The notes under the pieces were generated by a model. It was given only the letters and a program-made list of their open reading frames with translations, did not search any database and had not been told where the DNA came from. Source: a virus (lineage: Duplodnaviria > Caudoviricetes). From it: a DNA stretch of 62,344 nucleotides. The stretch covers positions 1 through 62,344 of the IMG/VR virus record IMGVR_UViG_3300030397_000356, one strand, 5' to 3'. This document shows, in pieces, positions 1 to 62,344 of this stretch (positions within the stretch are counted from its first letter, which is position 1; each line of letters starts with the position of its first letter). Both the position numbers and the translations under genes were made by a program.

Positions 1-3000
1 GTGACAACCGATTCTTTTTTGTCGATTAATTTGAACACATTGGTAGAATCATAGGAGTATGTTATCCCAGCCACTTGTACGTTTTGCCAGTTATCCACAT
101 CTTGAGTCAAAAACTCTATAGTGAAAGCGTTTAGGAAGCGATAATCCAAGCCTTCTGTCGCCAACAGTTTCTGTCCCCCTACCTCATATGTTATTTTTGC
201 GGCGTATGCCGGTTTTGAAAGACGCAGTATCTTGTTCGAGGTCAGTGAGGATATTTCACTAAAATCTATAAAATTTTCAGCATTTTCAATGGTTTCTGTA
301 ACGTCTACATCAAAGAAGTATCCATTATAAGGTCTCAATTCCTCAACAACGTCTGGCAGATCATGCCATCTCGTGTGATCTGACAACCTGATCGGAACGT
401 AGCCCCTACCAATGGGTGCGCCAGTTGGTGGGAGAAATTCAAGACGCAGTTCTTGCCTTACGACATCATCTGTTTTAAGCTTTACTTCTGGGTAAAACTT
501 TTGCTTTCCGTCACCGAAAGAACAGACCCTATATGCCCAAAAATCGTCTATATCCACACCCCTCAACAGCTTATGCCCCATAAACGCATTAAGTGATTTG
601 TCTGTTCCTTTGTTTTGTATGAACCCTTTCCAAAAAATGAATTGAGATTTTGAATCAATGTTTAAATTGATCATATACTCTTTAGGGCCGTCATATCCTA
701 TCGATTTTCTGGAAACCTCATTAGTTGGTCCACCCCGAATACTACTATAAACATCATAATAGTCTCTTATGTCTTGTATAGACTTTTCTATGTTGTTAAT
801 AAGACTATCTTCGTTGATAACAAACCCTCCGACGTTTATACGCCCAAAAGAATCAACTGGTCGTAGATAACTCAAAAACAGCCTTGGAGTCTTCAACCCA
901 AGGAACGGGTCATATATTACTTTCTTTCCTGTCGTATAGTGATTAAATCTGCATATGTGAGTTACTTCAAATATTGAATATACCGCTCCCCCTATTTCCA
1001 ATTTAGAGTTTTCAGTAAGAAGGACATTGGTTTCCGTATCATGTCTGAAAAACAATATGTCACTAAGGTCGATGTAATTGGAGTGTATATCGAAGACATG
1101 ATTTTTTTCAAACATGTTGCTTCTGTCCAGCTTCTCTGGTAAGCCTCTCTCATGGCTTATAACAAAGTGTCTGCGGTATGGATTCATTGTCTTTTCTGGA
1201 AGAACCCGGTCTTCTCTAAAGATTTCAATAACTATCTCACCGGCCCCGGTAGAAAACCTGATATGTTTTCCACTTTTAGCGTTTTGTTCCGTGTAAGCTA
1301 TTTGTATATCCCCGGAGTTGGATACTATGGCATAATAAGGAACAAACGAATTAAACGGACTTGAAAGTTCATCCGGTAATGAGCCTTTTCCTTCTTGACT
1401 TCTCAGTCTTATTTTTTGTCCAGTGCTTAGGAATTTTCCAGAAGGATTCGTAAAAGAGCTTGAAGAAACGTCAACCGTGGCAGTTATTCTGGCTGGCTTT
1501 TCTTCAGCCCTTCTTACAAGCATATCCAGCCAAGAGATGAATTCTTCTAATTCCAACAACCATTCGTTATTTCGGCCTTTGTCTTTTTCGCTCTTATTAG
1601 ACAGATCTTGTGGAACAGAAACTATTCCTCGATCAGCCAACAGAGCTTCATATCCAAAAATAATGTCTATCAGCGACTGTACTCTGGTGACGCTCTGGCC
1701 GTCAAACAGGTCCAACACAAATCTTTTATCCACATCATGTCGTCTAAACCCATAATCTACTTCAGATAGTGGATCAAACGTTGTTAAAACCTTACCTGCC
1801 CAGAAGTTCCCGCTGCCAATAGTAGAAAAGTTCAAAATAGTTCCAGTCAATGCCAGCTCTTCGGTTTCGGCTAGCTGAAAGTCTGTATCGTTAATCTTGA
1901 ACACGTAATATGGTTTGTCTCTCGACAGTGGCTCAGGCAAAACTCCATCAGTGTCTAGATAGACTTCTTGGCCAGTTTCCCAAGGAATTGTTATTACATT
2001 TGATGGGATTACCACACCATCTACTGTGTCGTCCGGGACATTTACAGTCTCCAACACTCGTATTATCGTGTTATTAGTAACGGGAGAGTATTCAACATAA
2101 TCAACAGTGTAAGTACCATTATAATTCGATGATCCCGTTATAGTTATCTGGTCTTGAACTCTAAAATGCTCTAACAAGTTTCCTTGCAGCACGAAAGATT
2201 TTTTGAACACATAGCCCGTATTGCCGGTTGAAGATGTGAACCCAGAAAAGATAGAAGAAAACAACGTATCTGTGGTTACAGAAACCGTAGAAGTTGTTGA
2301 TGTGGTATTGCTTTTTATGACTAAGAATCCGTTTTCAAGATCAACGAACCCGTCAGTGAGTTGGGCATTGATTATATCAATCAATTCTTCAACAGTGGTT
2401 GCGCCGTTGAAAGTTATAGACACCGTGTTAGTTATACTTCCATCAAAAATTATAGTTGATTCATACTGTCCACTCGACACAGCAACGGTATCTCCCAATC
2501 CTATAGGCGATGAATATATCGCTCTCCAAAATCCTCTAGGCGGTTCCAAAGGAACATCCGTTATAGAATAGCTGCCAGTAGTAAAACGGTTTGTTCCAAC
2601 TAGCCTAACCTTATAATTTTGTGGGTGATAGTACTCTACTTTCTTTATCTTTTCAGGGGAATGTACTTTTGCTCTGAATACCCAATTTTTGGTTCCGTAA
2701 TCATCTCTTTCTGTTAAAGGAGCCTTTTTGCTAACTGCCCACGTTATAGCGGAAAATATATTTGACTCGGATCTCAATTTTTTGTCGATAAAAACCTTAT
2801 AGTCTCGGTTGACTATATCAATTTTATCTCCAAAAACGTCCAGTGTTGTGTCATTTATCAAACTGTTGAATACATAAGACGGGAACATCTCCCATCCGGT
2901 CCAAAGCCTCTTGTATTCATCCACCTCATTGTATCTGTTGTAGTTTACTATCCATTGCTGAAGGCCCTGAGACTTGTACAGATCCCCGTTTGTTCTGTAT

Positions 3001-6000
3001 TCTCCATGAAATACTGTTCTATTATGAGGATTGACGTTTTCAGTGTCTTTGTTGACCAGTAGACAATCCACTGACACATAATCATCGCCGTAATTTCTAC
3101 TATAAAACTCTATTGGGTCCAACTGAAACGCCGATTTCAGCAAAAAGTAGAGGTAGTCTGAGCTATTTCGCCACTCCCATTCAGATGGAGCGCCCTTCCC
3201 AAACTCATAGTTGGCATTAGGAGAGGCGATGTGGTCTCCTAAACTCTTGTCGTAAAGCGGCTTAAATCTGCTATCAGGGGATAATGAGCCGTCCCAATAA
3301 GGTGGGGCTAGCCCGTCGGGCTCTATTCCGTTAATAACAGATGATGTTACGTTTACCGGAACATATTGAAATACTTGTGTCTCTCCGGGAGATTGTGAAG
3401 ATATGTTCACCCCGTCCGGTAAAACCTCTCCTGCCGGGACAACACCGTCAAATATGTTATCCCACATTTCGTCTTTCCAATAGCGATTAACGTTTGGATC
3501 TGTATTCAAATAAGTATCTTTCCACCATGCAGGCTCTTCAGAGTATCCCTGCAATACCCAAGGCTCCCTATGTGGAAATGCCGTTCCATACACGTCTTCA
3601 TACAACGCTTGCCAAGATGATTTATTTCTAGGCCATAAACCTCCAGTGAGCGGATGAGATTGAATGTCGGTGAATCCATAATTCCACGTGAATGGGTTAG
3701 TCGGGTCAAAATCGGCATTTGTTAAAGTCCCTTCCCCCACTCTTGAAAAGAATTCATCTCTTTCTTTTTTTGCAAACTTCGGGTTTGATGTTGTTTTGTT
3801 GAGATCGTAAAAATACTTCAAAGGCTGATTCAATATCGCGGCATCATACAAGTTTTTCTCTATAAGGTACAATGCCTTTGCCAGCTTTTCCACAACATCT
3901 ATTTCAACCCAGACACCTGATTGCAATCTGTAAAGATAGATATCTTTTGTTTCTATCACACCCCTTATCAAATAATCTCCTTCATTGTAGTTAGAAGGAC
4001 TTGGGAAGCTGTCTGCTGTTGAAGAAACCCGTTGGGTGTTTTGAGTCAACAAAGCATAAAAGTTAGCTTTATGTGTCGGTGTTATAACAATTCTTGAATA
4101 TGTCCCATCATGCCGTTTTATGGTCCATGCTCCGTCTACATCCTTAAACACTTGAGGGACCGACGGGTCTGTCATCCTCAACATAGCTGAGGTAGACACC
4201 CAATTTTTTATCCCCACATCGCCTACGGAGCTAAAAGAATCTCCAAATATTCTATCTAGCCTCACATCGCTTTCAATCTTTTCTTTCAGGTCTTCAAAGA
4301 CCTCATCGATTGAAGAGTCAATAAATGATGGAAGATTTTTCAGATATGCAATAATAATATCATATACAATATTATCGTATGCTTCGGCCACAAATTCTAT
4401 CGCTTTCGGAACACTAGTATTTTTGGAGAGTATGGCCGAGGCCAGAAGATCAAGCCTTCCATTGTGTTCTTTTATAGTACCACCCACTCCCATGTTTGGA
4501 TTTTTTACCGCATGGAAAAAGTCTTCAGATGGTAATTCTGCCGAATACTTCTTGGACTGTTGCGACATTGTAATAGTTTTGAAATGCCTAAAAACTTCAG
4601 ACAAGCTCAAAGACTTTCTAAGATCATGTGCTATATTGAATTTCCAATTATTTGGAATGTCCCAATAGTCTCCCACTTTTTTGGGAACCGATTGCTCGTA
4701 ATTGTTCCCCCGTCTCCATATCGATTTAATAGTGGAGTCTCTAAGGTCTAAATAGCATATGAGTTTGTCATTCTCATCGACTAGGCCGTGTTCAAAAACA
4801 AGATCTTTTGGATTTCTGTTATATTCTATTCTTCTATTAAGAATCGTATTTAGTGTAAAATCCCCGTTTTCTTTGAACCAAAAAATCGGGTTACAGTCGT
4901 CAAGCTGATTGCCATGGATGTCATATAATTTGAAAAACGGGTACTCGTTAACACCGGATAGAGTTTGTTCAATCTTTTTGTACCTGCTCAGGTTATACGT
5001 GTCAGTATTACCATACGGGTCTATTACAGTGACGGCTCTTCTGCCTATATCGTCGCTCCAATATTCGCCTAATTCTATTCGTACAACAGTTTCTTCATCT
5101 ATCGTGATGTCGTTATCGAAAATTATTCCAGAGATATAACCGTTTGATCGAAGCTCATAAAATTTTCCATACATGCGCCGACCATCTATGTATACCCTGA
5201 TGTCTCCCTCTTGCCAGTCTTCCGCTAGACACAAATCATGAAGGGAAGAGTCCAGTTCTATTTTGGCACCACTATACGAAGCAAGGGGATTAAACTCTTG
5301 CCAATATAATCCAATTTTTGTCAAATATTGATGATTAAGGTCACTGACAGAAATCCCTTGAGACACCGACGGTCCCAGAAGCATCGGGTTTATTTCAGGT
5401 TCAACGCTTGTTGGTGTTATATTCCCTATCCCTAAAAAAGCCCAATGGTTCGCCGCTGGATCGTAAATATCTCCTAACGCGGTCAAATGTGGATATATCG
5501 TTCCACCACCATCAGCTTCATAGATAAAAGAGGACTCATCTCCCACCGCCAAAAACAGGCTCGCTATTGTTATAACAGTATTCCACCTAGAGCCCTGTTC
5601 ATATTCGACGAATTCTATATCTTCTATCGTATATTGTCCGTCATTGTTTGTAAATCCAACAAGGTTTATCTTGTCACCCGGCTTTAAATATGGTGTTAGG
5701 TTGCCAAATTTTTCTGGGATAACTATCTTGTTCCCCGAATTTAGAAACACCGGCCTAGAATTGTCGTTCGGTATCTGGATTGGTTGGATTTCTAATAAAG
5801 ACGGCTCAACGTCTGTTTCTATATAGCCTTCAGAAGACGTTGCTCGGTATGCCCATCTGTATGTGAATTTAGAAAATTCTGATAATTCCACATAGTCTTC
5901 ATATTCTATGATAGGCTGTAGAGCTTGACGCTTGCCGGAAAAATTGTTTATTTGGTTTTTATGAACCCATTTATTGCTTTCTATCCAATCATTTGTGTCT

Positions 6001-7421
6001 GGAACAAAAGTCGAAAGTTTTTCTTCTTTCAACAGGGAAAAGCCGTATATTTTTGGAACCCAGACACCAGACTCTCTTTGTAGTAGTACGTCTTGCGTCT
6101 TGTCATGATAGAAATCATATTCCTGCGGGACAGGAAATTGTGAATCTAGGTCATTGACTACATAGATTTCAAAAGATATTTGATAATCTTGAAAGAATTC
6201 GGCCCCTTCTACAATGAACGAACTTTCAAGACCGGGAGTGTGCGCGAAGCTTTGGATTCTATAGTCACCTCTGTTTGGGCCAGACAATATTCTAATACCG
6301 TAAGTGACACTCGGGTCCATAGTGTCGAACACCGGATCGTGGGGTTGAGTTATTTCATTAGATCCAGTCGATGCAACAGTTCCGTTCGTAGAAGACCCGA
6401 CCAATCTTCTATTACACCAAACAGGAAGCCCTATGTCATATACCTTTATGTATGGAACGTCTTTAACTCTTTTGGGGTCTTGGAAATAGTAATTCTCCCA
6501 AAAGGCCGAGTATACTAAAGGATGTAAAGAGACTTTACCTCCATACACATAGGCCGGAGAGTTTCTAAGCTTTATATGAGTTTTATCGTTGACATCATCA
6601 TACGATACCGATTCAACCTCTACGAGTTCTTGAAAAGAACCAATAGAGAAATATAAGCTCAATATGGCTCCTTCCTGTAAAGTTTGGAAAAACTGACCAG
6701 AAACTTCTAACGTATTAGGGCCAGAAAGTGACATGTCAAAATCTAGCCTAACATATTCGTGAGTAGATCCAATTGATGTAACAGATCCGGTTTCAATATT
6801 AACTAGGCTCCCTCCGTCCTTTACGACAGAGGTGTATGTGTTCTGGGTAGAATCATAAACTATGAAAAAACCATCAGGCTCGGACGATATTAGAGTCCCG
6901 CTTTTTCTTTCCTGCACTCCGGAAAAGGTGGTTTTTTTCAATTCTTCGTATGAAGCCTCGGCTCTCGATTTTTGGTTTTTGATAACAATATAGTTTGGAG
7001 AAGTTGTTTGATCTGTCCAATAATAATTTTGATAATTTATCAACTTATCGATAGATATAGGCGGAGCAAAATTAAACTGCAACACTTTACCCCATTCTGA
7101 AAAAGATTCTAGATCTACCCCGCTGTCTTCCATTGCCTCTAAAAACTTTTGGAAAGTTAAAAACGTGTCACCAACGTTAATAACTTCTTGAATTTGATTT
7201 TTTTGCAAGTAGTCGTTTTCTTCTTCTATCCTGTTTGATAAAGTTGGGCTAGTTTGACCGATATACCCGAAAACTTCTTCAAATTTCTTTTTCGTCAAGA
7301 AGCGATTGAAAAGGTTTTTAGATATACCTTCCCATAGCCTACTTCTTAAATATTCAGGCATAAGTGAAGAAGTGTCTATAACTTCTCCTTTGGAATAATC
7401 CATCAATCCTTTTTCAGACAT
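1..7421 (-). CDS. Giant virion structural protein (baseplate wedge/tail-associated, gp7-like position), >2,470 aa, truncated by the window edge
   Basis: ATG at 7421 reads MSEKGLMDYSKGEVIDTSSLMPEYLRSRLWEGISKNLFNRFLTK; the same frame is open at the left edge (...VAGITYSYDSTNVFKLIDKKESVV). The track has no long minus-strand ORF here, as expected for a frame with no stop inside the window. Late promoter at 7448-7455; lies downstream of gp6. Confidence 0.85.
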   Translation of the reverse strand, partial: MSEKGLMDYSKGEVIDTSSLMPEYLRSRLWEGISKNLFNRFLTKKKFEEVFGYIGQTSPTLSNRIEEENDYLQKNQIQEVINVGDTFLTFQKFLEAMEDSGVDLESFSEWGKVLQFNFAPPISIDKLINYQNYYWTDQTTSPNYIVIKNQKSRAEASYEELKKTTFSGVQERKSGTLISSEPDGFFIVYDSTQNTYTSVVKDGGSLVNIETGSVTSIGSTHEYVRLDFDMSLSGPNTLEVSGQFFQTLQEGAILSLYFSIGSFQELVEVESVSYDDVNDKTHIKLRNSPAYVYGGKVSLHPLVYSAFWENYYFQDPKRVKDVPYIKVYDIGLPVWCNRRLVGSSTNGTVASTGSNEITQPHDPVFDTMDPSVTYGIRILSGPNRGDYRIQSFAHTPGLESSFIVEGAEFFQDYQISFEIYVVNDLDSQFPVPQEYDFYHDKTQDVLLQRESGVWVPKIYGFSLLKEEKLSTFVPDTNDWIESNKWVHKNQINNFSGKRQALQPIIEYEDYVELSEFSKFTYRWAYRATSSEGYIETDVEPSLLEIQPIQIPNDNSRPVFLNSGNKIVIPEKFGNLTPYLKPGDKINLVGFTNNDGQYTIEDIEFVEYEQGSRWNTVITIASLFLAVGDESSFIYEADGGGTIYPHLTALGDIYDPAANHWAFLGIGNITPTSVEPEINPMLLGPSVSQGISVSDLNHQYLTKIGLYWQEFNPLASYSGAKIELDSSLHDLCLAEDWQEGDIRVYIDGRRMYGKFYELRSNGYISGIIFDNDITIDEETVVRIELGEYWSDDIGRRAVTVIDPYGNTDTYNLSRYKKIEQTLSGVNEYPFFKLYDIHGNQLDDCNPIFWFKENGDFTLNTILNRRIEYNRNPKDLVFEHGLVDENDKLICYLDLRDSTIKSIWRRGNNYEQSVPKKVGDYWDIPNNWKFNIAHDLRKSLSLSEVFRHFKTITMSQQSKKYSAELPSEDFFHAVKNPNMGVGGTIKEHNGRLDLLASAILSKNTSVPKAIEFVAEAYDNIVYDIIIAYLKNLPSFIDSSIDEVFEDLKEKIESDVRLDRIFGDSFSSVGDVGIKNWVSTSAMLRMTDPSVPQVFKDVDGAWTIKRHDGTYSRIVITPTHKANFYALLTQNTQRVSSTADSFPSPSNYNEGDYLIRGVIETKDIYLYRLQSGVWVEIDVVEKLAKALYLIEKNLYDAAILNQPLKYFYDLNKTTSNPKFAKKERDEFFSRVGEGTLTNADFDPTNPFTWNYGFTDIQSHPLTGGLWPRNKSSWQALYEDVYGTAFPHREPWVLQGYSEEPAWWKDTYLNTDPNVNRYWKDEMWDNIFDGVVPAGEVLPDGVNISSQSPGETQVFQYVPVNVTSSVINGIEPDGLAPPYWDGSLSPDSRFKPLYDKSLGDHIASPNANYEFGKGAPSEWEWRNSSDYLYFLLKSAFQLDPIEFYSRNYGDDYVSVDCLLVNKDTENVNPHNRTVFHGEYRTNGDLYKSQGLQQWIVNYNRYNEVDEYKRLWTGWEMFPSYVFNSLINDTTLDVFGDKIDIVNRDYKVFIDKKLRSESNIFSAITWAVSKKAPLTERDDYGTKNWVFRAKVHSPEKIKKVEYYHPQNYKVRLVGTNRFTTGSYSITDVPLEPPRGFWRAIYSSPIGLGDTVAVSSGQYESTIIFDGSITNTVSITFNGATTVEELIDIINAQLTDGFVDLENGFLVIKSNTTSTTSTVSVTTDTLFSSIFSGFTSSTGNTGYVFKKSFVLQGNLLEHFRVQDQITITGSSNYNGTYTVDYVEYSPVTNNTIIRVLETVNVPDDTVDGVVIPSNVITIPWETGQEVYLDTDGVLPEPLSRDKPYYVFKINDTDFQLAETEELALTGTILNFSTIGSGNFWAGKVLTTFDPLSEVDYGFRRHDVDKRFVLDLFDGQSVTRVQSLIDIIFGYEALLADRGIVSVPQDLSNKSEKDKGRNNEWLLELEEFISWLDMLVRRAEEKPARITATVDVSSSSFTNPSGKFLSTGQKIRLRSQEGKGSLPDELSSPFNSFVPYYAIVSNSGDIQIAYTEQNAKSGKHIRFSTGAGEIVIEIFREDRVLPEKTMNPYRRHFVISHERGLPEKLDRSNMFEKNHVFDIHSNYIDLSDILFFRHDTETNVLLTENSKLEIGGAVYSIFEVTHICRFNHYTTGKKVIYDPFLGLKTPRLFLSYLRPVDSFGRINVGGFVINEDSLINNIEKSIQDIRDYYDVYSSIRGGPTNEVSRKSIGYDGPKEYMINLNIDSKSQFIFWKGFIQNKGTDKSLNAFMGHKLLRGVDIDDFWAYRVCSFGDGKQKFYPEVKLKTDDVVRQELRLEFLPPTGAPIGRGYVPIRLSDHTRWHDLPDVVEELRPYNGYFFDVDVTETIENAENFIDFSEISSLTSNKILRLSKPAYAAKITYEVGGQKLLATEGLDYRFLNAFTIEFLTQDVDNWQNVQVAGITYSYDSTNVFKLIDKKESVV

Positions 7422-7447
7422 TCTCTAATTTGAGTTTTGGCTTTATC

Positions 7448-7455
7448 TATTTATA
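7448..7455 (-). promoter_or_regulatory. T4-type late promoter TATAAATA
   Basis: TATTTATA on + strand, 27 nt upstream of the giant ORF start. Confidence 0.8.
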
Positions 7456-7480
7456 CCGGAGCCAATTAGAGGGTTTTCGT

Positions 7481-10393
7481 TCAAAGACGTTGTACGAGAG
7501 TTCTAGAGTCTAGATTTTGTACGATCTCTATGTCGTCTACACTTATGCTGGCCTGTAGTATTTCGTCTTCATGTGGTATTATTTGGTGAAGATCGCCAAA
7601 ATACGAGTCCGGGTGTTTTGGGACTAACACTACTGATTCTATCGCATGTGAAAGGTTGTTATGGATAGCAGTAGATAGCTCAGTGAAAAAGAAAGGTTGG
7701 CCGAAGTTCCATAGATTTATATTAAAAAATTTGTTGACGACATCAACAATTTGGCTTTTTAGCCTATTGTCACTTATGACCGAAGTTGAAGATTTCACAA
7801 CCTTTATAGTCCCCTGTAATTCTCTCGGAGCCTTTGAACCTATGATAGGCTTTATTTTTCCGGGATGTAGAATCATGGTGTCTGATATCATCTTGTTCTC
7901 TATCAAGTATGAATACGATGATTTAAGCTCAAACGGGGTTGGAGTTTTCGGCTCTTCATCTAATTGTCCGTTTAACCACAGCTTCACTCTTGAATAATAG
8001 CCACGTGTTATAATAAAAGTGTCTATTATGTTGGAAGCCGCCGGGTCTATAAGGTGGTAACGTGGAGTTCGATGCATCCACAAAAAGTTGATTTTCTCAA
8101 CTCCTCTAAGCCTCTTCCATAGGTTCTCAGTATCATTGTTATATGCGTTTAAAACTTCTTCAGAGTATGGCACATATTCCCAAGGAGAGTCTAAATCTTT
8201 TCTATTAAAATACACATAATCGTTTGTTCCAATAAGATAAGACAAGTCGATTCCGTCTGGAAAACCGTTGTTGTCTTCATCTGATGGAAGTATTGAGAGC
8301 GTATGAAAATCACAAGTCCCTTTAAGCAGGCCCGTATCTAAAGACACTCCGTTACTTATTACGAAATGTTTATTTTCGTCAAGCACCGACCCATTTGACC
8401 CAACATTGGCCTTTAACACCACAATGTTGTCTTTCTTGGAATTCATTGTGTCATATGTCAACACTTTTTCTTCATAATTGCTCAAATTAAAACGAATCTC
8501 GTCGCTGTGAGCATAAAGTTCTCTGGTTTTGAAAACTATAATCCAACTATTGTCCGCTTGAGAGGTTATTGAGATGTCCCAATCACCTGTCCCCGGATCT
8601 AGACTAGAGTCCCAAAAATTGTCAGCTTGGTTGGCCTGTATGTTGTATGTGAGATACAAAGTGTTTGGGGCAGATGTTATTATGGAATTGATTTTTCCTA
8701 CTAAATCGTTGAATTCTGACGAGTCAAATTCGTATCTGGCGTATTCCGGCTTTAACCCTTTCAAAACTAGTGAGTTATAAAAGTCTTGTCTCCTTAACAC
8801 AGGCTCTATGTGATTCTTTAAAAGGGCTGTTATCAGCGATACGTTTAGTCCACCATCTCTTGGAGGAAGCTGTTCTGGTAAAATGTTGAAGCTCTTGTCT
8901 TCGTCATTGAAATACAATACTAGATCGTCCCCAAAAAGCTTTACATTTTCATAGTATTCTTTTGGATCATGCCATCCTATGTATTTTGAATCCCCGGAAA
9001 AAGTTCTGTTAATAGATCGAACTTTTAGAATTGTGTTGTCTTGAAGAAGGAATTCATTATAGTCCCGTCCAGTGACCATTCTGTCTTGTGTAAAATAGAC
9101 AGAGGGTGCGATATCTCTTATCCTTTCAATAGATTCACTTGGTGCTGAATTTTGTATAGGCGATAAAAGACTGAACGTGAATGTCAACGTTCTTAACAAT
9201 CCGGATTCGTCGGTATACGTCAAACTAGCAGTCTTATTTTGTATACTGTTTCTAGGAATAACTAGTTCTTTATCCGCGTTTGAGGACGTTCTATACCAAA
9301 CGTCAAACCGTCCTGATGGAATGTTAGAAAAATTTCCGTCACCGAATATGAGCCTCACTCCATCATTATCCAAAGTCTCTATCTCATACTTGTTTCTAGT
9401 CGGGAGCGTGTTATACAGGACATTTTGAGCGTTCCCTAAATCAACGCTTTGCCATTCTCCTATTCTAGGTTCGTTATATCGTTCCCCACCACTTAAAATT
9501 TCATTAGTTTCAGGGTCGATATTATTTAACCAAACATCTATATTGTTTATTCCTGTTCTAGAGAGTTTTACTGTCTGGTTCGGTATAATACCATCGAATG
9601 TGTAAGTCTCCCTATGCAACTCGCCCTGTTTCGTTAAAAAGAAAAAGCCGGTATTGTCAGATGAATCTCCCAAACCGTCGGAAAGGTAAAGAATGTTCAT
9701 TTGTTGTTTACGCTCTGGCCTTTTTTCTATCGGACCAAACTCGTTTAATTCGGCGCTAACCAATTCCATAGGATAGGTCTCTCCATTTATAGAGACGCTG
9801 TATCTTATAGTTTCGCCAGACAAGGGCTGGTGCTTTAGTCCATACAACTCGAAAAGTATGTTTTGTACTTGTATTCTATCTGATGGTAAGACGGTTCCAA
9901 ATTTTTGTAAAAGAACTCGCTGCATTACCAACAAAAACTCTTCTTTCCAATTTTCGTTGTTTGGATCTCCCCATACGATTTTCTTGTTTCCTATATTGTT
10001 TCCATTCTTGTCAACAAGAGGCTCGTTTGTGGAAACTGATGTTATCTTAACCAGTCCTCTAGCCGGAATATTTCTTGTAGCATTATAAGAAAGGAATCGA
10101 GCCAATCTTAGAACCGAGTCTTTTCTTTCCGCAGTGGTAAGAAAATTTTCGTGAGTGTTGAGATCTATACGATATGCTAGAAGCTCGCCAAGATACGCAA
10201 ATAACTCTATAATGGCAACCATCTCAGAAGACTCTATGTAATCATTAAAGTCTTCTGGATAATACAGCTTTAAATAATCTAACATGGACTGTTTGATGGT
10301 GTCGTAGTCCCATGCCTTGAAATTAACCTGCTGGAACGAGTCGTATGCTCTTTCCCAATTTTCAGCAATGTTTTGTAGTCTATTATCCATCAA
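7481..10393 (-). CDS. gp6: Baseplate wedge subunit, gp6-like
   Basis: N-term DYDTIKQSMLDYLK...FNDYIESS...LAYRIDLNTHENFLTTAERKDSVLRLA; IFGDGNF; ESIERIRDIAP...QDRMVTGRDY are gp6/baseplate-J-type motifs; adjacent to gp25. Confidence 0.9.
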   Translation of the reverse strand: MMDNRLQNIAENWERAYDSFQQVNFKAWDYDTIKQSMLDYLKLYYPEDFNDYIESSEMVAIIELFAYLGELLAYRIDLNTHENFLTTAERKDSVLRLARFLSYNATRNIPARGLVKITSVSTNEPLVDKNGNNIGNKKIVWGDPNNENWKEEFLLVMQRVLLQKFGTVLPSDRIQVQNILFELYGLKHQPLSGETIRYSVSINGETYPMELVSAELNEFGPIEKRPERKQQMNILYLSDGLGDSSDNTGFFFLTKQGELHRETYTFDGIIPNQTVKLSRTGINNIDVWLNNIDPETNEILSGGERYNEPRIGEWQSVDLGNAQNVLYNTLPTRNKYEIETLDNDGVRLIFGDGNFSNIPSGRFDVWYRTSSNADKELVIPRNSIQNKTASLTYTDESGLLRTLTFTFSLLSPIQNSAPSESIERIRDIAPSVYFTQDRMVTGRDYNEFLLQDNTILKVRSINRTFSGDSKYIGWHDPKEYYENVKLFGDDLVLYFNDEDKSFNILPEQLPPRDGGLNVSLITALLKNHIEPVLRRQDFYNSLVLKGLKPEYARYEFDSSEFNDLVGKINSIITSAPNTLYLTYNIQANQADNFWDSSLDPGTGDWDISITSQADNSWIIVFKTRELYAHSDEIRFNLSNYEEKVLTYDTMNSKKDNIVVLKANVGSNGSVLDENKHFVISNGVSLDTGLLKGTCDFHTLSILPSDEDNNGFPDGIDLSYLIGTNDYVYFNRKDLDSPWEYVPYSEEVLNAYNNDTENLWKRLRGVEKINFLWMHRTPRYHLIDPAASNIIDTFIITRGYYSRVKLWLNGQLDEEPKTPTPFELKSSYSYLIENKMISDTMILHPGKIKPIIGSKAPRELQGTIKVVKSSTSVISDNRLKSQIVDVVNKFFNINLWNFGQPFFFTELSTAIHNNLSHAIESVVLVPKHPDSYFGDLHQIIPHEDEILQASISVDDIEIVQNLDSRTLVQRL

Positions 10394-10751
10394 ATTCCAG
10401 CCTTATCTCTAGTGTATCGTTGTAATTTATCTCAACGTATAGAAGTTTTGCTCTAACGTAAACGGCTTTTTCTGAGAATTGTGGTTCTACCTCAAAATCC
10501 AATACCTCTACTCTCGGGTCATTCTGTAAAACTGTTAGAATTTCTTCTTCCAGCAACGAGAGGGTTTCAAAGTCCATCGGCCTGAACAAGAGTCGATTGA
10601 TAGACGTGCCATATTTTGGCATCATTATTCTTGTTAGTTTTTCCGTGAAAATATTGTTCAGTATGTCTTGTTTAACTAGCTCAACGTCTTTTAATACGTA
10701 GCTTTTATTTATTTCATAGTTTCTAAGACTTATACCTCTATAAAAAGCCAT
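10383..10751 (-). CDS. gp25: Baseplate wedge subunit gp25-like (GPW/gp25 family)
   Basis: DVELVKQDILNNIFT...RIMMPKYGTSINRLLF...DPRV motif; 122 aa. Confidence 0.9.
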   Translation of the reverse strand: MAFYRGISLRNYEINKSYVLKDVELVKQDILNNIFTEKLTRIMMPKYGTSINRLLFRPMDFETLSLLEEEILTVLQNDPRVEVLDFEVEPQFSEKAVYVRAKLLYVEINYNDTLEIRLEFDG

Positions 10752-10791
10752 CAGTTAAAAATGTCTATAATGTTAATATATTTATTCAGAA

Positions 10792-11127
10792 TCATCTTCT
10801 CCACAAAGGCCCTCTGTCATTTTCATGATCGCCTTCTATTACTCCTATTGGCTCTATCCCCTCCGGTGATGTTTCGTTATCATATTGATCTATCCAGTCA
10901 ACATTGTTTTTATACCCATCATTCTTCTCATTGACGGGATCTCCGGAATCTTGTTTCATTACTCTAGGCCAAGGCTCGTGATCTGGAACTCTATTAGGCC
11001 AAGGTGATATTTCGGCCAAAGATAAACACGATTTTTCTGCCAGCGGCGGTTGAACTGCCTCGAACTCCGGGGCAAAGTTTTCAAAGTCTTTTACTACGGC
11101 TTCGTTTTTTGACCAGCTATTAGCCAT
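10792..11127 (-). CDS. Small protein coupled to gp5 (candidate spike-associated protein)
   Basis: Start overlaps the gp5 stop (TAATG); RVPDHEPWPR motif; lies between gp5 and gp25. Confidence 0.6.
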   Translation of the reverse strand: MANSWSKNEAVVKDFENFAPEFEAVQPPLAEKSCLSLAEISPWPNRVPDHEPWPRVMKQDSGDPVNEKNDGYKNNVDWIDQYDNETSPEGIEPIGVIEGDHENDRGPLWRR

Positions 11128-13481
11128 TATGGGCCTCCTATCTGAGACAGTTGAGTATCAAAGTCTGTCATAAAATCGGATACATCTTGCAAGCCTGAAA
11201 AGTCTGCCCCCTGAACTGATGCCGTATCCGATTGTATGAATGTATTGATATCTGAAATAGACCTATTGTGATCAACCAGCGAATTTGTTAATGCTGACAG
11301 ATCTTCAAAACTCGTGCCGTTGGTTTGGTTATACGTGGCAACGCTCTGGTTAAGTGAAGTTGATGCCGCTATCATACTAGAGATTCCAGAAGTGTAATCA
11401 TTTATATACGTGGCATTATTTAAAAGATTAGGATCAACCAATTGCGTCAAAGCAGTTGCTATGACAGTGGCCGCGTTTTGAAGTAGTCCTATGGCACTGT
11501 TAATTTGAGGATTTCCAAGAGCGCTCAACAATCCAATCGTTCCAAGACCTCCGCTTAGTAAAGAAGTAGACTGGCTAAACCAATCACTTACGCTAGAAAT
11601 AGTCCATCCAGCAAAATCGGAATTAATGAGATAAAACAAAGAATCTGGTATGGGATTAAAATCATCAATATTTGCTAAAGTGAACAAACTACTCGAAGCT
11701 CTAACAATCTCCACCGGTGTCAACAAGAGTGAAGGCGGGGTAGGAAAGTTGGGTGTGGGTAGTGTTATGCTTCCGAGAGAGCCTCCCCAACTCGATATCA
11801 TCGTATCGAGGGCCTGATGGGTCACATTCATGAAATCGTTTACGTTTGTCTCAATCTGTGAAAAACTTTCTTCAATTTCATCTATTGTAGTAGACTTTTC
11901 TACAGAGTTTCCGTCTACTCCTATTTTGAAGTATATATCATCTCCGGCTTGAAGATAAAGCTTGTCTTTTGCTGCAACAGATATCTTTTCCTCGGTCATC
12001 ATAATTTGGTTGGCTTCTTGATTAGAGATAAAATTTATGTCATTTTCTATAGATTCTAAGCCTATATTTCCCTTATACGACCTCAACACCATGTCCAATT
12101 GAGATCCTATATCCATTTTTCCAGAATAAGAAAAAACGGTTGTGTCGTTCTTTGACTGAATAGTACTGTCGTTTCCGGCAAATAGCGAGACATCCTCAGA
12201 CGCATTCAGATTGAAGCTACCATTTACAGAGATATTGTAATCTCCGTCGTTGACTATAGTATCAATACCGGATTCTACCTGCAAATACATTCGGTCTCCG
12301 ACAGATTGGCAAAGTTTTCCAGCAATCTCATCTATTTTGTCTTCATATGTCAAAGTTCTTATACTCTTCTCACTTACTATGTGTGTATCTGATGTGGAGT
12401 GTAGTCGTATTTCCCCATCCTCGGGTTTACCGTCCTCAAGGGGAGTCTGTCCTTCCGTGTCTCCGGCGTACATAAAAATTCCTTTCTTTCCTTTCAGTCT
12501 GATGGACCCTTCGGTAGATAGATTGATATCTTCTTGAGCGTGCGCGCTTAGTCTTCTGGCAGCATATACATCGATATTTCCGTTGCTATCCATTTCAATC
12601 CAAGAGTTGCCTTCGTTAGTAGAAACATATATTCGTTCATTAGTGTCGTCTAATATAATTTGATGGCCAGTCGAACTTCTCAATCGGATTCTATTGTTAA
12701 ATGGCCGGTCATCTAAAGTAAAGGCATGCAGTCCCGGCGTGCTAAATCCAGACACCATGGAAGCCAGAAATTCTCCAAGTGCCTTGTTTCTGGTCCAGTC
12801 ATACCCGTGCGAGCCAAGTATGGGCTTTACCCATTCATGTTGTTCAAGTTCACTTATTTCAGGATTTTGTTGGTCGATTAAATCGGGATTTTCATGATCT
12901 GTATTTGCTGTCGCTTGGTATTCGGCTTGCCGGGTTTTCCATTCAGGAGAATCTTTTTTGTTGTCAAACGCTTTAGATGCGTTAGTATGTAAAGGTTCTA
13001 TAGGACTCTTGGAAGATGTTAATGGCCCATCAACCGAACCCCCGTCCTGCCATTCATATCGTCCGTGAAACAACGTGTGGGTTTCTCTTGGCGCATATAG
13101 ACACCCTAACCAAACCCTTCTTCGCTCATCTCCATCTATACAAGTAACTAACACAGTGGCCCCCTGTTCAGGGATGGCCCAAAAGCCATAAGAGGTCGCT
13201 CCATCACTTTTTTCTGGACCTTTGCCAGACCCTCTAGAAAATTGTGAATTTGAAATCGTTCCACCGTAAGGACTAACATAGGACGCCCACGGTAGATGTT
13301 GAAGCTTTTTAGGATCGTCGTTTAAGTTTGGACAAAAGACTCGTAGTCTTCCACATTGTAACGGGTCGTCCGTATCAACAACAACACCGACCGTTATTCC
13401 TGCTGTAGAAGACGCAGAAGAATCCACGTCGATAGCTAATTTTTCTTTGATAATCCGTAATAGTTCTTGTTCTTTCAGCAT
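11127..13481 (-). CDS. gp5: Baseplate central spike gp5/VgrG-like protein with C-terminal extension
   Basis: OB-fold motif GVVVDTDDPLQCGRLRV...LPW...SYGFWAIP; RSSTGHQIILDDT...WIEMDSNGNID beta-helix entry followed by beta-strand repeats. Confidence 0.85.
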   Translation of the reverse strand: MLKEQELLRIIKEKLAIDVDSSASSTAGITVGVVVDTDDPLQCGRLRVFCPNLNDDPKKLQHLPWASYVSPYGGTISNSQFSRGSGKGPEKSDGATSYGFWAIPEQGATVLVTCIDGDERRRVWLGCLYAPRETHTLFHGRYEWQDGGSVDGPLTSSKSPIEPLHTNASKAFDNKKDSPEWKTRQAEYQATANTDHENPDLIDQQNPEISELEQHEWVKPILGSHGYDWTRNKALGEFLASMVSGFSTPGLHAFTLDDRPFNNRIRLRSSTGHQIILDDTNERIYVSTNEGNSWIEMDSNGNIDVYAARRLSAHAQEDINLSTEGSIRLKGKKGIFMYAGDTEGQTPLEDGKPEDGEIRLHSTSDTHIVSEKSIRTLTYEDKIDEIAGKLCQSVGDRMYLQVESGIDTIVNDGDYNISVNGSFNLNASEDVSLFAGNDSTIQSKNDTTVFSYSGKMDIGSQLDMVLRSYKGNIGLESIENDINFISNQEANQIMMTEEKISVAAKDKLYLQAGDDIYFKIGVDGNSVEKSTTIDEIEESFSQIETNVNDFMNVTHQALDTMISSWGGSLGSITLPTPNFPTPPSLLLTPVEIVRASSSLFTLANIDDFNPIPDSLFYLINSDFAGWTISSVSDWFSQSTSLLSGGLGTIGLLSALGNPQINSAIGLLQNAATVIATALTQLVDPNLLNNATYINDYTSGISSMIAASTSLNQSVATYNQTNGTSFEDLSALTNSLVDHNRSISDINTFIQSDTASVQGADFSGLQDVSDFMTDFDTQLSQIGGP

Positions 13482-13482
13482 T

Positions 13483-15276
13483 TTATATAATATCGTCCAT
13501 TTTTACTAATGTTATGGTCTGACTAAACTCGCTACCCTCGATGGATGTGCGTACTTTTATAATATGCATCCACTGCTGTTGATAAAACATGCTTGGCGTC
13601 GGACCTCCATCTTCTTCATATTCAGTTTCTAAAAAAACCTGCAATTTTGCATACCAAGGGAAAACTTCCGGCTTCCGGTAATATACCGCTTTTGGGTGGG
13701 AGCCGTTAACCACCTCCGTGGGTTTTCTAACCGTGTCACTAAAAAGATCAGGATTGCCAATGATATTTATTATCATGGGAGACGTTTGAAGTTGGAGAAC
13801 TTTAGTTTGCGTTCCCATAAGCGTAGCCATATCAGACGGATATTCTACGCCTATACATTTACTGTTTACCAGTTTGGATCTAAGTCCACTGTAACCGGTT
13901 TTAAAGAAATCTTTATTTGGTGCCCGTTCTGCTGATATTTCTTCCCGGTCTGACCCATAAGAAAGCCTTCCCGGAATCTCGTCGATGATATCCTCAACCG
14001 TTTCAAAAGCATTATCTATAGAAGATCTACCAAAGAACGCCTCTATGTCATGATTTTGTTCGGCTTTATAATAAAACGTTAAAGGATCTATTGCGCTTTC
14101 TCCCGGCCCGGTGTCTTTACCGTTCATAGAATTTATTGGTATCTCGAACCTCTTTATGACAATATCACATAGAATATTGTCTTCCTCTCTTCTCCATACT
14201 GGACACACTTTGTAACTATATCCATCTTTAGCGTCTAAACCGACCCTCCGCGAAAGACTCATTATTCTGTTTATTACCGTGTTAATATATTCTCCTCTGA
14301 CTGTAGGGATAGACCTGATTCCAGATGAATCGCCATCTAACTCTGGCTGCTCAAAAGGAAGATTTCTGTTGTCGATAATATAATCTTCATACACCGGATC
14401 AAGTTTTATATCATAGCGAATATTAATCTCTTTTTTTTGTTCTACAGGCTTTTTCAGTTTTGGAGTGTGATCGTCTCTTATAATCGCGAGCCAATCCTGT
14501 AACTGGTTTTTGTGTATCTTGGTTTTAGCATTTAGCTCAACCGCCAAAGCCTCAAATGCTTCCTTTAATGTCTTCATCGGCTTACTTTTTTCTAGTCTAC
14601 GTTCTCTTGGAGAGGTCTTTTTTCTGTCTTCTTCACTTCTTGGGACTATGTTCCCACCAGACTCTTCTGGTTTTGGGCTTTCCTCATGCAAATTTCCATC
14701 TTTATGTGTGATGGTCATTGAATAAACTTGGCTAATTCTGGAAGATTTTGCAGAAGTGTTATAACAGCTTGTGAAATTTAAGAAGTAATGATTTGAACTG
14801 ACATCGAATTTGTATTTTATATCTTGAACATTAAAGATCAAAGGTTCTATTTTTATAAGCTGGTCTTCACTGTCTTCTGAGGCGGACGTGTGAAAATATA
14901 TATCTAGTCTAAACGTCAAGTTAGCTAATGAAGTTCCAAGAACTGAAACAACGTCATTGTTCAAAAAACCTAAAAAATCTGTACCAGAAACGTCTATCAA
15001 AGAAAAAGTTCCCGTCGATACAGTTTCATTGACATAATCCCCTGCCCAAGAAAATTCATAGTCTAACGATGATCCCAAAAACCGTTTCATGTTTTCGCCT
15101 ATATGGTCGTTCAGCACAAGAATGCCGTTACCGGGCAAACGTTTCCCTTCTGGTCCATCGTTCAACGCCGGAGCGTTCCCTTCGTTTTCGGCATCGCTAG
15201 TGTTTTTCCACGCAGACAGGATAAAAGTCGTGGAATATGTTGAGTATTTTTCTAATCTGTTTTTAGGGTCACTCAT
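13483..15276 (-). CDS. Putative baseplate hub protein (gp27-like position)
   Basis: 597-aa ORF between gp53-like and gp5; NRLEKYSTYST N-terminus and IIGNP C-terminal motif; call rests mostly on synteny. Confidence 0.55.
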   Translation of the reverse strand: MSDPKNRLEKYSTYSTTFILSAWKNTSDAENEGNAPALNDGPEGKRLPGNGILVLNDHIGENMKRFLGSSLDYEFSWAGDYVNETVSTGTFSLIDVSGTDFLGFLNNDVVSVLGTSLANLTFRLDIYFHTSASEDSEDQLIKIEPLIFNVQDIKYKFDVSSNHYFLNFTSCYNTSAKSSRISQVYSMTITHKDGNLHEESPKPEESGGNIVPRSEEDRKKTSPRERRLEKSKPMKTLKEAFEALAVELNAKTKIHKNQLQDWLAIIRDDHTPKLKKPVEQKKEINIRYDIKLDPVYEDYIIDNRNLPFEQPELDGDSSGIRSIPTVRGEYINTVINRIMSLSRRVGLDAKDGYSYKVCPVWRREEDNILCDIVIKRFEIPINSMNGKDTGPGESAIDPLTFYYKAEQNHDIEAFFGRSSIDNAFETVEDIIDEIPGRLSYGSDREEISAERAPNKDFFKTGYSGLRSKLVNSKCIGVEYPSDMATLMGTQTKVLQLQTSPMIINIIGNPDLFSDTVRKPTEVVNGSHPKAVYYRKPEVFPWYAKLQVFLETEYEEDGGPTPSMFYQQQWMHIIKVRTSIEGSEFSQTITLVKMDDII

Positions 15277-15655
15277 TTATAGGCTCTTTTATCGGGTTGT
15301 TATTCAATATTTTTGAAAACACACGACTTCTTGCTGGTATTATCAGCGTCTTGCCCGCAACAAATTCTTCTTCGATATCAACGATATTATTGTATTGGAG
15401 TATCAGCCAAGTCAGTCTAGTGGTAGAATAGTACCTGAATGATACTAGGTCAGGTCTGTGTTCGTACTGTTTAGTTATGACAAACGTTATGTCTGTGTAG
15501 GTGTCTTTTGGTAGAGATATTCTCTCCCACCATCCGAGCTTGTCCCCTTTCAACTCAGTATTCCCACCGTTTAGCATTCTAGAATATCTTTTTGCTAAAG
15601 ACGATTTGTTTTCAAATAGTTTAAATCTTGTGTTTGGTTTACTTTTACCAGTCAT
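15269..15655 (-). CDS. gp53: Baseplate wedge gp53-like (LysM-like) protein
   Basis: YEHRPDLVSFRYY...LTWLILQYNNIVD...GKTLIIP motif. Confidence 0.8.
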   Translation of the reverse strand: MTGKSKPNTRFKLFENKSSLAKRYSRMLNGGNTELKGDKLGWWERISLPKDTYTDITFVITKQYEHRPDLVSFRYYSTTRLTWLILQYNNIVDIEEEFVAGKTLIIPARSRVFSKILNNNPIKEPINE

Positions 15656-16223
15656 AGTTCAGCGTCCCGTTCCTAAACTTTTCAATATTAAATTGTTCCA
15701 GATCTCTGATCGACCTAGATTCTTTTAGAGTGATTGAAACCTCCCATACGATGGGGACATTTACCCCGCTATCCAGTTTGATATAGTCAATGTCGTTGTT
15801 ATAAGAGATGCTAAGATCAATCATTCTTACTGGTATATTGTAAAGTTGATTTAATCCGCTCAGTCTAAGACGCGCTGGCGCCTCTACTCCCTGAAACCCG
15901 GTGCCTTCTTTTTCTGGAAGTCTCCAAGACTTCAACAGTTTTACATACCTTAAATTTTCTTCTCCTTCTGCCTTCGTTCTAGAAATGAACACTCCATCTA
16001 TACTGAATGTTCTAGCCGGAGATCCTTGGTATATCAAAAGACTTGCAGCCGCTCGGATGTTTGTGGCAATTTCGTTGTATATAGCATTCCCAGACTCCCG
16101 CATAGAAGGTTGTGCCTTGAACACAACTTCACCCACCGACGGCCCACCTGCGCTGTCAGGGTTGAGCAGTTCATCTTCTTTAAACCCTTTTAAGGTGATA
16201 ATTCCAGAAGAAAATTTTTTCAT
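15645..16223 (-). CDS. Baseplate/tail-tube initiator-like protein (gp48/gp54-like)
   Basis: Tube-fold-like pattern YQGSPARTFSIDG...PARLRLSG...VPIVWEVSITLKE. Start placed at ATG 16223 because a GATAAATA late promoter (16252-16259) lies inside the longer track ORF. Confidence 0.55.
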   Translation of the reverse strand: MKKFSSGIITLKGFKEDELLNPDSAGGPSVGEVVFKAQPSMRESGNAIYNEIATNIRAAASLLIYQGSPARTFSIDGVFISRTKAEGEENLRYVKLLKSWRLPEKEGTGFQGVEAPARLRLSGLNQLYNIPVRMIDLSISYNNDIDYIKLDSGVNVPIVWEVSITLKESRSIRDLEQFNIEKFRNGTLNYDW

Positions 16224-16300
16224 TCTATTATGAGGCTTTGTATGGTTTTTATATTTATCTTCGTCTACCGTGTTTTCAACTTTCACCCTAAAAAATAAGC

Positions 16301-16308
16301 TATAAATA
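16301..16308 (+). promoter_or_regulatory. Late promoter TATAAATA, divergent from GATAAATA at 16252-16259
   Basis: Exact consensus upstream of gp26. Confidence 0.75.
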
Positions 16309-16347
16309 AGCTGGAAATAGGCTGTACCAATTATGGTGGTTTAATCA

Positions 16348-17382
16348 ATGAATGAAATAACTGTAAACCCTCTTCTAGAAAAGCGTAAAAGGGCGTTACC
16401 CGGAGTAACTTATAGGTTACCGTCTAGGGGGATAATATACCCACCGGGCGTTTTGGCCGAGAACGTAGTAGATGGTGAGGTGGTAGTTTACCCGATGAGG
16501 CTTCGAGAAGAGCTAAAAATGAAATCGCTAGACTCGATCTTTCAAGGGTCCGCCGTTTCTGAAACAATAGCGTATTGTGTGCCGGAAGTATTAGAACCAA
16601 ACATGCTTTGTCCTACCGACATAGACTACCTTTTAACCGCAATTAAAAAGCAAACTCATGGTGAAGATTTCATCTATAAAGATGTTTGCATGAAAATAGA
16701 ACATTTAGTCAACAAAGCGGAAATCATAAAAGAGGCGGCTGAATCTGAATTTGAAGAAACCGAACGAGTTGATAGTCAGAGAAACGAATTGGATGACGCT
16801 TCGGACTTCATAAACAAACTAAACGCAGAAAACAAAAAAGATGAAGAAGGGGAAGAAGAGGAACCAGAAAGAGAATTTGATCCTGTTCTAGACAATATTA
16901 ACAATCTAGGAGAAAACAGTAAGCTCTGTGAATTTAGGATACCTCTTTCACATTTTCTAACGTCGGCTAAAGAGATTGATGAAAGCCTGTTTGAAGAACA
17001 AAAAGTTTTTGAATTCAATGGATTTGAAATAGAAGTACAGCCAATAACTTTTGAAGCGTACAAAGAGATTAGCAATTTAAGACTAAAAGACCGCCCGGAT
17101 GTTATGGGAGAAGAAAAATATTTCGACTATATTGTTGAGTTTGCGAACATCAATATATCAAGAAGAATCAAAAGGGTTGACAACGTAACAGATCAGAAAA
17201 TGATAGAAGAGTTTGTGAACTCTTTGTCCACTAAAGAAAGAACTGAAATATTAGATAGAATGGAAAAAATATTTGATTGGGGCATAGACTTTGAATACAA
17301 CTTACAATGTGCTTCGTGCGGGAAAACGAAAAAGCTCGACATGTCTCACATAAACCCATTGTATTTTTTTTTAATCTCCTAA
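16348..17382 (+). CDS. gp26: Baseplate hub assembly protein gp26-like
   Basis: YRLPSRG...YPMRLREELKMK...DIDYLLTAIK, C-terminal CASC and ...YFF; acidic internal insert. Confidence 0.8.
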   Translation: MNEITVNPLLEKRKRALPGVTYRLPSRGIIYPPGVLAENVVDGEVVVYPMRLREELKMKSLDSIFQGSAVSETIAYCVPEVLEPNMLCPTDIDYLLTAIKKQTHGEDFIYKDVCMKIEHLVNKAEIIKEAAESEFEETERVDSQRNELDDASDFINKLNAENKKDEEGEEEEPEREFDPVLDNINNLGENSKLCEFRIPLSHFLTSAKEIDESLFEEQKVFEFNGFEIEVQPITFEAYKEISNLRLKDRPDVMGEEKYFDYIVEFANINISRRIKRVDNVTDQKMIEEFVNSLSTKERTEILDRMEKIFDWGIDFEYNLQCASCGKTKKLDMSHINPLYFFLIS

Positions 17383-17621
17383 TGTCAGGAAATCAAGAAG
17401 CTATTGTCAGATATAGCAACTCTTTAACTATAGGAATGGAGAATCTATTGAAGCACGCGGTCTACTTATCTTACTTCATGCGCGGCGGAATACAATACGA
17501 AGACGTATTAGATAGAACTTACCAAGAAAGAAAAGTCATCTATGATTTTATACAAGAACGTATAAATTCCGAAATGGAAAAAACCAAAAAGACTAAACTG
17601 AAACTCCCTCCAGTATACTAA
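17382..17621 (+). CDS. gp51: Baseplate hub assembly chaperone gp51-like
   Basis: YFMRGGIQYEDVLDRTYQERKVI motif; ATG overlaps the gp26 stop (TAATG). Confidence 0.7.
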   Translation: MSGNQEAIVRYSNSLTIGMENLLKHAVYLSYFMRGGIQYEDVLDRTYQERKVIYDFIQERINSEMEKTKKTKLKLPPVY

Positions 17622-17622
17622 A

Positions 17623-18366
17623 ATGAAAACCAACATAATCGCCATAGACCCTTCTACAAGTTGTACCGGAATATGTGTCAACGGAGAGCGAATGGTCGTT
17701 GTTAGTAACGAATCTATAACGCTATCAAAAAAGAACGGGTTAAAAAAGTGGTTCAAAAAAGTAGATGACTACCCGTTCTCTAGAATAGAAACGTACCCAC
17801 CATACAACAAAATGAAAGAGTTTTCATCTCAAGAAGTAGAAAAGCTGGCGTACTATAGAACCATTTCAGACACCATTATTGATACCATCTGCTCGGAAAT
17901 CGACAAGAGAAAACAAACACATGTGTTTGTTGAAGGTTACAGTTATAATTCAGCGGCTGGTAACTTGATAGATTTGGTAACTCTATCAACCCTTTTACGA
18001 ACTAAGATTATGGATTTAGGATTCAGTCTGACGATAATTCCTCCATCGAAATTAAAAAACGACACAGCCAAGCTTGTCTACGAGCCCGTAGATGTAAAAA
18101 ATATGGGTAGAGACCCGTCTCTTAAACCATTGAAGCCTGTCGTAAAGTACCTCAACAAAAAAGGCGTTCCGGGTGGAAAGTTCAAAAAACCGGAAATGTT
18201 AGAAGCCATTAAAGATTTTCAGTCTAATGATGTTTGGAAAGGATTTATTGACGAACATTACAGCGATATTGCGGAAATGTCTTCAGTACCGACACCTATA
18301 GTAGACCTCAACGATGCTTATTGGATATACCAATGCGCAAAAAATTCTTATACTATCTATAAATAA
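17623..18366 (+). CDS. RuvC-like Holliday junction resolvase
   Basis: IIAIDPSTSCTG (catalytic D), VFVEGYSY (E), IPPSKLK, DLNDAY (DxxD). Confidence 0.75.
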   Translation: MKTNIIAIDPSTSCTGICVNGERMVVVSNESITLSKKNGLKKWFKKVDDYPFSRIETYPPYNKMKEFSSQEVEKLAYYRTISDTIIDTICSEIDKRKQTHVFVEGYSYNSAAGNLIDLVTLSTLLRTKIMDLGFSLTIIPPSKLKNDTAKLVYEPVDVKNMGRDPSLKPLKPVVKYLNKKGVPGGKFKKPEMLEAIKDFQSNDVWKGFIDEHYSDIAEMSSVPTPIVDLNDAYWIYQCAKNSYTIYK

Positions 18367-18392
18367 TGTTCAAGAAGTGATAACATAAACTT

Positions 18393-19706
18393 ATGAACAT
18401 ATTGCTTATTCTGGAAGCAACGACCAACATGCTGGAAATCGATGAGCGCGATTTCAATCAAATAAAAGCTTTTTTTGACTATCTTGCAAAAAACAAAAGC
18501 GGTTATGATCTATCTATAAGTGACATCATGCGTTTTGTTCTTACCATAAAAAGCAAAAAATCCGCATTAGCGGTAGCTGCCGGTGCAAAAAAAGAAGTTA
18601 CCAGATCTTTGGCAAGTTCAAATTTAGGTAGAGAGGCTAATATAGCAAGAGCCTTTAGTGATGAAAAAGATATCAGGCTTGGAGATATGAGTCTCGATGC
18701 TATACAAGCAATTGGGGAAGCGTTGAACCATGCAAAATTTGCTACGCTCGATTGGAAAGACCCAGAAAAATCTACCATTGATAAAGACGCTACAGCCAGA
18801 CTGTTAAAATTTTCAAATGTCATAAGATCAAAATTCAAAACTCCGAAAGAGGTTTCGGACAACTTCAACACAGCTAAAATGATGTATTATCAGACATTAG
18901 GCAAATTTGCCGGAATGGTTGGAGTGGACGACAGAGAAAAAGAATCGGTTAAAGCGACTCTTAAAGAAGTTACCCCGAATGTTTTACTTTTCTTGGCAAA
19001 CATAGCAAAGAAAAAAGGTAGAAGTGCTGCTTGGGACACCGTAATAAATCCAGAAAATTATGGTGCAAAAGACCTAGAATATGCGCCCATTTCATATAAT
19101 CCAAAACAAGCGGCAGAAGAACTTATTGCTCTAGGGTGGGCTACTAAGACTCCTGCCAAAAATATGTTGACTCTCAATAAAGAGGCCATATTTGAAGCGG
19201 TCTCTAGATTCCGAGACCAGTTAGAAAATCTAAAGAAAGGAACAATAGAACACCCATCAAACGTTAGTAGAAACTTGAAATCCTTGGAGCAAAATGCCAA
19301 AGAGCTTATTCAAAAAATGGACCAGTTTTCAAACAACGAGATCAAGCGGATGGCCGAAGATCTTCTGGTGAAAGCATTACAAAGAGCATCTCAAGAAACT
19401 GGAGACTCAACGTACATAAAAGCATACAAGTTTTACCAAAGCAAACTGGAAGACGCTAAGAACAGTGAAGAAGTCGGCTCATCTGCTGATAAAATCCAAA
19501 AAAGCCACCTTGGCACAATTTTCAGGTTTTTACGAGCAAGAATAATCGCTCGAATGATGTACTATTACGCATCACAAGTCCTAGGGGATAGGAAAAAGTG
19601 GAAAACGCCAACAAAAGATTATGGCTTTTTAACACTTAAAGAGCTTTCAATGGTTAAAACTGCTTTCACAAGCGGTCAGGCGTTGAAACGTTCAAGAATC
19701 GCATAA
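18393..19706 (+). CDS. Hypothetical late protein, candidate internal head protein
   Basis: 437-aa ORF; TATAAATA at 18358-18365; N-terminus MNILLILE. Confidence 0.7.
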   Translation: MNILLILEATTNMLEIDERDFNQIKAFFDYLAKNKSGYDLSISDIMRFVLTIKSKKSALAVAAGAKKEVTRSLASSNLGREANIARAFSDEKDIRLGDMSLDAIQAIGEALNHAKFATLDWKDPEKSTIDKDATARLLKFSNVIRSKFKTPKEVSDNFNTAKMMYYQTLGKFAGMVGVDDREKESVKATLKEVTPNVLLFLANIAKKKGRSAAWDTVINPENYGAKDLEYAPISYNPKQAAEELIALGWATKTPAKNMLTLNKEAIFEAVSRFRDQLENLKKGTIEHPSNVSRNLKSLEQNAKELIQKMDQFSNNEIKRMAEDLLVKALQRASQETGDSTYIKAYKFYQSKLEDAKNSEEVGSSADKIQKSHLGTIFRFLRARIIARMMYYYASQVLGDRKKWKTPTKDYGFLTLKELSMVKTAFTSGQALKRSRIA

Positions 19707-19712
19707 AACTCC

Positions 19713-19743
19713 TTGACACACTCCCATTAAGAGTATATAAATA
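19713..19743 (+). promoter_or_regulatory. Sigma70-like promoter overlapping a late promoter
   Basis: TTGACA 19713-19718, 17-nt spacer, TATAAA; the -10 box is part of TATAAATA (19736-19743). Confidence 0.75.
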
Positions 19744-19747
19744 GCTC

Positions 19748-20170
19748 TCACAAATAATTACTCTCAACACGGAGAGAATTGTTTGTTTACAATTTGCATA
19801 TCTCGAACAGGCTGCTCTGAGGCTTTTTAGCCAACGACGGACGAAGCGCAAGAAGTTAGAACTGGACTTCTTGCATTATTAAGCTTCAAAGGTCTGTGTG
19901 GGGGTATCATTGATTCAAATGGCTTTCGAGACAGGCACACGGACAATGAATACTTGACCCACTAAAACGCTGGCAGGACGTTCTTCCTGTTAGGGTAGTA
20001 AGAAACGTTTACGTTTCTGTGACTACAGATCGGCATTGGCGTGTTCCAATGTTCGCTTTTTGCTGTAAAAGCGGTAGATCACTTCAGCACGGTTTGGATC
20101 GGGAAATTATCCGTACACTTATAATGTGTTAAAAAATGGGGGGGGGAGTTTTATAAAACCTTTCGGTTTT
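19748..20170 (+). ncRNA. Candidate structured non-coding RNA (~400 nt), family unknown
   Basis: No credible ORF; a series of stem-loops, several with G-U pairs on the + strand, directly downstream of the dual promoter. Confidence 0.5.
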
Positions 20171-20236
20171 AACCTAAACAACCTTAACCTGAAAAACTTT
20201 ATCACCTAAGCCACCTAAACAAACAGACAAAACATG

Positions 20237-20285
20237 ATTGATGATGAAGAACACGGAGCGTCAGCGGAGTGTTCTTCATCATCAT
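20237..20285. repeat. Long inverted repeat / hairpin
   Basis: TGATGATGAAGAACAC ... GTGTTCTTCATCATCA enclosing a GGAGCGTCAGCGGA loop. Confidence 0.85.
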
Positions 20286-20303
20286 TCTTAAAAAAAATCG
20301 GTT

Positions 20304-20332
20304 TTGACTCGGAAAAGGAAATCTCTTATAAT
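20304..20332 (+). promoter_or_regulatory. Sigma70-like promoter for the DinG-like helicase
   Basis: TTGACT-17 nt-TATAAT. Confidence 0.7.
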
Positions 20333-20420
20333 AGACGGGGATTTCAGAACCAGTTTCTGGTTCTCTTATTCGAAAAAGCGATGGGATGTTTAATTTTTAT
20401 GATAAAAAAGAGGCCTTTAA

Positions 20421-22070
20421 ATGATAAATGTCAAAATTGAGGAAGTAAGCTCACAGATAAAAGCACCAGTAGACAACAATATGTTTGATAGCTGGAATAG
20501 AGTCCTTCCTGAATATGAGCCAAGACGCAGCCAAATTGCTGTTATGGACTGGATAAATGGATTAGATCCGGCTATCAAACACGTACTAATAGAAGTCCCT
20601 GTTGGTGGAGGTAAATCTCCTTTGGCATTGGCTTATAGCGCATATGTATCTGGAGGTATGGGCAATTCATTTATTTTAACTCCTCAAAAGACGTTGCAGC
20701 GCCAGTATGAAACTTCTTTCAATCGGAGCTTGTTGGCTTCGTTTTATGGGAAGGGAAACTACACATGTGAGCAAAAGAATACTACGTGTGATGTCGGTAG
20801 CGATATAAGTCCTGAATGTTCTGATTGCCCTGCCAAATTGGCTAGGGATGTAGCATTGGCGTCTCCTAATGTGGTAATGAATTACAATTTGGCGCTATCT
20901 TATTTCTCTTATGCAAGTCTGGCCATACCGAAAAGAGACCTGATGGTTTTTGATGAAGCACACACATTAGAATCAAATTTGATCAATTTTAGTGCTGTAA
21001 CTTTTTCAGAACAGAAAGCCAAGCGCTATAATGCGGGCAGGGTGCCATCACCACGTAGCATGAAAGAAGCGATAGATTGGATACAAAAGAAATACGTTCC
21101 GTCATTGGAGTCGTTCTTGAGCAAACTTAAGAAGCAGGTAGCTGAAATCGAGGAAAAGAACAGAGGTAGTTTGACAAAAGAAGAAGTTCAAATTGTTAAA
21201 ACCGCTTTCAGTACTGCTGATCACTTAATACAGGTGATGAAGCTAATAGATACACCTTTGGCGACATTGGAAAATAATTACGTTCTTGTATGTGAAAAAA
21301 GTGGGTTCATATTTAAGCATTTGTATGGAAAAAACAATTTCAAAAGCATTATTTTACCTAAAGCGGATAGATTTCTCTATATGTCATCTACCATATTGGA
21401 TAAAGAGGGCTTCTGCTCTGACCTTGGGATAGATCCAAGAGAAGCCGCCATGATTTCCATTGATTCGGAATTTCCTGTAGAAAACAGACAGGTGATTTAT
21501 GCACCCACAGCTAAGATGAACTATGGATGGAATACACCTGAAAGATCCTTCGGTAGACAGCAAATGATTAAAAAAATTAATCATATCTGCAAATATCACA
21601 AAGACGAATCTGGAGTAATACATACCGGGTCTTTTCAGATATCCCAATGGTTGCTAGATAATATTAAAACTGATCATAAAATAATTCACCACAATCCCAT
21701 GTATGACATTACTAGAGATGATGCCATCGAAGAGTTTATCCAGTTATCAGAAAAGCAGCCCACCTTGCTAATATCACCGTCTGTTACTGAAGGGCTTGAC
21801 CTGATCAATGACAAAGGTCGATTTGGAATTATCGTGAAGATGCCTTACCCGTTTCTAGGAGATATGTGGGTTAAAAAGAGAATGGAGTTGTCAAAGCAAT
21901 GGTACAACCGACAAACTATAACTGGAGTAATACAGGCATGTGGACGAGTGGTTAGGTCCAAAGATGATTGGGGAGTTGTATACATACTGGATGAATGTTT
22001 TGAAGGTTTGTATAATCAGACCAAAAAAATTATCCCGATCTGGTGGAAGAATGCGTTGACAGTGATATGA
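20421..22070 (+). CDS. DinG/Rad3-like SF2 helicase
   Basis: PRRSQ Q-motif, EVPVGGGKS, Cys cluster, DEAH, EGLDL, QACGRVVRSKDDWG. Confidence 0.9.
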   Translation: MINVKIEEVSSQIKAPVDNNMFDSWNRVLPEYEPRRSQIAVMDWINGLDPAIKHVLIEVPVGGGKSPLALAYSAYVSGGMGNSFILTPQKTLQRQYETSFNRSLLASFYGKGNYTCEQKNTTCDVGSDISPECSDCPAKLARDVALASPNVVMNYNLALSYFSYASLAIPKRDLMVFDEAHTLESNLINFSAVTFSEQKAKRYNAGRVPSPRSMKEAIDWIQKKYVPSLESFLSKLKKQVAEIEEKNRGSLTKEEVQIVKTAFSTADHLIQVMKLIDTPLATLENNYVLVCEKSGFIFKHLYGKNNFKSIILPKADRFLYMSSTILDKEGFCSDLGIDPREAAMISIDSEFPVENRQVIYAPTAKMNYGWNTPERSFGRQQMIKKINHICKYHKDESGVIHTGSFQISQWLLDNIKTDHKIIHHNPMYDITRDDAIEEFIQLSEKQPTLLISPSVTEGLDLINDKGRFGIIVKMPYPFLGDMWVKKRMELSKQWYNRQTITGVIQACGRVVRSKDDWGVVYILDECFEGLYNQTKKIIPIWWKNALTVI

Positions 22071-22306
22071 GCTTGGTTGAGATAGATGTTGTTGTATCGG
22101 TTAGAAAAGACAATCCTTATCTTCAAGCATGTTTAGATAGTTTGAAAGATGAACAAATTAACCTGATAGTTCTTCCCGCCTCTGATTGTTTAGGAAATGC
22201 AAGAATTGAGGGATACGAGAAATCCACTGCTCCTTATATCTGCTATATTGACGACGACGATGTTGTTGTTCCGGGAGCATTCGCCCGAGCTAAACTTGAA
22301 CTTTAA
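22067..22306 (+). pseudogene. Truncated duplicate of the GT2 glycosyltransferase N-terminus
   Basis: Paralogous to 23151-23372; homology stops just after YIDDDDVVVPGAFARAK. Confidence 0.8.
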
Positions 22307-22490
22307 TTTAATTGTGACTGATGAGGGAGATGGTGTTTCGAACCCCGGAGAACCCGGAGGTGGAGGCGGTGGAGGAATGTTGCCCCCTATCGGAGGTGGA
22401 ATATTGTAGCCTAAACCATCTGTAGATTTGATTTCACTTTTTTTGAAGAATTCATATAAATATAGACGAGAAAAACTAGAAGATTAAACT

Positions 22491-23135
22491 ATGACAAAAA
22501 AATATTATTTGTATGAAACACCATCAAGCGGGAGACCTTACATGTCTACCACACTTTTAGGTGGTCTTAATCCGTATGGACATGTTTATTCTAACAGTCC
22601 CGGAAACAGACCATCTAGAAAACTAGTTTCAGAAGCGATGCTAGAAAGCGAAAGTTTATATTTTTTTGATGACACTACGAACAAGGTAGGAGAAGAACAA
22701 ACCCCTCCTCTTACACCCAACTCTCTCGGGAACCAACTTAATACAACTGTTTCATATTCTGGAGATTGTTTTACATATAATTTAAGCGGTACACCGTTTA
22801 TCTTTAATCTAGCTTATGCCGGAAGTCCTTTCCCTTATACGTCTAAGCAGGCCGTGGCGGTTGAATTCGATTTAACTTATACCGGGTCAGACCCTTCTTT
22901 TTCTGTAGATGTGACTGTTTTAGACTCTATAGGAAGCAGGACAGAACAAGTAGAATTAACTCCCGGAGTAACTAAAACTATGTCTTTCGTGCTGCGAGAG
23001 CCTATAATTGATTCTGTTTTTGCTATAGAGTTAAGTGGGTCTGGTGGAAACGAATACGAACAGCTTTCCATGTGTAACGTCGTTTCTCTTGAACCGGGCA
23101 CAGGGGGCGATGAGCCAGTAGGGCCTCCACAGTAA
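22491..23135 (+). CDS. Hypothetical late protein (beta-rich, possible virion decoration)
   Basis: 214-aa ORF; TATAAATA at 22455-22462; S/T/P/G-rich. Confidence 0.7.
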   Translation: MTKKYYLYETPSSGRPYMSTTLLGGLNPYGHVYSNSPGNRPSRKLVSEAMLESESLYFFDDTTNKVGEEQTPPLTPNSLGNQLNTTVSYSGDCFTYNLSGTPFIFNLAYAGSPFPYTSKQAVAVEFDLTYTGSDPSFSVDVTVLDSIGSRTEQVELTPGVTKTMSFVLREPIIDSVFAIELSGSGGNEYEQLSMCNVVSLEPGTGGDEPVGPPQ

Positions 23136-23150
23136 AACGTCTATTTTTTA

Positions 23151-23759
23151 ATGCCTGAAATCGGCGTTATCGTGTCAGTTAGGGAAAACAATCCATACCT
23201 TCAAGCTTGCTTAGATAGTTTGAAAAATGAAGACGTGAATTTACTGGTTATACCTGCTGCCGATTGCTCCGGAAATGCAAGAATTGAGGGATACGAGAAA
23301 TCCACTTCTCCTTATATCTGTTATATTGACGACGACGATGTTGTTGTTCCGGGAGCATTCGCCCGAGCTAAAGAGATTATAACTTCCACCGGAGCTAAGA
23401 CATACTACACCAATCACTACGTAGCAGACGAAAATTTAAACCCGTATGGAGTCAGGTTCACTAATTTAGCTCCCAAAGGGCTGAGCCAACACATGCAAAT
23501 GCACCATATAGTTGTGTATAGTAGAGATGTCATAGGCCCTTACATAAAGTACCTAAAAAATGTTACCACTTTCGACAAAAAGATATTGAATTATGCCTCT
23601 ATTTTACATGGCTCAGTAGTTGGAACGACTAAAAAAGAACTATATTGGAGAATACACAAAAACAACAATCATAAGGAAAAAAGCTTTAGAGATAACCCCA
23701 AAGAATGGCATGACGTAGTAAATGGGTTAGAGCTTCAGATAAAAGAAAAGTATAACTGA
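23151..23759 (+). CDS. Glycosyltransferase family 2 (GT-A fold)
   Basis: IGVIVSV...YLQACLDSL...GNARIEG...YICYIDDDD (DxD). Confidence 0.85.
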   Translation: MPEIGVIVSVRENNPYLQACLDSLKNEDVNLLVIPAADCSGNARIEGYEKSTSPYICYIDDDDVVVPGAFARAKEIITSTGAKTYYTNHYVADENLNPYGVRFTNLAPKGLSQHMQMHHIVVYSRDVIGPYIKYLKNVTTFDKKILNYASILHGSVVGTTKKELYWRIHKNNNHKEKSFRDNPKEWHDVVNGLELQIKEKYN

Positions 23760-23767
23760 ACATTTGA

Positions 23768-26713
23768 TTAGCCGAACATTCGTTTAATATCATCGCGACT
23801 ATTTTTTAGGCCCTCTATAGCGTCATACAATTGAGAATCTCTTTTCAGTTTCAAGTAGTTCGCCCGTTCAGTATCATTCATTCTCAAAAACCGCTCTTTT
23901 TCATCTATCGATTCGGACTCTATAAGGTCATTTGTTTTGCTGTTGACTTTAATAAGCTCATCTATTTTTTCTTCTAATAGTTTTATAACTTTTTCTTCTG
24001 ATGCTGTTATATTGTCGTCTTCCAACAGGTAACCCTTCATTTTCTTTAAGGTGTTAACGTCTTTTATTTCTCCAAACTTTGCACTGTTAGCTAGATTTAT
24101 TATTCCTACTTCTGCTGCCATACGATACTTAGAGGCCATAGGATCTGAGGCGTTTTGGCTTTTTCTCATAGCTGTATCAATGTTTATGTTTGATCCTAAC
24201 ATAGGGGCTTTAGCTTTTTCAAGAACTGAAGATGGAGCCATTCCTAACTGAAAAAGATCTGGTCTTTTGCTCTTAAGAGTTGGATCTTCAGCTAATAATT
24301 CTGACGCCAACTGAGACCTTTCGAGCATAAGATCTTCTAAGTTTTTCCCGGACGGCAAATTCATCCCCGGATTTTGTTGCATTTTTATGATAATCCTGTT
24401 CATACTTTCAAGGCTTCTCATTTTTGCCTCTTTGGTTTGGTTGTTAGCTTGTTTTATATCATATAGTCCTTTCCCTATTTGATACGCATCATGTGCTAAC
24501 AATGCTGTCCCTAAGTAAGGAACAGCCCTAGCTCCAAGCCTGCCTGTCATCCCTGCTCCAGAGCCGATGATAGGACGTGCGCTTTTTATGACAGCCCCAC
24601 CGGCTCCCTTGAGCTTACCGAATATTCCTGTTATTCCTTTTAATCCTTTTCTGTATAATATGTGGCCTATAACGCCCCCAACGACATTTGACAGTATATC
24701 AGATAGCCCTGATACAAAAGCACCGGCAGGAGCCCCAAAGCTACTTTTACCAACACCTGAGAGACTTTCTACAGCTTCAAGTATTTTTTTAACGGTGTCG
24801 TTGAGATCTGTCACTTGCTTTGAAGTATTAGCTAAGTCGTCTGATTCTACGTTGACCGTTTTTAGGTCTACTTCTTGAGCCTGCATATATTGTTGTACGG
24901 CTTCCGAGTAGTTGATTCCTCCACCGCGCATGAATTCTGTGAGAACTGTCCTTCTACCAAAATCTCCTCTACTTGCGGCTTCGTCCAAAGCCCTACCACT
25001 TTTCAAATATATTTCACTTTGCAATATTCTGGCTCTGTCTCTTTCTTCTACGCTCAAATCTTTTCCACCGTGCATGTAGTATCTTCGCAAAAGGTCAGCG
25101 TCCCTTCCAGAGATGCCTACTTGTCTAGCCAGAAGCCCTTGATACACCGCTTTTTCCAGAGCCGAGGTAGGGTCACCGTAGGCTGCCTCAGTAAGTTCAC
25201 GAAGCCTTTTCTCTTGAATAGTTAAATCTTGGTTGAGAACTCTTGCTAGTTTCCCTCTTATTTCGATTTCTTTCATCATAGCTCGCATATTTTCTTGTGA
25301 GCCTACATCTCCTATTCCTACCAGTAATGGAAGCATAGTTTCTGGAGAAAGCATTTCTTTCGTGAATCTAGTCATTTCTTCTTGAGAAACTCCTAGACCC
25401 TTGTGAACGTCTTTAATAAATTTCATAGTGTCAGCGATGATATCTACACTTTTATCTGCTCCGACCTGTCTCAATGTGTTCATGACATCTATTGTGTAGC
25501 GAAGAGCTTCTTCCGCTTGTAATCCCATCCTCTTTGCCCCGCTGACAAGTTGTTCAAATTGGCTTGATTCGGTAAATTCTAGTGCCCCAGAATACCCTTC
25601 TCTTTGTCCGAGCCTACGCAATGTGTATCTGTTTTCAGCTAGCTCAGAAAGCAGAGTTTCTTCAGCCACTCCTAACATTATGGCTTCCCCTCTCATGGCC
25701 TCATTGAACGTTGATCCAACGTATCTCTGACGAGCCAACAACATTGATCCTTCCATTTTGGCGGTTATCGCGGTAGCTGCCAGTGTCGCCCCTACACTTG
25801 ATCTTATTGCTTGATTGATTTTTTCTATCTGGTTCCCAAGAGATTCGATACTGTTTTCTATTGCGGCGGATGCTGCCGTCACTGAGCCTCTAAAAGTGTC
25901 GAACACTCTTTCAAAAAAGCGTACACTTTTTTCTTTCGATTCTTTAATTTCATCAGAGAGAGACTGAGCTATTGGATCAATCAGCCTTTTAATAGCTTGA
26001 TCCTTAGAGGCTGCTTGTCTAATTGTATCGTCGCTTAATTCTTTCTTTATTTCTTCAAACGAGTCTGGTATTTTTTTCAGTTCAGACAGATCATTTACTA
26101 GCTGTTTAAGTTTATTTGACGTGTCAGAGTCTTGTTCTAAGGCCAGATGTCTTTTTGCCTCTTTTAGCACGTCACTAATATTAGATAGATCTTTTTCTAA
26201 CTTTTCTTTCGCTATAGGCAGATTAGAACTCTTTAAGTTTTTTTCTATTCTATTTTCAAGTTCTCGTCTCTTGCTTACTGACTCGGCAAGTTCTTTTGCC
26301 TTTTGCTCTACTTTACTTAATGCTTCGTGTATTTTTTTGAGTTCTTTACTGTTCACTCCAGACCGTCTAGTGTATTCTTCGGTCGCCAAAGCAGCATTTT
26401 TGAATGCTTCAGATTGGTTTACTATTTCTTTTTCCAGACGTTTTTTATTTTCTCTAACAGCGTTGACTAGAGAGCCTATGATTGGAACGCCTTCAGCCAT
26501 AGTCTTCCAAAGCTTTGTGTTGGTTCTCGTCATATGCTCAAAAATTTTACGTTGTTTTTCGAGCGAATCTATGTATTCTTCGGTAGAATCCTCAACCGAA
26601 GCGCCGATTCTGTTGAACTTGTTCGATCTGACAAAGCCTTTGGAGGATGTCCCAATCCGCCTGTTTAGTTTATCGATGGCTTCTAGGAGAGCTTTAGATG
26701 TTTGTTGGTCCAA
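23768..26713 (-). CDS. Tape-measure-like protein (gp29-like)
   Basis: 981 aa; helical/coiled-coil with a Gly/Ala-rich amphipathic segment (GRLGARAVPYLGTALLAHDAY); late promoter at 26741-26748 (-). Confidence 0.65.
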   Translation of the reverse strand: MDQQTSKALLEAIDKLNRRIGTSSKGFVRSNKFNRIGASVEDSTEEYIDSLEKQRKIFEHMTRTNTKLWKTMAEGVPIIGSLVNAVRENKKRLEKEIVNQSEAFKNAALATEEYTRRSGVNSKELKKIHEALSKVEQKAKELAESVSKRRELENRIEKNLKSSNLPIAKEKLEKDLSNISDVLKEAKRHLALEQDSDTSNKLKQLVNDLSELKKIPDSFEEIKKELSDDTIRQAASKDQAIKRLIDPIAQSLSDEIKESKEKSVRFFERVFDTFRGSVTAASAAIENSIESLGNQIEKINQAIRSSVGATLAATAITAKMEGSMLLARQRYVGSTFNEAMRGEAIMLGVAEETLLSELAENRYTLRRLGQREGYSGALEFTESSQFEQLVSGAKRMGLQAEEALRYTIDVMNTLRQVGADKSVDIIADTMKFIKDVHKGLGVSQEEMTRFTKEMLSPETMLPLLVGIGDVGSQENMRAMMKEIEIRGKLARVLNQDLTIQEKRLRELTEAAYGDPTSALEKAVYQGLLARQVGISGRDADLLRRYYMHGGKDLSVEERDRARILQSEIYLKSGRALDEAASRGDFGRRTVLTEFMRGGGINYSEAVQQYMQAQEVDLKTVNVESDDLANTSKQVTDLNDTVKKILEAVESLSGVGKSSFGAPAGAFVSGLSDILSNVVGGVIGHILYRKGLKGITGIFGKLKGAGGAVIKSARPIIGSGAGMTGRLGARAVPYLGTALLAHDAYQIGKGLYDIKQANNQTKEAKMRSLESMNRIIIKMQQNPGMNLPSGKNLEDLMLERSQLASELLAEDPTLKSKRPDLFQLGMAPSSVLEKAKAPMLGSNINIDTAMRKSQNASDPMASKYRMAAEVGIINLANSAKFGEIKDVNTLKKMKGYLLEDDNITASEEKVIKLLEEKIDELIKVNSKTNDLIESESIDEKERFLRMNDTERANYLKLKRDSQLYDAIEGLKNSRDDIKRMFG

Positions 26714-26789
26714 TTATTTAAGCACTAAATAGGTCTTATATATTTATATTCGAGTGTTGTATTATCGATTATAAGAATATAGAATAGAT

Positions 26790-27500
26790 ATGGACTCAGG
26801 GTTAAATCAGAAGAATATGGCAAAAAAGCGTAAAAGAAGAACAAAAAAAGATGCATGTTATATCAGCAATAAAGAGCTACTAGAAGAAGTTAAAAAGAGT
26901 CAAAAACAGGGCAAGATGACCGAACGGTTGGGTGAGATGTTAATCATGCTAGCTAGAAGATATTCGTCTCAGGGATCATATTCTGGATACACCTACCGAT
27001 CGGACATGGAATCGTATGCTTTGACTATAGTTTGTAGGGGATGGAAGTCTTTCGATGCTGAACGCTATGATAACCCATTTGCCTATTTTACCCAAGCGAT
27101 AAAAAGAGCGTTTTGGCAGTTTTTGATTTATGAGAAGGGACATAGAAACATTAAAGACGCATTATTACTACAATCAGGAGAACCATCGTCTCACACTTAT
27201 GAAGAAGATCAGAGGGAGGTGATGATAAACGATGAGTTTGTAGAATGTGTGAAAAAGGGAAAAATTACCACATCTATGAAAAACTTGCTAATTCGTGAGA
27301 TATCTAAACGCATAGAAGACAAAGAGGCCGCTTCTAAGATATTAGAAGAGCTATCAGATACAATATTAAACCTGAAGCATGTTGAAGATGACTCAGTTCC
27401 TATGAACCCTTATGATTTTATATTGAGAAATATAAGCATGCTTTCAGAGAAGCATGATCCTACGTTTAAGAAATATTCACCAGAGGACAGCGATGGATGA
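26790..27500 (+). CDS. gp55: Late-transcription sigma factor gp55
   Basis: YISNKELLEEV...YSGYTYRSDM...FDAERYDNPFAYFTQ; upstream of gp47/gp46. Confidence 0.9.
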   Translation: MDSGLNQKNMAKKRKRRTKKDACYISNKELLEEVKKSQKQGKMTERLGEMLIMLARRYSSQGSYSGYTYRSDMESYALTIVCRGWKSFDAERYDNPFAYFTQAIKRAFWQFLIYEKGHRNIKDALLLQSGEPSSHTYEEDQREVMINDEFVECVKKGKITTSMKNLLIREISKRIEDKEAASKILEELSDTILNLKHVEDDSVPMNPYDFILRNISMLSEKHDPTFKKYSPEDSDG

Positions 27501-28546
27501 AAACAGTTAACGCTAAAAAGATCGCCATTTTCACAGACATACATCTAGGAAGAAAAAACAATAGTGACACACATTTACAAGACTGTCAAGATTATATTGA
27601 TTGGTTTATTTCTAATTGCAAAAAACATAAAGTTGACATGATAGTATTTTGTGGAGACTGGTTTGAACAAAGAGACGCCATAGGCGGCAAAACCCTAGAT
27701 AAGTCACACAAGATAATTAAACAACTGGTGGAAGAGCTACAACTACCCTTTTTCCTTATCGTGGGAAACCATGATTTGGTTTATAGGAATACCAGAAATG
27801 CCTTCAACACGGCAATATTTGAGCCCTTTCCAAATCTTTTCCTAGTTGATGACAATGTTAGCTTAAAAATTAATGGAAAAAGAGTCCTGTTTTGTCCCTA
27901 TCTTTTCGAGGAAGAATACAAGGACCAAATAAAGGAAATCAATGCACATGACGTAGTTTTTGGACATTTCGAGTTTAAAGGGTTCGTTCTTACCGGAGAA
28001 TTTAAGGTTCTTGAACATGGACCCGACCCATCAGACTTTACCAAACCCGAAAAGATTTTTAGTGGACATTTCCACAAGAGACAGATTAAAAACAACGTTC
28101 ATTACATCGGAAACACATTCCCAATGGATTATAGTGATGCCAACCAGACAGATAGAGGGATGGCGATATACGATATAGAGCAAGACGAAGTGTTGTATAT
28201 AGATTGGACCGAGGCCCCATGCTATCTTCGATGCAATTTATCAGAACTATTAGAAGACCCAAAAAGCATCCTTAGACCAAAGGCTTCTGTTACGTGTGTG
28301 GTGGATCAAAAAGATGTAAGCTTTGACGATGTTTTAAAAATAAGAAAAACTCTTATGGAAAAGTTTTCTTTAAGAGAACTGCGAATGGAGGAAATGATAG
28401 AAGATTATACTATCTCTGATGATATAGAAGAAGAAGATTTACAATCGGAAAGCACCGATGAGATTGTGTTAAATCTGCTAGATAAAATCACTTCCGAAAA
28501 CATAAGCTCAAAAAAGCTAAAAAAAATCTATAGGGATCTAAGATGA
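27497..28546 (+). CDS. gp47: Mre11-like recombination nuclease gp47
   Basis: TDIHLG, GDWF, GNHD, GHFE, SGHFH metallophosphoesterase motifs. Confidence 0.92.
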   Translation: MKTVNAKKIAIFTDIHLGRKNNSDTHLQDCQDYIDWFISNCKKHKVDMIVFCGDWFEQRDAIGGKTLDKSHKIIKQLVEELQLPFFLIVGNHDLVYRNTRNAFNTAIFEPFPNLFLVDDNVSLKINGKRVLFCPYLFEEEYKDQIKEINAHDVVFGHFEFKGFVLTGEFKVLEHGPDPSDFTKPEKIFSGHFHKRQIKNNVHYIGNTFPMDYSDANQTDRGMAIYDIEQDEVLYIDWTEAPCYLRCNLSELLEDPKSILRPKASVTCVVDQKDVSFDDVLKIRKTLMEKFSLRELRMEEMIEDYTISDDIEEEDLQSESTDEIVLNLLDKITSENISSKKLKKIYRDLR

Positions 28547-30717
28547 TAACATTCAAAAAATTGAAGATACAAAACTTCATGTCATATGGAAACAACATAT
28601 CCGAAATACATTTGCAGAGAACCACTCCTGTCCTTATAACTGGCATAAATCATGATGCTTCAGTGAACGGAGAACTTGATTCTAACGGGGCAGGAAAAAG
28701 CACTATTCTTATGGCAATAACATTTGCCTTGTATGATGTGGCTGCCGGAAAGGAAACAGACAAGAAAGATAACTTAATAAACAACATTAACAAGAAAGAC
28801 ATGTTAGTCGAATTGTCTTTTAGTGTTGGGAAAGATAACTACACTGTGACTAGGTATCGTAAAAACAAGTCTATGGGTGGAACAGGGGTAAAAATTGAGA
28901 AAAACAAAAAGGACATCACCCCGGACAGCATAGCAAACGCGAACAAATATATAGCTGAACAGATTCTTAAGATACCTTATGAGATTTTTAGCAGAATCAT
29001 AACTTACTCTGCAAACGACCAATCGTTTCTTTCTCTCCCCTTGGCCAAACAGAGGGATGTTATAGAAGAATTGTTTTCATATACAGAACTTACTGAAAAG
29101 GCAGAAATACTAAAAGAAAAAATCAAATCTAACAAGATAGATTTAGAATATGCTGTTAAAACCAATGAAGAGATCGTCAAGGAGTATGAAGATCATGAGA
29201 GGGCGTTGATCGAGGCCGAGACTAACTTTTTAACGTGGGAAGAGAAAGTAAAGAAAGAGATGGAAGAGGTAGAAGAAACAATAAACCTTCTTGGATCTAT
29301 AGATTTCGACAGAGAAGAAAAAGTGTTGGAAGAAATAGAAGCCTCTTCAAGACAGATAGAGGCCATAGAAAGTCAAATATCTTTATACCAACGAGACCTT
29401 AGGAGACTCGAAGAAGAACAGCTTCGGTTCAAATCCTATTCTGAATCAAAAGAAAAAAGGTTGTCAGAAATAAAAAATTCTCTCAAAGAATATACAAAAT
29501 ACAGCAACGACGAACTCGAAGCCCAAATAAAACTCTTGGAAGAATTAGAGAGACTCAAAAAGGAGTCTTTAGACATGATGGACAATTACGAGTCTATGAA
29601 AAAAAATAGGAAGCTGGACGAAGGTAGATTGCAAGACCTTAAAGAGCAGAAAAAGATTAGGGAAGACTCAAAATGTCCCACATGTCTTCAAACTTACGTT
29701 GGAGAAAAGGCGGCATCGGAGTTGGAGGAATTGAAGCAGCAGATTGATGACCTTGTTAAGCAGCTAGACAATGCCAAGAAACAAGAGACAGGTGTTTTAT
29801 CTTCCTTAATCGAATACACCAAACAGATTGAGAAACTATCTGATACGATAATTTTTGAATCGCTAGAGTCGGTTCAATCTTATATCAGAGACAGAGACGA
29901 TATGCTAAATCAACTAAACACTCTAGAGTCAGAACAGAATCCGTATGTTGATAAAAGCGACGAGATTGTAGAGTTAAAAAACAAAATTTCTGTTGAACAA
30001 GAAAAACTGAAAGGCATCACCATCGGGACTTCCAAGTTTGAAAACATAAAAGAGCTTTTCAGTATGAGAAACAAATTTGAGCAAGCAGTTGAGAAGAAGG
30101 CGTTGATGGAAAAACAAGAAAATCCTTATGCCGCCATGCTTGAAAGTCTTAAAAATGTGAAGCTTAAAAAGGACAAAACGGAAGAAATAGAGAAGCTGAG
30201 AGATGATATTAAGCACCAAGAATTTCTGTTGAAATTGCTGACGAAGAAGGATTCATTTATAAGAAAAGCCCTCATGGATAAATTTTTACCGTTTTTGAAC
30301 GAGCGCCTTCATCAATATTTAAAAACGATGGGACTTCCTCACGCAGTTTCATTTACTTCGGACCTATCTGTTGACATACGTCAGTTTGACCAGAGCATAA
30401 ACTTTATGGGCCTGTCTTCTGGACAAAAGGCCAGAATAAATATTGCTTTGTCGTTGGCGTTTCGTGATTTGTTGCAGGCTAAACACAATTTCATAAATCT
30501 CTATATTCTTGACGAATGTTTAGATGTCGGATTGAGTAACGTTGGTATAAAGAAAACAGTTAAACTTATAAAAGACGTTGCAGAGCGGTATAAGCTTTCT
30601 ATGTTTGTCATTTCTCATAGAGATGAGATCAAAGACTCTTTCAAGGACCAAATAGTAGTAGAGTTAAAAAACGGTTTTTCCAGTATCAAAACAGGCGGAT
30701 TGGTTACTACCTCTTAA
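28543..30717 (+). CDS. gp46: Rad50-like ATPase gp46
   Basis: NFMSYGN, NGAGKST, coiled coil with CPTC zinc hook, LSSGQ signature, LDE, ISH. Confidence 0.92.
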   Translation: MITFKKLKIQNFMSYGNNISEIHLQRTTPVLITGINHDASVNGELDSNGAGKSTILMAITFALYDVAAGKETDKKDNLINNINKKDMLVELSFSVGKDNYTVTRYRKNKSMGGTGVKIEKNKKDITPDSIANANKYIAEQILKIPYEIFSRIITYSANDQSFLSLPLAKQRDVIEELFSYTELTEKAEILKEKIKSNKIDLEYAVKTNEEIVKEYEDHERALIEAETNFLTWEEKVKKEMEEVEETINLLGSIDFDREEKVLEEIEASSRQIEAIESQISLYQRDLRRLEEEQLRFKSYSESKEKRLSEIKNSLKEYTKYSNDELEAQIKLLEELERLKKESLDMMDNYESMKKNRKLDEGRLQDLKEQKKIREDSKCPTCLQTYVGEKAASELEELKQQIDDLVKQLDNAKKQETGVLSSLIEYTKQIEKLSDTIIFESLESVQSYIRDRDDMLNQLNTLESEQNPYVDKSDEIVELKNKISVEQEKLKGITIGTSKFENIKELFSMRNKFEQAVEKKALMEKQENPYAAMLESLKNVKLKKDKTEEIEKLRDDIKHQEFLLKLLTKKDSFIRKALMDKFLPFLNERLHQYLKTMGLPHAVSFTSDLSVDIRQFDQSINFMGLSSGQKARINIALSLAFRDLLQAKHNFINLYILDECLDVGLSNVGIKKTVKLIKDVAERYKLSMFVISHRDEIKDSFKDQIVVELKNGFSSIKTGGLVTTS

Positions 30718-30754
30718 ACACTGGATAAATACCCCGGTATAGAGCAAATAAAAG

Positions 30755-32410
30755 ATGAAAACGGTAAAATATTACAAGATATTGCAACCAATAGGACGGG
30801 ACCGCGAATTAGGAGACAACACCGGCTATCGTGGCGATTCTTATTACACTTCTTGGTATAACAAATTTGTTAATGGCTCCTTTAATAGAAAAAAGCGGTA
30901 TCGTGAATATGACATCATGGACAATGACTGTGATATCTCACTGGCCTTAGACTATATTGCCGAGGAAATGTGTGGAAACACCCCGAAAGGCTCCGATGTT
31001 TTGAAATTAGAAATGTTGACCGATCCAAGTCAGAATATAAACAATTCAACTTTATTGACGCTCAAGGCTGCATTAAGAACTTTTACTACGCTGCACGAGT
31101 TGGATTATGAAAGAATGTTCAATATCTGTCGTAGTACGATCAAATATGGAGACACTTTTTATTTAAGATCTAGAAAAAAGAACGGTAAATGGACATTCGT
31201 TTCACCCTACCGCGTTAATGCGGCAATAGTGGATAAAACTGATTCCTCGAATGTGAAAGGGTGGGTTATATCAACTGATTTTACAGGGGAATATGGTCAA
31301 CAGGGCTTATATTCTGGGACCAACTCCGGAGAAACTGGTGATGGACAATCTTTCAAGAGTTCAGATGTAATACGCTTTTCTTTGTGTGACGAGACCAGTG
31401 AGGAAGCTCCGTTCGGAATGTCCGTTCTTAGAGCGATATATCGCGATTTTAGAAAAAAAGAGCTTTTAGAAGATGCTATTGTAATTTACCGTATACAGCG
31501 AGCGCCAGAGCGCCGAGTAATATACGTTGACGTTGGTAGAAGCAATCCTAACGACGCTAGAGCCATATTAAACAACGTCAAAAAGGATTTCAGGCAAGGG
31601 CTAGTGCCAACCACTAGGGACGGCAAATCTGCCACTGATACTATCTATAACCCACAGTCCATGCAGGAAGAGTTTTTCATGGCCGTTCGGCCTAACAGTG
31701 CTACCAGAATAGAAACTCTTCCCGGAGGACAAAATTTGGGAAATCTAGATGACCTACATCTGTTTTTCCGAAAGATCTGGAGAGGACTGAAAATTCCAGA
31801 AAGCTATATCAATACGCTGGTCGGAGACGGAGGCAGAGGAATCCACCACGAAGGAAAAATTGGTATAGCTATGATGCAGGAAATAAAATTTTCTATGTAT
31901 GTCGAAAGGCTACAGACTTATATAGAAAAAACACTGGACGAAGAATTCAAGCGATTCATTTATGATAATGGTCTTAACATTGATCCGGGCCTATATAGAA
32001 TTCGCCTCAGTGAGCCGAGCAATTTCAAAAAATACCGAGAAGCGGAGGTAAACGACGCTTTGATTAACACGTACAACAATATTGTTAGTAGTAAGACAAT
32101 ATCAGCAAGATTCGCAATGAGAAAATATTTACAGTTGAGCGATGACGAATTAGCGCTGAATGAAAAACTTCTTAGAGAAGAAAAGGGGTTACCACCCGAA
32201 GGTTTTGAACACATACCTAAGTTATATTATGAAGAGGGTGCTGAAGCCGGGGGCTTCGAGGGGGGATTTGGTGGAGCCCCTTCGTTCTCTCCTGATTTGA
32301 GTTCTGGGGGAATGGATCTAAATGATGTTGAACTCCCGGAAACGGATACCTCTACGGAGCCTGATCAGCAGCCGCCCGAAAATCAGTCATCAACATTGGA
32401 TGAAAAATAG
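30755..32410 (+). CDS. gp20: Portal protein gp20
   Basis: LLEDAIVIYRIQRAPERRVIYVDVG; IETLPGGQNLG; GATAAATA at 30724-30731. Confidence 0.95.
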   Translation: MKTVKYYKILQPIGRDRELGDNTGYRGDSYYTSWYNKFVNGSFNRKKRYREYDIMDNDCDISLALDYIAEEMCGNTPKGSDVLKLEMLTDPSQNINNSTLLTLKAALRTFTTLHELDYERMFNICRSTIKYGDTFYLRSRKKNGKWTFVSPYRVNAAIVDKTDSSNVKGWVISTDFTGEYGQQGLYSGTNSGETGDGQSFKSSDVIRFSLCDETSEEAPFGMSVLRAIYRDFRKKELLEDAIVIYRIQRAPERRVIYVDVGRSNPNDARAILNNVKKDFRQGLVPTTRDGKSATDTIYNPQSMQEEFFMAVRPNSATRIETLPGGQNLGNLDDLHLFFRKIWRGLKIPESYINTLVGDGGRGIHHEGKIGIAMMQEIKFSMYVERLQTYIEKTLDEEFKRFIYDNGLNIDPGLYRIRLSEPSNFKKYREAEVNDALINTYNNIVSSKTISARFAMRKYLQLSDDELALNEKLLREEKGLPPEGFEHIPKLYYEEGAEAGGFEGGFGGAPSFSPDLSSGGMDLNDVELPETDTSTEPDQQPPENQSSTLDEK

Positions 32411-32456
32411 TCAATATAGATAAATAGCAATATAAATACATCAACATAGGAGATTA

Positions 32457-32906
32457 ATGGCGATGAACATTGAAGAATTTGGGAAGAAATTTCTTAAAGC
32501 TTGGGGAACGACTGAAAATTTGAAAGAAATGGAATCTGACGAGTTAAGTCAAATGCGAAAAGAGTTAGATGAAGTTTTTTCATCTTATCTCACCGAAAAG
32601 ATGGCAAAAATAATTGTCGAGGACCACGAGAAAAGAATGACAGCGAGCGAAATGTCGGCTCATATAATAAAGCTATTCAGAATGTGTCCGAATCGTGACG
32701 TGGAAAAAGAATTTTTATCTATTGTGGCAGATGCTACAGACAGAGAGGAATGCACAGAGAAAGATTTACCGGAATGTGCAAGAGTGTTATGCAACAATGA
32801 TGAAGAAGAGTGTGACGATGTGATCCATAAGCTTGAGTCTTTGGTCAAATACAACGAGCCAGAGGCGGACGACGATGGTGACGAAGAAGAAAAAGACGCA
32901 GAATGA
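32457..32906 (+). CDS. Hypothetical acidic head-cluster protein
   Basis: AGGAG RBS; tandem late promoters at 32419-32426 and 32431-32438. Confidence 0.7.
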   Translation: MAMNIEEFGKKFLKAWGTTENLKEMESDELSQMRKELDEVFSSYLTEKMAKIIVEDHEKRMTASEMSAHIIKLFRMCPNRDVEKEFLSIVADATDREECTEKDLPECARVLCNNDEEECDDVIHKLESLVKYNEPEADDDGDEEEKDAE

Positions 32907-32912
32907 TCTACT

Positions 32913-33140
32913 ATGGGTAAAAAACATTTGTCATTCAAGAGAAAAGTTTTTGAGCGCATTGGGAATATGTCTGAGCTATTCACACAAGAAATGACTCGGA
33001 AGAGAAATCGATTAAAAAAGGTCGAATCGGACGAGCAGGAAGAAATAGATCCACACTATTTAGATCATCTGATGAAAGTATATAAAACCCCGAGGTCTCT
33101 TCTTAAATATCTTCAATACGCTAACGCAAAAGAAGATTAA
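32913..33140 (+). CDS. Hypothetical protein
   Basis: 75-aa ORF packed in the head operon. Confidence 0.6.
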   Translation: MGKKHLSFKRKVFERIGNMSELFTQEMTRKRNRLKKVESDEQEEIDPHYLDHLMKVYKTPRSLLKYLQYANAKED

Positions 33141-33188
33141 TTTAAGAAATATTTGATAAATAACCAGTGAAAACAAAAGGTAAAACTT

Positions 33189-33644
33189 ATGAAAACGATA
33201 CAGAAAAAATTGGTAGAAGAACTTGTTGCAGGAAAAGATGAATCTTTTCGTGAGTTGTTCAAAGAGTATATCTATGAACAGTCTAGGAAAATATTAAACA
33301 CATCAAAGCTTAATAAAGTGAGCATAAAAGGACATGACATTTATCTTGATGGAAAAAAGGTTGGAACTTTTGAGGTTACTGAGGACGGCGTTGTTTATAC
33401 AGATGAAGAGGGGAATGTTAAAACGTTTGAAACAGATACCGAGATGATCAGACATGTAGCAGGAGTTGGACCTGACGAACCATCATATTTAGAATCGGAG
33501 GAAGACGGCGAAGATTCTGACGAAGAAACTGAAGAAGAAACTGAAGAAGACAACGAGGACGGCGAAGATTCCGAAGAAGAAGAAGAAGATTCTGAAGAAG
33601 ACGACGAAGATTCTGAAGAAGACGACGAAGAGGGTACTAAATAA
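33189..33644 (+). CDS. Prohead core-like protein with poly-acidic tail (gp67/gp68-like position)
   Basis: Between portal and protease; E/D/S-rich C-terminus; GATAAATA at 33155-33162. Confidence 0.6.
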   Translation: MKTIQKKLVEELVAGKDESFRELFKEYIYEQSRKILNTSKLNKVSIKGHDIYLDGKKVGTFEVTEDGVVYTDEEGNVKTFETDTEMIRHVAGVGPDEPSYLESEEDGEDSDEETEEETEEDNEDGEDSEEEEEDSEEDDEDSEEDDEEGTK

Positions 33645-34282
33645 TGGAGGTTCTGATAGAAAGCATACAACCCGATGTTGCCAGAATTGTATGTGAGTCC
33701 CCGTCCCCTAACAAATCAAATAGCATGCAGTTGCGTGGAATATTCATGCAGGCGGACATAAAAAATGGAAATAACAGAATCTATCCACTAAGCGAGATGA
33801 CTAGAGCGGTGGAAGAAGCAAATAAAACTATAGCTAAAAATGGCGGAATCTTTGGTGAATTGGACCATCCCGAGAGACTTCTTATTCAAATGGATAGGAT
33901 TTCTCACGCTATAAAAGAACTTTATGTATCTGGTAACAACGTTATGGGTAGAGCGGAGATTTTAAAAACGCCCATGGGTTTGATAGCCGAAGAGCTTGGG
34001 AAATCTGGAGTTCGCTATGGTATATCAAGTCGAGGTGCTGGGCACGTAGATCCAGAGACAGGAAAGGTCTCCAAATTTGTTTTCGTTACAGCGGACCTTG
34101 TAGCCACACCTTCTGCACCGGGAGCATACCCACAACCAATAACAGAGGGCTTGTTCGCAGACAGTAGACAAGGTAGAAAAGTTTTGACATTGGCAGAAAG
34201 TCTGGCGCACGATGAAGGCGCTCAACAATATTTCAAAAAGAGTGTTGCTAAATTCCTTGAGGAAGTTTTTTCAAAAATGTAA
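33644..34282 (+). CDS. gp21: Prohead protease gp21
   Basis: GIFMQADIKNGNNRIYP, GELDHP, TPMG, GISSRGAG, DLVATPSAPGA. Confidence 0.95.
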   Translation: MEVLIESIQPDVARIVCESPSPNKSNSMQLRGIFMQADIKNGNNRIYPLSEMTRAVEEANKTIAKNGGIFGELDHPERLLIQMDRISHAIKELYVSGNNVMGRAEILKTPMGLIAEELGKSGVRYGISSRGAGHVDPETGKVSKFVFVTADLVATPSAPGAYPQPITEGLFADSRQGRKVLTLAESLAHDEGAQQYFKKSVAKFLEEVFSKM

Positions 34283-34308
34283 TCAATAGTGAAATTGCTT
34301 CATGTTTC

Positions 34309-34334
34309 TCCCGGCTTCGCGCCGGGATTTTTTT
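34309..34334 (+). terminator. Rho-independent terminator
   Basis: TCCCGGC-TTCGC-GCCGGGA followed by a T run. Confidence 0.8.
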
Positions 34335-34373
34335 GGATAAATATACACACACCAATTAAGGAGAGAATGAATT

Positions 34374-34562
34374 ATGCCAATTTTTGATTATCAATGCGAG
34401 AAGTGTGAAAAAGTTGTAGAAAAGATTGTTACTTTTGCAGACGCAGATAAAGATTTTCCTTGCGACTGTAAAAAAGGCGCAAAACTAAAAAAGGTTACTA
34501 AAGCCAACAAGTTTAATTTTGCATTAAAAGGCCGTTGGTTCAAAACCACGGGCGGATATTGA
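34374..34562 (+). CDS. FmdB-family zinc-ribbon protein
   Basis: MPIFDYQCEKC...PCDC...FALKGRWFKT; GGAG RBS; GATAAATA at 34336-34343. Confidence 0.85.
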   Translation: MPIFDYQCEKCEKVVEKIVTFADADKDFPCDCKKGAKLKKVTKANKFNFALKGRWFKTTGGY

Positions 34563-34745
34563 GCTAATTGTCTAATTATAAAGGGGTTTTTAGAAGCTTT
34601 CTAAAAAGAATTGAAAAAGTAAAAAAAATAAAAAGCTTTATAAATCAATAAGTTACGAAAGCATAAAGCGATTTTTATTTTTTACTTATAAATCAAATAA
34701 ATATACACCGAGAAATGATAACTAAATTCCTTTGGAGAAAAACAC

Positions 34746-35669
34746 ATGGATGAATTGCTTAAAAAACTGGTTGAATCTGAGTTACTAAATGAAGAAACTC
34801 GTAAAGAACTAGAAGAACAGTTAAATACCGCATTAAACGCTAAGGTTAACGAAAAGGTTGAAAAACTTGAAGAATCGTTAAAAGCCGAGTATGCAAAAAG
34901 ATTTGTTAAAGAAAAAGAGCAGCTTGCAGAAGCTCTCGATACAAAAGTGGAAGAATGTTTACGTGCGGAATTAGAAGAGCTTAAAGAAGACATCGAAAGG
35001 TTCCGTGATCTTGAAGCCGAATATGCAAAGAAGCTGGTAGAAGAAAAAGAAAAAATGGCTCAAACTTTGCAATCAGACATTCGGAACTTGATGGAGGCTC
35101 TTGACGCATACGTCGAGGAGCGTCTCGTGGAAGAGCTTAATGAGTGTAGAGACTCAATCGAAGAAGTGTTGAAAGAAAATTATGGTAGGAAAATTGTCGA
35201 ATCTATCGGCAACGAATACCGTGAACGCTTTTTGAGCGAAGCAGATATTGAAGAGAAAAAATTGCAATTGGAAGCTGAATTGACTGAAGCTCGCGAAGAA
35301 TTGCAGAATGTTAAGAAACAGCTTGATGAATCTATAAGATCAAGAAAGCTGGAAGAAGTTTTGGAAAGCTTGTCTGGATCTACCAGAAGCGTGATGGAGG
35401 CTATACTTGAGAACGTTCCAACAGAGCGTCTTGAGGAAGCGTATGATCGCTATATTGGTAAGGTCTTGAAAGAAGCTACCAATGAAGAATCGGAGAAGGA
35501 AAAAGGAGTACTTGCCGAAGGAGAAAACAGCAAAGAAGACATACTTAAAGAAGGTGACTCTTCAAACGTCCTCCCCACTGAAGCAGATAGTGGTGCTGAT
35601 GCCGAGAGTCAAGAATTTAAGGAATGGATACAATTGCTGAGAAAACGCGCAGGCGTGACAAACGCCTAA
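34746..35669 (+). CDS. gp22: Prohead scaffold protein gp22
   Basis: Glu-rich coiled coil immediately upstream of the major capsid gene. Confidence 0.85.
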   Translation: MDELLKKLVESELLNEETRKELEEQLNTALNAKVNEKVEKLEESLKAEYAKRFVKEKEQLAEALDTKVEECLRAELEELKEDIERFRDLEAEYAKKLVEEKEKMAQTLQSDIRNLMEALDAYVEERLVEELNECRDSIEEVLKENYGRKIVESIGNEYRERFLSEADIEEKKLQLEAELTEAREELQNVKKQLDESIRSRKLEEVLESLSGSTRSVMEAILENVPTERLEEAYDRYIGKVLKEATNEESEKEKGVLAEGENSKEDILKEGDSSNVLPTEADSGADAESQEFKEWIQLLRKRAGVTNA

Positions 35670-35704
35670 CAGAAAAAAGTCTATTTTAATTAAAGGAGAA
35701 AAAT

Positions 35705-37114
35705 ATGGACAGACAATTACTTACAGAAAAATGGGCTGACGTGCGCGAGGCTCTTTTGGATGGACTCAATGGTACACTACGTGAAAACGTCGAGGTACTG
35801 CTAGAAAACCAAAGACGTGAAATACTAAAAGAAACTGCTCCGGCGGGATCTATAGAGGCTCACGATATCGCTAATTATCGTCACACCCTTCTACCAATGA
35901 TACGTCGTATCATACCGGGAACCATCGGCACTGAGATTGTCGGTGTACAGGCAATGGACGGCCCCGTTGCCCAAGTCTACACAATGAGATATGTGTATGA
36001 AGAAGAAATGAATGCTCCGGCAGGGTTTGAAGGAAATCCCTTTGGGGGCTTCGATATCTCACCCGGAGATGAAGCGTTCGGCAACGACAGACCGATTAGA
36101 CGGTTTTACGCTGGATCTACTGGCTCGGCTCAGTTGGCGGGTGCTTCTGGAATCGCCAACCCTAATGCGGCTGAAGCTGACATCGATGTTGGACCAGCTA
36201 CCGGCGAAGGTTGGGAGTCTTCAAGAGACGCTACTACCTATGAGACAGGAACAACTCTTTATGGTAACCCTGTCGGCGGATCTCTGCTAGGTGGTTCAGG
36301 TAGCTTCTTGGAAGGTTCCGGCGGTCGTAAAATGACTCTGAGAGTCGTTTCACAGACCGTTGAAGCTAAATCTAGGAAGCTACAGGCTGGCTGGACTCTT
36401 GAAGCCATGCAGGACGCCAAGAACGGACATGGGCTTGACATCGAAACGGAGATGACAAAAGGGCTTACAGCCGAAATCGTTCAGGAGATCGATGCCGAGA
36501 TCATAGGAGACCTTTTGGCTCTTGCTGGAACGGTTCGAACGTTTGACTATAACAACACGGGCGGTCCTACCTATGCACCAGCTTTTGCCGGTGACAGGTT
36601 TGCCAACCTTGGGGTTAGAATAACTGAGGTTGCGAACGAGATCGCCAGAAAGACGCGCAGAGGCGCAGGTAATTTTATAGTTGCTTCGCCAATGATGGTC
36701 AGCGTGCTAACCAGTGCGGCTAAAGCGGTGTTCGCTCCAGCAGTTCAGGGCTCATTCAAAGGCCCTAACAACACCGAGCTAGTTGGAACTCTGAACGGGA
36801 CCATCAAAGTGTATAACTATCTGTGGAATCAGGCGCAGTCATTGGACGCTCTGAGCGCAGGTGCTGGTGGCGGTGCCGACAGAATTCTAGTCGGTTACAA
36901 GGGTGGAAACGGTGAAACCGATACTGGGTATTGGTATACTCCGTACATTCCGGTCACGAGTACCGGCGTCATTATGAATCCGGTAACGACTACGCCGATG
37001 ATAAGCTTGATGACCCGCTACGGCAAGCTGGCCTTGACTGATCCAACGACATCGTTGGGCAACTCGGCTGATTATTACGGTAAAATCAATGTTGTTAACC
37101 TAGACTTCGTTTGA
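35705..37114 (+). CDS. gp23: Major capsid protein gp23
   Basis: EIVGVQAMDGP, VEAKSRKLQAGWTLEAMQD, TRRGAGNFIVAS, YTPYIP, LMTRYG. Confidence 0.97.
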   Translation: MDRQLLTEKWADVREALLDGLNGTLRENVEVLLENQRREILKETAPAGSIEAHDIANYRHTLLPMIRRIIPGTIGTEIVGVQAMDGPVAQVYTMRYVYEEEMNAPAGFEGNPFGGFDISPGDEAFGNDRPIRRFYAGSTGSAQLAGASGIANPNAAEADIDVGPATGEGWESSRDATTYETGTTLYGNPVGGSLLGGSGSFLEGSGGRKMTLRVVSQTVEAKSRKLQAGWTLEAMQDAKNGHGLDIETEMTKGLTAEIVQEIDAEIIGDLLALAGTVRTFDYNNTGGPTYAPAFAGDRFANLGVRITEVANEIARKTRRGAGNFIVASPMMVSVLTSAAKAVFAPAVQGSFKGPNNTELVGTLNGTIKVYNYLWNQAQSLDALSAGAGGGADRILVGYKGGNGETDTGYWYTPYIPVTSTGVIMNPVTTTPMISLMTRYGKLALTDPTTSLGNSADYYGKINVVNLDFV

Positions 37115-37132
37115 TAACATACCGTTGATCGA

Positions 37133-37161
37133 CAAAAAACCCCCGCGTGCGGGGGTTTTTT
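37133..37161 (+). terminator. Rho-independent terminator after gp23 (bidirectional appearance)
   Basis: AAAAAACCCCCGC-GT-GCGGGGGTTTTTT. Confidence 0.9.
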
Positions 37162-37222
37162 GTTTTAATGGCACACCGTAATGTGCACATGATAAATAGA
37201 TTAAAACGCATAGGAACGTTCT

Positions 37223-37561
37223 TTGACCAAGCTCTCTTTTTCTGAATACTATAAAAGTAAACAACAGTTGTTGGAGAAAGCTGAAGAGACCCCACGAGTG
37301 TATTCGTTGTATGAGATGAAATCATACAAACGTGTTCCCGTTTCCAAAACTTTGGAAGATCAAGAAGAAAAAATCTACATTAACCTCAAACCGAAAGACA
37401 GGATAAAAATTTTGTGGGAATATGAAGACATCTACCGACCAACTGCTAGAATATTTGTTGTAGTGCACGAAGATGGATCTCAAGACCATTATATACCCAA
37501 GTGGAGTAATAAAAAAATGCTTCATTGGGTTTTATCTAACGCTAAAGAGTTAGACGTTTGA
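37223..37561 (+). CDS. Hypothetical late protein
   Basis: 112-aa ORF with TTG start; GATAAATA at 37191-37198. Confidence 0.65.
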   Translation: MTKLSFSEYYKSKQQLLEKAEETPRVYSLYEMKSYKRVPVSKTLEDQEEKIYINLKPKDRIKILWEYEDIYRPTARIFVVVHEDGSQDHYIPKWSNKKMLHWVLSNAKELDV

Positions 37562-37628
37562 GAAGATTCTCTTAAAAGGTAAAAAAGCCCCCATATAGAT
37601 AAATACTAGAGAGCACAATGGGGCATTT

Positions 37629-38384
37629 ATGGATATTTTCTCGCATTTATGGGGCTTACTGATAAGATCAGATAATAGTCCCATATACCTTGCTACGCTA
37701 GTTTTAATAGCCAGTTCTTTATATTTTTTCATAAAAAGCAAGATAGAAATCTGGGCATATCAAAAAAAAGATGACGTTAGAAGACGCCGCTCAATAGATG
37801 TGGACGCAGAGATAAAGGAACTGAAGAACTCATCATTTTTTAACTATTTGAAATTTAAGTTAAATGTAAAACTATATGTTAACAAGTTTTCAGATGATCC
37901 CGGAATAGACCTGCTATACAAGGATCTTTTGAGGATGTTGTTAACATCTTTTTATACTACGTTTAACGAGCGGGTTGATAGATTGAAATTTCTTCAGTCG
38001 GATAAGGAGTTCGAAACACATTGGCATTCGGCATTAAATGAAACACTTGAGAATTTTTCCCTATCCTGTGACAAAGAAGGAATCTCGGACATTGCCAAAG
38101 TCAGTTTTTTGGCTTGGGTTTCTCCATTCATCACCGAACTTTATAAGTTCATATCAGATATTTCTAGGACTGAAATAAACATATACAATAAGACTCGGCT
38201 GTTGTTATTAAGTGCGGAAATGGTTTTGGTTATAGCGGTTGGACAGTTGAAAGTTAAAGAGATATTTAATGGGCGGCTAAAGGGCCTTGAATATAAAGGG
38301 ATGATTCTTGGAAAAGATCAGAGAAAGGCTGACGCATATGAAGATGGTCAAAAAAAAAATAGAAAATTTCCGTTAAGTGGCTAA
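37629..38384 (+). CDS. Late membrane protein, possible holin (single N-terminal TM plus soluble domain)
   Basis: IYLATLVLIASSLYFFI hydrophobic helix; GATAAATA at 37598-37605; holin function is a guess from topology. Confidence 0.5.
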   Translation: MDIFSHLWGLLIRSDNSPIYLATLVLIASSLYFFIKSKIEIWAYQKKDDVRRRRSIDVDAEIKELKNSSFFNYLKFKLNVKLYVNKFSDDPGIDLLYKDLLRMLLTSFYTTFNERVDRLKFLQSDKEFETHWHSALNETLENFSLSCDKEGISDIAKVSFLAWVSPFITELYKFISDISRTEINIYNKTRLLLLSAEMVLVIAVGQLKVKEIFNGRLKGLEYKGMILGKDQRKADAYEDGQKKNRKFPLSG

Positions 38385-38397
38385 AGTCTTAGATTAT

Positions 38398-38560
38398 GTG
38401 AACTACCCATTTGCTAAAGACAAATGGGCTTCGGACTTCGCAGATAGTTGAGTATTACTACTTCTTACACCATCTCCATCCGTGTAATCGACTGTCCCAG
38501 CCGATATTATTTTCAATCCTTCTTTCAGAATGTTCTTTGCTGCATTTAAATCACGGTCTA
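38398..38560 (-). ncRNA. TnpB omega (re)RNA scaffold overlapping the tnpB 3' end
   Basis: Expected position at the IS right end with terminal hairpin; 5' boundary approximate; guide would be the flank ATAATCTAAGACTTTAGCCA. Confidence 0.65.
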
Positions 38561-39593
38561 ATTTATGTCCATTTTTGCAAGTCCATTCACGAACCGAAAG
38601 ATTTAAATCTTGATTTATCCATCCACACACATTACAAGTTTTGCTTGAAGGGTAAAAGCGATTGATTTTAACAACTTGTTTATCGTTCCAATCTGCTTTG
38701 TACTCCAAGAATCTCACAAATGTACCCCAACTTGCATCTGCAATGTGTTTTGATAATTTTCTATTGCTCATCATTCCCTTTACATTAAGGTCTTCCAAAG
38801 CAATTATGTCATAATCAGAAACAAGTTGATGCGATACCTTATGCAATACATCTTGTCTTGTGTTGGATATTTTCTCGTGTATTTTGGCAACTTTTCGTTT
38901 TTGTCTTTCAAACGAATTGCTGCCTTTTTGCTTACGAGAAAGATGTTTTTGTGCTTTCGCTAAATCTCTTTCATATTTCTTGGTATATCTGTTATTCTTG
39001 AATTTGATGCCGTCAGAAGTAATGGCAAAATCTTTCAAACCTAAATCTATTCCGCAAACAGCACCAGTTTTTTCTTTTGGCTGATATTGTTCTTCAGTTA
39101 AAATTGAAACATAGTATCTTCCAGTCGGTGTTTTAGTAAAGGTCATTTTGCCAACATTGCCCTTTATTTCACGGTGAACAATACATTTAATCCCTTCTTT
39201 GAATTTTGGAACGTAAATTCTACCATCAACCAATTTTGTGTGTTGTGGTACTGTGAATCTGTTCTTTCTTTTCTTTGATTTAAATCTTGGGAACTTGGCA
39301 TTGCCACGAAAGAAGTTAAGGTATGCAGTATCCAAAGACCTTAAAGCAAATTGCAGGGTTTGACTGTTTACTTCTTTAAGCCAAACAGTTTCCTCTTGCT
39401 TTTTTAATTCAGTCAAAGTTTTTGCTTGAGCATAGTAGTTGTCAGACTTCTTGTTTGCCTGATACTGTTCTTTACGCTCATTCAGAAAGTAATTGTAAAC
39501 AAAACGTGTTGCACCAAAGTGTTTATTTAAAAGAATTGTTTGTTCTTTGTTAGGTTTTAACTCAAATTTGTATGTTCTGTGAATTTTACGCAT
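38403..39593 (-). CDS. tnpB: RNA-guided endonuclease TnpB
   Basis: N-terminal HRTYKFELKP...FGATRFVYN; RuvC D (GIDLG), E (IALEDL), D (DRDLNAAKNI) all present; zinc-ribbon SSKTCNVCG. Confidence 0.97.
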   Translation of the reverse strand: MRKIHRTYKFELKPNKEQTILLNKHFGATRFVYNYFLNERKEQYQANKKSDNYYAQAKTLTELKKQEETVWLKEVNSQTLQFALRSLDTAYLNFFRGNAKFPRFKSKKRKNRFTVPQHTKLVDGRIYVPKFKEGIKCIVHREIKGNVGKMTFTKTPTGRYYVSILTEEQYQPKEKTGAVCGIDLGLKDFAITSDGIKFKNNRYTKKYERDLAKAQKHLSRKQKGSNSFERQKRKVAKIHEKISNTRQDVLHKVSHQLVSDYDIIALEDLNVKGMMSNRKLSKHIADASWGTFVRFLEYKADWNDKQVVKINRFYPSSKTCNVCGWINQDLNLSVREWTCKNGHKLDRDLNAAKNILKEGLKIISAGTVDYTDGDGVRSSNTQLSAKSEAHLSLANG

Positions 39594-40278
39594 ATCTGAA
39601 CTTTAAACCATTTGCTGTTTTATATTCACCAGTACACACTCGATTTATAGATGACCTATGAACATTGAGTTCATCAGAAGCCTCTTTAATTGAGGTAAAT
39701 TTGTTTATTACATTACCCCTATCATCTATTTGTTCAACTGAACGTTTATGACGTTCAAAATTAAAACCCCAAGTTTCAGTTTCTAAATGACAGTCATAAC
39801 AAAGTGTTCTGCCATTGCTCACATCCCAAAGGTCTTTACAAGAGATTGCTTCTTCAATAGAAGATATATTATTGTCTTCAACGATTTTAGATAATGGGAT
39901 TATGTGGTCACAATTCAAAATAATTCTATTCCCTTTTTGTCTTTTAGAACCACATTTCTGACAAGTATAATTATCCCTATCATAAACCTTAGTTCTCCAA
40001 ATAGAATATTCGGGCAATTTTCTTATTTTGTTCTTTAGTTTGACTGTACCACCTTTCCAGTTCCAAGCATTTTCACCAGAGATTTTCTCTAAAAATCTTT
40101 TTTGTTTTTTACTTTCGCCACGACTTCTTATCGGGATACTATTCTTTTTGAGAAGTTTTCTGACACTTGAAACATCAATTGAAAACATCTGTGCTAATTC
40201 AGTAGTGCTATACCCTTTTTGATATTTACTGCAAATATCAATTCTTTCTTGTTCTGTTAATTTATAAGGTCTTGCCAT
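39586..40278 (-). CDS. HNH homing endonuclease with N-terminal HTH and C-terminal NUMOD1-like domain
   Basis: GENAWNWKGG; RDNYTCQKCG...DHIIP...NGRTLCYDCH; VEQIDDRGNVINKFTSIKEAS...INRVCTG..KTANGLKFRY. Confidence 0.9.
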   Translation of the reverse strand: MARPYKLTEQERIDICSKYQKGYSTTELAQMFSIDVSSVRKLLKKNSIPIRSRGESKKQKRFLEKISGENAWNWKGGTVKLKNKIRKLPEYSIWRTKVYDRDNYTCQKCGSKRQKGNRIILNCDHIIPLSKIVEDNNISSIEEAISCKDLWDVSNGRTLCYDCHLETETWGFNFERHKRSVEQIDDRGNVINKFTSIKEASDELNVHRSSINRVCTGEYKTANGLKFRYA

Positions 40279-40285
40279 TACTATA

Positions 40286-40375
40286 CTACTTATTCACGAA
40301 GTGTTTATCCAGCAACACTTTTTGGTCTTGTGTTGGTCTTAATTCAAAGCGATATGTCCTGTGTATTGTTTTCAT
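40286..40375 (-). pseudogene. tnpB: Orphaned 5' stub of tnpB (29 aa)
   Basis: Reads MKTIHRTYRFELRPTQDQKVLLDKHFVNK*; colinear with MRKIHRTYKFELKPNKEQTILLNKHF of the intact TnpB. Confidence 0.9.
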
Positions 40376-40391
40376 GTTTACAAATATACTA

Positions 40392-40399
40392 TATTTATA
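40392..40399 (-). promoter_or_regulatory. Late promoter TATAAATA inside the IS, upstream of stub-HNH-tnpB
   Basis: TATTTATA on +, 17 nt upstream of the stub ATG. Confidence 0.65.
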
Positions 40400-40407
40400 C
40401 TAAATAC

Positions 40408-40460
40408 GCAAGTTTTTGTAAAAGTTCCGTCTTTGGGTAAAAACTTTCACAAAAACTTGC
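40408..40460. repeat. Inverted repeat upstream of tnpA
   Basis: GCAAGTTTTTGT ... ACAAAAACTTGC, ending 6 nt before the tnpA ATG. Confidence 0.8.
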
Positions 40461-40466
40461 TTCGTT

Positions 40467-40883
40467 ATGTCTAAAAAATCACAGTACATTTCTTCTACAA
40501 ATCGTTCAAAGCATTATCTCAAGTGCCATCTTATTTTTGTCTGCAAGTACCGTAAAAAGTTGCTTGTTGGTCAGTTAAAAGATGATATGCGTTCTATTCT
40601 TTTAAACATTACTTCTAATTCAGATTTTGAAATTGAAGTCTTTGAATCTGATTTAGACCACATTCACTTTCTTATTCGCTACATTCCTCGTTTATCCATT
40701 ACTTCAATAGTTCGTAAGTTAAAACAAGAATCTGCCTATCACATTTGGCGTTCATCTCACAGGTCATTCTTATTTAAACATTTTTGGAAAGAACACACTT
40801 TTTGGTCAGATGGTTATTTCGTTTGCTCAATTGGTGAGGCTTCTCCTGATACCATTCGTGAGTATATTCTCAATCAGGGCTAG
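40467..40883 (+). CDS. tnpA: IS200-family Y1 (HUH) transposase TnpA
   Basis: HLIFVCKYR, DHIH (HUH), FWSDGYF, IREYILNQ (catalytic Tyr). Confidence 0.96.
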   Translation: MSKKSQYISSTNRSKHYLKCHLIFVCKYRKKLLVGQLKDDMRSILLNITSNSDFEIEVFESDLDHIHFLIRYIPRLSITSIVRKLKQESAYHIWRSSHRSFLFKHFWKEHTFWSDGYFVCSIGEASPDTIREYILNQG

Positions 40884-40931
40884 TCGCTTACATCCCACAA
40901 ACTAAAGATTTGTGGGTTTTACGCTCCGTTT

Positions 40932-40939
40932 TATAAATA
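40932..40939 (+). promoter_or_regulatory. Late promoter TATAAATA for the neck gene, spanning the IS junction
   Basis: Exact consensus ending 25 nt upstream of ATG 40965. Confidence 0.75.
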
Positions 40940-40964
40940 CTTCAGAAGAAAGAAAGCTTTTCTA

Positions 40965-43900
40965 ATGGGAATATTTGACTCTTTTAATGATACCCCGAGT
41001 CAGATAAAGTTTGAAGGTCAAGAAATTGATCTAAAATTTATCAGGCTAGACGATAACACAGGAAAACTCACTTGGAATATACCACCGTCTATAGACGGGT
41101 GTTCTGGTGATGGTGTTTATGATGGGATAGTTTTAACAGTTAGTAGAAAACCAGCCGACTATCAAACCACGTCGCCTAAAGATGGACAATATTACATAGG
41201 AGATCCGACTGTTGATCCAGATTTACATTCTGGGAGCAAGATCACAGATGACGTTCTAGTTGTTGGAGCGTTTTATAATGACAGAGAAACTACAGAGTTA
41301 GAAATTACCGATTTACAGCCTAGAACAGCCTACTATTTTTCAGCCTATGCTGTTGATAACGTGGCTAGATATCACAGAGAAGGAGTGCATTCATATTCTT
41401 TACCGACTGGTCCAGAAGAAGGTCCAGAGGATGAAGAAACCAGTGCAGAACAAGCTATAAAGCTAGAGGATGAAATAAGATTAACACAATCAACCGGACT
41501 CAATGCGGACAGTGTTTATGATTTGAAATTGAACATCAATGATTGCGAGTACACTATTGAAATACTGGGGAGTAGTGCTCGAACATATGAATCTTTGATA
41601 AAATCCATCAACAAACAGTTGACTTTTTTGGAGGATGGTATATATCAAAGCCCTACATATCCATATAATGAAACTGTTTGGACCGACGGCACATCTTTTT
41701 ATTTTTGGGATGGACAAAACAAGACAACCTTAGATGTCATTAAAAATGATATAGCACCAAATTTGCTTCCATCTGACACGCTTTGGTATGACACGGACGA
41801 TAAGATATTGTATCGCTATAACGGCCCTCTCGTTAGTGCCGGGACCGAATGGTCAGAGCTTGAACATATAACTTACCAGTTTGATATAACAAAGCCTAAA
41901 TCCGGACAAATATGGTTTAATCCTGCGACCGGTGTTGCTAGAATAAGAAAAAACAAAACATGGTGTAAAATTAATGCGGTGGTTTCATCAAGAAATCCTT
42001 TACTTCCTCAAATAGACACGGACGAGTGCGCTTATTGGTACAACACCGAGACTGGCTCTCTAAGCATGTTGAACATTGACTCAAAAACATGGGAAGATAT
42101 TGACGCAATATACTTTAACAAAGATCCTAACGATTTTGATGTTGGAGATTATTGGTACAATGACCAAGAGGATAAACTTTACGTTTTGCAGTCTGGATTA
42201 GATTGGTTTCACGTGAAACACCTGCTAGTAGAAGAAGTTGACTCTTCACTTACTCAAAGATTGATATATCGATTTGTAAAAGATGAAAGAAATCTGTACG
42301 TGTGGAACACATCACTGAATGTATGGGATAGAACCCCGGTTATTATTAATAATGTTGATCCAAATGCTGATGATTCAGTACAAGATGCCACTTTGGGAGA
42401 TTTTTGGTTTGATGACGAAGACGAGATACTATATCGACTTGAGTCTAGTGGATGGGTTAAGAAAGATAATGTTGTAGTTGAAGAGACCAATTCATACATT
42501 GATTCACCATATGACATAAGATATGCTAAAGACTCTCAACGACTGTATGAGTGGTCTTCAATAACGCTTTCGTGGGAAGAGCTTCCAGTGGCTGTTTTTC
42601 CTTCAGATCCGAGAGACAGGGAGTCTTGCCAATATTGGTGGGACTCAATTTCGGACAAGCTGTTCATATGGGACGATCTGAATGGAGAGTGGGTTGAGGT
42701 TGATTTGTTTTTACAACAGAGCACGGACCCTCTAGCTCCCCAAAAACTTCCAGAAAACACAATATGGTATAATCCGGAAACAGGATCTGTCTTGAAAATT
42801 CTCTCAACCTCGTGTGAAGAAGTCGAGGCTGTAGTTGAGGAATTTGACCCAACTAATCCTCCACCGGATCTTTATTGGCTTTTCGATGGAAAATTCTTTT
42901 TGTATTCTGAAAGTCTTGGAGAGTGGGTAGAAGTATCAAACCAACCGATATTCTCAGACACTGACCCTACAATCGTAAACGTGGGAACGTACTGGTTCAG
43001 CCAGACGATATCAAAACTGTTTAGATGGGATGGGGCCAATTGGGTCGAAGTCCAATTTCAACTGAAAGACCCTAAACCAGATGAAGGCTTTTTGTGGTAT
43101 AACACTGTTAGCGAGAAGTTGTATCGTTGGAACATCGACAAATGGGTGGAGGAACTTCCGATTGCTTATGTAGAATTCGTTAAAGGGTCTAAATGCGGCG
43201 AAAAACACGATAAGTTTGTGTTCAAAACGCGAAAAAAGGGATGCGATGCCATCATAGAAATAATGCGCTCAAACAACAATGTGTTTGGGGAGATAAACGT
43301 CCCCGTGCGTTATTGCCTTTCAAGGCCGGGACAGGATATACAGCGCAAAGGGCCTATGCATTCTGTCATTGGAGTCGGAGACGACGGTAGTCCTGACGAG
43401 CGAAGAGATTTACACAGACGTATACGAGAGTTACTAGGAGAGCCATCCACCAAAGTTGAATTAACGAAGCGTCAAATCGACACATGTATCGACAATGCGA
43501 TACAAATGTTACGCAAATATTCCGGATATGCTTACACTAGAGGACTGTTTTTTCTAGACTTGCGTAGAAATCAACAGACTTATGAACTAGTTGACAAATG
43601 CGTTGGCTTCAATAAGATTGTAAAGGTTTATAATGTCTATAAGTCTAGAAAGCATTTTTGGACTGGATCGAGCATCAATAATGATATCTTAGGCTATGCC
43701 GCACTACAACAGCTTTATCATATGGGCAAATTTGATATCTTAAGCTACCATCTGGTTTCTTCATATCTCGAAGAGTTGGAACATATTTTTGCTTCAAAGC
43801 TACGTTTTCAATGGAGCGAGTATAGTAGAGAGTTGAAGTTTTACAACAGTATTGATGTAGACCAAAGAGTTTTGGTTGATGCTTCTTTAGAGCGACCAGA

Positions 43901-44156
43901 ACAACAGTTAATTACTGATCGGAATACTTCGATGTGGCTGCAAAAATGGGCATTGGCCGAAGCGAAAATGATGCTATCTCAGGGACGTGGAAAATATCAA
44001 TCTTTGCCCGGACCTTCTGGCAGCACTGTGTTAAACGCGCAAGAGCTTATTACACAATCCGAAGCGGAAAAGGCGGCATTACTAGAAGAATTATATGACG
44101 TGTCAATGTGGGCCGGGGAAGAAGTAGGGCAAGACGTTTATTTTGTTATGGGGTAA
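40965..44156 (+). CDS. gp13: Neck protein gp13-like with large N-terminal repeat extension
   Basis: C-terminal RELLGEPSTKVELTKRQIDTCID...WLQKWALAEAKMMLSQGRGKYQSLPGP; N-terminal FN3-like segment and Trp-rich repeats. Confidence 0.85.
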   Translation: MGIFDSFNDTPSQIKFEGQEIDLKFIRLDDNTGKLTWNIPPSIDGCSGDGVYDGIVLTVSRKPADYQTTSPKDGQYYIGDPTVDPDLHSGSKITDDVLVVGAFYNDRETTELEITDLQPRTAYYFSAYAVDNVARYHREGVHSYSLPTGPEEGPEDEETSAEQAIKLEDEIRLTQSTGLNADSVYDLKLNINDCEYTIEILGSSARTYESLIKSINKQLTFLEDGIYQSPTYPYNETVWTDGTSFYFWDGQNKTTLDVIKNDIAPNLLPSDTLWYDTDDKILYRYNGPLVSAGTEWSELEHITYQFDITKPKSGQIWFNPATGVARIRKNKTWCKINAVVSSRNPLLPQIDTDECAYWYNTETGSLSMLNIDSKTWEDIDAIYFNKDPNDFDVGDYWYNDQEDKLYVLQSGLDWFHVKHLLVEEVDSSLTQRLIYRFVKDERNLYVWNTSLNVWDRTPVIINNVDPNADDSVQDATLGDFWFDDEDEILYRLESSGWVKKDNVVVEETNSYIDSPYDIRYAKDSQRLYEWSSITLSWEELPVAVFPSDPRDRESCQYWWDSISDKLFIWDDLNGEWVEVDLFLQQSTDPLAPQKLPENTIWYNPETGSVLKILSTSCEEVEAVVEEFDPTNPPPDLYWLFDGKFFLYSESLGEWVEVSNQPIFSDTDPTIVNVGTYWFSQTISKLFRWDGANWVEVQFQLKDPKPDEGFLWYNTVSEKLYRWNIDKWVEELPIAYVEFVKGSKCGEKHDKFVFKTRKKGCDAIIEIMRSNNNVFGEINVPVRYCLSRPGQDIQRKGPMHSVIGVGDDGSPDERRDLHRRIRELLGEPSTKVELTKRQIDTCIDNAIQMLRKYSGYAYTRGLFFLDLRRNQQTYELVDKCVGFNKIVKVYNVYKSRKHFWTGSSINNDILGYAALQQLYHMGKFDILSYHLVSSYLEELEHIFASKLRFQWSEYSRELKFYNSIDVDQRVLVDASLERPEQQLITDRNTSMWLQKWALAEAKMMLSQGRGKYQSLPGPSGSTVLNAQELITQSEAEKAALLEELYDVSMWAGEEVGQDVYFVMG

Positions 44157-44159
44157 TTT

Positions 44160-45890
44160 ATGGCGACTGATGATAAAAAAATTGTTGACTGTTACCCCAA
44201 AAAAGATGAAATAAAAGATTGTCCTGACGGGGGAGTCGTTTTTGCTGAAGATGGAGACGGGACGCAGGGGTCTACGAACTTTTCATGTAAAGACACTTTG
44301 AGAGGGACTAAGTGTCCAGATAGGAAAGCGTGCTACCCTTGGCAAATAACTAAATTTGACTCCGAAGTTTGCACTATCGATAGCTATATAGAGGAATCTC
44401 TTGCTATTGGGGGTGCTGATATAAACGTTTACAAAATGCTTGGAATATATGAACAAGACAAATTAGTCGATCAGGTCGGAATAGGCGAAGCCATATCCGG
44501 AGGTGACCATCCCAACTTTCCAGCAGATGACGCATTCAATGCTTATGATACTGAATGGAGATCGCTACAAACTGGAAAAGATGTTGTAAAAAAGGCGTGG
44601 ATAGGATACGACTTCGGGCCTATCAGGCTGGACAACGGAAGAATCCGGTATGCTATTGAGACTTATGTTAAAAAAAATATTTCAACGATCCGTATAAAGC
44701 AAGGATGCGATCCGAAAAGCAGGGCTACTAAGATTAGAATAGAGCGTTCACCAGACGGAAAAAAATGGTTTGGCGTGTCTTTAGTAAAAGTTCCCTCTTG
44801 TGAGGGGCTCGTCACGATACATTTCAGGTCATCCGTTCCATCCAGATACTGGAGATTGCGTCCGGTAGAATTCGCCGGGGGAGAGACAGATTATTGGTCA
44901 GTCAAAGCAATACAACTTGCAGAGCATGAAGTGACAGACGTAGAAAACATACAAGACAAGATATTACTTGAAAATCGGGACAGGGAATATTCAAAAGAAC
45001 CTGTAACTATAAAAGGAACATATTCGCCGGTAGATTATGCGGGGTTTTTGGCTAAGATGGGATTTAATTCGGGCTTTTATAATGGTGAGCAATACATGAT
45101 TGAGGTCTCTTTCACATCAGTCATCCGATCTTTGGGGAGGCCCCTCGTTATTGGCGACATTATACAGCTTCCTAGCGAGACGTATTATGACGCAAAAATG
45201 GGCGCGACTCTAAAATATTTAGAAGTTACTAATGTGTCGTGGTCTTCTACCGGCTTCACACCACAATGGGTTCCAACGACATTACGAGTTATAGCGGAAC
45301 CGGCGGTCTCGTCTCAAGAAACACAAGACATTTTTGGAAAACTGACTGAAGATTCCGATGATCTTGGGACAGTAGATATTAACGACGGCAACAAAAAACC
45401 ATATCAAGATGTTCATCATATAGACCAAAACATAGAGGCGGAAGCAAATACACAAGTCCCTCAACGAGGCCACGACTATGCTAACGTACAACACCCTAGC
45501 AATAAACTAAAAGCGTGGATACAAAAAAACATACCAAACTACGACCCAGAAAAACTGGACCCTTTAATCCACCGATGGGGTATGGACGCCCTCCCTCCAA
45601 ATGGTGAGCCTTATACTGAAGGAGACACTTTTCCGGCCAACCCAAAAGATGGACAATATCATCGAAAAACGTATAATGATATTGACATCAATTTGGCCCC
45701 AAGGCTTTACAGGTATTCGTCAAAGAAAAAAAGATGGCTATATCTTTCAACTGATGTTCGCTATAAGCTGCGCCAAACCAAGCCGGTATTGACAGATTTC
45801 TTACAACCAGAAACCGGAGACACTAGTATAGATCCTCGAACAGATGTGGATAAAATTGAAGAAAAGATCAGAGAAGATCTTAAGAAGTGA
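44160..45890 (+). CDS. gp14: Neck/head-closure protein gp14-like with inserted discoidin (F5/8 type C)-like domain
   Basis: IQDKILLENRDREY...LAKMG...LGRPLVIGDIIQLP; insert AFNAYDTEW...WIGYDFG...IERSPDGKKW...SRYWRL. Confidence 0.75.
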   Translation: MATDDKKIVDCYPKKDEIKDCPDGGVVFAEDGDGTQGSTNFSCKDTLRGTKCPDRKACYPWQITKFDSEVCTIDSYIEESLAIGGADINVYKMLGIYEQDKLVDQVGIGEAISGGDHPNFPADDAFNAYDTEWRSLQTGKDVVKKAWIGYDFGPIRLDNGRIRYAIETYVKKNISTIRIKQGCDPKSRATKIRIERSPDGKKWFGVSLVKVPSCEGLVTIHFRSSVPSRYWRLRPVEFAGGETDYWSVKAIQLAEHEVTDVENIQDKILLENRDREYSKEPVTIKGTYSPVDYAGFLAKMGFNSGFYNGEQYMIEVSFTSVIRSLGRPLVIGDIIQLPSETYYDAKMGATLKYLEVTNVSWSSTGFTPQWVPTTLRVIAEPAVSSQETQDIFGKLTEDSDDLGTVDINDGNKKPYQDVHHIDQNIEAEANTQVPQRGHDYANVQHPSNKLKAWIQKNIPNYDPEKLDPLIHRWGMDALPPNGEPYTEGDTFPANPKDGQYHRKTYNDIDINLAPRLYRYSSKKKRWLYLSTDVRYKLRQTKPVLTDFLQPETGDTSIDPRTDVDKIEEKIREDLKK

Positions 45891-46000
45891 AAAATCGGTT
45901 CTGGAGTAAAGATTCCGAGTATAGAATACTATTTTAATGACAATTTTGGATTGTTTTGGTTCCAGCCTCACTGGTTGCCGTGTCAAAGAGTGCGAAAGTG

Positions 46001-46029
46001 TTGACATAAAGAAAACGAAAGAGTATAAT
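46001..46029 (+). promoter_or_regulatory. Consensus sigma70 (early) promoter
   Basis: TTGACA-17 nt-TATAAT. Confidence 0.9.
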
Positions 46030-46131
46030 TACTCCAACTCAAACTTCAGGAGAGGAAATGGGTCTAGCAACGGCAGCCCAAATTTACTGAAAAGTTGATA
46101 ATTTAATTAATTTTAATGAAAGGAGATTAAG

Positions 46132-46461
46132 ATGAAAGTGATTGATTGTTTCGAGTGGCTAAAGAACATCATTGGTGATTGTGGGTTTGTGAGTTCTGAA
46201 TTCCCAGAGAGCGAATGCACGAATCCTAGTGAAAAGGAAGAGGGCGTTTTCGATGGAGAGCGAGAGTATCTGTGTATCATCGCAGACCAGCGCTTTCCGA
46301 GAACGTTCCGCATGGAAGTCATGAAGCCTTACGTGTATAAGAACGCCGACGGCACTTTTTTTGGTTGGACAGGTGTTGATTTTGATTCCATTATTTCGTT
46401 TTGGAAAAACCCTGTTCACTCACTAGACGATGAGTTTGTGGTCGCGTGGAAGCCAATCTAG
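46132..46461 (+). CDS. Hypothetical early/accessory protein
   Basis: AAGGAG RBS; 109 aa; downstream of the sigma70 promoter. Confidence 0.75.
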   Translation: MKVIDCFEWLKNIIGDCGFVSSEFPESECTNPSEKEEGVFDGEREYLCIIADQRFPRTFRMEVMKPYVYKNADGTFFGWTGVDFDSIISFWKNPVHSLDDEFVVAWKPI

Positions 46462-46623
46462 AGGCATCATGTTTTGTTATTTCTAGTATCTCTTGTCATG
46501 CGCTCTTTTCGTGAAGGCTGAGTCTGCATTGACAGGCTTCTTGCAACCAGAAACTGAAGACACTAACATAGATCCTCTGACAGATGAAGATTTTAAGAAG
46601 TAAAAATAGGTTCTGGAGAGTGA

Positions 46624-48150
46624 ATGAATAGTAAAAAACAGCGTCATATAATTAATAACTTGTTAAATTCACCGGACCTTTTGGGCCGGTGTATTGGTAT
46701 ATTAAAACCGGAATATTTTGATCCTGAATACATATCGCACATCACGTTTTTACTGGATTACCACCACACTCATAATGCCAATCCTAGTGTGAAGCTAATG
46801 AATGCGGAAGTGGACCCTGAAGAACCTTATGAAGAATATCATATTACTACAGACGAACTAGACTATACCGCCCAAGAGGTTGAATCTTTTGCACGTCAAT
46901 CAGCAATGCGTGAGGCGATCAGTGAGAGTTATGATTTGATACAGAAGAACGATTTCGGGTCGGTGTACAAGAAGGTTTCAGAAGCCCTGAGCGTTTCTTT
47001 GGCTAGAGATTTAGGATTAGACGTTTTTGATAATCCGGAAGAAAAGCTGAAGAAAATGGTAGAGGAGCTAGACTATATTTCTTGTGGAATTAAAACATGG
47101 GATGAGTTGATGGGAGGAGGCAATCTTCGTAAGCAATTGCAGGTCGTGTCTGCTAACTCTGGAGGCGGGAAATCGGTATGCCTAAGCAATATTGCTAACA
47201 ACTATGTGATGCAGGGTTTAGATGTTCTATATGTGTCTTTAGAACTTCCGCCAGAGATGATATTTTTAAGACAAGCGTTCATTATGACATATTGTTCGCA
47301 TAGAGTGTGGAAATCAAAAATTTTTGAGATAGCTGAAAAAATTAAACACCTGAAAGAGCTTGGCGCTGGAGATTTTAGAATAATAAGAATGGCTGGCGGC
47401 AGTAATGCTAATGACATAAGGGCTTTTATCAAACACTACGAGATAGAGATGGGCAAGCCCCCAGATGTGTTGATTATAGACTATATGGATTTGATGACAC
47501 CGAACGATAAAATACACATGAAACGTGGGGTGTCTGAAGAAGATAGGGCTAAGTCGAAAGACATATATGAGCTATTGCACGTATACAACATGATTGGATG
47601 GACGGCTAGCCAGCAAAACAGAAAAGCCCTAGAAATGGATAAACCCTCACATGCCGCTATTGCTGGAGGTATGAGCAAGATTGATATATGTGACAACTGG
47701 TTGTCAGTATATGCTTCTTCAGAAATGAGACTAGAGGGAGAAATGTTAACCTATGCGCTAAAAACCAGATGGGGCGACGGATGCGGTAAAAAATGTCTAG
47801 TCGCGTTTGATTCTGAAACGCTGAAGATATCTGATCATACATCTCCGGGCAAATATGAAGACGTGATTCAGAAAATCAAAAACAGGGCGAACAAAAAAAC
47901 TGGAGAAGATGCTAAAGGTGAGAGTATATTGAATGCCTTAGTCGAGAATGGACATATTACCGCCCCCAAAGAAAATGTCCAAGATGTTATATTTAACAAG
48001 AAGATAGACGCTCTTCGGGACAAGGTAGTAGATTTTTCAGGAGAAGATGAGCCGTTAGAGTCATCATCTGACCAGAGTGAGGAAGAATCTGAAAATAGTT
48101 TTGGACGCGAGCTAGATTTGTTAGACTTTAGAAAAGGATTTATGCGATGA
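46624..48150 (+). CDS. gp41: Replicative helicase gp41 (DnaB-like)
   Basis: ANSGGGKS Walker A, YVSLEL, IIDYMDLM, WTASQQNR, LKTR. Confidence 0.92.
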   Translation: MNSKKQRHIINNLLNSPDLLGRCIGILKPEYFDPEYISHITFLLDYHHTHNANPSVKLMNAEVDPEEPYEEYHITTDELDYTAQEVESFARQSAMREAISESYDLIQKNDFGSVYKKVSEALSVSLARDLGLDVFDNPEEKLKKMVEELDYISCGIKTWDELMGGGNLRKQLQVVSANSGGGKSVCLSNIANNYVMQGLDVLYVSLELPPEMIFLRQAFIMTYCSHRVWKSKIFEIAEKIKHLKELGAGDFRIIRMAGGSNANDIRAFIKHYEIEMGKPPDVLIIDYMDLMTPNDKIHMKRGVSEEDRAKSKDIYELLHVYNMIGWTASQQNRKALEMDKPSHAAIAGGMSKIDICDNWLSVYASSEMRLEGEMLTYALKTRWGDGCGKKCLVAFDSETLKISDHTSPGKYEDVIQKIKNRANKKTGEDAKGESILNALVENGHITAPKENVQDVIFNKKIDALRDKVVDFSGEDEPLESSSDQSEEESENSFGRELDLLDFRKGFMR

Positions 48151-48389
48151 AAAGATTTACATTTCATACCAATATATGGAAAGTTAAAGATAGGGTAGTT
48201 TTAAGAGAAGAATTGCCTACTGAAATACAGAAACATGTCGAATTGTATGATAGGATGAAAGAAGATTTGGCTGATATACAATACAAACAACAGATATATT
48301 CGATGGCATTAGCAGTTAAGAAAAGCCAAATCGACAATATGGTAAAAAAGCAGCTAGAATCTTCTCATGAGCGAGATGAGGATAAATAG
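48147..48389 (+). CDS. Hypothetical protein
   Basis: ATGA overlap with the gp41 stop. Confidence 0.65.
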   Translation: MKRFTFHTNIWKVKDRVVLREELPTEIQKHVELYDRMKEDLADIQYKQQIYSMALAVKKSQIDNMVKKQLESSHERDEDK

Positions 48390-48412
48390 TTAAGTACCTG
48401 CCATTATAGATA

Positions 48413-48973
48413 ATGAGAAACAACGACGACCCAAATAAATCTGATTCCGAATTAGAAGAAGAAAGCGTTAAGATAGTTAAAGAACGGAGAGGGCACGCCC
48501 TTGAAAAATTTTTTAACGTTCCAGAAGGCTCTACAGAAACGGAGAAGGTGTCTGTTTCATATCCAGTAAAGCGCCACGAACTTTATGACGATAAAGATTC
48601 GGAAATTGAAAAAGAGTTCCATACAATTTTTGAAAAGTCGATGGAAGGATATGAGTCTCTTGCCATATTGCTGGACAGTGTTGATCCAAGATACAGGGGC
48701 CGTTTGGCAGAAATCGCTGCCTCTTACCTCAACACAGCGTTAAACGCTGTTTCTAAAAAGGCCGCCCAAAAAGAAGCTATTCAAACGATGAAATTAAAGG
48801 AAAACACTGCTCAAAATAAAACAAAAGTTGCGGGCAGCACAACCAACATCGCTTTCGTGGGGGACCATAACAGTGCATTGAAAATACTCAAAATGATTAA
48901 AAATCGAGAAAAAATAGAAACTATAGATGCAGATGTTATAGAGTTTAATGACGAAGAAGATGCCCAAGAATAA
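48413..48973 (+). CDS. gp16: Terminase small subunit gp16-like
   Basis: Helical core (DPRYRGRLAEIAASYL) and TTNIAFVGD C-terminal strand; GATAAATA at 48381-48388; near gp17. Confidence 0.65.
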   Translation: MRNNDDPNKSDSELEEESVKIVKERRGHALEKFFNVPEGSTETEKVSVSYPVKRHELYDDKDSEIEKEFHTIFEKSMEGYESLAILLDSVDPRYRGRLAEIAASYLNTALNAVSKKAAQKEAIQTMKLKENTAQNKTKVAGSTTNIAFVGDHNSALKILKMIKNREKIETIDADVIEFNDEEDAQE

Positions 48974-49055
48974 GATATACAATAATCAAGAGGTATTGTC
49001 ATAAATCTACTAAGACGATATAATTAGCCTAACAAACAAAGCGGAGGAGCGCGGT

Positions 49056-50753
49056 TTGAATAAAAGATTTAACAACATGATGGACTTTATACGACGCTAT
49101 AAAGTTGCACACCAAAATGGTCTCACCATTGAAGAATTCGCATGGGTAATAGGAATAAAACCTAAAAGCGTAGCGAGAAGAAAACTGTCTGTAAGGCATT
49201 ACTCTGGTGTAGATCTTCCAGAGCTTCCTAGATACGAGAGCAATGTGAAAAGATCTCACGCGGTTAAACCATCAGACGAAGCGCTTCAAAAATACAATGT
49301 TGATCTAGACGAGGTTGAAAAATCTCAACAAAAGTCTGATTTTAATAAAGTTGAAGAGCTAAAGTACCAACGGTACATAATAACATCAGCGCAGAACGCC
49401 ACACCAGTACATGTAAACTTTTTACGATGTCTGGAAAACTATGCAAAAATTAACGATGCCAAAATTATGGTGATACCATTCAGGTATCGAAATCCAACTT
49501 CTATATGGACACCAGAAGACAAAGCACACGATTGGTGGGATCATAGATTAAAGGACTACATAATAGAGAGTCAAATCAGGCTCAATAAACGCTTAAGAGT
49601 GATGGGGCACATATCCATCCAACCTACGGCGGTTCACCCACTGTCCGGGTTTGATAGCTTAACCGGCGAGGATTCCGGTATAATTGGACATTCTTCTATT
49701 GAGTTGAAAACAATTCCTACTCCGGCACAAAGCCTTCCTAAAATACTAACAACAACAGGCGCTGTAACCATACCAAATTATACGGACAGTAAAGCCGGTT
49801 ATCGAGGTGAATTCAACCATTCACTTGCCGCCGTAGTAGTTGAACTTGATGGGGATTCCTTTTTCATCCGACACATTCATGGAAACAAAGAAACTGGCGA
49901 ATTTTACGATAAAGATTGCCTTTACACTGTAAACGAGTGTAAGCGAAACATAAGGGCATCGGCTCTAGTTACCGGAGACATTCATGCCGAGTACCATGAC
50001 CCAAAGGTAGAAGAAGCAACATACACCTCTCCAAACTCTATAATGAACGTCCTGAAACCGAAACATTGGGTTATACATGACCTAGAGGATTTTTATAGGA
50101 GGTCACATCACCATCGAGGAAACGACCTACTCAATTTCGCAAAGCATCATCTAGGGAGAAACACGGTAGAAGAGGGTCTACAAATATCGGCAGATTTTGT
50201 AGATAAGCATAGCCGTGAAGGCATGCTGAATGTCATCGTAAGAAGCAACCATGATGAGGCTCTTGAGAGATGGTTACGAGAAGCTGATCCAAAAAGTGAC
50301 CCAGAAAATGCTATATTCTATCATTACATGAAGTATCACCAATACAAGAATCTTAAGATCACCAGAACTGGTTTTAAGACATTCAACGCTTTTGAGTTTT
50401 GGTGTAAGAATCCAGAGTCTCAAAAGGGGCTAGTCAACATCGATAAAACACGATTTTTGGATCGTGACGAGTCTTTTGTAATAGAAGGTATTGAAGTGGG
50501 ATTTCATGGAGACTGTGGGCCAAACGGGAGCAGGGGGAGTTTAAACAATTTTGCAAGAATAGGGCCTAAAACTATTATTGGACATAGCCATAGTCCGGGA
50601 ATATTTCAGGGCGCTTATCAAGTAGGAGTTAGCGCATATAAAGACTTGGAGTATGCCAAAGGCCCGAGCAGTTGGATGCACACACATTGTGTGATTTATC
50701 CGGATGGTTCTAGGACTCTTATACACATAGTCGATGGTAAATGGACACTATAA
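49056..50753 (+). CDS. Calcineurin-like metallophosphoesterase with N-terminal HTH-like region
   Basis: GDIH, HDLED, SNHD, FHGD, GHSH motifs in the expected order. Confidence 0.75.
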   Translation: MNKRFNNMMDFIRRYKVAHQNGLTIEEFAWVIGIKPKSVARRKLSVRHYSGVDLPELPRYESNVKRSHAVKPSDEALQKYNVDLDEVEKSQQKSDFNKVEELKYQRYIITSAQNATPVHVNFLRCLENYAKINDAKIMVIPFRYRNPTSIWTPEDKAHDWWDHRLKDYIIESQIRLNKRLRVMGHISIQPTAVHPLSGFDSLTGEDSGIIGHSSIELKTIPTPAQSLPKILTTTGAVTIPNYTDSKAGYRGEFNHSLAAVVVELDGDSFFIRHIHGNKETGEFYDKDCLYTVNECKRNIRASALVTGDIHAEYHDPKVEEATYTSPNSIMNVLKPKHWVIHDLEDFYRRSHHHRGNDLLNFAKHHLGRNTVEEGLQISADFVDKHSREGMLNVIVRSNHDEALERWLREADPKSDPENAIFYHYMKYHQYKNLKITRTGFKTFNAFEFWCKNPESQKGLVNIDKTRFLDRDESFVIEGIEVGFHGDCGPNGSRGSLNNFARIGPKTIIGHSHSPGIFQGAYQVGVSAYKDLEYAKGPSSWMHTHCVIYPDGSRTLIHIVDGKWTL

Positions 50754-50797
50754 TTTTTTCTAAATAAATAGAATTATAAAATACTTGTGTCGAACTG

Positions 50798-52387
50798 GTG
50801 ACTAGAAGAAAAAATCCTAGACTTAAAAAACCTAACTCTACTCATGAATATACTTTAGAAGAAATTCAAGAGTTAGCTAAATGTGCAGAAGATCCTGTTT
50901 ACTGTATAACCAAATACATAAAAATTCGTCACCCGACAAAAGGTTTTATACCTTTTGATATGTGGGAGTGTCAGAAAGACATTGTTCGCGCATACAATCA
51001 GAATAGATTTGTAATACTTTTAGCTTCTCGACAGGTTGGTAAGACTGAAACTTCTGCCGCTTATCTGTTGTGGTACGCTCTGTTCAACCCTTATAAAACA
51101 GTAGTTATCTTGTCGAATAAATCTTCAAGCGCTAAAGAGATCATAGCAAAGATACAAGATGCTTACGAGGAATTACCATACTTTTTAAAGCCGGGAATAG
51201 ACGAGAATTCTTGGAATAAGCATGAGTGTAAATGGGAAAACAAATCCAGGATTGTTGCCCAAACCACTTCAATCGATTCGGCCAGAGGCTTATCCATCAG
51301 TCTTTTATATCTGGACGAGTTTGCGTTCGTCAAAAACCATATTCAGGAAGAGTTCTGGACATCTGTTATTCCAACTCTCTCAACAGGGGGATCATGTATC
51401 ATAAGCAGTACCCCTAACGGAGACAGTAACAGATTTGCTCAATTGTGGAGAGAGGCCAACATGAAAGAAAGCCCATTTGTGCCTGTCCATATCCCGTGGA
51501 ACGCTCCACCGGGGAGAGATGAAAAATTCAAGCAGGATTTTATAGCATTGTTGGGCGAAAGAAAATGGCTGCAAGAATTCGAGTGCAAATTCCTGTCTTC
51601 GGACTACCGGTTAATTGATGATATGGCTCTGACGCGGGTCAAAGAACGCCTTGCTAAAAAGTGTAAGGATGGGAAACCTCCTGTTGAGATGAACGTGGGA
51701 GACATCGAGTTTTATAAAAAGCCGAGTAAGTCGATGTCTTACTTAGTAAGCGTAGATGTTAGCACCGGATCAGATCAGGACTACTCTGTCATCAGTGTTA
51801 CCGAATTCCCGTCAATGATTCAGACCGGTATGTTTCGTTCCAGCACAACATCTGAAAAGTTTTTATATTCTAAGCTGAAAAATCTTCTTCTGTTCTTAGA
51901 ACAAAACAGCAAAGATGTTTATTTTAGCGTGGAAAATAACGGGGTCGGGTCAAGCATTTTAGCAATCTATGAATTCGACCAAAGACCACCATCAAAAGCG
52001 CAGTTGATATCAGACGCTAACAGCAAAAGACTAGGCATTACCATGAGCGAGCCAGTCAAAAGGAGAACAGCGCTTAAACTTAAGTCGATGATAGAAAATG
52101 ACGAGTACGATATAAGGTCTCCTCTACTGATCGAAGAATTAAACAATTACACCCGACAAGGCGCAACCTTTAAGGCCGAAAAAGGTGCAACTGACGACAT
52201 CGTTGCCTCTTTGTTGATTATGGTGAGAATGCTTGAAGAGCTAGCCGATTTTAACGCCGAAGCTTATAACAAGGTTTATGACTACAAAGGCTATGATGAT
52301 AAGCACGACGAGTGGGGAGATTCTGCGGATAGCGACGAGCCTTTCAATCCTTCAGACTATATATTGCCGATCATAGTGGATAAATAG
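50798..52387 (+). CDS. gp17: Terminase large subunit gp17
   Basis: ASRQVGKT, LLYLDEFAF, ISSTPNG, QEFEC, SVDVSTG, VENN, DDIV. Confidence 0.95.
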   Translation: MTRRKNPRLKKPNSTHEYTLEEIQELAKCAEDPVYCITKYIKIRHPTKGFIPFDMWECQKDIVRAYNQNRFVILLASRQVGKTETSAAYLLWYALFNPYKTVVILSNKSSSAKEIIAKIQDAYEELPYFLKPGIDENSWNKHECKWENKSRIVAQTTSIDSARGLSISLLYLDEFAFVKNHIQEEFWTSVIPTLSTGGSCIISSTPNGDSNRFAQLWREANMKESPFVPVHIPWNAPPGRDEKFKQDFIALLGERKWLQEFECKFLSSDYRLIDDMALTRVKERLAKKCKDGKPPVEMNVGDIEFYKKPSKSMSYLVSVDVSTGSDQDYSVISVTEFPSMIQTGMFRSSTTSEKFLYSKLKNLLLFLEQNSKDVYFSVENNGVGSSILAIYEFDQRPPSKAQLISDANSKRLGITMSEPVKRRTALKLKSMIENDEYDIRSPLLIEELNNYTRQGATFKAEKGATDDIVASLLIMVRMLEELADFNAEAYNKVYDYKGYDDKHDEWGDSADSDEPFNPSDYILPIIVDK

Positions 52388-52413
52388 AATAGAACATCAT
52401 ACAACAAGTTTTT

Positions 52414-52941
52414 ATGAAGCTAAACGTCTTGCTCGAAAGACAATTCAAGTCTTTAGAGTATCTAACCAAACAACATTTTGGAAACACGAGGGATACAGCG
52501 TCCAATCGTGTGCAGTTGTCGGACATTAAATATATTCCATCTATAGAGCAAGGATGGATTGAGGTTAGGTCAAACAGCACTACTGGAGGAAAACAATACC
52601 ACACAATTTTACGTTTCAATGAAATTGAGTTCGTAGATCCTGATGAAGAGGAGGCCAACGAATATCCTTCTTTTGTTGGAGAAGATGGAAAAACATATTT
52701 TATAAAGCCCCGAAGGTCAGTTGATGTTATGGTAAAATGTGATTGTGATGACTTTCGCTGGCGCTTTGCTACGTTCAATTTCGCTGACGGTAGTTTAGCG
52801 GGAGATCCTCCGCCACCTTATGTCAAAAAAACTAAAAGGCCACCAGTCAATCCTAGTCAGGTGCCGGGGATATGCAAACATATTTTTAAATTGAAGAAAA
52901 CGTTAGAACGCGACAAAATTTTTGATATGTTGTTGAATTAG
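52414..52941 (+). CDS. SWIM zinc-finger-like protein
   Basis: VKCDCDDF...GICKH; GATAAATA at 52379-52386; N-terminus MKLNVLLE. Confidence 0.7.
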   Translation: MKLNVLLERQFKSLEYLTKQHFGNTRDTASNRVQLSDIKYIPSIEQGWIEVRSNSTTGGKQYHTILRFNEIEFVDPDEEEANEYPSFVGEDGKTYFIKPRRSVDVMVKCDCDDFRWRFATFNFADGSLAGDPPPPYVKKTKRPPVNPSQVPGICKHIFKLKKTLERDKIFDMLLN

Positions 52942-52961
52942 GTCTCTGAAGGATTTATAAT
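52933..52961 (+). promoter_or_regulatory. Sigma70-like promoter upstream of gp32
   Basis: TTGAAT-17 nt-TATAAT. Confidence 0.6.
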
Positions 52962-53062
52962 TCAACAACATTCAAAAACTTGGCACATGGGGTGCCAATG
53001 TGTGTATCATCATATCAAGTGAAAGAACACAAAACAAGTGTATAGAAAGCAGGAGAACTAGA

Positions 53063-54004
53063 ATGCCTAAAACTATAAAAGACATAAGAGCGGAAATACA
53101 GAAAAGACAGCAAAAGAAACAGAAGATAAATTACAACACAGACGTGTATCCTTTTTGGAAAATTAAAGAAGGTGACGTTGCGGTAGTGAGAATACTACCC
53201 GACGGAAACCCTGAAAACGAATTCCCACTTGTCGAGAGGTTAGACCATTATCTAGAGATAGATGGTCAGAAAAGAAGAATAACGTGCCCAAAAACTCCAG
53301 AGTTTGGTGGGAAAAAATGTCCCATCTGTGAACTCTCGGCAGAATACTATAACGCGAAAGACGAGAAAAGTGGTAAGTATTATTACAGAAGCTCGTCTCA
53401 CTTGGCCCGAGCGCTGGTCATTTCTGATCCGCTACCACCGGACCCGGAAACCGGAGAAAATTACACCGGAAAGGTTGTAACCCTGCAACTTGGGTATAAT
53501 ATCTATAATAAGATCACTGCCGATCTAGGGAATGTTTTTGAGGATACTGACCCACTGCCTTGGGGAATCGAACTAGGGTTTAATTTTAACCTGAAGAAGA
53601 GTCTGAACAAGGCAGGCAAATCCGAGTGGTCTGCAACGTCGTTTTTCGACCGGAGGCCGTCTCCAATACCGGACGAGTTTTTGGAAAACATTGAGCTTAA
53701 GGATTTGAGAGAGCTTCTTGGAGACCCTGTTAGTTACGATGAAGCTAATGAGTTTTTGGCAAAACACTTGAGTTCATCGCCTGATCGGGATGATTCTGAT
53801 AGCTTAACTAACAAAAGGGCGAGCACAACATCTTCATCTGGAGACGACACAAGATCCAAACTCTTGAACGCGCTAAGAGGTGATGTCGAAGAGGAACAAG
53901 AAGAAGATAACAGCGATGAGGAGTCTGTGTCGGAACCAGACGTTGGTGATGGAGAAAGCGAACTTGAAAAGCTTCGCAGACTGCTAAAGCAAAAAGGCGG
54001 TTGA
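53063..54004 (+). CDS. gp32: Single-stranded DNA-binding protein gp32
   Basis: VVRILPDGN, TCP...CPICE, acidic tail; start placed at the ATG after AGGAG. Confidence 0.88.
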   Translation: MPKTIKDIRAEIQKRQQKKQKINYNTDVYPFWKIKEGDVAVVRILPDGNPENEFPLVERLDHYLEIDGQKRRITCPKTPEFGGKKCPICELSAEYYNAKDEKSGKYYYRSSSHLARALVISDPLPPDPETGENYTGKVVTLQLGYNIYNKITADLGNVFEDTDPLPWGIELGFNFNLKKSLNKAGKSEWSATSFFDRRPSPIPDEFLENIELKDLRELLGDPVSYDEANEFLAKHLSSSPDRDDSDSLTNKRASTTSSSGDDTRSKLLNALRGDVEEEQEEDNSDEESVSEPDVGDGESELEKLRRLLKQKGG

Positions 54005-54029
54005 TAAGCTAAAAGTTTGCTGACTGAGC

Positions 54030-54056
54030 GATGAAAGGGCCTACGGCCCTTTCATC
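54030..54056 (+). terminator. Stem-loop after gp32
   Basis: GATGAAAGGGCC-TAC-GGCCCTTTCATC. Confidence 0.7.
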
Positions 54057-54080
54057 TAATAGAAACAAAGGAGAAAACGA

Positions 54081-55103
54081 ATGACAAAAGCCAAAAGCTT
54101 TTTTGACAAGATGAAAAAAAGAGATAGTATAAGCGGTGTGAATATATATTCGAAACCGCCACATATATGGCTGAGCAGTGGAAACTATGTAGTCAACAAG
54201 ACAATATCTGGAAGCTTCAACAGAGGATATGCTGTCGGGCGGCTAGCGATGATTACAGGCCCGTCCGACGCAGGTAAAAGCTTTCTTGCTATGTCGGCGG
54301 CTGTACAAGCACAGAAAGCCGGTTACGGTGTTTTCATCATAGATTCAGAGAGAGCCATCGACGATGCTTACATGGAGGCTGTAGGAGTTGACGTAAACAA
54401 TGAGCTACTGTTTTATAACAGTGTTGACAGCTTAGAAGCTGCCACGAAGCTCGTGTCTGAGTTTTTACAGTCTTATAGAGAAAACAAAGAAGACCTTCCC
54501 CCGTTTCTATTGTTGATCGATAGCTTGGACGAGTTAAAAACCAAGGCCCACATCGAGAAAAAAGAAAAAGGTGTGGTGCATAACGACCAAGGACAGCACG
54601 CAAAACAATTGAAGCAGTTTGTGTCAAACATAATGCACGACATCGGTGGACTGGACATTTTCGCTGTTTGCACGAAGCAGCCATACACTAACCAAGATCC
54701 TATCATGTCTAAAGTGGAACCATACATTATAACTCCAGCAATGCGGTTCCCCTTTTCTCAGATTTTGTTATTGACAAACAGAAGATTGAAAGATGCAAAG
54801 ACTAAAAAAATAGAAGGTATTCACTTAAATGTAGATGCGTATAAAACTAGATTCTGTAAACCCAGACAAAAGGTTTCAATTGAAATACCATACGATAAAG
54901 GAATTGACCCATTCAGTGGACTATTGGCTGCGGCAGAGAGCATGGGTATAGTGAAAAAATCAGGCGCTTGGTATAAGTTTGAAGACAATAATATTCAAGC
55001 TTCAAACGCCAGTGAAGAAGTTTTACAAAAAATTCTAAATAAAATGATAGAGAACGATGATGACGTATTTTTAGATGTTCTGGAAGACGACGAAGATGAA
55101 TAA
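54081..55103 (+). CDS. uvsX: RecA-like recombinase UvsX
   Basis: GPSDAGKS, IIDSE, LIDSL, IPYDKGIDPFSGLL, SGAWY. Confidence 0.93.
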   Translation: MTKAKSFFDKMKKRDSISGVNIYSKPPHIWLSSGNYVVNKTISGSFNRGYAVGRLAMITGPSDAGKSFLAMSAAVQAQKAGYGVFIIDSERAIDDAYMEAVGVDVNNELLFYNSVDSLEAATKLVSEFLQSYRENKEDLPPFLLLIDSLDELKTKAHIEKKEKGVVHNDQGQHAKQLKQFVSNIMHDIGGLDIFAVCTKQPYTNQDPIMSKVEPYIITPAMRFPFSQILLLTNRRLKDAKTKKIEGIHLNVDAYKTRFCKPRQKVSIEIPYDKGIDPFSGLLAAAESMGIVKKSGAWYKFEDNNIQASNASEEVLQKILNKMIENDDDVFLDVLEDDEDE

Positions 55104-55123
55104 CAGACAAAGGAGCTTTTATC

Positions 55124-55630
55124 TTGATGACTGATCTAAAATTAAAGAAGCTTATTCAGGATATGACAGACATAAGGTCTGAATTCCTGTTAGAGTTGTT
55201 AAATTCTGTAGGCGAGAAGCTCTGTCTAGCATTATCAAATTCGATATTGGACGGAGAAGTCGTGGGGGTAGCAATTTCTAACGCTTATATTGTAGACTCT
55301 TACATCAATTTGGAGATAAAAGTGGGAACGTCTATAGATGGCAGTCTGAAAAAGTATTTAATTTGTCTGAGTATACCAGATTTGATATTGGAGAAAGGAA
55401 CGGTTGAAGATATCGGCCAATATCTAATAGAGATAAACACTAATACAGATATAAAAGAAGGAGAGCCGATTTTCCTTACACCGAACAAGAAAAGTGAGTC
55501 AATGTTGGCTAGGATAGACAAGATAGTGAAAAGGGTTCAATCCAATACCCGTCCGGAAAATGAAGGCACCAGTGATTTAACCGAATGGGAGTTTGAACAT
55601 ATTATGCCCGAAAACGACACAATACATTAA
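55124..55630 (+). CDS. Hypothetical protein
   Basis: 168-aa ORF with AAGGAG upstream. Confidence 0.65.
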   Translation: MMTDLKLKKLIQDMTDIRSEFLLELLNSVGEKLCLALSNSILDGEVVGVAISNAYIVDSYINLEIKVGTSIDGSLKKYLICLSIPDLILEKGTVEDIGQYLIEINTNTDIKEGEPIFLTPNKKSESMLARIDKIVKRVQSNTRPENEGTSDLTEWEFEHIMPENDTIH

Positions 55631-55635
55631 CAAAG

Positions 55636-56109
55636 GTGTTTATGTTGGAGAATAAGATCATAACAGATGAAGAAATAGAACTGTATAAGAAGGCTTTGAG
55701 ACATTATGAGTCTAAAATAGTTGATTGGAAAAAACACTCTTCATTAGACGGAAAAAACATTGCGGTTGCCAACGTTGATCAGGTCTCGTGGCTATCTTAC
55801 TATGATGAGATGAAGGTTGATGTTCGATATTACATTGAAAAGCTTGAACATAAATTAAAGAAACAGAAAGCGGTGGCTATAAAAGCCATATACCAAACTA
55901 TGCAAAAATCTATAACTGACAGAATGGTAGACAAATTGTCTGAAGAGAATCCAACATATGAAGAAATTTTTGAGATCTATCTTGAATTCAAGAACCTGTA
56001 TGATCGGTTAGATATGATAGTTGGAGTCTTTAAACAAAGGGCTTTTTCACTTAACAATCTTGTTAAGATCATGGAAGCTAATATGGAAGGAATAACGTTA
56101 CATCTATGA
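55636..56109 (+). CDS. uvsY: Recombination mediator UvsY-like
   Basis: Helical 157 aa with FKQRAFSLNNLVK motif, directly upstream of uvsW. Confidence 0.75.
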   Translation: MFMLENKIITDEEIELYKKALRHYESKIVDWKKHSSLDGKNIAVANVDQVSWLSYYDEMKVDVRYYIEKLEHKLKKQKAVAIKAIYQTMQKSITDRMVDKLSEENPTYEEIFEIYLEFKNLYDRLDMIVGVFKQRAFSLNNLVKIMEANMEGITLHL

Positions 56110-57686
56110 CTTCCAAGAAAGTAGTTACCATTACCATAAAAAATCACGTAAAAGCGACTTTAAGCGGCCTAAGCCCTAAAGATTTGATGGATATTAGAGA
56201 GAAATTCGCTTTTTTTGCGGATGGTTACTTCTTTAACCCATCATATCAGCTAAATCGATGGGACGGGAAGGAAGAATTTGTTACAAGGACTGGCGTGACA
56301 TATGTTCAAATATTGGAGCAGGTGGCAGTGGAAATAATAAATCTTGGCTATTCTATAAAAGTTAAAGACGAAAGGAAGCCCTTTTCTGTAAAAGTTCAGA
56401 AGCCCATAGATGAGAATTATTTTTCAGAGTACGGATGGACTCTTGAAGAACACCAGCTAAAATCAATACAGGCTGTAATAGACGCCGGGCACATGGGGAT
56501 AATAAAGGTCGGCACAGGCGGTGGGAAGACTCTGATAACCGCCGTTTTAGCTGACATGTATGTTAGAAGCGGTAGGAAGTGTATTATCATTGTTCCGAAA
56601 AAGGATTTGGTGGTACAAACCAAAGAAGAGTTATTGACATTTGATCTGGATGTCGGAGCGTACTACCAGAAAGAAAAAAATTTGGACGCCAGTATTGTGG
56701 TTTCTACATGGCAGTCTCTTGCACATAACCCTAGGGCGCTACATGGTTTTAACGCAATAATAGTGGACGAATGTCATGGAACCAAAGCAAAAGTGTTAAA
56801 CAAATTATTGTGCGGACCCTGTGGGGCAGATATACCAATAAGAATCGGTCTTACAGGAACATTACCAGATCACGACACTGATAAACTACTTACATTGTGT
56901 GCTCTAGGACCACAAGTAGCAAACGTTCCGTCAAGCGTCTTGATAGCAAACGGCTGGCTTTCTAAACTTCATCTACTAATGGCAAGTTTTGGAGAAGATT
57001 TTCATGAAGAGTATGAAAATTTCAAAAAAATGAATGAAGACGACCCAGATTTAAAAAACATAACTTACAGTACTTTCAGAAACAATCACCTCTTTCCGAA
57101 TTATGGAGCAGAGTCGAACTATCTTTCAACCAATTTTGACAGATTGGCGGCCATAGCGGAAATAGCCGAAAGGGTTAGATCGGCTTATGGTAATACATTC
57201 ATTTTGGTCAATACTGTGAGATTTGGCACAAAGCTATCTAAGTTGCTTGATAATTCCGTATTCATTAGCAGAAATATGTCAGACAGAAAACAGATATACG
57301 ATCAGTTCGATACTTCTGACGGTATGATTGGAATAGCCACCTATAATCTAGCTTCGACAGGGCTAAACATTAAGAGATTATTTAACATTATTTTGGTTGA
57401 TGGAGGGAAGTCATCTGTAAGAGTTATACAAACTATAGGGAGGGGGCTCAGAAAAGCTAGAGACAAGAGCGAAGTCAACGTGCTTGACATCTATTCGGAT
57501 ACACCGTTTTCAAACAGGCATTCTAGGCGCAGGGAAAAGATTTATAAGAGCGAGAATTATGAGTATAAGAAGATCAAAAAAATAAAATACCAGCAAGACG
57601 GAGACATAGAAAAAGCTTCCAATTTAATCCTCAACACTTTAAAATACATGAAAAACAACGATAAAAAAGAGGAGATATTGAACTAA
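56106..57686 (+). CDS. uvsW: UvsW-like SF2 helicase
   Basis: WDGK, GTGGGKT, VDECH, GLTGT, STGLNIKRL, IQTIGRGLR. Confidence 0.92.
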   Translation: MTSKKVVTITIKNHVKATLSGLSPKDLMDIREKFAFFADGYFFNPSYQLNRWDGKEEFVTRTGVTYVQILEQVAVEIINLGYSIKVKDERKPFSVKVQKPIDENYFSEYGWTLEEHQLKSIQAVIDAGHMGIIKVGTGGGKTLITAVLADMYVRSGRKCIIIVPKKDLVVQTKEELLTFDLDVGAYYQKEKNLDASIVVSTWQSLAHNPRALHGFNAIIVDECHGTKAKVLNKLLCGPCGADIPIRIGLTGTLPDHDTDKLLTLCALGPQVANVPSSVLIANGWLSKLHLLMASFGEDFHEEYENFKKMNEDDPDLKNITYSTFRNNHLFPNYGAESNYLSTNFDRLAAIAEIAERVRSAYGNTFILVNTVRFGTKLSKLLDNSVFISRNMSDRKQIYDQFDTSDGMIGIATYNLASTGLNIKRLFNIILVDGGKSSVRVIQTIGRGLRKARDKSEVNVLDIYSDTPFSNRHSRRREKIYKSENYEYKKIKKIKYQQDGDIEKASNLILNTLKYMKNNDKKEEILN

Positions 57687-57687
57687 T

Positions 57688-58179
57688 ATGGTTTTCATGG
57701 ATGAAAATAATACTCCTATACGCTTAGAAAGTATTGATGTGCCGACACGCTCCGAATATTATTGGTGCTTAGATTTGAAGAAAATGGACTTCATGCTAAG
57801 GCCCATCGTAACTTTAGAAGAAATAGAAACGCCCGCTTTAATGCTATCTATTCTTGGATATATTGTCACCATTCCAACTTCTTGGAATTGTCTGATCTAC
57901 TGTAAAGAAACAATGCAATTGGACGTAGCTGAAGCTCACGAGTTGACTAAAGGACATTTCAGCGCGGCAGTGTATGACTTGAGAAAAGAATGCGTTCTAC
58001 CTGATGTAGGAAACATTTCTGCACTGGACTATATACCAAACACTAAAATAGTAACTCCAACATTGAAGAAATGTACGATGTTGTGCCATCCTTTAGGACT
58101 ACACCATTGGTGCTGCTTTTCACCAACAGATTACTATACTAAATACCTACAAGATAAAGTAATAGGAGATTTATACTAA
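57688..58179 (+). CDS. Hypothetical protein
   Basis: 163-aa ORF tightly coupled to uvsW. Confidence 0.7.
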   Translation: MVFMDENNTPIRLESIDVPTRSEYYWCLDLKKMDFMLRPIVTLEEIETPALMLSILGYIVTIPTSWNCLIYCKETMQLDVAEAHELTKGHFSAAVYDLRKECVLPDVGNISALDYIPNTKIVTPTLKKCTMLCHPLGLHHWCCFSPTDYYTKYLQDKVIGDLY

Positions 58180-58649
58180 TGGCTAAGAAAAAATTAACGA
58201 TACCAGAATTCAAGACATGGCTAGAAGGATTGATGACGCTCAAAGATGAAGACTGGTCTCCTTCGCCGGACGAATGGAAAATTATCTGTGACAAGCTAGA
58301 AAATTTAAAAGAAGTTAAAGAGCCAGACTCTTTTGATGATTCGCGAATAATAGCCATGCTTGAATCCATCAGCAAACGGCTATCAGTGTTGTCACGTTTA
58401 GAGGGTGCCGATTTTGATTATCTGGCGAACTTATTACGAGCGGCGCTGTCCTCATCTGGCAGCATAGCTTCAGGACCAGCGGTCAACACGCCACCGCCAC
58501 CGCCTGTGGACACTGTGTTGGCCCCAAATGGTAAAAAGTTAGAAGACCTGAGTCTTTCGGAGCTTCGTGCTATGACAAAGGACGCTGAAAATAGTACAGT
58601 AAAGCCGCCCATCGTTGGCAAAGATGATGATATAGAAGATTTCATCTAA
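58179..58649 (+). CDS. Hypothetical protein
   Basis: TAATG-coupled; EFKTWLEG...WSPSPDEW. Confidence 0.7.
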   Translation: MAKKKLTIPEFKTWLEGLMTLKDEDWSPSPDEWKIICDKLENLKEVKEPDSFDDSRIIAMLESISKRLSVLSRLEGADFDYLANLLRAALSSSGSIASGPAVNTPPPPPVDTVLAPNGKKLEDLSLSELRAMTKDAENSTVKPPIVGKDDDIEDFI

Positions 58650-58662
58650 TAGAAACCGTGTT

Positions 58663-59250
58663 ATGGAGTCAATCTATTATACAAGGCTAAAAAACAGAGA
58701 TTTGTGGGTTGACGGGACAAGCAGCCTTGATACAGACGGAATTTGTCATAAAATTCTATCTGGAGAGAGCGTTGAAGATATTTTGTCTAATGAATTCATT
58801 ACGGGGGATGGGACCGAAGAAGAAGTCTTTAAATTTTTGAAACTGGTCCCAAAAATTCGCCACATGTCTCCTAAAGTAAAAGATAAAACTTCTGTTCTTG
58901 AAAAAGAATTCGACACGTCATTCAACATCCCGGAAGAGTATTTGCACATAGACATCGAAAAGTTTTTAGTCGAGAGCTTGATTCAAGAATCAAGAGAAAA
59001 GAATTTAAGCGAAGCTGAAAAGATAAAAAGAATAGAGCGAATACGATATGAGTTAGAAAAGTTGTTAGAGCATGGGCTTTTAGGACTAGTCAATCTATCT
59101 CTTTATTTGGTAGACACTATGAAAAAGCACAATGTGGTATGGGGTCCGGGTAGAGGAAGCTCTTGTTGTTCATATATACTGTACCTCGTCGGCCTACATT
59201 GTATAGACAGTGTAGAATTTGATCTACAGTTTGACGAGTTCATCAGATGA
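58663..59250 (+). CDS. DNA polymerase III alpha (DnaE)-like fragment
   Basis: RIRYEL...LVDTMKKHNVVWGPGRGSSCCSYILYLVGLHCIDSVEFDLQFDEF matches the DnaE GPGRGS...SLVAYALGIT.IDP...LLFERF motif. Confidence 0.85.
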   Translation: MESIYYTRLKNRDLWVDGTSSLDTDGICHKILSGESVEDILSNEFITGDGTEEEVFKFLKLVPKIRHMSPKVKDKTSVLEKEFDTSFNIPEEYLHIDIEKFLVESLIQESREKNLSEAEKIKRIERIRYELEKLLEHGLLGLVNLSLYLVDTMKKHNVVWGPGRGSSCCSYILYLVGLHCIDSVEFDLQFDEFIR

Positions 59251-59292
59251 TTATAAATAAAACCGTATTAACTCATTGACTGGAGTGCAATA

Positions 59293-59601
59293 ATGACAAT
59301 GAAAGCGAAAAGCTTGCGAGGAGAAGAAGTCGATTTCGACTTGCTGAAGACTAAAGAGGAGTTGGCTAAAACTCCTAAGACTGTTTTAGAAGTTCGTGAC
59401 AGAGAGGATTTTGTTCACATAAAAAGAAGAACCCGTGGGAAAGCTAGGCTCTTGGAAAAGATGCGCCAAAAGAAAGAACTAGATGCGAAAAAAGATAAAC
59501 TTGAAAAACAGGTTAAAGAAACCACAGAAACGAACACAGCTTCTAAGAACGAACCAGAAAAAAAACAAAGAAAACGTAAAATAGTTAAAAAGGATACATA
59601 A
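59293..59601 (+). CDS. Basic hypothetical late protein
   Basis: TATAAATA at 59252-59259; SLRGEEVDFDLL. Confidence 0.7.
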   Translation: MTMKAKSLRGEEVDFDLLKTKEELAKTPKTVLEVRDREDFVHIKRRTRGKARLLEKMRQKKELDAKKDKLEKQVKETTETNTASKNEPEKKQRKRKIVKKDT

Positions 59602-59602
59602 G

Positions 59603-59920
59603 ATGGCCAAAAAACCAGTTTTGTTGGAAGATAAAATTTTATTTAAATTCGAGTTAGACGTTGTAAATGGTGGGTTTTCTAGGCAAAGCGATTCTGGTAT
59701 ACAAGTACGAGAATTCCGACATGAACAAGTAAAAGTCCCCAGATGGGGTACGGTAATAGATGTCGGACCTGAATGTGTTGAAGTGAAGCCCGGTAACCGT
59801 ATTTTAATAGAGCAGACGATGTGGACAACCGGTATAGATCTGGAAGACAACATTGATGAAGAATACGGCAAATTTTGGGTCACTAGAGAAAGAGATGTGA
59901 TGGCTATAGACGAGAGTTAA
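59603..59920 (+). CDS. GroES-like co-chaperonin (gp31 analogue)
   Basis: LEDKIL...SDSGIQV...GTVIDVGP...EVKPGNRIL...ERDVMAI. Confidence 0.8.
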   Translation: MAKKPVLLEDKILFKFELDVVNGGFSRQSDSGIQVREFRHEQVKVPRWGTVIDVGPECVEVKPGNRILIEQTMWTTGIDLEDNIDEEYGKFWVTRERDVMAIDES

Positions 59921-59922
59921 AC

Positions 59923-60894
59923 ATGTTGTTTCTTCTTTTTGTAATGACAGGAACCGCGATTATAGCGTGTTCTGCTATAGCCTTTAGCGTTTGGGGCTTG
60001 GTTCAAACTTTTTCGACCACCGCTTTGATATGGGGCACCGCTATTGAAATTGCCAAACTGGTACTGGCGTCAGTAGTTTACCGCTATTGGGACAAGTTTG
60101 ACAACCTATCAAAATTTTTTGGTGTGATATTCATCGGGCTTTTGATGGTTATCACGTCTTTAGGCATTTCCGGGCATATAATAAGCTCATTACAGGAATC
60201 CAGTTTTCAATCTGCTACCAACGATATAAAAATAGAAAGTGTTGTATCTAAAGTTGAACGACTCAGAGAGCAATTAAGCTACGTTGATGAAAGGATAAAG
60301 CAAGACAAAGAGCGTTTATCAGCGATTGACGCAGAAGTAGCTAGCCTACCGAACACTTATGTGACAGCTAGAACCAAGCTCATCCGCGAACGCCAGCCGG
60401 AAAAAGACGAAATTAATTCAAACCTAGAGCAGCTTTTCGCAAAGCGGGAAGAGTTATTCAATGAATTGATTAGACTAGAAGAGGAGTTAAGGGAGCTTCA
60501 ACTAGCAGGAGAAGAAATTCAAGTTAAGACCGGCCCTATTGCTGCGGTGGTAGAGACGTTTGGTGTCGATGGTTCCAAATCAATATACCTATTGATATTG
60601 ATTATTGTTCTGTCATTTGATCCCGTGGCCGTATATTTAACTATTGCAGTCAACAGAATCTCAATGGATTTAAAGAAGTCTCAGAGAGATCATGATGATG
60701 GCACGAGAGCGTCCCCTGAGGCTCTATACGACGGCCCCCACGGCCCTATAGAAATGTACAACGATGGCGAAAAGCCATCTAACCGGGAAGATGAAGAAAT
60801 CTTAAAAAACATTTTAAGTTCCATACAGTCCATAAAGAAAAAAATGGACACTGACGACGAGCGGGAAAGAAGAATCAAGAGCGCATTGATTTAG
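59923..60894 (+). CDS. Membrane protein with long coiled coil
   Basis: Three N-terminal hydrophobic helices, coiled coil, then LIIVLSFDPVAVYL. Confidence 0.75.
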   Translation: MLFLLFVMTGTAIIACSAIAFSVWGLVQTFSTTALIWGTAIEIAKLVLASVVYRYWDKFDNLSKFFGVIFIGLLMVITSLGISGHIISSLQESSFQSATNDIKIESVVSKVERLREQLSYVDERIKQDKERLSAIDAEVASLPNTYVTARTKLIRERQPEKDEINSNLEQLFAKREELFNELIRLEEELRELQLAGEEIQVKTGPIAAVVETFGVDGSKSIYLLILIIVLSFDPVAVYLTIAVNRISMDLKKSQRDHDDGTRASPEALYDGPHGPIEMYNDGEKPSNREDEEILKNILSSIQSIKKKMDTDDERERRIKSALI

Positions 60895-60939
60895 TTTTTC
60901 CAAGGCTGTAGACTATCGCTTTATAGTTAGGAGAAGTCT

Positions 60940-61884
60940 ATGGCTAAAAAACTTTGGTGGCAAAAATACCGTCCGAAAACAATTGATGACTTCATCTTTT
61001 CTGATGAAAGCCTGAAAAAAGTCATTCGCAAATACATTGACGAAAAAAACATTCCTCACCTTCTGTTTTATGGACCTAGAGGAACCGGTAAGACTACTTT
61101 AGCCCACATACTGATTAATTCGATAGTCGATGAAGATCATATATCATCTGACGTTTTATACATAAATGGATCTAAAGATGGGGGAATCGATCAGATACGA
61201 ACCCAAATAACGTCACACATTTCTACTGTTCCTATGGGTGAGCTAAAGATTGTTTTTGTTGATGAAGCGGATGGACTATCTTCATCTGCCCAAGACTCGC
61301 TTAGAGGAGTTTTAGAAAAATACGATGGACATGCTAGAGTTATATTTACTTGCAATTATCAAAATCGACTAACTCCAGAGTTAAGATCTCGATTCAAACA
61401 AATACGGTTTAGTCCTCCAGATAAAGAATCTATCATGCTGTATTGCGCAAAGATTCTCACAAAAGAGGGTGTTGATTTAGAAGATGATGAGAATCTACAA
61501 GCTTTTAGCTCGATAATGGAAGAGTATGCCGGGGACTTAAGACAGATTGTAATTACTCTTGAGAATTCTGTATATGATGGGAAAATCCATAACATCACAA
61601 TAGATGATGCTTCGCTAGAGGCGAAAATGGACATATTTGATAAAATATCGCAAGATAACTGGATGGAAGCTCGAAGGATTGCGGCTGAAAACTTCACAGA
61701 CGACGAGCTTATTGAGGTATACAGATTCCTATATGATTACTTGAAAGATATTCCAAAATTCGAAGATTCTGAAAGATTTAAAAAGGGAGTTGTCATAATA
61801 TCTGATCATATGTTTAGACACGCTTTACACCCAGATCAAGAGATAAATTTTGCAAGCTGTTTAATAAGATTATCAGAGGTATAA
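60940..61884 (+). CDS. gp44: Clamp loader ATPase gp44 (RFC-like)
   Basis: WWQKYRP, GPRGTGKTT, VDEAD, LRSR. Confidence 0.93.
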   Translation: MAKKLWWQKYRPKTIDDFIFSDESLKKVIRKYIDEKNIPHLLFYGPRGTGKTTLAHILINSIVDEDHISSDVLYINGSKDGGIDQIRTQITSHISTVPMGELKIVFVDEADGLSSSAQDSLRGVLEKYDGHARVIFTCNYQNRLTPELRSRFKQIRFSPPDKESIMLYCAKILTKEGVDLEDDENLQAFSSIMEEYAGDLRQIVITLENSVYDGKIHNITIDDASLEAKMDIFDKISQDNWMEARRIAAENFTDDELIEVYRFLYDYLKDIPKFEDSERFKKGVVIISDHMFRHALHPDQEINFASCLIRLSEV

Positions 61885-61885
61885 G

Positions 61886-62272
61886 ATGAGATTAGACGAA
61901 GATACGGTAAAGAAACAAATAGAAACGGTTTACAGATTTCCAGAACCATCAGAACGAACTGCATGGAAGAGGAAGCAGAAAAAAATGGACAAGCTGATTG
62001 AGAAATTGAAACCGATAGAAGAAAAGATAATGGAGCTATACATGCAAAAAAATCCTATTATGGACGAGATTGCTAAGCTTAGAAAGATAATGGTCCAAGA
62101 GTGTGTGCACCCTAAAGAATATTTGGTCCACAAAGGGACGCATATAGAATGCAAGTTTTGTGAAAAGTTACTAAGAGTCATAGAAAATAGTGATGAAGAA
62201 CAGTCAACCACCCCCGGCTTCAGCCGGGGGCTTGAAGGAGTAGCGCATGCCAAGCGTGAAACGGAGAGTTAA
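61886..62272 (+). CDS. Hypothetical protein; last ~22 codons derive from the inserted element
   Basis: CVHP...CKFC; sequence composition changes abruptly at 62203. Confidence 0.7.
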   Translation: MRLDEDTVKKQIETVYRFPEPSERTAWKRKQKKMDKLIEKLKPIEEKIMELYMQKNPIMDEIAKLRKIMVQECVHPKEYLVHKGTHIECKFCEKLLRVIENSDEEQSTTPGFSRGLEGVAHAKRETES

Positions 62273-62344
62273 ACGGGAGACTAGGGTGGCCGAGGTCCGA
62301 GAGGGCCGTTTGTTGAAGGCAACTGAACCGACCGGACGTGGCAG
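62203..62344 (+). mobile_element. Terminus of a second IS200/IS605-superfamily element (IscB/IsrB-type omega RNA-like), truncated by the window edge
   Basis: GTCAACCACCCCCGGCTTCAGCCGGGGGCTTG terminal hairpin with the same architecture as GTGAACTACCC...CTAAAG...GGGCTT at 38398; GC-rich. Confidence 0.75.

Follow-up and report, generated by a model that had tools for sequence, protein, structure and literature searches.

The window, a 62,344-nt stretch of viral DNA corresponding to about 18% of the phage genome (CheckV estimate), carries an IS200/IS605-family element between two phage genes. The element spans 38398–40932 (2,535 bp), with its top strand on the minus strand, and contains tnpA (plus strand) and tnpB (minus strand), with one subterminal hairpin at either end; it is present in one copy in the 62-kb record. 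On the left lies a 251-aa ORF (37629–38384, plus strand; phrog_18926, E 1.8e-11), whose last codons and stop fall within the predicted TnpB target. On the right, the late-promoter core ATAAATA (40933–40939, plus strand) stands 25 nt before the ATG of the neck (head-tail adaptor) gene (40965–44156, plus strand; 1,063 aa; phrog_211, E 3e-210), whose product is 38% identical to the proteins of the Xanthomonas jumbo phages Xoo-sp13 and XacN1.

The ends of the element were established by comparison with its relatives, namely 42 related viral copies representing 32 unique sites (the window included) and 21 unique left-end flanks taken from contigs of genomes and MAGs. The right end reads GTAGTTCAC in all related copies found and is followed by unrelated flanking DNA (29 viral loci by BLAST, a regular-expression search and genome contigs). 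Its last letters are GTTCAC at 32/32 sites, under an expression that permitted C or T as the final base. At the left end the flank is TTTAT at 31 of the 32 unique viral sites and at 21/21 unique genome/MAG flanks, with GTTAT as the sole exception; the left-end expression demanded TTAT, and a BLAST-anchored listing free of that demand agrees. In the window, the flank up to 38397 ends in ...CTTAGATTAT, the flank from 40933 begins with ATAAATAC..., and TTTAT is found on the minus strand directly 5´ of the left end. The two flanks, TTTAT| and |ATAATC, are mutually unrelated, and there are neither terminal inverted repeats nor a target-site duplication. Metagenome contigs entering the element ends from other flanks break at 38396–38399 and 40932/40937, and have ATAAA in common. 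The element boundaries given in an earlier note on this DNA are borne out by these copies and contig breaks, and joining the flanks yields the empty site as reconstructed there.

The tnpA gene (40467–40883, plus strand) encodes a 138-aa Y1 HUH transposase (Pfam Y1_Tnp, E 5e-32, residues 16–137), with the HIH motif and the C-terminal Tyr recognizable by eye. It is divergent from tnpB in an IS605-like layout, whereas tnpA and tnpB are co-oriented in ISDra2. The left end (40894–40932, minus strand) comprises a hairpin (40894–40916), the putative DNA guide AAAA (40917–40920) and 12 more nucleotides up to the cleavage point after 40933; across loci it shows conserved CGTAAAACCC together with a covarying hairpin. 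The right end (38398–38505, minus strand) contains the cleavage motif TCAC (38398–38401), a hairpin (38406–38428) that also covaries across loci, the putative DNA guide GAAG (38429–38432) and covarying helices of a predicted ωRNA. Both AAAA and GAAG occupy putative 4-nt guide positions 5´ of the hairpins, fitting by analogy IS608, in which the right-end guide is GAAT. The IS608/IS605 elements of Helicobacter pylori combine a Y1 transposase with subterminal hairpins and a 4-nt DNA guide 5´ of each hairpin (He 2011, PMC3201880, as far as the available text goes). TTAC/AAAG and TCAA in IS608 are replaced, at the same places, by TTAT/AAAA and TCAC/GAAG in the window, with a matching fourth-position change in the left pair; the distances are 16 and 8 nt instead of 19 and 10 nt, and the target in the window is a pentamer (PMC3201880). 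With its Y1 TnpA, subterminal hairpins, fixed target and fixed right-end motif, the segment 38398–40932 is confirmed as a member of IS200/IS605.

The tnpB gene (38403–39593, minus strand) encodes 396 aa, is apparently intact and matches Pfam OrfB_IS605, Cas12f1-like_TNB and HTH_OrfB_IS605. The closest solved natural TnpB is that of ISDra2 from Deinococcus radiodurans, in which D361 is presumably the third residue of the RuvC triad. The alignment with the ISDra2 structures (8bf8, 8h1j, 8exa) covers residues 7–393 (E 4e-81, 8bf8/8h1j) and shows the same triad, with D183, E267 and D348 opposite D191, E278 and D361; the D191A and E278A variants of ISDra2 TnpB are reported to be dead (Karvelis 2021, PMC8612924). 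At the right end, 25 pairs examined in 22 sequences are paired in 95.8% of cases, compared with 27–42.5% when the alignment is slid. Compensatory changes affect 14 pairs, and 0/500 shuffles reach the observed values. The covariation includes G–U pairs on the tnpB-sense strand, and some of the structure is also used, as DNA, by TnpA. The predicted ωRNA scaffold, for which no Rfam match was found, overlaps the 3´ end of tnpB.

In ISDra2, the guide RNA is ~150 nt long and overlaps both the 3´ end of tnpB and the right end; its 16-nt guide is derived from the flank. The 16–20 nt beyond the right end are accordingly the source of the guide (Karvelis 2021, PMC8612924, available part). Placed by that precedent, the template of the predicted guide is the right-end flank at 38378–38397 (minus strand), and its reverse complement is indeed the 20-nt guide that the earlier note had derived. 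The TAM differs between the two elements, TTGAT in ISDra2 and TTTAT in the window (PMC8612924). The intact RuvC triad and the covarying right-end structure make cutting of the empty site by TnpB plausible, to judge from sequence; homing is likewise plausible as something we infer. Exact-word scans of both flanks returned no near-identical IS-free genome, relatives with 62% neck identity do not match the guide, and no empty-site joint was present in the contigs of four metagenome runs, an assembly product from which rare variants are dropped.

A homing-endonuclease cassette is nested within the element. This cassette (39495–40296, minus strand) places 802 bp where the HNH-free form, seen in locus L003 and in a contig of run X4 (joint 39494->40297), has 20 nt. 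It contains an HNH + NUMOD homing-endonuclease ORF (39586–40278, minus strand), with a stop that overlaps the ATG of tnpB, and the opening 33 codons of tnpB in a recoded copy (39495–39593, minus strand), whose identity to any locus does not exceed 70%. Upstream of the cassette, a remnant of the original tnpB 5´ end (40286–40375, minus strand) comprises 26 tnpB codons, then three codons and a stop; it differs from the L003 tnpB 5´ end by 3 mismatches in 81 aligned nt, and the whole left part of the element (1–636) shares 98.6% identity with L003. It is uncertain whether tnpB is expressed, since the cassette now parts the gene from its original start and promoter. In the related copies L070 and L201, tnpB is split or truncated by other endonuclease genes. 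Such nested homing-endonuclease cassettes suggest that other selfish genes present in phage communities target tnpB itself, a situation not met in a literature search aimed at other questions.

ATAAATA occurs 25 times in the window, and 18 of these copies lie 19–43 nt upstream of a gene start on the same strand. By its position, spacing and conservation in three relatives, it behaves as a late promoter and fits the T4 type, a TATAAATA-like -10 element at a fixed short distance upstream of late genes and without a -35. Three distinct IS-free relatives were found, at eight loci, with neck proteins 61–62% identical over the full length in six of them and 69–70% identical over the first 40–42 residues in the other two. 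They share the upstream ORF (homologous end ..EYKG..) and a short spacer, after which N-ATAAATA stands at exactly 25 nt from the ATG of the neck gene, as in the window. There, the last base of the element (T, 40932) precedes the core, so that 40932–40939 reads TATAAATA, and the earlier note had proposed that the element rebuilds the promoter in this way. This is not supported: the cut falls 5´ of an intact 7-mer core, and the base before it can be T, G or A. The supplied T is not needed, since the 18 promoters of the phage itself have T in 7, G in 8, A in 3 and C in 0, and the IS-free relatives also show T, G and A. No conserved sequence was found upstream of the core across the 18 promoters.

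The target and predicted TAM lie at 40933–40937 (minus strand), reading TTTAT on that strand and ATAAA on the plus strand. The earlier note had named this pentamer from the window alone, and the viral and genome flanks establish it as the general target of a family whose members are mostly found in Bacteroidota genomes; it is not special to promoters. TTTAT is also the validated TAM of ISGst2 TnpB2 (Meers 2023 preprint, 10.1101/2023.03.14.532601, available part). Outside the element, the window has 318 TTTAT sites, 37 of them intergenic by a crude ORF heuristic; 15 of these 37 (~40%) are in ATAAATA cores, and the 15 cores fall in intergenic DNA that makes up 4.4% of the window. The argument that a TTTAT target turns each core into a potential landing site therefore stands, and landing in a core is unsurprising in this phage.

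The further claim that the element targets late promoters fared otherwise. An ATAAATA context was found at 6 of the 32 unique viral sites, against a background of 10.7% for TTTAT as a whole in these flanks (p=0.12, a test of low power given 32 sites and few host contigs that seem to use ATAAATA promoters), and at 2 of the 21 genome sites. By the yardstick of the earlier note itself, enrichment beyond what AT content predicts, the counts went against targeting. Among the six viral sites, a gene start at promoter distance is found only in the window; L059 and L063 are doubtful, L003, L005 and L013 have none, and little of the promoter pattern is visible in the flanks of other loci. A preference may exist that is restricted to phages with ATAAATA promoters. 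The location of the family mostly in Bacteroidota genomes, where a phage late promoter has no meaning, counts against promoter targeting, and the position at the promoter edge looks like a by-product of an ordinary five-letter target, not a promoter-seeking habit.

The explanation that we consider probable is an ordinary IS200/IS605 insertion at TTTAT. An element with tnpA and tnpB, from a family mainly of Bacteroidota genomes and their phages, would have entered the jumbo phage by the standard single-strand mechanism, inserting 3´ of TTTAT. Since the first five bases of the neck-gene core are here the complement of this pentamer, the element would abut the core without splitting it. The neck gene would keep its promoter whatever the element supplies, since nothing upstream of the core is conserved and T, G or A is accepted before it, and the insertion would be close to neutral. 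The choice of site would reflect target specificity together with the loss of insertions inside genes. The element looks functional, with tnpA intact, the TnpB triad complete and the ωRNA region conserved and structured. Under the established mode of action of TnpB, the empty site would be recognized through its TAM, TTTAT, and an ωRNA that ends in the 16–20 nt past the right end; this would favour retention of the element or its copying into near-identical IS-free genomes. In this account the boundaries, the target, the conservation of the promoter and the integrity of the proteins are shown by the sequences, and neutrality, expression and cleavage are inferred.

It is very unlikely, by comparison, that the family is adapted to late promoters, seeking TATAAATA, restoring the promoter with its terminal base and homing by TnpB into co-infecting IS-free phages. 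The complement of the promoter does contain TTTAT, and TATAAATA is what the junction reads; 26/32 viral copies begin with A, which is T on the strand of the promoter, the closest copies have an ATAAATA context at 3 of 10 unique sites, both TnpB and the ωRNA region seem intact, and an analogous gene drive is described in plasmids (Mears 2025 preprint, PMC11870625, available part). However, bacterial genomes share both the target and the terminal A (17/21), the first promoter base is not restricted to T, enrichment at ATAAATA is not significant, and the guide has no match in the 62%-identity relatives. Two of the ATAAATA-context sites, L003 and L005, are in contigs of 25–26% GC, where the motif occurs 13 times each by chance, and have no gene behind the junction.

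Another reading, possible but somewhat unlikely, makes the element a passenger: the HNH cassette would have cut tnpB off from its start and promoter, leaving little or no TnpB and no guide-directed retention or homing, and the element would persist just because it sits where it does no harm. The exchange of 20 nt for 802 nt, the 29-codon remnant of the old 5´ end and the tnpB genes broken by other endonuclease genes in L070 and L201 are in its favour, but tnpB has a complete frame with a new, recoded N-terminus, and its ATG overlaps the stop of the HNH gene, which looks like translational coupling and not decay, and the catalytic triad is retained. An assembly artefact, in which a repeated element was placed between phage segments joined through it in no real genome, is extremely improbable. 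Contigs do break at both ends of the element in three runs, its ends have 10–40 times the interior depth, and the two flanks differ 3–4 fold, which indicates strain mixtures. Against this, all IS-free relatives have the two flanks next to each other in synteny, the junctions match the family form exactly (TTTAT|left end and right end|flank), and the interior depth matches that of the left flank. Short contigs also run from each flank into the element ends, reaching less than 31 nt inside (X1 record 2, X2 record 14).

Several known systems come close to the element. ISGst2 of Geobacillus stearothermophilus, likened here by description and not by sequence, is an IS200/IS605 element with TTTAT as both target and TAM (10.1101/2023.03.14.532601), as supported by ChIP-seq, TAM libraries and interference (Meers 2023 preprint). 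Its TnpB cuts the donor joint, formed by the TAM and the right-end flank, and raises transposon retention; it resides in a bacterial chromosome, whereas the element in the window resides in a phage (same preprint, available part). Residence in virulent phage genomes has been described for ISCaje1-4 in the T4-like Campylobacter phages CP220/CPt10, which belong to another IS lineage and another host and sit at different places in related phages; the accessible part of that report contains no link to late promoters or TnpB guides (Timms 2010, PMC2853527). In multicopy plasmids, the insertion site reprograms TnpB, which then cleaves those copies of the replicon that lack the IS (Mears 2025 preprint, PMC11870625, available part), which is the logic proposed here for phage homing. 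No counterpart for a TnpB drive among co-infecting phages was met in the papers found.

The element is of a known kind and is cleanly delimited, in a jumbo phage about which little is known, and its exact ends, target/TAM, guide and three empty-site relatives make it a convenient natural test case. A wider reading, which we regard as quite unlikely, starts from phages with T4-type late promoters, in which each ATAAATA core includes the motif at which TTTAT-specific IS200/IS605 elements land, and an insertion would leave the promoter functional. Late promoters would then be built-in neutral docking sites, and TnpB, with a guide taken from the end of the neighbouring gene, would cut the empty promoter site of co-infecting sister phages and convert them, as an RNA-guided gene drive. 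If TnpB did convert IS-free co-infecting phages, RNA-guided transposon drive would extend from chromosomes and plasmids to viruses. The overlap of motifs would then explain how a sequence-specific element colonizes 95%-coding genomes, since late-promoter cores provide ~40% of the intergenic targets. The repeated invasion of tnpB by homing endonucleases (the window, L070 and L201) would form a third layer of the same conflict.

An internal TATAAATA is also present within the element (40392–40399, minus strand), 16 nt upstream of the former start of tnpB. This copy occurs only in the closest copies (L002, L003, L006, L073 and L077), others carrying TATAAAAG and similar sequences there. Given this limited distribution and a spacing far below the 19–43 nt of the phage, it probably belongs to a promoter of the element itself and is not a phage late promoter.

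The IS200/IS605 element occupies positions 38398–40932, since its right and left ends agree across viral, prokaryote genome and metagenome copies; the boundaries put forward in the earlier note were thus correct. A protein-seeded scan of IMG/VR gave 93 TnpB relatives, from which 80 loci (58–98% identity) were kept. Every copy in which the right end was located stops at ...GTAGTTCAC, with unrelated DNA beyond (29 loci by BLAST, and also by regular expression). The left end starts directly after TTTAT: at the 32 unique viral sites for which both ends are available (from 42 loci and the window), base −5 is T 31 times and G once. The regular expression demanded TTAT, and a BLAST-anchored listing without that demand agrees on the left-end target. 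A scan of prokaryote genomes added 53 loci, mostly from Bacteroidota (a Flavobacteriales MAG at 88%, Sphingobacterium, Algoriphagus, Saprospiraceae and others), and TTTAT closes all 21 unique left-end flanks obtained from them, so that the proposed target holds in both collections. Furthermore, contigs from four public metagenome runs (X1–X4) that enter the element from other flanks break at 38396–38399 and 40932/40937, with ATAAA in common. The predicted guide is, as proposed, the 20 nt past the right end on the − strand.

The element carries tnpB (38403–39593, − strand; Pfam OrfB_IS605, TNB and HTH domains), an ORF with HNH and NUMOD domains (39586–40278, − strand) and tnpA (40467–40883, + strand; Pfam Y1_Tnp, E 5e-32), with hairpins just inside its two ends (38406–38428 and 40894–40916). 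The three ORFs occupy the gap between an upstream ORF of 251 aa and the neck/head-tail adaptor gene (40965–44156, 1,063 aa; phrog_211, E 3e-210). The nearest GenBank relatives of the neck protein belong to jumbo Xanthomonas phages (38% identity), and megablast of 37600–41900 against GenBank phages gave no match. The window contains a T4-like structural module with portal, prohead protease and gp23-type capsid protein, and CheckV estimates the 62,344-bp record at about 18% of a genome. The capsid gene is directly followed, at 37130–37165 (+ strand), by a strong terminator-like hairpin with a G+C-rich stem and a T run. All of the weak Rfam "leader" matches trace back to this hairpin: at E ≤ 1 over 36000–43000, no ωRNA or intron family was found, and only weak terminator-like matches appeared near 37080–37240. 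Just before the tnpA ATG, a long hairpin, GCAAGTTTTTGT...ACAAAAACTTGC, is apparent by eye at 40418–40463 (+ strand); it resembles the arrangement that occludes translation in IS200.

The late promoter of this phage is recognized by the position of its core. The count of ATAAATA in the window (25 copies, 19.5 expected) is not above chance; the placement is far from random, with 18 copies lying 19–43 nt ahead of a gene start on their own strand. Outside the element, 15 copies fall within the 4.4% of the window that is intergenic on a crude ORF map, and all 10 copies of the full TATAAATA closely precede an ORF, on its coding strand. No conservation is seen upstream of the core in the 18 promoters, where the preceding base is T in 7, G in 8, A in 3 and never C. 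At 32420–32438 (+ strand), two cores 12 nt apart (GATAAATA, then TATAAATA) precede an ORF at 32457 and may form a tandem late promoter.

Relatives of the neck gene provide the uninterrupted arrangement. A search with the single neck protein sequence reached only one relative, and a two-sequence alignment reached more: the alignment-seeded scan recovered eight loci in three distinct sequence groups, all of them IS-free. Each group has a homologous upstream ORF and a short spacer followed by TATAAATA, GATAAATA or AATAAATA, and the distance from the end of the core to the neck ATG is exactly 25 nt in these relatives and in the window alike. Because the IS-free relatives keep this layout of ORF, spacer and ATAAATA, the insertion point is confirmed, and so is the promoter.

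That note had gone further, proposing that the element targets the late promoter and rebuilds it on insertion. The joint lies at the 5′ edge of the ATAAATA core, which is left unsplit. The T supplied by the element is not needed, since the phage's own promoters, like those of the IS-free relatives, have T, G or A just ahead of the core. Of the 32 unique viral sites, 26 have A as the first base of the element, 5 have T and 1 has C, and the same terminal base as in the window is also present in 17 of 21 copies from bacterial genomes. Rebuilding of the promoter is therefore unsupported. Targeting fares no better, the IS family showing no preference for promoters. An ATAAATA context, with TATTTAT ahead of the left end, is seen at 6 of the 32 unique viral sites, as against 214 of 2001 TTTAT sites (10.7%) in the same flanks (binomial p = 0.12), and at 2 of the 21 genome sites; this test spans all loci, those in phages with ATAAATA promoters being too few for a restricted version. 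Among the six viral sites with this context, a gene begins at promoter distance in the window alone, so that mapping other copies relative to ATAAATA leaves a single clear promoter case. No gene start lies at that distance behind the junction in L003, L005 and L013, and the flanks of the first two (25–26% GC) hold 13 chance copies of ATAAATA each. L059, where an ORF of 60 aa or more starts 50 nt from the junction, and L063, with short ORFs, are both doubtful.

What stands of the proposal, besides the observation itself, is the logic of the safe site. The window has 318 TTTAT sites outside the element; 37 are intergenic, and 15 of these 37 are ATAAATA cores, which makes every late promoter a potential safe site in this phage. 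On the assumption that insertions persist only in intergenic DNA, the prior for a late-promoter site is roughly 40%. By a crude ORF test, about 23 of the 32 insertions are intergenic. The element is one of a known kind at a convenient, not specially chosen, site. In a limited literature search, no paper connecting the targets of IS605 with late promoters of phages came up.

TnpB matches ISDra2 TnpB structures over nearly its full length (E 4e-81). The RuvC triad of ISDra2 TnpB, D191, E278 and D361, has its aligned counterparts here in D183, E267 and D348. D191A and E278A are dead variants of ISDra2 TnpB (Karvelis 2021, PMC8612924). In its final 108 nt, the element has a conserved structure, in which 25 pairs are 95.8% paired over 22 diverse copies, compared with 27–42.5% when slid; compensatory changes affect 14 pairs, and the observed values were reached by none of 500 shuffles. 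The G–U pairs sit on the tnpB-sense strand, as expected of an ωRNA, and the structure has no Rfam match. The terminal hairpin is also used by TnpA, as DNA. At the left end, AAAA lies directly 5′ of the hairpin and the TTAT target is 16 nt from its foot; at the right end, GAAG lies 5′ of the hairpin and TCAC ends the element 8 nt after it. The pairs TTAT/AAAA and TCAC/GAAG stand at the same positions as TTAC/AAAG and TCAA in IS608, as given in He 2011 (PMC3201880), and by analogy the layout appears to fit the DNA-guide rule of IS200/IS605 elements.

The proposed TnpB-driven homing into co-infecting phages would be a direct application of known biology, since its parts are already described: TTTAT is an experimentally validated TAM of ISGst2 TnpB2, and donor-joint cleavage (TAM plus right-end flank) promotes transposon retention (both in the Meers 2023 preprint, 10.1101/2023.03.14.532601), while TnpB gene drive has been shown for plasmids (Mears 2025 preprint, PMC11870625). 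IS200/IS605 elements in T4-like phages are also on record (Timms 2010, PMC2853527). Homing into near-identical IS-free phages would be plausible; into the 62% relatives it would not, because their sequence there mismatches the guide. It can only be inferred here, since neither a near-identical IS-free genome (sought in the X1–X4 contigs and by exact-word scans of JGI contigs and IMG/VR) nor an empty joint was found. The joint 38397→40933 is missing from the X1–X4 contigs, which drop rare variants and are uninformative either way. The exact 25-nt left-end flank word had no match in IMG/VR. The 21-nt right-end word had five interrelated matches in JGI metagenome contigs (L216–L220), rejected as relatives of the phage given their unrelated surroundings; coming from one unrelated sequence family, the match is ascribed to chance. 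There is a modest chance that the overlap with the promoter and homing by TnpB are of consequence in phage populations.

The less expected observation of the region is the repeated invasion of tnpB by endonucleases in this family. Compared with its closest copies, the element has an 802-bp cassette at 39495–40296 where the HNH-free form has 20 nt. The viral locus L003 is 98.6% identical to the element over the left part and 94.8% over tnpB, and the HNH-free joint 39494→40297 is present in an X4 contig. Within the cassette lie the HNH and NUMOD endonuclease gene and, in recoded form, a new copy of tnpB codons 1–33, whose ATG overlaps the HNH stop; this copy encodes a similar peptide with DNA at most 70% identical to any locus. 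The old tnpB 5′ end persists as a 29-codon remnant (40286–40375). A group I intron was rejected, as there is no intron model match and the recoded 5′ duplicate does not give splice-compatible exons. The window HNH gene is absent from all 80 viral tnpB loci, and neither tnpA nor tnpB is present in the 80 viral loci that encode proteins related to the HNH protein (identity up to 51%). Different endonuclease genes lie within or next to tnpB in other copies of the IS family. The C-terminal domain of a GIY-YIG and I-HmuI NUMOD-like ORF in one such copy, L201 (2291–2998), is 43% identical to that of the window HNH protein. In another, L070, tnpB is split at the glutamate of its RuvC domain by a 349-aa ORF (816–1865) with weak Phage_endo_I/DUF1064 similarity; a 194-aa ORF (2266–2850), HNH-like by eye and without a Pfam match, also lies in or beside tnpB.

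Within the element, a second TATAAATA lies at 40392–40399 (− strand), 16 nt before the old tnpB start. Its role as a late promoter for tnpB was rejected in view of the 16-nt distance, its presence in the closest copies only and its location in what is apparently the element's own promoter region. The adjoining TATATTTG (both motifs fall within 40380–40400, − strand) resembles the Bacteroidota −7 promoter motif, TAnnTTTG; this likeness fits the mainly Bacteroidota distribution of the IS family and hints at the phage host.

Finally, the summed contig depth in X1–X3 is 3–4 times higher over the right flank and neck gene (40948–42400) than over the left flank (36900–38397) and the interior of the element, which suggests several strains with a common neck gene and different upstream DNA. 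Short contigs from the same runs fuse 38398–38523 to 40822–40932, omitting 2,298 nt. The depth of these end-to-end fusions (2,194–5,077, compared with 118–437 for the interior) suggests that miniature derivatives reduced to the two ends abound somewhere in this community.

What the first reader, a model, noticed from the sequence alone, without database searches (positions are those of the whole stretch)
39515..40375. HNH homing endonuclease inserted into tnpB, carrying a recoded replacement 5' end
Seen: on the - strand the order is a 29-aa stub (MKTIHRTYRFELRPTQDQKVLLDKHF|VNK*, 40375-40286), a complete HTH-HNH-NUMOD1 gene starting a few nt later, then a full TnpB whose ATG overlaps the HNH stop (AGATATGCGTAA). 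That TnpB begins with a diverged version of the same 26 residues (MRKIHRTYKFELKPNKEQTILLNKHF|GATRF). Similarity between the two copies ends at AAACACTTYG. There is no room for an intron core and no intein. Established: free-standing HNH/NUMOD genes are phage homing endonucleases, and some repair the gene they disrupt by carrying a duplicate fragment of it. Inference: a ~780-bp cassette (HNH plus new tnpB 5' end) homes into the tnpB start of IS605 elements, restores a functional TnpB and is immune to recutting because of the recoding. That would be a nested selfish system (HEG in IS in phage) with a protein-guided and an RNA-guided nuclease translationally coupled. I do not know of this arrangement being described.
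Basis: partly seen in the sequence, partly recalled or inferred. Interest (0 to 1): 0.9.

Follow-up and report, generated by a model that had tools for sequence, protein, structure and literature searches.

The report
Endonuclease gene inserted into phage tnpB
A small mobile nuclease gene has inserted into the RNA-guided nuclease gene (tnpB) of a jumping element in a giant phage and brought a foreign replacement for the gene's first 32 codons, so tnpB stays whole and its original start is left behind as a stub.

Summary
On the - strand lies one IS200/IS605 element (38398-40937) with tnpA, a 29-codon tnpB stub, an HTH-HNH-NUMOD gene and a full tnpB.

- **The stub is the ancestral start.** HNH-free copies in other viral contigs and in other metagenomes join the stub sequence directly to the present tnpB body.
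- **A foreign tract replaced part of tnpB.** A 799-nt tract (39498-40296) holds the HNH gene plus 96 nt of a different tnpB lineage. It replaced 17 ancestral nt.
- **The arrangement is not an artefact.** It is not an assembly chimera, a nested IS or an intron.

- The foreign 5' end runs to codon 32, not 26.
- It is a diverged homologue (10 of 26 codons non-synonymous), not a silent recoding.
- A second chimera (P0241) carries the same 32 residues on another tnpB lineage with a longer foreign tract. This points to variable co-conversion, not a fixed cassette.

Not shown: HNH cleavage, its target and immunity to recutting. The DNA context of the other HNH homologues (53-83% identity) could not be fetched.

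The closest precedent is the fungal mitochondrial mobile-ORF endonucleases that carry foreign gene 3' ends. I rate this a new variant of a known kind, interest about 0.6.

The parts
38398..40937 (-). Whole IS200/IS605-family element (2540 nt). HNH-free copies are 1730-2153 nt, and the closest ones 1754-1767 nt.
   Evidence: Homology to 11 related loci stops at window 40936-40943 and 38382-38398. Contigs of other runs diverge at 38398 and 40937 (table 7). The flanks differ in 16 other copies.
40894..40916 (-). Left-end subterminal hairpin (CCCACAAA-TCTTTAG-TTTGTGGG), preceded by a conserved TTTAT at 40933-40937.
   Evidence: Read. The stem shows compensatory changes among copies (CCCATTGG/CCAATGGG, CCCACAGG/CCTGTGGG, CCCAAAAG/CTTTTGGG). 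Inverted repeat I15.
40467..40883 (+). tnpA, a Y1 (HUH) transposase of 138 aa, divergent from tnpB.
   Evidence: Pfam Y1_Tnp E=5e-32. 98.6% aa identity to the tnpA of L004, L007, L074 and L078.
40401..40467 (.). 26-nt inverted repeat in the tnpA-tnpB intergenic region. A TATATTTG motif lies just upstream of the stub ATG.
   Evidence: Inverted repeat I1; sequence. Any promoter role is inference only.
40286..40375 (-). Ancestral tnpB 5' stub: 26 native codons (to 40298), then VNK and a stop read from the inserted DNA.
   Evidence: 70-76 of 79 nt identical to the tnpB starts of 14 HNH-free loci. 0 differences over the 62 and 130 nt next to the junction in HNH-free contigs of runs X4 and X6. Pfam HTH_OrfB_IS605 E=1.9e-5.
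39498..40296 (-). Foreign tract of 799 nt: an 18-nt leader (TGAATAAGTAGTATAGTA), the HNH gene, and tnpB nt 1-96 of another lineage. It replaces ancestral tnpB nt 80-96.
   Evidence: Left-arm identity ends at 40297 and right-arm near-identity starts at about 39497. Contigs of X4 and X6 join 40297 to 39494 with 20 ancestral nt between (tables 5 and 5c).
39586..40278 (-). Free-standing endonuclease gene (230 aa): N-terminal HTH, zinc-finger HNH core, C-terminal NUMOD1/I-HmuI-like domain.
   Evidence: Pfam and PHROGs HNH endonuclease families, best E=2e-20. C106, C109, D124, H125, N155, C160 and H164 are invariant in 14 homologues.
39498..39593 (-). Imported tnpB codons 1-32 (MRKIHRTYKFELKPNKEQTILLNKHFGATRFV). 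The ATG overlaps the HNH stop.
   Evidence: 55-57 of 96 nt identical to HNH-free relatives, against 247-293 of 300 for the next 300 nt. 32 of 32 aa identical to P0241.
38403..39593 (-). Chimeric full-length tnpB (396 aa). The body from codon 33 is of the resident lineage.
   Evidence: Three full-length Pfam domains. Body differs at 6 of 984 and 12 of 1097 nt from the HNH-free contigs of X4 and X6. 87-94% aa identity to L003-L013.
38406..38428 (-). Right-end hairpin (CCCATTTG-TCTTTAG-CAAATGGG). It abuts the tnpB stop, and the element ends 5 nt after the stop (GTAGTTCAC|). The presumed omega-RNA scaffold lies in the tnpB 3' end.
   Evidence: conserved in 16 copies. No Rfam family matched. The omega-RNA assignment rests on what is established for IS200/IS605 and was not tested here.

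Best explanation
**Shown.**
- The window holds an IS200/IS605 element (tnpA, tnpB, LE and RE hairpins) inside the structural-gene region of a jumbo phage.
- Recently, a free-standing HTH-HNH-NUMOD endonuclease gene was copied into the 5' part of its tnpB, together with the first 96 nt of a tnpB from a different lineage.
- Seventeen ancestral nt (codons 27-32) were replaced.
- The native promoter and first 26 codons remain as a stub that runs into a stop.
- The HNH gene follows 7 nt later, and its stop overlaps the ATG of a now chimeric, full-length tnpB.

**Inferred mechanism.**
- This is intronless homing. The HNH enzyme cuts or nicks HNH-free tnpB alleles near codons 27-32.
- The break is repaired from an HNH-bearing copy.
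- On the 3' side, repair resolves by homology inside tnpB at a variable distance: codon 33 here, about codon 59 in a second chimera. A piece of donor tnpB is therefore co-converted and rebuilds the gene.
- On the 5' side, the junction formed either on a stub already present in the donor or by an illegitimate join.
- The imported codons 27-32 share no codon with the ancestral ones, which would protect the HNH-bearing allele from recutting.
- The 67% identity between the stub and the new 5' end would prevent loss by direct-repeat recombination.
- The HNH gene then travels both by homing between IS copies and as a passenger of the IS.
For: **Structure and direction of the event.**
- 0 of 80 related tnpB loci in IMG/VR carry this HNH.
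- In the 11 closest loci (L003-L013, TnpB 87-94% aa) the first 26 codons match the stub at 88-96% aa.
- Nucleotide figures, over 14 HNH-free loci:

| Segment compared with the HNH-free loci | Identical nt |
|---|---|
| Stub (nt 1-79) | 70-76 of 79 |
| Imported 5' end (nt 1-96) | 55-57 of 96 |
| Next 300 nt of the tnpB body | 247-293 of 300 |

- The left arm, 40939-40297, equals L004 at 98.6%.
- Contigs of two other studies (X4, X6) join 40297 to 39494 through 20 ancestral nt. They differ from the window body at only 6 of 984 and 12 of 1097 nt.
- The 17 ancestral nt are absent from the window, so the HNH-free form cannot derive from this one.

**Reality of the assembly.** An independently assembled 1916-nt contig in run X1 spans 38670-40585 with 0 differences.

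**One element only.** There is a single LE and a single RE, the hairpins co-vary, and the flanks differ in 16 other copies.

**Endonuclease.**
- HNH and NUMOD/I-HmuI-like domains.
- The catalytic and zinc residues are invariant in 14 homologues of 53-100% identity.
- Some family members look decayed, as expected for homing genes. P0013 lacks the HNH core, and P0002 has CYDGH in place of CYDCH.

**Recurrence and variable tract.** P0241 compared with the window's imported N-terminus and with the L019 lineage:

| P0241 residues | Compared with | Identical aa |
|---|---|---|
| 1-32 | the window's imported N-terminus | 32 of 32 |
| 1-32 | L019 | 19 of 32 |
| 33-60 | L019 | 22 of 28 |
| 61-200 | L019 | 140 of 140 |

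- P0241 and the HNH homologue P0002 (82% identity) are both from Logan and share the same longest-contig length, 3365 nt.

**Recoding at the junction.** In codons 27-32, 0 of 6 codons are identical while 4 of 6 aa are the same. Only 6 of 17 nt match.

**Coupling.** The stop/start overlap is ATGCGTAA. Homologues P0002, P0003, P0005, P0012 and P0013 also end in FRYA, which is compatible with the same overlap.

**Precedent.** Fungal mitochondrial mobile ORFs (mORFs): the native remnant is 91-98% identical to relatives and the inserted copy 64-81% (PMC3630166, passages read).
Against: - No cleavage activity, target site or immunity is shown.
- This HNH was seen as DNA next to tnpB only in this window.
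- The contexts of the homologues P0002-P0015 could not be fetched, so the P0002-P0241 link rests on an equal contig length alone.
- P0002 is only 82% identical to the window's HNH, although the 32 residues of the tnpB start are identical.
- More distant HNH relatives (50% identity or less) are never next to tnpB: 0 of 80 viral loci and 0 of 81 loci in the second batch.
- The insertion site is not a nucleotide-conservation peak of tnpB. Windows covering nt 70-100 lie at the 19th-36th percentile, so the usual 'targets a conserved site' argument has no support.
- The left junction shows no co-conversion: 0 differences from HNH-free alleles right up to the junction. That fits an illegitimate one-off join as well as it fits homing.
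- No donor lineage carrying the imported sequence over a whole tnpB was found. The best match is 84-86% over 45 aa.
- Sigma-70-like promoter matches are not above chance: 8 found against 9.9 expected.
Confidence: 0.6

Rival explanations
1. A fixed, self-contained cassette. A ~780-800-nt unit with defined ends (HNH plus a dedicated, recoded tnpB 5' end) inserts at one breakpoint, KHF|G, in every target. Each product has the same stub-HNH-tnpB anatomy.
For: - The window's anatomy fits.
- The 10-nt AAACACTTYG is present at both the stub end and the imported copy.
- The same 32-residue N-terminus recurs in P0241.
- Five homologues end in FRYA.
Against: - The foreign tract ends at codon 32/33 in the window but extends to about codon 58 in P0241, so the right end is not fixed.
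- 17 nt of the target were replaced rather than simply interrupted.
- The imported end differs at 10 of 26 codons non-synonymously. That is lineage divergence, not recoding.
- No second stub was seen.
Confidence: 0.15
2. A one-off illegitimate recombination with no homing. An ordinary phage HNH gene that happened to lie upstream of another tnpB copy was joined to this IS by template switching or recombination between two IS copies. The HNH has no specificity for tnpB.
For: - Only one locus was seen as DNA.
- The left junction is abrupt, with no co-conversion.
- HNH genes are common in phages and have many roles (one search lists many HNH PHROGs).
- The insertion site is not especially conserved.
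Against: - A second tnpB lineage carries the identical imported 32 residues with a different crossover point. That needs at least two recombination events at the same gene end.
- The NUMOD/I-HmuI-like DNA-binding module is typical of homing endonucleases.
- The catalytic residues are conserved across homologues of 53-83% identity, and some copies look decayed.
- The precise in-frame restoration with a stop/start overlap is unlikely by accident.
Confidence: 0.2
3. Two nested or abutting IS insertions. The tnpA plus stub would be the remnant of one element, and HNH plus tnpB a second element that landed in it.
For: The two tnpB 5' ends belong to different lineages.
Against: - Only 7 nt separate the stub stop from the HNH ATG, which leaves no room for a left end.
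- There is only one LE and one RE hairpin, at the outer ends.
- The tnpB body downstream belongs to the same lineage as the stub and tnpA: 98.6% identity to L004 over the left arm, and 6 differences in 984 nt from X4 over the body.
- No remainder of a first tnpB lies beyond the RE.
Confidence: 0.02
4. An artefact or an RNA-level element: an assembly chimera, or a self-splicing intron or intein that is removed.
For: None beyond the unusual anatomy.
Against: - A second assembler's contig spans both junctions with 0 differences.
- The HNH protein cluster has 3 member sequences on 3 contigs.
- No Rfam intron match at E up to 1.
- Only 18 nt of the insert lie outside coding sequence.
- The HNH is a separate ORF in another frame, so it cannot be an intein.
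Confidence: 0.02

Closest known systems
Fungal mitochondrial mobile-ORF endonucleases (mORFs) that carry a foreign gene end: Allomyces macrogynus atp6; Glomus atp6, atp9, cox2 and nad3; Rhizopus atp9; Mortierella cox2
   Same: An endonuclease ORF travels with a diverged copy of one end of the host gene. That copy replaces the native end in frame, and the native end stays alongside as a remnant. The native remnant is near-identical to relatives (91-98% there, 89-96% of nt here), while the inserted copy is far more diverged (64-81% there, 57-59% of nt here). Source: PMC3630166, passages read; figures here.
   Different: Those cases replace the 3' end, with the remnant downstream, and use LAGLIDADG or GIY-YIG enzymes in mitochondrial respiratory genes. 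Here the 5' end is replaced, with the remnant upstream keeping the promoter and start codon. The enzyme is HNH-NUMOD, and the host gene is itself a mobile-element nuclease in a bacterial IS inside a phage.
Free-standing homing endonucleases of T-even phages (Seg and Mob proteins): intronless homing with co-conversion of flanking markers
   Same: A free-standing nuclease gene sits between or inside conserved genes. It is inferred to spread by double-strand-break repair, with variable-length co-conversion of the neighbouring donor sequence. Described in the review PMC13565253, passages read.
   Different: Those genes usually sit between genes and leave no duplicated fragment of the target. Here the insert is inside an ORF and the gene is rebuilt by the co-converted piece. 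Activity here is untested.
I-HmuI-type HNH endonucleases with NUMOD modules
   Same: The protein has an HNH core plus a C-terminal NUMOD1/I-HmuI NUMOD-like domain (Pfam).
   Different: It has an extra N-terminal HTH, and the HNH is central. It is not intron-encoded. The only solved-structure sequence hit is weak: 5h0m, called 'HNH endonuclease', E=0.0017, core only. The structural model was too poor to compare.
IS200/IS605 elements with tnpA and tnpB, in which TnpB acts as an RNA-guided homing nuclease
   Same: The host element has a Y1 tnpA, a tnpB with all three Pfam domains, subterminal hairpins, an RE that ends just after tnpB, and copies at many different sites. The role of TnpB in element maintenance is taken from the abstracts listed.
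   Different: No described IS605 element that I could find carries a protein homing endonuclease gene inside tnpB. Searches: plus passages of the review PMC13565253. The known composite forms are IStrons, which are a group I intron plus an IS.

Membership tests
IS200/IS605 insertion sequence (host element) | Y1/HUH transposase TnpA | tested here: met
   Pfam Y1_Tnp E=5e-32, 111 bits against a cut-off of 23.
IS200/IS605 insertion sequence (host element) | TnpB with an HTH, a RuvC-like OrfB_IS605 domain and a zinc-ribbon TNB domain | tested here: met
   All three Pfam domains are above cut-off and cover their profiles nearly end to end.
IS200/IS605 insertion sequence (host element) | Subterminal imperfect hairpins at LE and RE, no terminal inverted repeats, and copies at different sites beside a short conserved target | tested here: met
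   The LE and RE hairpins are conserved and have compensatory stem changes. A conserved TTTAT lies at the LE edge. The flanks differ in 16 other copies.
IS200/IS605 insertion sequence (host element) | omega/reRNA encoded at the tnpB 3' end and RE | not testable with these tools
   No Rfam model matched. Only conservation of the RE region was seen.
HNH homing endonuclease (free-standing) | HNH beta-beta-alpha-metal catalytic motif with its His, Asn and His residues and zinc cysteines | tested here: met
   Pfam HNH 23.7 bits against a cut-off of 21.4. D124, H125, N155, H164, C106, C109 and C160 are invariant and C163 is nearly invariant in 14 homologues.
HNH homing endonuclease (free-standing) | Sequence-tolerant DNA-binding modules (NUMOD or HTH) | tested here: met
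   I-HmuI_NUMOD-like 31.6 bits (cut-off 27), NUMOD1 28.5 bits (cut-off 22.8), HTH_17 27.6 bits (cut-off 27).
HNH homing endonuclease (free-standing) | Presence/absence polymorphism at an otherwise homologous site | tested here: met
   HNH-free alleles with a near-identical body occur in X4 and X6 and in L003-L013.
HNH homing endonuclease (free-standing) | Cleaves the HEG-less allele near the insertion site while the HEG-bearing allele is resistant | not testable with these tools
   This needs an enzyme assay. The only indirect hint is that 0 of 6 codons are shared at codons 27-32.
HNH homing endonuclease (free-standing) | Repeated spread into independent alleles, with co-conversion of flanks | tested here: inconclusive
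   P0241 shows the same imported N-terminus on another tnpB lineage with a longer tract. Its link to an HNH gene rests only on an equal contig length with P0002.
Gene-end-replacing mobile endonuclease ORFs (fungal mitochondrial mORF type) | The inserted copy of the gene end is diverged, and the native end is retained as a near-native remnant | tested here: met
   Stub 70-76 of 79 nt and imported end 55-57 of 96 nt identical to relatives.
Gene-end-replacing mobile endonuclease ORFs (fungal mitochondrial mORF type) | The hybrid gene remains an intact reading frame | tested here: met
   A 396-aa ORF with full domain coverage. Expression was not tested.
Group I/II intron or intein | A ribozyme core, or an in-frame protein-splicing domain | tested here: not met
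   No Rfam match. Only 18 nt of the insert are non-coding. The HNH is a separate ORF in a different frame.

The most novel reading that the evidence does not exclude
This HNH family is a specialist parasite of tnpB. It lives at the 5' end of tnpB in IS605 elements of jumbo phages and Bacteroidota. It spreads between IS copies and lineages by cutting the codon 27-32 region, and it always rebuilds tnpB with its own resistant 5' end. It also takes over the native tnpB promoter and start (the stub), so that stub, HNH and tnpB are read as one coupled unit. That would be a three-level nesting of selfish elements: a protein-guided homing nuclease, inside an RNA-guided homing nuclease gene, inside an IS, inside a phage. 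The rare 'HFGA' N-termini seen in some HNH-less tnpB genes (P0130, P0137, P0141) would then be footprints of past invasions.
Probability: 0.3. Interest if true: 0.8.

Novelty: new variant of a known kind. Interest (0 to 1): 0.6.

Why it matters
- TnpB is the ancestor of Cas12 and is itself a homing nuclease that keeps IS elements in place. A protein homing endonuclease that invades tnpB without destroying it would show that these RNA-guided nucleases have their own parasites.
- It would extend the gene-end replacement strategy, known from 3' ends of fungal mitochondrial genes, to a 5' end and to the bacterial and phage world.
- Break-induced co-conversion is a way for tnpB N-termini to be shuffled between IS lineages.
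- The HNH enzyme would be a candidate site-specific nuclease with a defined natural target.
- The locus gives a natural pair of susceptible and resistant alleles for testing.

Tried and rejected
**Searches for other copies of the HNH**
- A near-identity DNA search of the whole IS in GenBank phages found no match.
- HNH relatives in IMG/VR, searched with the single protein and with a 14-sequence alignment, reach at most 50% identity. None lies next to tnpB.
That batch plus L243 makes 81 loci, and none holds tnpB, tnpA or a stub. The contigs of the 80-83% homologues seen in the protein database were therefore not recovered.
- Two scans of GTDB genomes gave no HNH relative and one irrelevant archaeal tnpB, 42% identical and with no HNH.
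- An HNH protein search in GenBank phages reached at most 41% identity, in Bacillus and Leeuwenhoekiella phages.
- A DNA pattern for the imported codons 25-32 found 0 matches in IMG/VR.

**Searches for a donor or for further chimeras**
- Scans with the 'HFGA'-type TnpBs P0141 and P0130 in IMG/VR returned mostly the contigs already held, plus a few more distant ones. No closer relative appeared: best identity 86% (two partial matches at 90%) and 82% (one partial match at 83%).
- Across the 334 loci held, the motif residue after HFG was C 137 times, S 5, G 3, H 2 and A 0.
- Cluster look-ups found no further chimeras. Only the window's own protein has the imported N-terminus among 15 listed of 351 members, of which 40 were read. 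None has it among 30 listed members of two clusters of 587 and 263.
- Truncated TnpB calls in the cluster (P0283-P0287) looked like possible further interruptions. They proved to be gene-calling choices at GTG starts; P0284 equals L012 exactly.

**Other checks that gave nothing**
- The idea that the insertion site is a conservation peak was tested and not supported.
- Sigma-70 promoter and terminator scans were not above the shuffled controls.
- Rfam gave only a chance snoRNA match at E=0.84.
- The AlphaFold model of the HNH protein was poor (pLDDT 65, pTM 0.32, HNH core below 50), so I ran no fold search.
- The profile search against solved structures gave one weak hit (5h0m, E=0.0017).
- From the read-laying, the parts of the window without cover in X4-X6 are not used as evidence of absence. 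Only the bridging contigs are used.
- X1-X3 come from one study and may be the window's source, so they are not independent of it.

**Limits on what I could see**
- Supplementary files of papers were not opened. The supplements of PMC3630166 (its Figures S1-S4 and Tables S1-S4) may hold the alignments behind the identity figures I quote from its text.


Full report
**Anatomy**

On the - strand the region reads as follows.

| Feature | Window coordinates | Notes |
|---|---|---|
| Conserved TTTAT | 40933-40937 | at the left edge of the element |
| Left-end hairpin | 40894-40916 | |
| tnpA | 40467-40883, + strand | divergent from tnpB |
| Intergenic inverted repeat | 40401-40467 | 26-nt arms |
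| Stub ORF | 40375-40286 | 29 codons |
| HNH gene | 40278-39586 | 230 aa, begins 7 nt after the stub stop |
| tnpB | 39593-38403 | 396 aa, ATG inside the last 8 nt of the HNH ORF (ATGCGTAA) |
| Right-end hairpin | 38406-38428 | abuts the tnpB stop |

Pfam confirms the identities:
- tnpA is a Y1_Tnp (E=5e-32).
- TnpB has all three of its domains.
- The inserted gene has an HTH, an HNH core and a NUMOD1/I-HmuI NUMOD-like domain.
- The stub alone matches the TnpB HTH domain (E=1.9e-5).

PHROGs files the inserted gene under HNH endonucleases, best E=2e-20.

The window is a 62-kb fragment of an IMG/VR viral record rated 18% complete. Its major capsid protein is 60-63% identical to those of the 309-385-kb Xanthomonas and Stenotrophomonas jumbo phages. 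The IS sits between a phrog_18926 gene and a large phrog_211 gene.

**One IS, and a mobile one**

- Nucleotide homology to related loci stops at window 40936-40943 and 38382-38398.
- Contigs from other metagenomes diverge at exactly 38398 and 40937 (table 7).
- Sixteen other copies in viral contigs have the same ends, different flanks and compensatory changes in the left-end stem. They are 1730-2153 nt long, and the closest are 1754-1767 nt, against 2540 nt here.
- No second left or right end lies inside the window element. Only 7 nt separate the stub from the HNH gene. A nested IS insertion is therefore excluded.

**Which 5' end is native**

- None of 80 related tnpB loci from IMG/VR carries the HNH gene.
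- In the 11 closest loci (L003-L013, TnpB 87-94% aa) the first 26 codons of tnpB match the stub at 88-96% aa. They do not match the present start of the window's tnpB.
- At the nucleotide level, over 14 HNH-free loci:

| Segment compared with the HNH-free loci | Identical nt |
|---|---|
| Stub (nt 1-79) | 70-76 of 79 |
| Present tnpB nt 1-96 | 55-57 of 96 |
| Present tnpB nt 97-396 | 247-293 of 300 |

- The left arm 40939-40297 equals L004 at 98.6% and stops at 40297.
- The alignment shows that the foreign stretch runs past KHF|G to nt 96 (GGTGCAACACGTTTTGTT against the ancestral GGGTGTGTTAGGTTCGTG). After that the sequences are again near-identical.

The foreign tract is therefore 40296-39498, 799 nt. 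It consists of an 18-nt leader, the HNH gene and tnpB codons 1-32 of another lineage, and it replaced ancestral nt 80-96.

**Independent reads**

- In run X1 (which may be the source sample) a 1916-nt contig spans 38670-40585 with no difference. Both junctions are therefore real in a second assembly.
- In X4 and X6, which come from two other studies, contigs join 40297 to 39494 through 20 nt that read as the ancestral sequence.
- Those two contigs differ from the window's tnpB body at only 6 of 984 and 12 of 1097 nt. They show no difference in the 62 and 130 nt of stub next to the junction (tables 5, 5c and 8).
- X5 shows the matching loose end.

The event is therefore recent relative to the divergence among IS copies. 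Because the 17 ancestral nt are missing from the window, the HNH-free form cannot be a deletion product of this one.

**Where the imported end comes from, and whether it recurs**

- Among the loci held, the best match to the imported 32 residues is 72%.
- In the large protein database the best full-length TnpBs reach 84-86% over the first 45 residues.
- Among shorter proteins, P0241 (204 aa) is 96% identical over 45 residues.
- P0241 has residues 1-32 identical to the window's imported N-terminus.
- Against the L019 lineage, P0241 scores as follows:

| P0241 residues | Identical to L019 |
|---|---|
| 1-32 | 19 of 32 |
| 33-60 | 22 of 28 |
| 61-200 | 140 of 140 |

- P0241 is thus a second chimera. 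It has the same foreign start on a different resident lineage, with the crossover near codon 59 rather than codon 33.
- P0241 and P0002 (an HNH homologue, 82% identical) are both Logan-only and have the same longest-contig length, 3365 nt. This suggests they are neighbours, but I could not see the DNA.
- No further chimera appeared among 14 other listed members of the window's TnpB cluster, or among 30 listed members of two L019-type clusters.

**The endonuclease family**

- The protein database holds full-length homologues at 80-83% (P0002-P0005), 64-69% (P0006-P0012) and 53-55% (P0014, P0015) identity.
- The HNH histidines, the asparagine and the zinc cysteines are invariant or nearly so.
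- Some members look decayed. P0013 lacks the core, and P0002 has a Gly in place of one zinc cysteine.
- One cluster member, P0350, lies on a 340,874-nt contig. That is the size expected for this kind of phage.
- Five homologues end in FRYA like the window's protein. This is compatible with the same stop/start overlap.
- Relatives of 50% identity or less are never beside tnpB: 0 of 80 loci, and 0 of the 81 loci (plus L243) scanned.

**Mechanism**

What is shown:
- an insertion with replacement;
- a foreign but homologous 5' end;
- an intact chimeric ORF;
- presence/absence polymorphism;
- a second chimera with a different tract length.

What is inferred:
- The HNH enzyme breaks HNH-free tnpB near codons 27-32, and repair copies the HNH gene from a donor.
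- The 3' side resolves by homology at variable distance, which is co-conversion.
- The 5' side joins either to a stub already present in the donor or illegitimately.

Codons 27-32 of the imported end share no codon with the ancestral ones, yet keep 4 of 6 residues; only 6 of 17 nt match. This is what a resistant allele would look like, but it is only a hint. The 67% identity between the stub and the new start (52 of 78 nt) would also hinder deletion between the repeats.

Several results weaken a simple homing story:
- The site is not a conservation peak.
- The left junction shows no co-conversion.
- Only this locus was seen as DNA.

**Comparison with what is known**

The closest described system is the fungal mitochondrial mobile-ORF endonucleases. 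They carry a foreign C-terminal gene portion, replace the native one and leave it as a remnant. The native remnant is 91-98% identical to relatives and the inserted copy 64-81% (PMC3630166, passages read). Partial C-terminal duplications beside HEGs are also reported in PMC6279837 (passages read).

The present case is the mirror image at a 5' end. It uses an HNH-NUMOD enzyme, and the host gene is tnpB of an IS in a phage.

I found no description of a protein homing endonuclease inside tnpB. This rests on full-text searches for 'homing endonuclease'+TnpB+HNH (19 papers) and 'homing endonuclease gene'+IS605 (4 papers). I also read passages of the 2026 review PMC13565253. That review treats intronless homing and TnpB separately and, in the passages shown, mentions no such insertion. 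I saw these papers as listings, abstract openings or passages only, not in full.

**Verdict**

The history and anatomy are as proposed, but the 'fixed recoded cassette' is better read as a homing gene with variable co-conversion, and activity is untested.
- Novelty: a new variant of a known kind.
- Interest: about 0.6.

Noticed in passing
L071:789-1937 (IMG/VR contig, tnpB of the same family): A different 1149-nt insertion splits a related tnpB between nt 803 and 808, at the ALE|DLNV RuvC motif, into a 270-aa ORF (open at the contig's 5' end) and a 120-aa ORF. The insertion carries a 349-aa ORF with an endonuclease I / Holliday-junction-resolvase-like domain (PHROG E=2.5e-16; Pfam Phage_endo_I 28.3 bits, just under its cut-off). 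No duplicated gene fragment is present. A separate HNH-like gene follows the second tnpB piece. tnpB in these phages may be invaded by nuclease genes repeatedly.
   Followed up: partly
window 40426-40854, seen in run X6 (tables 5 and 5c): An HNH-free copy in another metagenome lacks tnpA: it skips 427 nt, with 16 other letters in their place. This is a tnpA-less derivative of the same IS. Other short deletion joints were also seen in X1 and X4.
   Followed up: no
window 38391-38481 and 40848-40938: In run X1 the summed contig depth at the two IS ends (about 5,100 and 28,000) is far above that of the HNH and tnpB interior (437) and the phage flank (267). Many other elements sharing these end sequences are present in that sample.
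   Followed up: no
L039:3518-4000: One related IS copy has a 484-nt tnpA-tnpB spacer, against about 90-115 nt elsewhere. The spacer holds an 83-aa ORF with no credible family match.
   Followed up: partly
Proteins P0130, P0137 and P0141 (metagenome TnpBs): A few full-length TnpBs have 'HFGA(S/T)R' at residues 25-30, like the imported end, whereas 137 of 147 motif occurrences in the IMG/VR loci have 'HFGC' and none has 'HFGA'. I could not check whether these are HNH-associated or footprints of past invasions.
   Followed up: partly
window 40375 versus L003-L013 position 1 of tnpB: The stub starts with ATG, as do the HNH-free alleles of X4 and X6. The closest IMG/VR copies start with GTG, which led gene callers to shorten several database TnpB entries (P0283-P0287).
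   Followed up: yes
window 35705-37114 and 40965-44156: The IS lies in the structural module of a jumbo phage. The capsid protein is 60-63% identical to those of Xanthomonas phages XacN1 and Xoo-sp13 and Stenotrophomonas phages CM1 and RAS14. The IS lineage's named relatives, in contrast, are from Bacteroidota (Parabacteroides phage 66%; Sphingobacterium and Bacteroidales entries in the clusters).
   Followed up: partly
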